A stretch of DNA of 19,404 nucleotides from assembly GCA_964487115.1 (NCBI GenBank), contig CAZAPD010000039.1, positions 1 through 19,404 on the forward strand, given 5' to 3'. The translations under genes were made by a program, and so were the position numbers. Under the pieces are notes generated by a model. The model had not been told where the DNA came from and did no database searches. It saw only the letters and a program-made list of their open reading frames with translations. This DNA is from an uncultured Thermococci archaeon. Lineage in GTDB: Archaea > Methanobacteriota_B > Thermococci > Thermococcales > Thermococcaceae. Shown piece by piece: positions 1-19,404 of the stretch. How positions within the stretch are numbered: position 1 is the stretch's first letter; each line of letters opens with the position of its first letter.

Positions 1-2
1 TT

Positions 3-1131
<1,129 letters not shown>

Positions 1132-1158
1132 CCTCTCATTGTTGCTCATAGACTCCAC

Positions 1159-2601
1159 TCATTTCTTCATGAAGTCAAAAAGCGTTGCCTGCTTACCTTT
1201 TTTCTTTGGTTTATCTATTTTTTCCGGTTCTGTCTCCTTGACAACTTCCATCTCCTTTTCCGCTTCTTCAAGCTCCTCCTCACTTATTTCTTCTTTTTCC
1301 TCGGCTTCATTCTCTGCCTCAACGGCAACTCTTACGCGCTCCTCCAGCTCTCCATGCTCCTTCAGCTTCCTGTGAATGCTCAGCATTTTACCCTTTATTT
1401 TTGCGGCTTTCTCCTTATCTCCAGTCAAAAACTCGATTTCCTTATCACCAAGATCAAGGAAAACCGCTATATGTGCAGCCACCTCAAGGTTGTTTTCAAA
1501 GATTGATTTGAATATTCTCATAGTTTCAATTGCCTCAAGCTTTGCCATGTGCATCTCTCTCATTATCTTCTTGATAAGTGAGTCTCTCAGGGAACGCTCT
1601 TCCTTACTTTCGGTTAGGAGTTTAATCGTCTTTGGCGGATAAAAACGAAGAAACCCCTTCTTCTTTATACCGGCCACTGCAACTCCTGCACTCATCATAT
1701 CAGTCGCATACTTCCACAGGCCATAATTTCCAGTTCTTTGAGCCCTTGCAAGATATATATCCGCTCTGCTCAAGGCTTCATAGGCTCTGGCTATATCCTC
1801 AGGCTTGGGATACACGTAGGGGATATTCTCGTCTATCCACAGGAGAAGTTCGTTGGGCATCATATCAAGATTCCAGCTTGCCATCCTGGCCCTTTTGACA
1901 TTATCCGTGGCGAATATCGTTCCGAGGACTTGGAAAACTGATTTTTCAACATCTCTGTATGCTAAAACCTCCGTAGCATCTTCAACCCCACCGCTCACAA
2001 CGGTTTGCAGATCATTTATAGCTGCCCTCAGATCACCGCTGGCTCTCTTCGCTATCTCGCTTATAATCTCCTTGGGAACGAATATCCCCTCAATCTTTAG
2101 AATTCTATAGAGGGCAGTTTTGATATCGCGTTGTGTCAGGCGCTTGTATTCGACAATCTCGGCTTTATTTCTTATCTCTCTTGGTACCTTCCAGTAATAG
2201 TTGGCCGTCATTATCACTGGATTTGGGGCATTCTCAATTAGTTTTGCAATTTCTCTCGCACCGCTCAGCTCCATGTTATCGGCTTCATCCAAAAAGATCA
2301 GCTTTCTTCTCCTTCCGAAAACATCGAGAGTGTAAGCTGCACCAATGTAACGCTTTATCTTCTCCACAGTCCTTTCATCGGAAGCGTTAAGTTCTATGAC
2401 CTCAAAACCGTAGTCATTGGCAAGAGCATAGACTGTTGAAGTTTTTCCCGAACCCGGAGGCCCAGCGAGCAGCAGAGCTTTCTTCTTGGGACTTCCACTT
2501 ATCCATGCCCTGATCCAGTCATTAACCTTCTGAACAGCATTTTTCTGGTTGATTATATCCTTCATGTGCCTCGGACGGTATTTCTCGACCCACGGAAGCA
2601 T
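1159..2601 (-). CDS. rfcL: Replication factor C large subunit
   Basis: PWVEKYRP, Walker [17 protein letters not shown], Walker B IFLDEAD, C-terminal PIP box QATLFDF. Start is ATG 2601 or GTG 2610, which overlaps the rfcS stop. Confidence 0.96.
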
Positions 2602-2606
2602 AGTAA

Positions 2607-3587
2607 TCACTTACCCATTATTGTAAACTGAGCTAGTAAGGCCTCAAGCTGAATCATCTCATTTGCCCCTTCAACGAGCCGGAAATTATACTCCCCTATC
2701 TTATCCGCCAGAGCTACTTTTTTGGGTTCGGCTATCGGAAGGTTGAAAACTTCCTTATGCATCTGAATAATAACATCCTCACCGCTGAGGCCCTGTTTTA
2801 GGAGAATCTCCCTGAGCCTGTCCCTGGCTTTGAGGAAGTTGCCCTCCAGAGCAAAGAGCATCATCTGCCTTACATCCTCTGGTCTCGCTCTGCTTGCCAC
2901 AGTAAAGACGTTTTCATCAGTTATCTTAGTGTCGAGAGCGGCGGCGGCCTGAAGGACATTTATAGCCCTCCTCAGGTCACCCTCTGAGACATAAAGGAGA
3001 GCGTGAAGACCTTCTTCTGTCAGCTCAAGCCCCTCCTGCTCAGCAATTTGACGAAGCCTCATGGCAACGTCTTCATCCCTAAGCGGTCTGAAGCGGAAAA
3101 TTGCACATCTCGACTGTATGGGCTCAATAATCTTACTGCTGTAGTTACAGCTCAGAATAAATCTAACATTGTTCGAAAACATCTCCATTGTCCTTCTCAG
3201 CGCCTGCTGGGCGTCCTGGGTTAGAGCATCCGCCTCGTCAAGGAAGATTATCTTGAAGCTCGCACCTCCTATTGGCTTCGTTCGTGCAAACTCTTTCACT
3301 TTCTCGCGGATGACGTTTATGCCACGCTCATCACTCGCGTTAAGCTCCAAAAAGTTGTGCCTCCAGCCTTCGCCGAAAAGTTCTCTCGCGAGGGCCAGAG
3401 CGGCAGTTGTCTTCCCAACACCCGGAGGGCCTGCAAATAAGAGATGCGGCATGGAACCGGTTTTAGCATAGTGCTTGAGTCTCTTAACTATATGATCCTG
3501 ACCGACCATATCATCAAGCCTCAGGGGCCTGTACTTCTCAACCCAGGGCTTTTCGAGAATTTTAACTTCCTTAACTTCTTCAGCCAT
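2607..3587 (-). CDS. rfcS: Replication factor C small subunit (326 aa, no intein)
   Basis: [38 protein letters not shown] motif (PIQSRC). RBS AGGTGA at 3598-3593 supports ATG 3587 rather than the ORF-track start. Confidence 0.97.
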
Positions 3588-3624
3588 GGCCATCACCTTT
3601 AAACCTAAAGGGTATTTTGTTCGA

Positions 3625-3672
3625 GGTATTAAAGCCTTTGCCATGAAACCGAAGGGTGAAAAACTTTTATAG
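3625..3672. promoter_or_regulatory. Divergent BRE/TATA promoters for rfcS (minus) and kbl (plus)
   Basis: Minus strand AAAGGC-TTTAATA (3639-3627) and plus strand GAAAAAC-TTTTATA (3658-3671), each about 30-40 nt from its start codon. Confidence 0.6.
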
Positions 3673-3702
3673 TTCCATGAGCATCTTATCGTGGTGGTTC
3701 TC

Positions 3703-4890
3703 ATGGGAAAGCTGGACTGGATTACCGAAGAATTAAAAGAACTTAAAGAGAAGGGCCTTTATGTTACCATAAGAAAACTTGAGAGTTCTCAGGGCCCGTG
3801 GGTAGTTGTTGACGGGAAGCGCGTTCTCAACATGTGTTCAAACAATTATCTGGGCTTAGCTGCCCATCCCAAAATAAAGGAAGCTGCCATAAGGGCTATT
3901 CTTGACTATGGTGTTGGTGCCGGAGCGGTTAGAACCATAGCCGGCACCATGGAGCTCCACATTGAATTGGAGGAGAAATTAGCCAAGTTCAAGAAGAGGG
4001 AAGCGGCGATACTCTTCCAGAGCGGCTACAACGCCAACCTCGGTGCTTTGAGCGCGTTACTCACTAAGAAAGACAATGGTGTATTCATAAGTGAGGAACT
4101 CAATCACGCGAGCATCATAGACGGAATGCGCCTCAGCGGGGCACCAAAGGTTATCTATAAACATCTCAATATGGAGGATCTCAAGAAGCGCCTTGAGGAG
4201 AACAAGGACAAGGAGAAGAAAATAATCGTCAGTGACGGTGTGTTTAGTATGGACGGTGACCTCGCCCCGCTCCCCGAGATGGCTGAGTTGGCGGAGCAAT
4301 ATGATGCCATGCTCTACATAGACGACGCTCACGGTGAAGGAGTTTTAGGGGACAGTGGAAGAGGTATAGTCGACCACTTCAAGCTCCACGAAAAAGTTGA
4401 TTTCGAGATGGGTACGCTGAGCAAGGCCTTTGGTGTCATTGGCGGTTATGTAGCAGGTCCAGAGGAGGCCATTGATTACCTTAGACAGCGGGGAAGGCCG
4501 TTCCTATTCTCAAGCGCACCCAATCCACCTGATGTGGCAGCGGCCATAGCAGCGGTGGAAATACTCCAGCACAGCGACGAGCTCGTGAAGAAGCTCTGGG
4601 ATAACACGCACTTCCTCCAGAATGGACTCCGCGAGTTAGGTTACGACCTCGGAAACACGAAGCACCCGATTACTCCTGTCATGCTCTATGACGAAAAGCT
4701 CGCTCAGGAGTTCTCAAGAAGGCTTTACGACGAGTACAACATCTTTGCACAAGCCATAGTCTATCCAACGGTCCCGCTTGGCACAGCCAGACTGAGACTC
4801 GAGCCTTCAGCCGCACACAGCAAGGAAGACCTGCAATATGTCATAGACGCCTTTGAAGATTTGGGGAACAAGACAGGCTTTTTAAAGTGA
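3703..4890 (+). CDS. kbl: Glycine C-acetyltransferase (2-amino-3-ketobutyrate CoA ligase), class II PLP enzyme
   Basis: [36 protein letters not shown] and PLP lysine in [16 protein letters not shown] before ATG 3703. Confidence 0.9.
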
Positions 4891-4895
4891 GTTAG

Positions 4896-4911
4896 TTTTT
4901 CAAACCTTTTT
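4896..4911 (+). terminator. Putative oligo-T terminator of kbl
   Basis: Two T5 tracts (4896-4900, 4907-4911) directly after the stop codon. Confidence 0.4.
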
Positions 4912-4975
4912 CTAATTTATATTCAAATATTCAAATCAAAAATGTTTTTTATGAATGAAGGTGTAACTTGGTAAT

Positions 4976-5767
4976 ATGTGGGAAGTAGTAGTTGTGAGTT
5001 TAGCATTTGTTGTTATTTCAGCTTTCGTTGTGATAGGAATACGTCTAAGGGCAAAATTTCTGCTTCAATATCCCACTCTCAAAAGATTTTACGATTCCAT
5101 GCTTCTCGGATTTGGAACATTAGCCCTTGCAAAGGGAATCTTTACAATAACCCTTCTTTTTAAAGGCTTTTTAAAAAGCAGTTATAATCTCCTCGTCCAA
5201 ATTGGTATGATAACTTCGGTTACAGGAGGAATTATCCTTCTTTTCGGATGGATGCTTCTCTTGAAAGGTATAACATCAAAATATAAGTTCAAGCCAATTA
5301 TAAAAAGTGAAAGGGAAGATACCCTTAAATTATCGAGTGGTCTATATATATGTCCGGATGAATGCTTCAACTTATTTTCACGGCTATTAGTGGGAAGAGT
5401 CGGAATAGTTATTTCGCGAACTCCTCCTAATACCCTGAAGGAACTGCTCAATCTCAGCGAAGAACACATCTTCTGGTTAACTAAGATTAATGGAAAGAAC
5501 ACAATTCATCCCCACAGACTTGAATATCTCCTCCAAAGTCTTGTAGATTTTATGCGCTCTACTGATCTACCGAAGGTTATACTTATCGAAGGAGTGGAAT
5601 ACCTAACCATAGAAAATGAATTCCCATCTGTCTTTAAATTTTTAACTTCATTAAAGGATTATGCTCAGATTCACAACACAATAATCCTCGTTCCAGTTGA
5701 TACAGAATTTTTCTCAGAAAAAGAACTCTCGATGTTAAAGAGAGAATTTCCTATACCCACCGAGTAG
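4976..5767 (+). CDS. DUF835-type membrane protein (about 3 N-terminal TM helices, degenerate KaiC/RecA-like C-terminal domain)
   Basis: Hydrophobic N-terminal segments. C-terminal FWLTK...IHPHRLEYL...VILIEGVEYL.IENEF.SVFKFL.SLKDY pattern typical of Thermococcales DUF835. Confidence 0.8.
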   Translation: MWEVVVVSLAFVVISAFVVIGIRLRAKFLLQYPTLKRFYDSMLLGFGTLALAKGIFTITLLFKGFLKSSYNLLVQIGMITSVTGGIILLFGWMLLLKGITSKYKFKPIIKSEREDTLKLSSGLYICPDECFNLFSRLLVGRVGIVISRTPPNTLKELLNLSEEHIFWLTKINGKNTIHPHRLEYLLQSLVDFMRSTDLPKVILIEGVEYLTIENEFPSVFKFLTSLKDYAQIHNTIILVPVDTEFFSEKELSMLKREFPIPTE

Positions 5768-5776
5768 GAATTTAGT

Positions 5777-6292
5777 TCAAAATTTAATTCTCTGGATAGA
5801 ATAATAGACAACATCATTATCCTCATCAACTACAGCAAGCACCATAGTTTTCCTTACCCCATGAGCAACTCGAACACGAGCAGTTAGATCATTGGGAAAC
5901 ATTTTTTGGTTTTCTGATACAACCCATATAAGCCATTGGGCATGTTCATCCATACCTTTCCTATAAACCCTAAAATGGGAACCAAACTTAAGGGCTGTTT
6001 TTACAATATAACCCCTGTCTCTGAGATCTCTATAAACAAGGAACTTTAAATCAAATTGTTCATCTTTTTTTCTGCCAAGATTGAAGATATCTCTCAAAGA
6101 GAGGTCCCTATCATTGTCAAACACTCTTATCTTCCCCTTCTCCAAGAGGTAGGCCGCTTCAATGAGCGAGAGGAAGAGCTTCCCGTTCACGACCTCACCA
6201 AAGTAGCGTTTGTTATAAAACTGGTTTATTGCCTTCTTTGTTTCGCTGAAAACTCTATCTCCACTCAGATAGAACATCACCGCTTCCTTCAT
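5777..6292 (-). CDS. endA: tRNA-splicing endonuclease (short, alpha4 type)
   Basis: LSLIEAAYL, VYRDLRDRGY, LKFGSHFRVY (catalytic Tyr), DEH (His), AHGVRK (Lys). ATG 6292 overlaps the rimI TGA. Confidence 0.95.
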   Translation of the reverse strand: MKEAVMFYLSGDRVFSETKKAINQFYNKRYFGEVVNGKLFLSLIEAAYLLEKGKIRVFDNDRDLSLRDIFNLGRKKDEQFDLKFLVYRDLRDRGYIVKTALKFGSHFRVYRKGMDEHAQWLIWVVSENQKMFPNDLTARVRVAHGVRKTMVLAVVDEDNDVVYYSIQRIKF

Positions 6293-6798
6293 GAAATCCC
6301 TCCCCATTCCCTGGCCGGTACCATCATGTAATACGCATCCTCACCGTCGGCGTAATAGCCTATTATCCTCTTTACTTTTCTGAAGCCAAGCTTTTCATAG
6401 AGCTTTATCGCTTTCTCATTGCTTACTCTAACTTCAAGCCCTATATACTGGGCTCCCTTCTTGACAAGCCTTTCCATAACCTCCAACATCAGAGCCTTGC
6501 CTATACCGTTTCCCCTGTATTCGGGGTCAACGGCTATGCTCATTATGTGTCCCTCAAGGTCAGGCCTTAGATACGCCATTACATACCCTATGACCCTGCC
6601 GTTGTATTCTGCAACAAGAAATGTGTCAGGATTGTTTTCAAGAAACATCATAAAAATGCCCCGTGGATATTTTTCCTTAAAGGATTTAACCTCTATCCTA
6701 CTTATCTCAGGAAGGTCAAAGAGCTTGGCTGGTCTGATTACAACCATAGCCAGAGGAATCCTTTTATGAGCTGTGAGTTCCTTGGAGGATACACTCAT
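6289..6798 (-). CDS. rimI: RimI/Ard1-like N-terminal acetyltransferase (GNAT)
   Basis: GHIMSIAVDPEYRGNGIG acetyl-CoA motif, LEVRVSNEKAIKLYEKLGF, YYADGEDA. Confidence 0.9.
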   Translation of the reverse strand: MSVSSKELTAHKRIPLAMVVIRPAKLFDLPEISRIEVKSFKEKYPRGIFMMFLENNPDTFLVAEYNGRVIGYVMAYLRPDLEGHIMSIAVDPEYRGNGIGKALMLEVMERLVKKGAQYIGLEVRVSNEKAIKLYEKLGFRKVKRIIGYYADGEDAYYMMVPAREWGGIS

Positions 6799-6814
6799 AT
6801 TAGCTACTTCTCAT

Positions 6815-6830
6815 GAAAGTTTTTAAGGTT
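6815..6830. promoter_or_regulatory. Overlapping bidirectional BRE/TATA for the C/D sRNA (+) and a probably leaderless rimI-endA transcript (-)
   Basis: Plus strand GAAAG-TTTTTAAG about 24 nt before box C. Minus strand AACC-TTAAAAAC about 21-28 nt before ATG 6798, which has no obvious RBS. Confidence 0.55.
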
Positions 6831-6849
6831 TAAGCAGTCTCCAGATAGT

Positions 6850-6908
6850 GAGTGATGAGCACTCTCGAATCTGACTCAGGGATGATGATCGGATTCCTGG
6901 CTGATTCT
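6850..6908 (+). ncRNA. Box C/D 2'-O-methylation guide sRNA
   Basis: Box C GTGATGA 6852-6858, 12-nt guide, D' CTGA 6871-6874, C' ATGATGA 6882-6888, 12-nt guide, D CTGA 6901-6904. Canonical archaeal spacing with an upstream TATA box. Confidence 0.93.
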
Positions 6909-7187
6909 CCCTTCTTATATCCAATGCTGACCTCTTCCCTTTGGGGGGTTCGGATTAACTCCTCGCCAACGACGGTCAAGGTAAGAGGGTTCCTCGAACC
7001 CCTCAGGGAGAGCCTTCCCCCATTCCCACTACCCCCCACAAGAGCAGGAAGGCCCGGGATTATTGTTTTTGATGACCACTCTTAGACTTCCAACCGCTTA
7101 AAGGCGGTCTTTGAAGAACGCCTACCGGAGTCATCCCTGCAGGGACAGGGACACAGCGAAACTACTCCTCTAATCAGGTTGCCTCAG
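6907..7187 (-). ncRNA. Putative TnpB omegaRNA/reRNA-like structured RNA with 3' guide
   Basis: TATA at 7216-7207; paired segments 7135-7129/7077-7071, 7053-7047/7018-7012 and 7002-6995/6952-6945; scaffold ends at right-end TCAG (6927). Transcript ends are estimated. Confidence 0.55.
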
Positions 7188-7298
7188 AGTGCCACTTTCA
7201 GACCCTTATTAAAAAATTTTAATGGTTTCGCTCCTCACGAGCTGGTTTTAGAATTCCTACATCCCCGCCTTAAAAAGCAAGGCTTTCAAAAGAAAAAG
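6927..7298 (-). mobile_element. Non-autonomous IS200/IS605-family element (MITE/PATE-like), no tnpA or intact tnpB
   Basis: Minus-strand left end TTAT|CTTTTTCTTTTG-AAAG-CCTTGCTT-TTTA-AGGCGGGG-A (7302-7262) and right end GAAC-CCCCCAAAGGGAAGAGG-TCAG (6951-6927). Architecture parallels IS608 (TTAC...AAAG-hairpin; GAAT-hairpin...TCAA). Contains a tnpB C-terminal-like remnant. Confidence 0.75.
7207..7222 (-). promoter_or_regulatory. Internal TATA box of the element
   Basis: Minus strand TTAAAA-TTTTTTAATA immediately upstream of the GC-rich structured region. Confidence 0.5.
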
Positions 7299-7312
7299 AT
7301 AAAACTTAAATC
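7298..7312 (+). promoter_or_regulatory. BRE/TATA of the herA-mre11-rad50-nurA operon
   Basis: GATAAAA-CTTAAAT about 20-35 nt before ATG 7330/7345. Confidence 0.5.
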
Positions 7313-7344
7313 CTTCCCGAAATAGAGTTATGGAAGGTGAGAAC

Positions 7345-9090
7345 ATGCAGAATATAATAGTGAAAGATAAACGGGTGGGTATAGTCAGGGGAGAGGCTAC
7401 TGTTTCAACATATCAGTTTTCAGCTCATCCAGATTCAAAGCTAAAATTTGGTGAATTTGTCGCTGCTAAAAACCGCGAAGGAGAGTGGGTTATAGGAAAT
7501 ATAAGAAGGCTGGAAAATATAAACTGGCTCCTCAGTGAGGGAAAAAGCACTTACTATTCTCTGGAGCTTGATTTAAATGAATACGGAGAGAGCATAGAGG
7601 CGAATGAAGCCCTAATAGCCACCGTCCGAGTTCTGGGGAGGATAGTGAAAAATGGAAGCAGAATTGAAGTTGCTCCTAACAGGGTTCCAATACCCAATGG
7701 GAGAGAGGTTTACAGGGTAAATAATGAGCTGCTCAAGGCAATATACAACGGAGGACCGGGCTACATTGAAATAGGAACCCTTCTGCTGAGAGATGAGGTT
7801 CCCATATACCTCAACGTCGATGAGCTTGTATCAAGACACTTTGCTGTTTTAGCCGTTACCGGAGCGGGCAAATCAAATGCTGTTGCAGTAATGCTCGGAG
7901 GAATCGTTGAAAGGCTTAGAGGAACTGTTATTGTTCTCGATCCTCATGGGGATTATGTAAAGCTGAGCCTGCCGAATACCGGGAAAAAATACGTGAAAAT
8001 AATCGAAGCCAAAATTAAACCAGAGGAAATGGACGGAGAGGAGCTGGCAGACCTTATGGAGGTCCAGAAAAATGCGGCAATACAGAGAAACTTCCTTCTT
8101 AAGGCATGGGAAACAGTAAAACATGAAAATCCACAGCTTGGCGGCAGGGAGCTGATTGAAGAGCTCAGACTAAAGCTTGAGAAATGGGCAAGAGACAGAG
8201 AGGGAAGTTACTGGGATGAGTATCTTCAGGGATACAGAGAACTGGAAAAGATAGATTCAAACACCGTTGGTACGATAACACGCCTAACAATGCGCATTTC
8301 TCGTTTTCTCAGGAATTACGGGCATGTCTTAACCAGCGAAGATATAATCGCCCAGATAGAACCGGGCAAGGTAAACGTCATTGATTTAGGACCTTTGGAC
8401 GAAGGTCAAATGAAGGTTGTCGTCGGGAAGCTCATCCAGAAGGTCTTTGAAGCCAGAGTTGATTATGAAAAAGCCCGAAAAAAGATGGAAAGAATCAGAG
8501 GCGAGCTTAGGGAGGAGAGGGCTGTAAAGACCTCTGCGCTTGAGAAAGAGGTTAAAGATCTGGAAAAGACCATGAAAGATATCGAGGTTAAAAGCAGCGC
8601 TTTAGCAGAACCAATTCTTCTGATAGTCGAAGAGGCCCACATATTCGCCCCTCAAGGAGAAAAAAATGATGCTGTTAGAATTCTCGGCAGAATAGCGAGG
8701 GAGGGTAGAAAATTTGGTGTGGGACTTGGGGTCGTATCCCAGAGACCAAACAAACTCAACGAGGATATACTGAGCCAGACCAATACAAAGATAATCCTCA
8801 GAATCGTCAACCCCCGGGATCAGGAATACGTCCTCAAGGCGAGTGAACAGCTGAGTGAAGATCTGCTCAGGGATATAGCCTCCCTTGGAAAGGGAGAGGC
8901 TGTTATAGTTGGACAGGCAATCAGCCTGCCGGCGCTCGTAAAGATACACAACTTCAGGGCAATAGGCGGAGATTATGGAGGAGAGGACATAGGGGTCGTG
9001 AACAGATGGCTCAAAAGAGCTGAGATTGAAAGGAGAGAGATGGAGATACTGGAAGAATACAAGGAAGAGGGGATAGACTTTGACTATTAA
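7345..9090 (+). CDS. herA: Bipolar DNA helicase/translocase HerA
   Basis: N-terminal HAS barrel, [15 protein letters not shown]alker [16 protein letters not shown] Walker [24 protein letters not shown] before ATG 7345 (alternative start 7330). Confidence 0.95.
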
Positions 9091-10381
9091 ATTTGCCCAT
9101 CTGGCTGATGCCCATCTGGGTTATGAGCAGTACCGCCTTCCATACAGAGCCGAGGAGTTCAGACTGGCTTTTGAGGAGGCTATCAAAAAAGCAATTGGAG
9201 AGAGGGTGGACTTTATTCTCATAGCAGGAGACCTCTTTCACAGGAGCAATCCCTCACCCCAGACAATCAAGGAGGTAATTGACATCCTTGAGCTCCCAAG
9301 AAGGGAAAAAATTCCTGTCTTTGCCATAGAGGGAAACCACGACAGGACCCAAAAGAGGATTTCAGCCTATCATCTCCTCGAATCCCTCGGCTTAATTTAC
9401 CTCCTTGGCTTCAGCGAAGAGAAAAAAGAAAACAAGTTCCAGACAACAGAGAAAGTCAATGGCAGGCTCTTAGTTAAGGGCATATTTGAAAAGGGAGGGA
9501 AGTCCATCGAGATATATGGAATGAAATACATGAGCGCCGCATGGTTCGAAAGAAACAGACTGGCCGATTACTTCAGACCACAGGGCGATGCAATTTTAAT
9601 GCTCCATCAGGGCATAATGGAGATGATGGAAAAACTCCATCTGGAGACCCAGAGAGACTATTTTGAAATTAGCCTACGCGATCTTCCGGAGGGGTTTCTC
9701 TACTACGCCATGGGACATATACATAAACGCTGGGAAACCAACAGAGGCTCGGGTATCGTTGCCTATCCCGGTTCGCTCCAGAGATGGGATTTTGGAGATT
9801 ATGAGATAAGATACAGATGGGATGGACTTAAGTTCAAACGTATAGCAGGGGAGGACAAAGGTTTCTTTATCATTGAGGACTTTAAGCCAAGGTTCGTTAA
9901 GCTTAATGTAAGACCGTTCTATGATATCGTGATAAAAGGCGATGAGAAAACCGTTAGAGGGGAATTAAAAAAGCTCTCACCCAAGATCCCCCGTGGGGTC
10001 TTTTTGCGGATAAGCCTCGAATGGGAGCGTCCATTTGATGTGGCCTTTCTGCACGAGGTCTTCAATGTCAGATACCTCCACATAAGAACCAAGTTCGGGA
10101 GGAGAAAACTGGTGGGAGGCATGGGAAAGAGAGTGGAGGACTTCTTCACCCCTCTTGAGAGAAAGATAATAACCCTTGCTGGAGAAAAGGATTTTGATGA
10201 TTTCGAAGAGGTTATTAGGCTGATTCTTGAAAATGAAATGCCACAGGAATCCGAAGAATCAACTCACAAAGCCAAAACAGAAACCAGCGAGAAATTACAT
10301 AAAGAAGAAAAATTACAAGATGAAAAGAGAAAAGAAAAGCCAAAAAAGATGGATTTAACACTATGGCTTTCTAAGAGGTGA
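9080..10381 (+). CDS. mre11: DNA double-strand break repair nuclease Mre11
   Basis: Phosphoesterase motifs [37 protein letters not shown] start. Confidence 0.96.
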
Positions 10382-10385
10382 GATT

Positions 10386-13055
10386 ATGAAAATTGAGAAA
10401 GTTCTCATCAGAGACTTCCGCTCCCATGAATACACAAAAGTGGGCTTCACTGAAGGGATAAACCTTCTCATAGGACAAAATGGAAGCGGCAAGAGTTCCC
10501 TCCTTGATGCAATCCTCATAGGACTCTACTGGCCTACAAAACCCAAGGATCTGAAAAAAGACAGCTTTCTACGTGTTGGTGGAAAGAGCAGCGAGATCAC
10601 AATTTTCTTTGAGAGAAATGGTGTGAAATACCAAATCCACCGCAACATAACGAGGGGTCTGGCTCATGTAAAATACTTTGAAAATGGCAAATGGAATACT
10701 CTTGAGGTAAACCAGAAGAAAGTTAGGGACTGGATGGAGAAGATAATCCCCTACGATGTTTTTGTTAATGCTATTTACATAAGACAAGGTGAGATAGATG
10801 CAATTCTTGAGAGCGATGAGAGCAGAGAAAAGATAGTAAGAAAGGTTCTCGGGCTGGATAAATATGAAAATGCATATAAAAACCTTCTTGAAATCCGTAA
10901 AGCCATTGAGAGCCAGATAAAAGGTATCGAAGCATACTTAGAATCAATGAAGAACATAGATGAAATGATAAACGAAACTGAAAAAGACCTCAGGGATACA
11001 ATCAAAGCCCTCAACAACATTTCTCCAAAAATTCCGAGGCTGAGAAAAGAAGTGACCGGGATTGAAGAAGAGCTACAAAAACTGAATAGTTTAGCAGAGG
11101 AAATCAGCAAACTCACGTCCCATGAGAAAGAAAAGGAGGGCACGCTGAAAGAAATTCAGGCAAGGATAAACGGTCTGATATCTTCATTGGATGAGAGGAA
11201 GAAAAGACTTGGAGAGCTGGAGCACAAAGAGAAGGAGCTCAAAAAGATAAAACCTCAAGCAGAGGACTATATCCGGCTGGCCAGCTTTTACGACAGATTT
11301 AGGGAAAAGAAAGAAAAGTCTGAAAGGATTATCCGAGGGTATGAAGGGCAGATTCAGGGCCTTGAGGAGCGTATAAATGAGTTGGAAGGAAAGGAGAAAG
11401 AAATTGAGAAGCTGAATAAAGAAATCCAAAAAATTGAGAGAGAGCTTGAAAAGCTGAAGAGGGCTGCAGAAGAATACAACGAAGCTTTAAGAATCCAGAA
11501 CAGTCTCAAACTACTGGAAGAGAGAAGTAAAATGGATGAAGAAGAAATTGAAAAACTGGAAGAGGAAATTGAAAGAGCCAAAGAGCAAAGGGAGAAGATC
11601 CTCAAAGAAATTAACAGAATAAATGAAAAAAGGGGAGAACTCAGAAACTCCATGAGAGAGAAAAATAAGGCAATTCTTGAGCTTAAAAAAGCAAGAGGAA
11701 AGTGCCCAGTGTGTGGAGCAAAGCTCACGGAGAAGCATAGGAAAAAATTGCTCAGTGAATACGGCATTGAACTGAAGAAATACGAGGAGGAACTTAAAAA
11801 TCTTGACAGAAATGAGAAAGAGCTGAGACGAGAACTTTTTGAAGTTGAAAAAATCCTAAAGAGGGAAAAGGAACTGATAAAGGAGAAAGAGTTACTGAAC
11901 CAGAAAAAGGAACTCAGAGAAAAGCTTAATAAATTGAATATTAAGGAGCTTGAGAAAAAAGCTCGAAAATACGAAGACCTTTCCCAGCAGAGAGGAAGGC
12001 TTCTGGGAGAAATCGAAAAGCTCAAGGAAGAGGTTCGAAGAAAGGCCACATTTGAAAAGAAAAAGGAATATCTGCAAAAAAAGATTAAAGCATTGAAAGA
12101 AGAACTTAAATCTTACGAAAAAGAACTCAAAAAGCTGGGATTTGAGGAGATAGAAGAACTCAAGGCAAAGGTTGAAGAACTCAAACCGATCTATGAAGAG
12201 TATCTTAAACTTCTGCCATCTGTGGAAAAGATTCCCGAGGAAAGGAAAAAGCTGAAAGACGAGAAAATCAGACTAAAGAGGCTGCAGGACGAACAAAAAC
12301 GTATATCCCGGGAGCTTGGAGATATAAAGAAGAAGCTTGAGCTGAGCAGAGGAGAATACAATAGGGAAAAGCACGAATCTTTGAGAAAAATCCATATAAA
12401 GAAGAGAGAAGAGCTTGTGAGGATGGAAGAAGAGCAGAAACATCTCGAAGAGAAGAAAAAGGAGCTTATGAAACGCATTGAGGAGCTCAAGAAAGAGAAA
12501 GACAACATAAAACTCAGGAAGAAAGAGCTTGAAAATCTAAAAAAGGCAAGGGAGAAAGTTCAGGAGCTCAGGGAGAAGGTCAGGCAGTATAAAAACATCC
12601 TAAAGGAAGATTCCCTCGCCAGAGTTGGGGAATATGCAAGCGAGATTTTTGAAGAGCTCAGCGAGGAAAAATATTCTGGAATAACCGTGAAAGCTCTGGA
12701 GAACAAGGTCGTTCTGGGTGTCGTTTATAATGGTGAGGAGAGGGAGCTCTCTTTCCTAAGCGGAGGTGAGAGGATAGCCCTTGGACTGGCGTTTAGACTT
12801 GCCCTCTCCATGTATCTTGCAGGAGAAATACCTCTCCTCATAATGGATGAGCCCACCCCATATCTTGATGAGGAAAGAAGGCGGAGGCTCGTGAATATCA
12901 TGGAACGCTATCTGAGGAAAATCCCCCAAGTCATTATAGTATCACACGATGAGGAGCTTAAAGATGCCGCTGACAGGGTTGTTCGGGTCAGGCTTGAAAA
13001 TGGCATTTCGAGGATTGAAGAAGTTGAGTTGGAGGCAGAAGCATGTACAGGCTAA
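10386..13055 (+). CDS. rad50: DNA double-strand break repair ATPase Rad50
   Basis: Walker [11 protein letters not shown]-loop YIRQGEI, coiled coils with CPVCG zinc hook, LSGGE signature, MDEPT, VSHD. Confidence 0.97.
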
Positions 13056-14347
13056 TATCAAAAGCTCAGGCTGACAGGATTGGAAAACTGCTACAGAGGG
13101 AGCTTAAAGAGGCGGAGAAAGTCCTCGAAGGACGGATAGAGTGGAGAGCACTCCCAAATAGAAAACCGAGTAAGGTTTATGCTATCGACGGAAGTCAAGG
13201 GAAACAGAGGCTCAGCGGGACGATACTCTACACGGTCTCATCCTTTGCCTTCGGAAACGGGCCGAGTGCGAGGATGATATACACAAATGCAATGCTCTAC
13301 AATCAGGGTATCTCCGACCAGATTATAAGACTTCAAATGGAGACCCTTGAAAACAAGATAGGAGCTCTGGTCGGGGACGAGCACATGATTCTTATGGATG
13401 GAACCCTGACAGGTTCTCTGACGAGACCCCCAGTATATCCAGAAAGCGTTAGGGGAATAACAACCATAACAGAGACCCTTGGTGATGACAAGCTTGAAGA
13501 ACTCGTCGATGATTTTATCAAGAGACTGAAGGAAAACTATGCTGAGCTTTCCCTGCAGCTTGAGAGGAAGAGAGAGTTAAGGGAGGGAGTTATTCTCGCC
13601 GATGAAGTCTTAGACGAGTATGAGGAATATTACAGAGCCATGGAAGGAAAACCCGTAACCAACTATGATGGGGTTCTCAAGAGACTCCGGGAGGTTATAA
13701 AAGGCGAAAATCCACAGATGGCACTGATGGAGATAGCTGAGAGGCTTGAAAGATATGGAGAGGAGAAAGAGCTCTCCATTGAGGATGCAAGAAACTCAAT
13801 CCACGTAGTCCTTGGCTACATTGAATACCTATACTCCCTTGAGAAGTTGCTTAAAAAGGACCTGATATACATAGCCAAAAGCTTTTACAACAGAAAAATT
13901 ACGTCAAAACTCGGCATCACTTCCGTCGATGTCCCATTCCTCGATGCATACCTCCGGAAGACCTTTGGAGAGGAAAAATCAGGTTACTATATCATAACGC
14001 AGGGAGGCAAAGCCATAAGCCACAGAATGCCTAAGACGCTCAGAAAGCACTTTCCACTCGTAGATAGATACATAGCTGAAGGAGTTTCAATGGCATACAT
14101 AAGAACTATGAAAGGAGGGGTAATATACCTCCTGCAGTCAAACAGGAAGATTGATGATGAATTGCTGGCAAGGTTGCTGTGGCATGAGAGCAATGGCTAC
14201 ATACGCCCTCTCCAGAGAGCACATGAAGGTGTAAAGATAGAGCAGAAGCTGTTTAACGCCGAACTCGAAGCACTTTTAAACCACCTGAAGAGGAAGAACC
14301 CGGAACTCAGGGTATTTCTGAAATATGGAAGGTCTCCTCTCGAATGA
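13043..14347 (+). CDS. nurA: 5'-3' nuclease NurA
   Basis: [32 protein letters not shown]. Position after rad50. Confidence 0.94.
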
Positions 14348-15387
14348 GGGAAAAGTTTAAACGATGGACAAATAATCCAAAAACCATGAAACGAGTACTG
14401 CTGACGGTGGCGGTGCTTTCAGGCATCAGCATACTCCTTGGACTTTATATCGGCTCTGTTAGCCTTTCCTTTGGTCAGATAACTGAAAGTGTGGGCCTTG
14501 GCATTAAATCCTCCTTAGGAATTGCGGAAAAGCCTTCAAACGTGTATTTCACAATAATATGGGAAATACGGCTCCCGAGAGTTCTTCTGGCATATCTGGT
14601 CGGTCTCAGTTTGGCATCCGCCGGGGTTGCGTCACAGGCACTCTTCAAAAACCCCTTGGCTGATCCATACATCCTCGGAATAAGTGGAGGTGCCGCTGTC
14701 GGAGTTGCTCTTGCAGCCCTTTACTTCCCAAAATACGTTGAGAGCTCAGCTCTTCTCTTTTCTCTCTTCGCTGTATTCCTCGTCTACAACGTCTCCAAAG
14801 TCGACGGGCATATCCCAGTTGACACCCTTCTCTTAGCAGGAATAGCCTTCGGATTTTTAGCGACTGCCGCAACTTCATATCTGATATACATAAACCCCAA
14901 CAACACCCATGCAACATGGCTCTGGCTGATGGGAAGCTTCAACGGTGCAACTTGGGGCAAGGTGGGGAGGGTTTTCATATCGTCCCTCTTAGGATTCGTA
15001 TTCCTCATGTGGAGATGGAAGGAACTGAACCTCCTTCTCTTCGGCGAGGAGAGCATCGCCCTCGGACTTGATCTTGACTTATACCGGAAGCTCATAGTTT
15101 TTGTCATAGCCATGATGACAGCTTTAGCCGTCTCAACATCCGGAATAATAGGATTCATAGGGCTTGTTAGTCCCCATATTATGAGAATGCTGGTGGGACC
15201 TAATCACAAAAGACTACTGCCGGCAGCGGCACTCTTCGGAGGCTTTCTGACAGTTTTTGCGGATTTAATAGCGAGGACCATAAACAGGCCACAGGACATA
15301 CCTGTGGGGATAATAACCGCCCTCATCGGAGCTCCTTTCTTCCTCTACCTACTTATGAAGCATAAGAGGGGGGAGCTTTCGTCATGA
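14344..15387 (+). CDS. FecCD/BtuC-family ABC permease (cobalamin or iron-complex uptake)
   Basis: [63 protein letters not shown]. Confidence 0.92.
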
Positions 15388-15470
15388 AGGTTGCCGTTTT
15401 AGTCAGCTCAGTGTTTCTCCGTAATCTCCCAAATGAAGCACAAAAGGAGGGAATCCCATCATGAAGCTTG
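15355..15470 (+). repeat. Degenerate direct repeat of the permease-stop/ATPase-start junction
   Basis: 15355-15393 versus 15433-15470: 30 of 39 aligned positions identical by hand alignment. Confidence 0.7.
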
Positions 15471-16180
15471 ATGCAAAGATCTCCTTCTCATACAGCAGGC
15501 AGGAGGTTCTCAGGGATGTGGAGGTAGTTGCAGAGAAAGGAGAACTGTTGGCTGTTATAGGACCAAATGGGGCCGGAAAGTCAACCCTGCTCAAATGTAT
15601 GGTAGGCATTCTAAAACCTGAGGGATACGTTAGACTTAACGGAAAAGACCTCCTGAGGATGAAACCGGGCGAAAGGGCGAAAAGAATAACATACGTTCCC
15701 CAGACCTCGCTGCCAGAATTTGCCTTCACAATAGAAGAGTTCGTTGAGATGGGGACATACAAGACCCGTGGAGATGTGGAGAGCTCTCTGAAGAAAGTGG
15801 GGTTATGGGAGAGAAGAAGAGAACCCGTAACAAACCTCAGCGGTGGCGAATATCAGCTGGTCTTGATAGCGAGGGCTTTGGCCCAGGGAAGCGATGTTAT
15901 TCTGCTCGATGAACCCACAAGCCACCTCGACATAAACCATGCACTGAGAATAATGGAGCTTCTGAAAGAGCTGAAGGGGAGCAAAATTATAATAGCCGTC
16001 CTCCATGATCTAAATCTGGCCTTAAGATATTCAGATAGAATGATACTGCTCTATAAAGGACAGAAAAAATGGGAGGGGGAACCTGAAGAGCTAACTCCCT
16101 CTATTCTGGAAGAGGTTTATGGAGTTAGGGCAAAGATTCTGGAGGTCAATGGAGAGCTAACATTAATAGCATCCATTTAG
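15461..16180 (+). CDS. FepC/BtuD-family ABC ATP-binding protein
   Basis: GPNGAGKST, YVPQ, LSGGE, LLDEPTSHLD, VLHDLNLA. Confidence 0.93.
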   Translation: MKLDAKISFSYSRQEVLRDVEVVAEKGELLAVIGPNGAGKSTLLKCMVGILKPEGYVRLNGKDLLRMKPGERAKRITYVPQTSLPEFAFTIEEFVEMGTYKTRGDVESSLKKVGLWERRREPVTNLSGGEYQLVLIARALAQGSDVILLDEPTSHLDINHALRIMELLKELKGSKIIIAVLHDLNLALRYSDRMILLYKGQKKWEGEPEELTPSILEEVYGVRAKILEVNGELTLIASI

Positions 16181-16236
16181 CAAAGGTTTAAAACTCAGAA
16201 GAGCAATTGAGGTTTAGACAGGAAGAGGTGAGAGAG

Positions 16237-16842
16237 ATGAACATGGAGAAGAAGACCGGAACAACAACCGTGGGTATAAAAGTCAAAGACGGCGTCGTTT
16301 TAGCCGCTGATACTCAGGCTTCACTTGATCATATGGTAGAAACTCTCAACATAAGGAAAATCCTCCCGATAACAGACAGAATAGCCATAACTACTGCCGG
16401 AAGCGTGGGTGATGTGCAGATGCTGGCAAGACTCCTTGAGGCAGAGGCACGTTATTATCAGTTCAGCTGGGGGAAGGCGCTAACAACCAGAGCTATGGCA
16501 AACCTTCTGAGCAACATCCTCAATGAGAACAAATGGTTCCCATATCTCGTCCAGATAATAATCGGCGGTTATGTGGATGAGCCAGAGCTGGCAAATCTTG
16601 ACCCTCTGGGAGGTTTGGTTTTTGACAAATACACAGCTACAGGTTCAGGTAGCCCATTTGCAATTGCAATACTGGAAGATAACTATAAGGAGGAAATGAG
16701 CATACAAGAGGCCAGAAAACTCGCACTCAGAGCAGTCAGAACAGCCGGAAAGAGGGACGTCTATACCGGAGAAAGAAAAGTCCAGATCATGACCATAACA
16801 AAAGATGGCATGAAAGAGGAGTTTGTTGAGTTTAATGAGTGA
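16237..16842 (+). CDS. psmB: Proteasome beta subunit
   Basis: Short propeptide then TG|TTTVG, AAD, GSVGD, ATGSGS, RDVYTG. RBS GAGGTGA before ATG 16237 (or 16243). TTTAAAA TATA at 16187-16193. Confidence 0.95.
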
Positions 16843-16889
16843 ACCAAAGCCCTTTTAACCCTCTGTTCCAACCTTTTTGTGGGGGAATC

Positions 16890-17966
16890 ATGAAGAAACT
16901 TCTTGTGCTTGCCTTAGTTCTGCTGGTGATCCTTTCTCTTTACAGCCCAGCTCAGGTTACTCCAAATGATACTGTCTTAAGGGAAGTCCAGAGTATAATC
17001 AAGGAAGACCAACTGATTAGAAACCTCAGCTTTAAACAGCAGCCTCAGATAGTGATAATAACAAGATATCAAGCGCTTCAGATGTGGAAGGCCTCAAATC
17101 CCAATTTGGAGGCTATAAAAATGAAGGAAGCAATTTACAAAATGACTCTCCTGTTGCCAGAAAACTACAGCCTGATAAAAACTAAAAAAGAACAAGCTGC
17201 AGGATGGATAGCGGCAACGATCGGGGATAGGATATACATCATAAGGGAAAACTTCCTTGGAAGTCCAGCTATTGCGGAGAGAACAATTGCCCATGAGCTC
17301 GTTCATGTTCTTCAGAAGCAATGGTTCAACGCACCCTACGAGGGTTCAACCCTTGACCAGACACTCGCAATAAGAGCTTTAGTTGAGGGAGACGCTGATC
17401 TCGTGGCAGACCTCTTCTGCGAAAAGAGGGGAATTCCAATATACAAAATAAGGAACCTCTACACGAGAGACCCAATAATAGACATGGGCATATTCCCCTA
17501 CGTCTTTGGTGATCCCTTCGTGAGGTACCTCTATAAAAAAGGAGGTTGGTCCCTTGTCAACAGAGCATATAGAGATTTACCGGACTCAGCCATTGAAATA
17601 ATGGAGCCTGATCTTTATCTACAAGGATTCAAACCTGCAAACGTCACTCTGAACATGCCTCCAGAATATGCGATACTCCACGAAGACAGAATGGGGGCAT
17701 TTTATGTGTATCTACTGTTCTGGAGCCACAGCTATGACAATCAAACAGCCATGAAAGTCTCCACCTCTTGGAGAGGGGATAAGCTGATTTTAGCCAGAAA
17801 TGCCACCTACGAGCTTCTTCTATGGAAGGTCGTCTTTTCAGATAAAAATGCTGCCAGAAAGTTTTATGAACTCCTGCTTAATCTTTCCAAGGAAAGCAGA
17901 TATGCCAAGATAAGTATATCCTTCAGGGGTAATTATGTTCTCCTGAAAGCTATAAGGAGGATTTGA
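16890..17966 (+). CDS. Secreted/surface putative zinc metallopeptidase (HExxH, gluzincin-like)
   Basis: Signal peptide MKKLLVLALVLLVILSLYSPA, TIAHELVHVLQ, downstream LVEGDA, several N-x-S/T sequons. Confidence 0.7.
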   Translation: MKKLLVLALVLLVILSLYSPAQVTPNDTVLREVQSIIKEDQLIRNLSFKQQPQIVIITRYQALQMWKASNPNLEAIKMKEAIYKMTLLLPENYSLIKTKKEQAAGWIAATIGDRIYIIRENFLGSPAIAERTIAHELVHVLQKQWFNAPYEGSTLDQTLAIRALVEGDADLVADLFCEKRGIPIYKIRNLYTRDPIIDMGIFPYVFGDPFVRYLYKKGGWSLVNRAYRDLPDSAIEIMEPDLYLQGFKPANVTLNMPPEYAILHEDRMGAFYVYLLFWSHSYDNQTAMKVSTSWRGDKLILARNATYELLLWKVVFSDKNAARKFYELLLNLSKESRYAKISISFRGNYVLLKAIRRI

Positions 17967-18062
17967 GCTTGTTGGAACTTTCAGCATTTAAAGAAGAGGG
18001 TAAAAAGGATAAACCCGAGTTCTTCCCATTAAACCAAATCCTCCAGAAAGGGGGAGGTCAGA

Positions 18063-19184
18063 ATGCTTAGATGTCCAATCTGTGGAAGGGAATATGTAGA
18101 TGATAAAAAGATGAGATGTGAGTGTGGTGAACCACTTGAGTTTGAGCTTTTCAAAGGAGAACCATACATAGGAAAAAGTGTGTGGGAGAGGTTCCACGAT
18201 TTCTTTCCGGTTAAACCGGATTTAAGCCTAAGTTTGGGTGAAGGGGACACACCTCTCGTAAGAGGCAGAAAGCTCGGGATGAGAATCTACTTCAAAAATG
18301 AGACAGTTAATCCCACATGGAGCTTCAAAGATAGAGGGACTTTCCTTGGAATTTTGGCGGCCTTAAAATTTGGTTACAAGAAGGTTGGAACTGTCTCAAC
18401 CGGCAACATGGCAGCGAGTGTTGCTGCCTATGCCGCAAGGGCTGGATTGAAAGCTTATATTCTCGTTTCATCGAATATAGCTCCTGAAAAGATCAGCCAG
18501 ATAATGGCATACAATCCAGAGATAATACGTGTGGAAGGACCATATGATGAACTCTACTATAGGAGCCTTGAAATTGGAGAAAGTGCAGGTATATACTTTA
18601 TAAACTCAGATAATCCCTTTAGGATTGAAGGCTACAAGACGATAAGCTTTGAAATAGCAGAGGAGCTAACTCCAGATTACATCCTCATTCCAACAAGCTC
18701 TGGAGGGCTGATAAGAGGAATAATTAAAGGCTTTCTTGAGCTCAGGAATAGCGGGCTTATTGAAGAGCTCCCGACATTCATCGCAGTTCAGGCCGAAGGC
18801 TGTTCCCCGATACACAGGGCTTTCGTTGAAGGAAGAGGTAAAATAGAACGTTTTGAAAGCCCGCATACGATAGCCCATGCCATTGAAAACCCCTATCCAC
18901 CAAGCGGAAACGCTGCTATAAAGCTGCTGAGGGAGCTTGATGGATTCATAACCATCGTAAATGACAGAGAAATATTGGAGGCTCAGAGAGAGCTTGCTCA
19001 GGAGGGACTTTTCGTCCAGCCTGCGAGCGCCACAGGAGTGGCCGCTTTGAGAAAGCTCGACCTGCCGGAGGGAGCGAAGGTCGTTTCCATTCTGACAGGT
19101 TCAGGTTTGAAAACCCTGAAGGCGGGGACGGCGGGAGAGATAAAGGAGTGTCATCTTGAGGAGCTTGAAAAATGCATGAGGTGA
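18063..19184 (+). CDS. thrC: Threonine synthase (fold-type II PLP enzyme)
   Basis: N-terminal CPICG..CECG ribbon, LGEGDTPL, NPTWSFKDRG (PLP Lys), STGNMAASVAAY, EGYKT, LTGSGLK. Substrate specificity is inferred. Confidence 0.85.
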   Translation: MLRCPICGREYVDDKKMRCECGEPLEFELFKGEPYIGKSVWERFHDFFPVKPDLSLSLGEGDTPLVRGRKLGMRIYFKNETVNPTWSFKDRGTFLGILAALKFGYKKVGTVSTGNMAASVAAYAARAGLKAYILVSSNIAPEKISQIMAYNPEIIRVEGPYDELYYRSLEIGESAGIYFINSDNPFRIEGYKTISFEIAEELTPDYILIPTSSGGLIRGIIKGFLELRNSGLIEELPTFIAVQAEGCSPIHRAFVEGRGKIERFESPHTIAHAIENPYPPSGNAAIKLLRELDGFITIVNDREILEAQRELAQEGLFVQPASATGVAALRKLDLPEGAKVVSILTGSGLKTLKAGTAGEIKECHLEELEKCMR

Positions 19185-19404
19185 TAGAAACGCTGGTAGG
19201 AATAGGGCTGATGCCCCACGGGAACCCGGTTTTGGATCCTCCGAATGAGGAAACGATGAGGCTCGCCAGAGTTCTGAAGAGAATCGGCGAGGAGTTCAAG
19301 GGCATCGATTCCTACGTCCTGATAAGCCCGCACAACACGAGGATGAGTGACCACCTCGGTGTTGTTATGGCGGAACACCTGGTTTCGTGGCTCGGCTTCG
19401 AGGG
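19181..19404 (+). CDS. LigB/class III extradiol dioxygenase-like protein, 5' part (truncated by window)
   Basis: Open frame (V)IETLVGIGLMPHGNPVLDP...YVLISPHN...EHLVSWLGFE with the PH and ISPH metal-binding motifs of the LigB/MEMO fold. Absent from the ORF track because there is no stop codon in the window. Confidence 0.75.
   Translation, partial: MIETLVGIGLMPHGNPVLDPPNEETMRLARVLKRIGEEFKGIDSYVLISPHNTRMSDHLGVVMAEHLVSWLGFE

Follow-up and report, generated by a model that had tools for sequence, protein, structure and literature searches.

Is the 372-bp, gene-less stretch that separates the sRNA sR5 from herA in a hyperthermophilic archaeon a guide RNA that its host has adopted, a guide that still works for its own spread, or the remains of a mobile element? 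The question is raised by a 19,404-nucleotide contig sequence from an uncultured Thermococci archaeon (henceforth the window), whose initial annotation proposed a protein-free IS605-type cassette encoding only a TnpB guide (omega) RNA, immobilised and possibly domesticated. We consider it likely that the window copy is a decaying member of a family of selfish IS200/IS605 mini-transposons without protein genes, and we set out below the evidence for the element, for the family and for the decay, together with the other readings that this evidence bears on. The features discussed are collected in Table 1.

Table 1. Features of the element in the window and of its surroundings (window positions).
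Feature	Position	Strand	Remark
rimI-like acetyltransferase, followed by endA	6289..6798	-	downstream of the element's RNA
sR5, host C/D-box sRNA	6849..6905	+	convergent with the element; Rfam RF01304 at 53.1 bits (gathering cut-off 40)
3' flank, would-be guide	6907..6926	-	original host sequence
Right end	6927..6951	-	GAAC, collapsed hairpin (about 3 bp), GAGG-TCAG cleavage tetramer
TCAG cleavage tetramer	6930-6927	-	GAAC at 6951
tnpB 3' tail / omegaRNA scaffold	6952..7063	-	tnpB-like 'type A', frameshifted
Conserved 5' RNA domain	7064..7199	-	closing stem and four hairpins; predicted start near 7199
P1 closing stem	7195-7186 with 7082-7072	-	
Four hairpins inside P1	7180-7160, 7151-7134, 7132-7117, 7109-7092	-	
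P0 palindrome across the predicted start site	7191..7205	-	broken in the window copy
BRE/TATA promoter inherited from the parent IS	7216..7229	-	activity inferred from sequence
Left end	7263..7286	-	AAAG guide tetramer (7286-7283) and subterminal hairpin (7282-7263), weakened
Target tetramer / likely TAM	7299..7302	-	outside the element; TTAT here, TTAC in empty alleles
herA TATA-like box	about 7301-7311	+	abuts the insertion point; promoter inferred from sequence
herA	7330..9090	+	first gene of herA-mre11-rad50-nurA

Results

A gene-less IS200/IS605 mini-element lies between sR5 and herA

The whole element (6927..7298, minus strand) is a gene-less IS200/IS605 mini-element of the PATE (palindrome-associated transposable element) type, composed, in order, of a left end, the IS promoter, a structured 5' domain of about 135 nt, a tnpB-tail omegaRNA scaffold and a right end. 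All motifs that the initial annotation had placed on the minus strand were found at their positions. Subterminal hairpins stand at both ends, as in IS605-type parents, with a guide and a cleavage tetramer at each end and no terminal inverted repeats, and the element holds no protein-coding gene, its sole coding trace being a frameshifted tnpB tail that lacks a start. A 77-aa plus-strand ORF (6852-7085) overlaps sR5 and was not taken as a real gene. IS608 carries the tetramers AAAG/TTAC at its left and GAAT/TCAA at its right end, which we take those of the present family to resemble.

The limits of the element are exact, because three empty alleles, found in the closest relatives (G064, G047 and G053), read TTTTAC joined straight to the 3' flank; the element thus runs from 7298 to 6927 and was inserted 3' of TTAC without target duplication. 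The TTAT proposed initially as the left-end motif sits where it was claimed to be, but is not the original target: it is a C-to-T mutation of TTAC that followed insertion. Fetching the relatives' loci by way of the flanks gave 29 sequences, 12 of them with both flanks readable, and the insert is absent from all 12, the gap between the flanks measuring 157-292 nt versus 529 nt with the element. A profile search detected neither 5' domain nor tail nor right end at any of the 29 loci. These empty sites do not date the insertion, since relatives may have excised the element precisely.

A DNA search with the element gave matches in 69 of 97 Thermococcaceae genomes, far beyond chance. Over its 5'-terminal 90 nt it matches the left ends and promoters that precede tnpA and tnpB genes in relatives, and over its 3' part the tail of tnpB genes encoding ~440 aa. 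Similarity to IS605/tnpB ends, on which the initial annotation had staked its element call, is therefore present in Thermococcaceae relatives, and the empty sites, the matching ends and the breadth of the matches all bear out a protein-free IS605-type element.

The element belongs to a family that has moved within the Thermococcaceae

Searched with a covariance model of 18 copies, one of them the window's, 54 of the 97 Thermococcaceae genomes gave 234 matches, at most 20 in any one genome; 36 genomes from other families of the phylum gave none. The copies analysed further are mainly the best-scoring of the 234: 102 are distinct, and 97 pass a 60-bit filter and have a visible tail start. The analysed copies share one order of parts, from left end through domain and tail to right end, the right end being present in 93 and the left end in 89 of the 97; the length is 377-418 bp in the 33 copies with a clear TTAC boundary. 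Among the 62 parsable left ends the tetramers are AAAG in 42 and TTAC in 35, and among 93 right ends GAAC in 69 and TCAG in 91. Thirteen within-genome pairs are 93-99% identical yet differ in their flanks, and 90 distinct flanks occur among 93 copies. The family has moved recently, as near-identical copies stand at different sites.

A near-full cognate tnpB is found in 45 of the 54 genomes with the 5' domain versus 18 of the 43 without it, a comparison whose tests are inflated by the non-independence of kin; the query used detected no near-full cognate tnpB in the remaining 9 of the 54. The domain thus appears to travel with the cognate tnpB across genomes.

The 3' part resembles an omegaRNA scaffold derived from tnpB

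The 3' part of the element translates as KTIIPGLPALVGGSGNGG and then, in another frame, as KALPEGFEEP, as had been noted at the outset, and the likeness to a TnpB C-terminal tail proposed there proved correct: it matches this tail in Thermococcaceae TnpB genes (e.g. ...KTITPSLPALAGGRGNGGKTLPEGFEEP). The protein at locus L025 matches guided_TnpB (NF040570) at 187 bits (cut-off 100). As in an omegaRNA, the scaffold is homologous to the 3' end of the cognate tnpB, ends at the right end and leaves the guide outside the element. Across the family, 89 of 93 tails have drifted from coding sequence yet hold the helices of their parents, and a tandem-GA internal loop persists in 78 of these 89 non-coding tails. 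Perfect GACC/GGTC pairing between a loop and the 3' end occurs in 81 of the 93 tails, as counted with a search pattern that presupposed the loop motif; a pseudoknot in which an internal loop pairs with the 3'-terminal bases is described for omegaRNA in the accessible text of PMC10097598. On these features, the tail makes a stronger case for an RNA than the 5' domain does.

The tnpB-like tail is carried by 4 of 93 short elements, the window copy among them, and conversely the non-coding tail type ends a tnpB gene at 1 of 30 loci. Tail types therefore cross between short elements and tnpB genes, and scaffolds have been exchanged both ways, which fits the use of one TnpB group.

A conserved 5' domain lies behind an inherited promoter

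The TATA box noted initially is present, but it is the native promoter of the IS, which tnpA/tnpB elements have at the corresponding position. The BRE/TATA box is matched in 82 of the 97 copies while the surrounding spacer varies; it lies 26-27 nt from the domain in 56 of 66 measurable copies, and the domain begins with a G. This G, within GAAGAGGCCAC, is the predicted start of the family's RNA (7199 or nearby on the minus strand of the window), and the same spacing would give the parents a nearly leaderless tnpB message. The window copy has lost about 6-7 nt of the spacer that the family has between promoter and RNA. Across the predicted start lies P0, which keeps a mean 0.95 of its pairs in the family and 0.5 in the window copy; copies in genome G085 carry a compensated variant. 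P0 and the closing stem P1 are mutually exclusive, and the 5' arm of P0 precedes the predicted start. P0 may serve to bind a protein, or may act as a hairpin in DNA.

The initial annotation had missed that about 135 nt of the RNA form a separate conserved domain rather than tnpB tail. This segment, between promoter and tail, is missing from full tnpA/tnpB elements and has no match in Rfam. In an alignment of 18 copies, 89.5% of the cells pair, and the covariation score exceeds all 500 shuffles and all slid controls, while two of five covariation measures do not rise above shuffles (54 and 68 of 500 as good). A tree-aware test on 97 copies left two structure pairs and one off-structure pair that beat all 40 nulls. 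Paired columns changed 6.6 times and unpaired columns 14.8 times on average. G.U outnumbers A.C by 40 to 15 on internal branches and by 67 to 53 on tips, which points to selection in lineages that were still active and to drift in copies that had died. We regard the support for the domain structure as moderate; RNA and top-strand single-stranded DNA fit the G.U bias alike.

A profile search of 40 loci for an origin of the domain in full elements gave a best score of 8.3 bits versus up to 9.8 in shuffles. Alignment of the domain with the zinc-finger coding region of tnpB gave colinear anchors that were equalled in 102 of 2000 and 25 of 300 shuffles, and in the control the reverse complement scored 27 versus 28.5. 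A hammerhead or other ribozyme was rejected, its core being unconserved by eye and without an Rfam match, as was an alternative long-range helix, P2, which is thermodynamically minor (0.08-0.14).

In family rank, the interior of the window copy is more decayed than its ends

According to the initial annotation, the ends had decayed while internal stems persisted. Both ends are indeed weak, but 19 of 75 hairpins at the left end and 19 of 93 at the right end (the latter judged by folding) are no stronger. Of the three G.T pairs described in the left hairpin, one is the family consensus, and one pair of this hairpin is a compensated C-G to T-A change. Persistence of the internal stems is partial, the whole RNA folding with z = -1.26 (17 of 200 shuffles as good). 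The domain, with an identity to consensus of 0.64 (median 0.78), is third lowest of the 97 copies, a rank that appears worse than it would among all 234 because the 97 are the best-scoring; its fold (z = -1.96) is the worst of 25 (family median -4.4), and that of the tail has z = -1.29 (median -2.8). In family rank the internal domain is thus more decayed than the ends, the reverse of the pattern first proposed.

About 28 nt of the kink-turn-like tandem-GA arm are deleted from the scaffold, and the predicted pseudoknot (loop 7014-7011) is down to two Watson-Crick and two G.U pairs, among the three weakest of 93. The closest 5' relatives, the G085 copies (79-81% identical over about 170 nt), keep the start-site palindrome, through compensation, and the spacer at full length, so that the losses are the window copy's own. 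A strain variant, seen in one contig at depth 7, has three more C-to-T changes, all non-compensating. Still kept are the promoter box, P1, three of the four hairpins, of which the second is compensated, and a formally possible pseudoknot. The window copy is most likely inert or nearly so, a fossil. If the TAM is the target sequence, as in known systems, an empty allele of this copy would have TTAT in place of TTAC.

The kept parts would speak for a trans guide that still works, one that is transcribed, loads cognate TnpB and cuts TTAC-bearing empty alleles or competes for TnpB. The host has, moreover, the 3' half of a cognate tnpB (209 aa, 70-75% identical to intact cognate genes), whose frame is open to the end of its contig, and the element is present in three vent DNA datasets. 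We nevertheless think a working guide improbable: beside the shortened arm, the near-collapsed pseudoknot, the short promoter spacer and the weak fold, the cognate tnpA of the host is frameshifted, the 5' half of tnpB is not in the assembly, and no excision joint appears in the contigs of the vent DNA runs, which show presence only. The intact TnpA of this host is just 31% identical to the cognate type.

The 5' domain might instead be a DNA module, its hairpins aiding TnpA-driven movement or guarding the single-stranded circle, with the RNA incidental. The IS moves as the same strand, P0 is conserved though one of its arms precedes the predicted start, and the loops of the domain include GNA and GNNA types, which form stable DNA mini-hairpins. 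We give this reading a slim chance, however, as full tnpA/tnpB elements do without the domain, a conserved BRE/TATA precedes the start of the domain by the canonical spacing, and the non-coding tails retain an RNA-type pseudoknot together with the tandem-GA loop.

A domesticated host RNA, regulating sR5 or the herA repair operon, for instance, or aiming TnpB at an invader, is hardly credible despite its place between sR5 and the herA promoter and its weakened ends: such an RNA would be marked by a conserved orthologous locus and by structure kept while the ends decay, and here all 12 readable orthologous sites lack the insert, the interior outranks the ends in decay, the RNA is among the most damaged of its family and, as shown below, its guide finds no convincing second target. 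The immobilised, domesticated guide of the initial annotation thus finds no support, and we return to a decaying selfish mini-transposon as the reading to pursue.

Guide targets and genomic surroundings

For the guide of the window copy, the host genome has two weak matches, and no second site pairs over 12 nt with fewer than 2 mismatches. A search of viral sequences gave 51 16-mer matches, none extending past 15 of the 20 guide bases, which we treated as chance, and BLAST against plasmids and phages yielded nothing useful. A motif scan across named genomes proved insufficiently specific, with 5 Thermococci among the 80 matches listed, and 10 viral matches. No family sequence was detected by motif search in the T. 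kodakarensis transcriptome supplements other than files 13-15, most tables giving coordinates alone.

At the insertion site, the target overlaps the edge of the herA TATA-like box (7299-7311), and its C-to-T change falls in the likely BRE region of herA. On the other side, a transcript of the element would run head-on into sR5, and read-through past the guide would be antisense to it; the sR5 region is itself disrupted in G064 and G053.

Elsewhere in the host, another IS605 group lies at C64:1-1604 (L033), where tnpA looks intact and tnpB falls into two reading frames. Fused left-end/right-end remnants of about 50 bp from the same IS group as the window element occur at C98:17834-17879 and on C73, C30 and C6. 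Two decayed siblings were also seen: C98:5917-6050 shares the shortened tail and collapsed right end of the window copy (88% over 65 nt), and C100:16395-16700 retains part of the 5' domain. All that the host has of the window element's IS group is debris, made up of these siblings and fusions, the frameshifted tnpA and the half tnpB at a contig end.

Discussion

The family among known mini-elements and stand-alone omegaRNAs

PATEs were described from Haloquadratum walsbyi (PMC3119063), with a PATE-like element in Halanaerobium (PMC7290912). As far as the accessible text of these two reports goes, the window's family shares with them the absence of terminal inverted repeats, near-terminal palindromes in common with IS605-type elements, the lack of target duplication and a length too short for a transposase; some PATEs also retain a disrupted C-terminal segment of tnpB, and end-only fusions occur, as they do in our host. 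Unlike the PATEs of these accounts, the present family has a promoter and a folded domain of ~135 nt that is missing from its full-length parents. RNAs derived from PATEs, and sense-overlapping tnpB RNAs, are reported in the available part of PMC4615843.

Also related are the stand-alone omegaRNAs, which the portions at hand of PMC10691335 and bioRxiv 10.1101/2023.03.14.532601 present as mobile, without effector or transposase, in genomes that hold a cognate TnpB. These and the omegaRNA-encoding PATEs have in common with our family a flank-derived guide and a proposed use of TnpB in trans. Activity in trans has been shown for other systems in those sources, and we infer it for the window's family; an extra 5' domain is present in ours and none is described for theirs in the same portions. 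At the level of the family, then, the element would work like a stand-alone omegaRNA PATE, a kind already published. What looks to set the family apart is its 5' domain, which appears undescribed: we found neither family nor domain in the literature, with ISfinder, subscription journals and bioRxiv supplements outside the scope of the search.

Expressed RNAs of related origin are known from Pyrococcus abyssi, where, in the text available of PMC3124441, sRkB/sRkC and sRk48/sRk52 are repeated intergenic loci with their own BRE/TATA and L7Ae-binding kink-turns, related to the 3' ends of tnpB (orfB), and sRk52 has a longer primary RNA whose extra 5' stem is processed away. Identity with sRkB/C, sRk48/52 or sRk49 was rejected, insofar as the sequences given there allow, as sequences and right ends differ by eye and belong to other tnpB groups. 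HgcC (RF00062), sot0042 (RF02656) and the sotRNAs of IS1341-type elements have the same right-end hairpin and GAGGAGGUCAG 3' end as the family (PMC4615843 and PMC4247193, in their accessible parts), although neither the HgcC nor the sot0042 model contains the 5' domain. Cognate tnpB tails reach 52.5 bits with HgcC (cut-off 50) and 49.3 with sot0042 (cut-off 88); short copies of the family stay below both thresholds, at no more than 40 and 27.3 bits, respectively, and the window copy matches no Rfam family at E<=1.

Identity with HgcC was rejected, since true HgcC (>95 bits) mostly adjoins a different gene: it stands back-to-back with a divergent gene of ~370 aa whose zinc-finger C-terminus is TnpB-like by look. 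The back-to-back layout gives the RNA a separate promoter within a full element, and suggests that HgcC may be the omegaRNA of a divergent-layout TnpB group. High-scoring HgcC with the divergent ~370-aa gene is found at loci L305-L309, L317 and L328, and gene-less versions at L310 and L311.

A proposed model: a protein-free family that would borrow TnpA and TnpB

The cassette proposed initially, an omegaRNA that borrows TnpB, is upheld as to its parts, for a tnpB-tail scaffold does stand behind a promoter, and its use would need TnpB in trans. For the decaying mini-transposon family that we favour, we propose the following. By sequence, the ends are those of the local IS605/IS1341 group, copies sitting after TTAC without duplication, and by analogy with IS608 and ISDra2 a TnpA made elsewhere would move the element as single-stranded DNA. 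The inherited BRE/TATA would drive transcription of about 300 nt and some flank, and the 3' half of this RNA would, as omegaRNA, load TnpB made by full elements; the loaded TnpB would cut empty alleles flanked by TTAC, and recombination would restore the insertion. Most likely, each insertion would take its guide from its own 3' flank and so defend its own site. Our best guess for the 5' domain is that it replaces the lost mRNA: its closing stem would pair with the very 5' end of the RNA and shield an untranslated transcript at high temperature until TnpB arrives. TnpB perhaps then trims the domain off, by analogy with the trimming of its own mRNA into omegaRNA, for which the part of PMC10278001 available speaks. 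In the window copy, the 5' domain was probably joined to a tnpB-like tail by recombination with a full element, and the scaffold arm, the right hairpin, part of the promoter spacer and the TAM were lost afterwards.

More generally, gene-less omegaRNA elements may need a 5' module to beat TnpB's loading of its own mRNA, recruiting TnpB in trans by mimicking or replacing the processed message, with the present family as a thermostable example; we offer this as a speculation that we rather doubt. If it were true, the family would have spread further than many of its parents, with as many as 20 copies in a genome, and would swap scaffolds with them, and the 5' module might be transferable to engineered TnpB guides as a stabiliser or loader.

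The window copy, as a fossil, matters little in itself. What the family offers is a set of about 230 natural variants of an omegaRNA from hyperthermophiles that need no longer encode protein, and with it a 5' domain absent from catalogues; it also points to a widespread thermophilic TnpB group of ~440 aa with a predicted TTAC TAM. The role of stand-alone omegaRNAs is called unknown in the accessible text of PMC10691335, and the family makes the question testable, both as to self-site defence with a borrowed TnpB and as to what lets omegaRNAs load in trans.

A truncated omegaRNA tail of the family, without left end or 5' domain, lies at L355:1380-1640 (G022) and at L359 (G036), in the same site between the genes for ribosomal proteins L11 and L1, and the two are 89% identical. 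Full-length matches to this locus are confined to these 2 of the 97 genomes, and the tail is possibly a candidate for co-option, or else one old insertion that both share.
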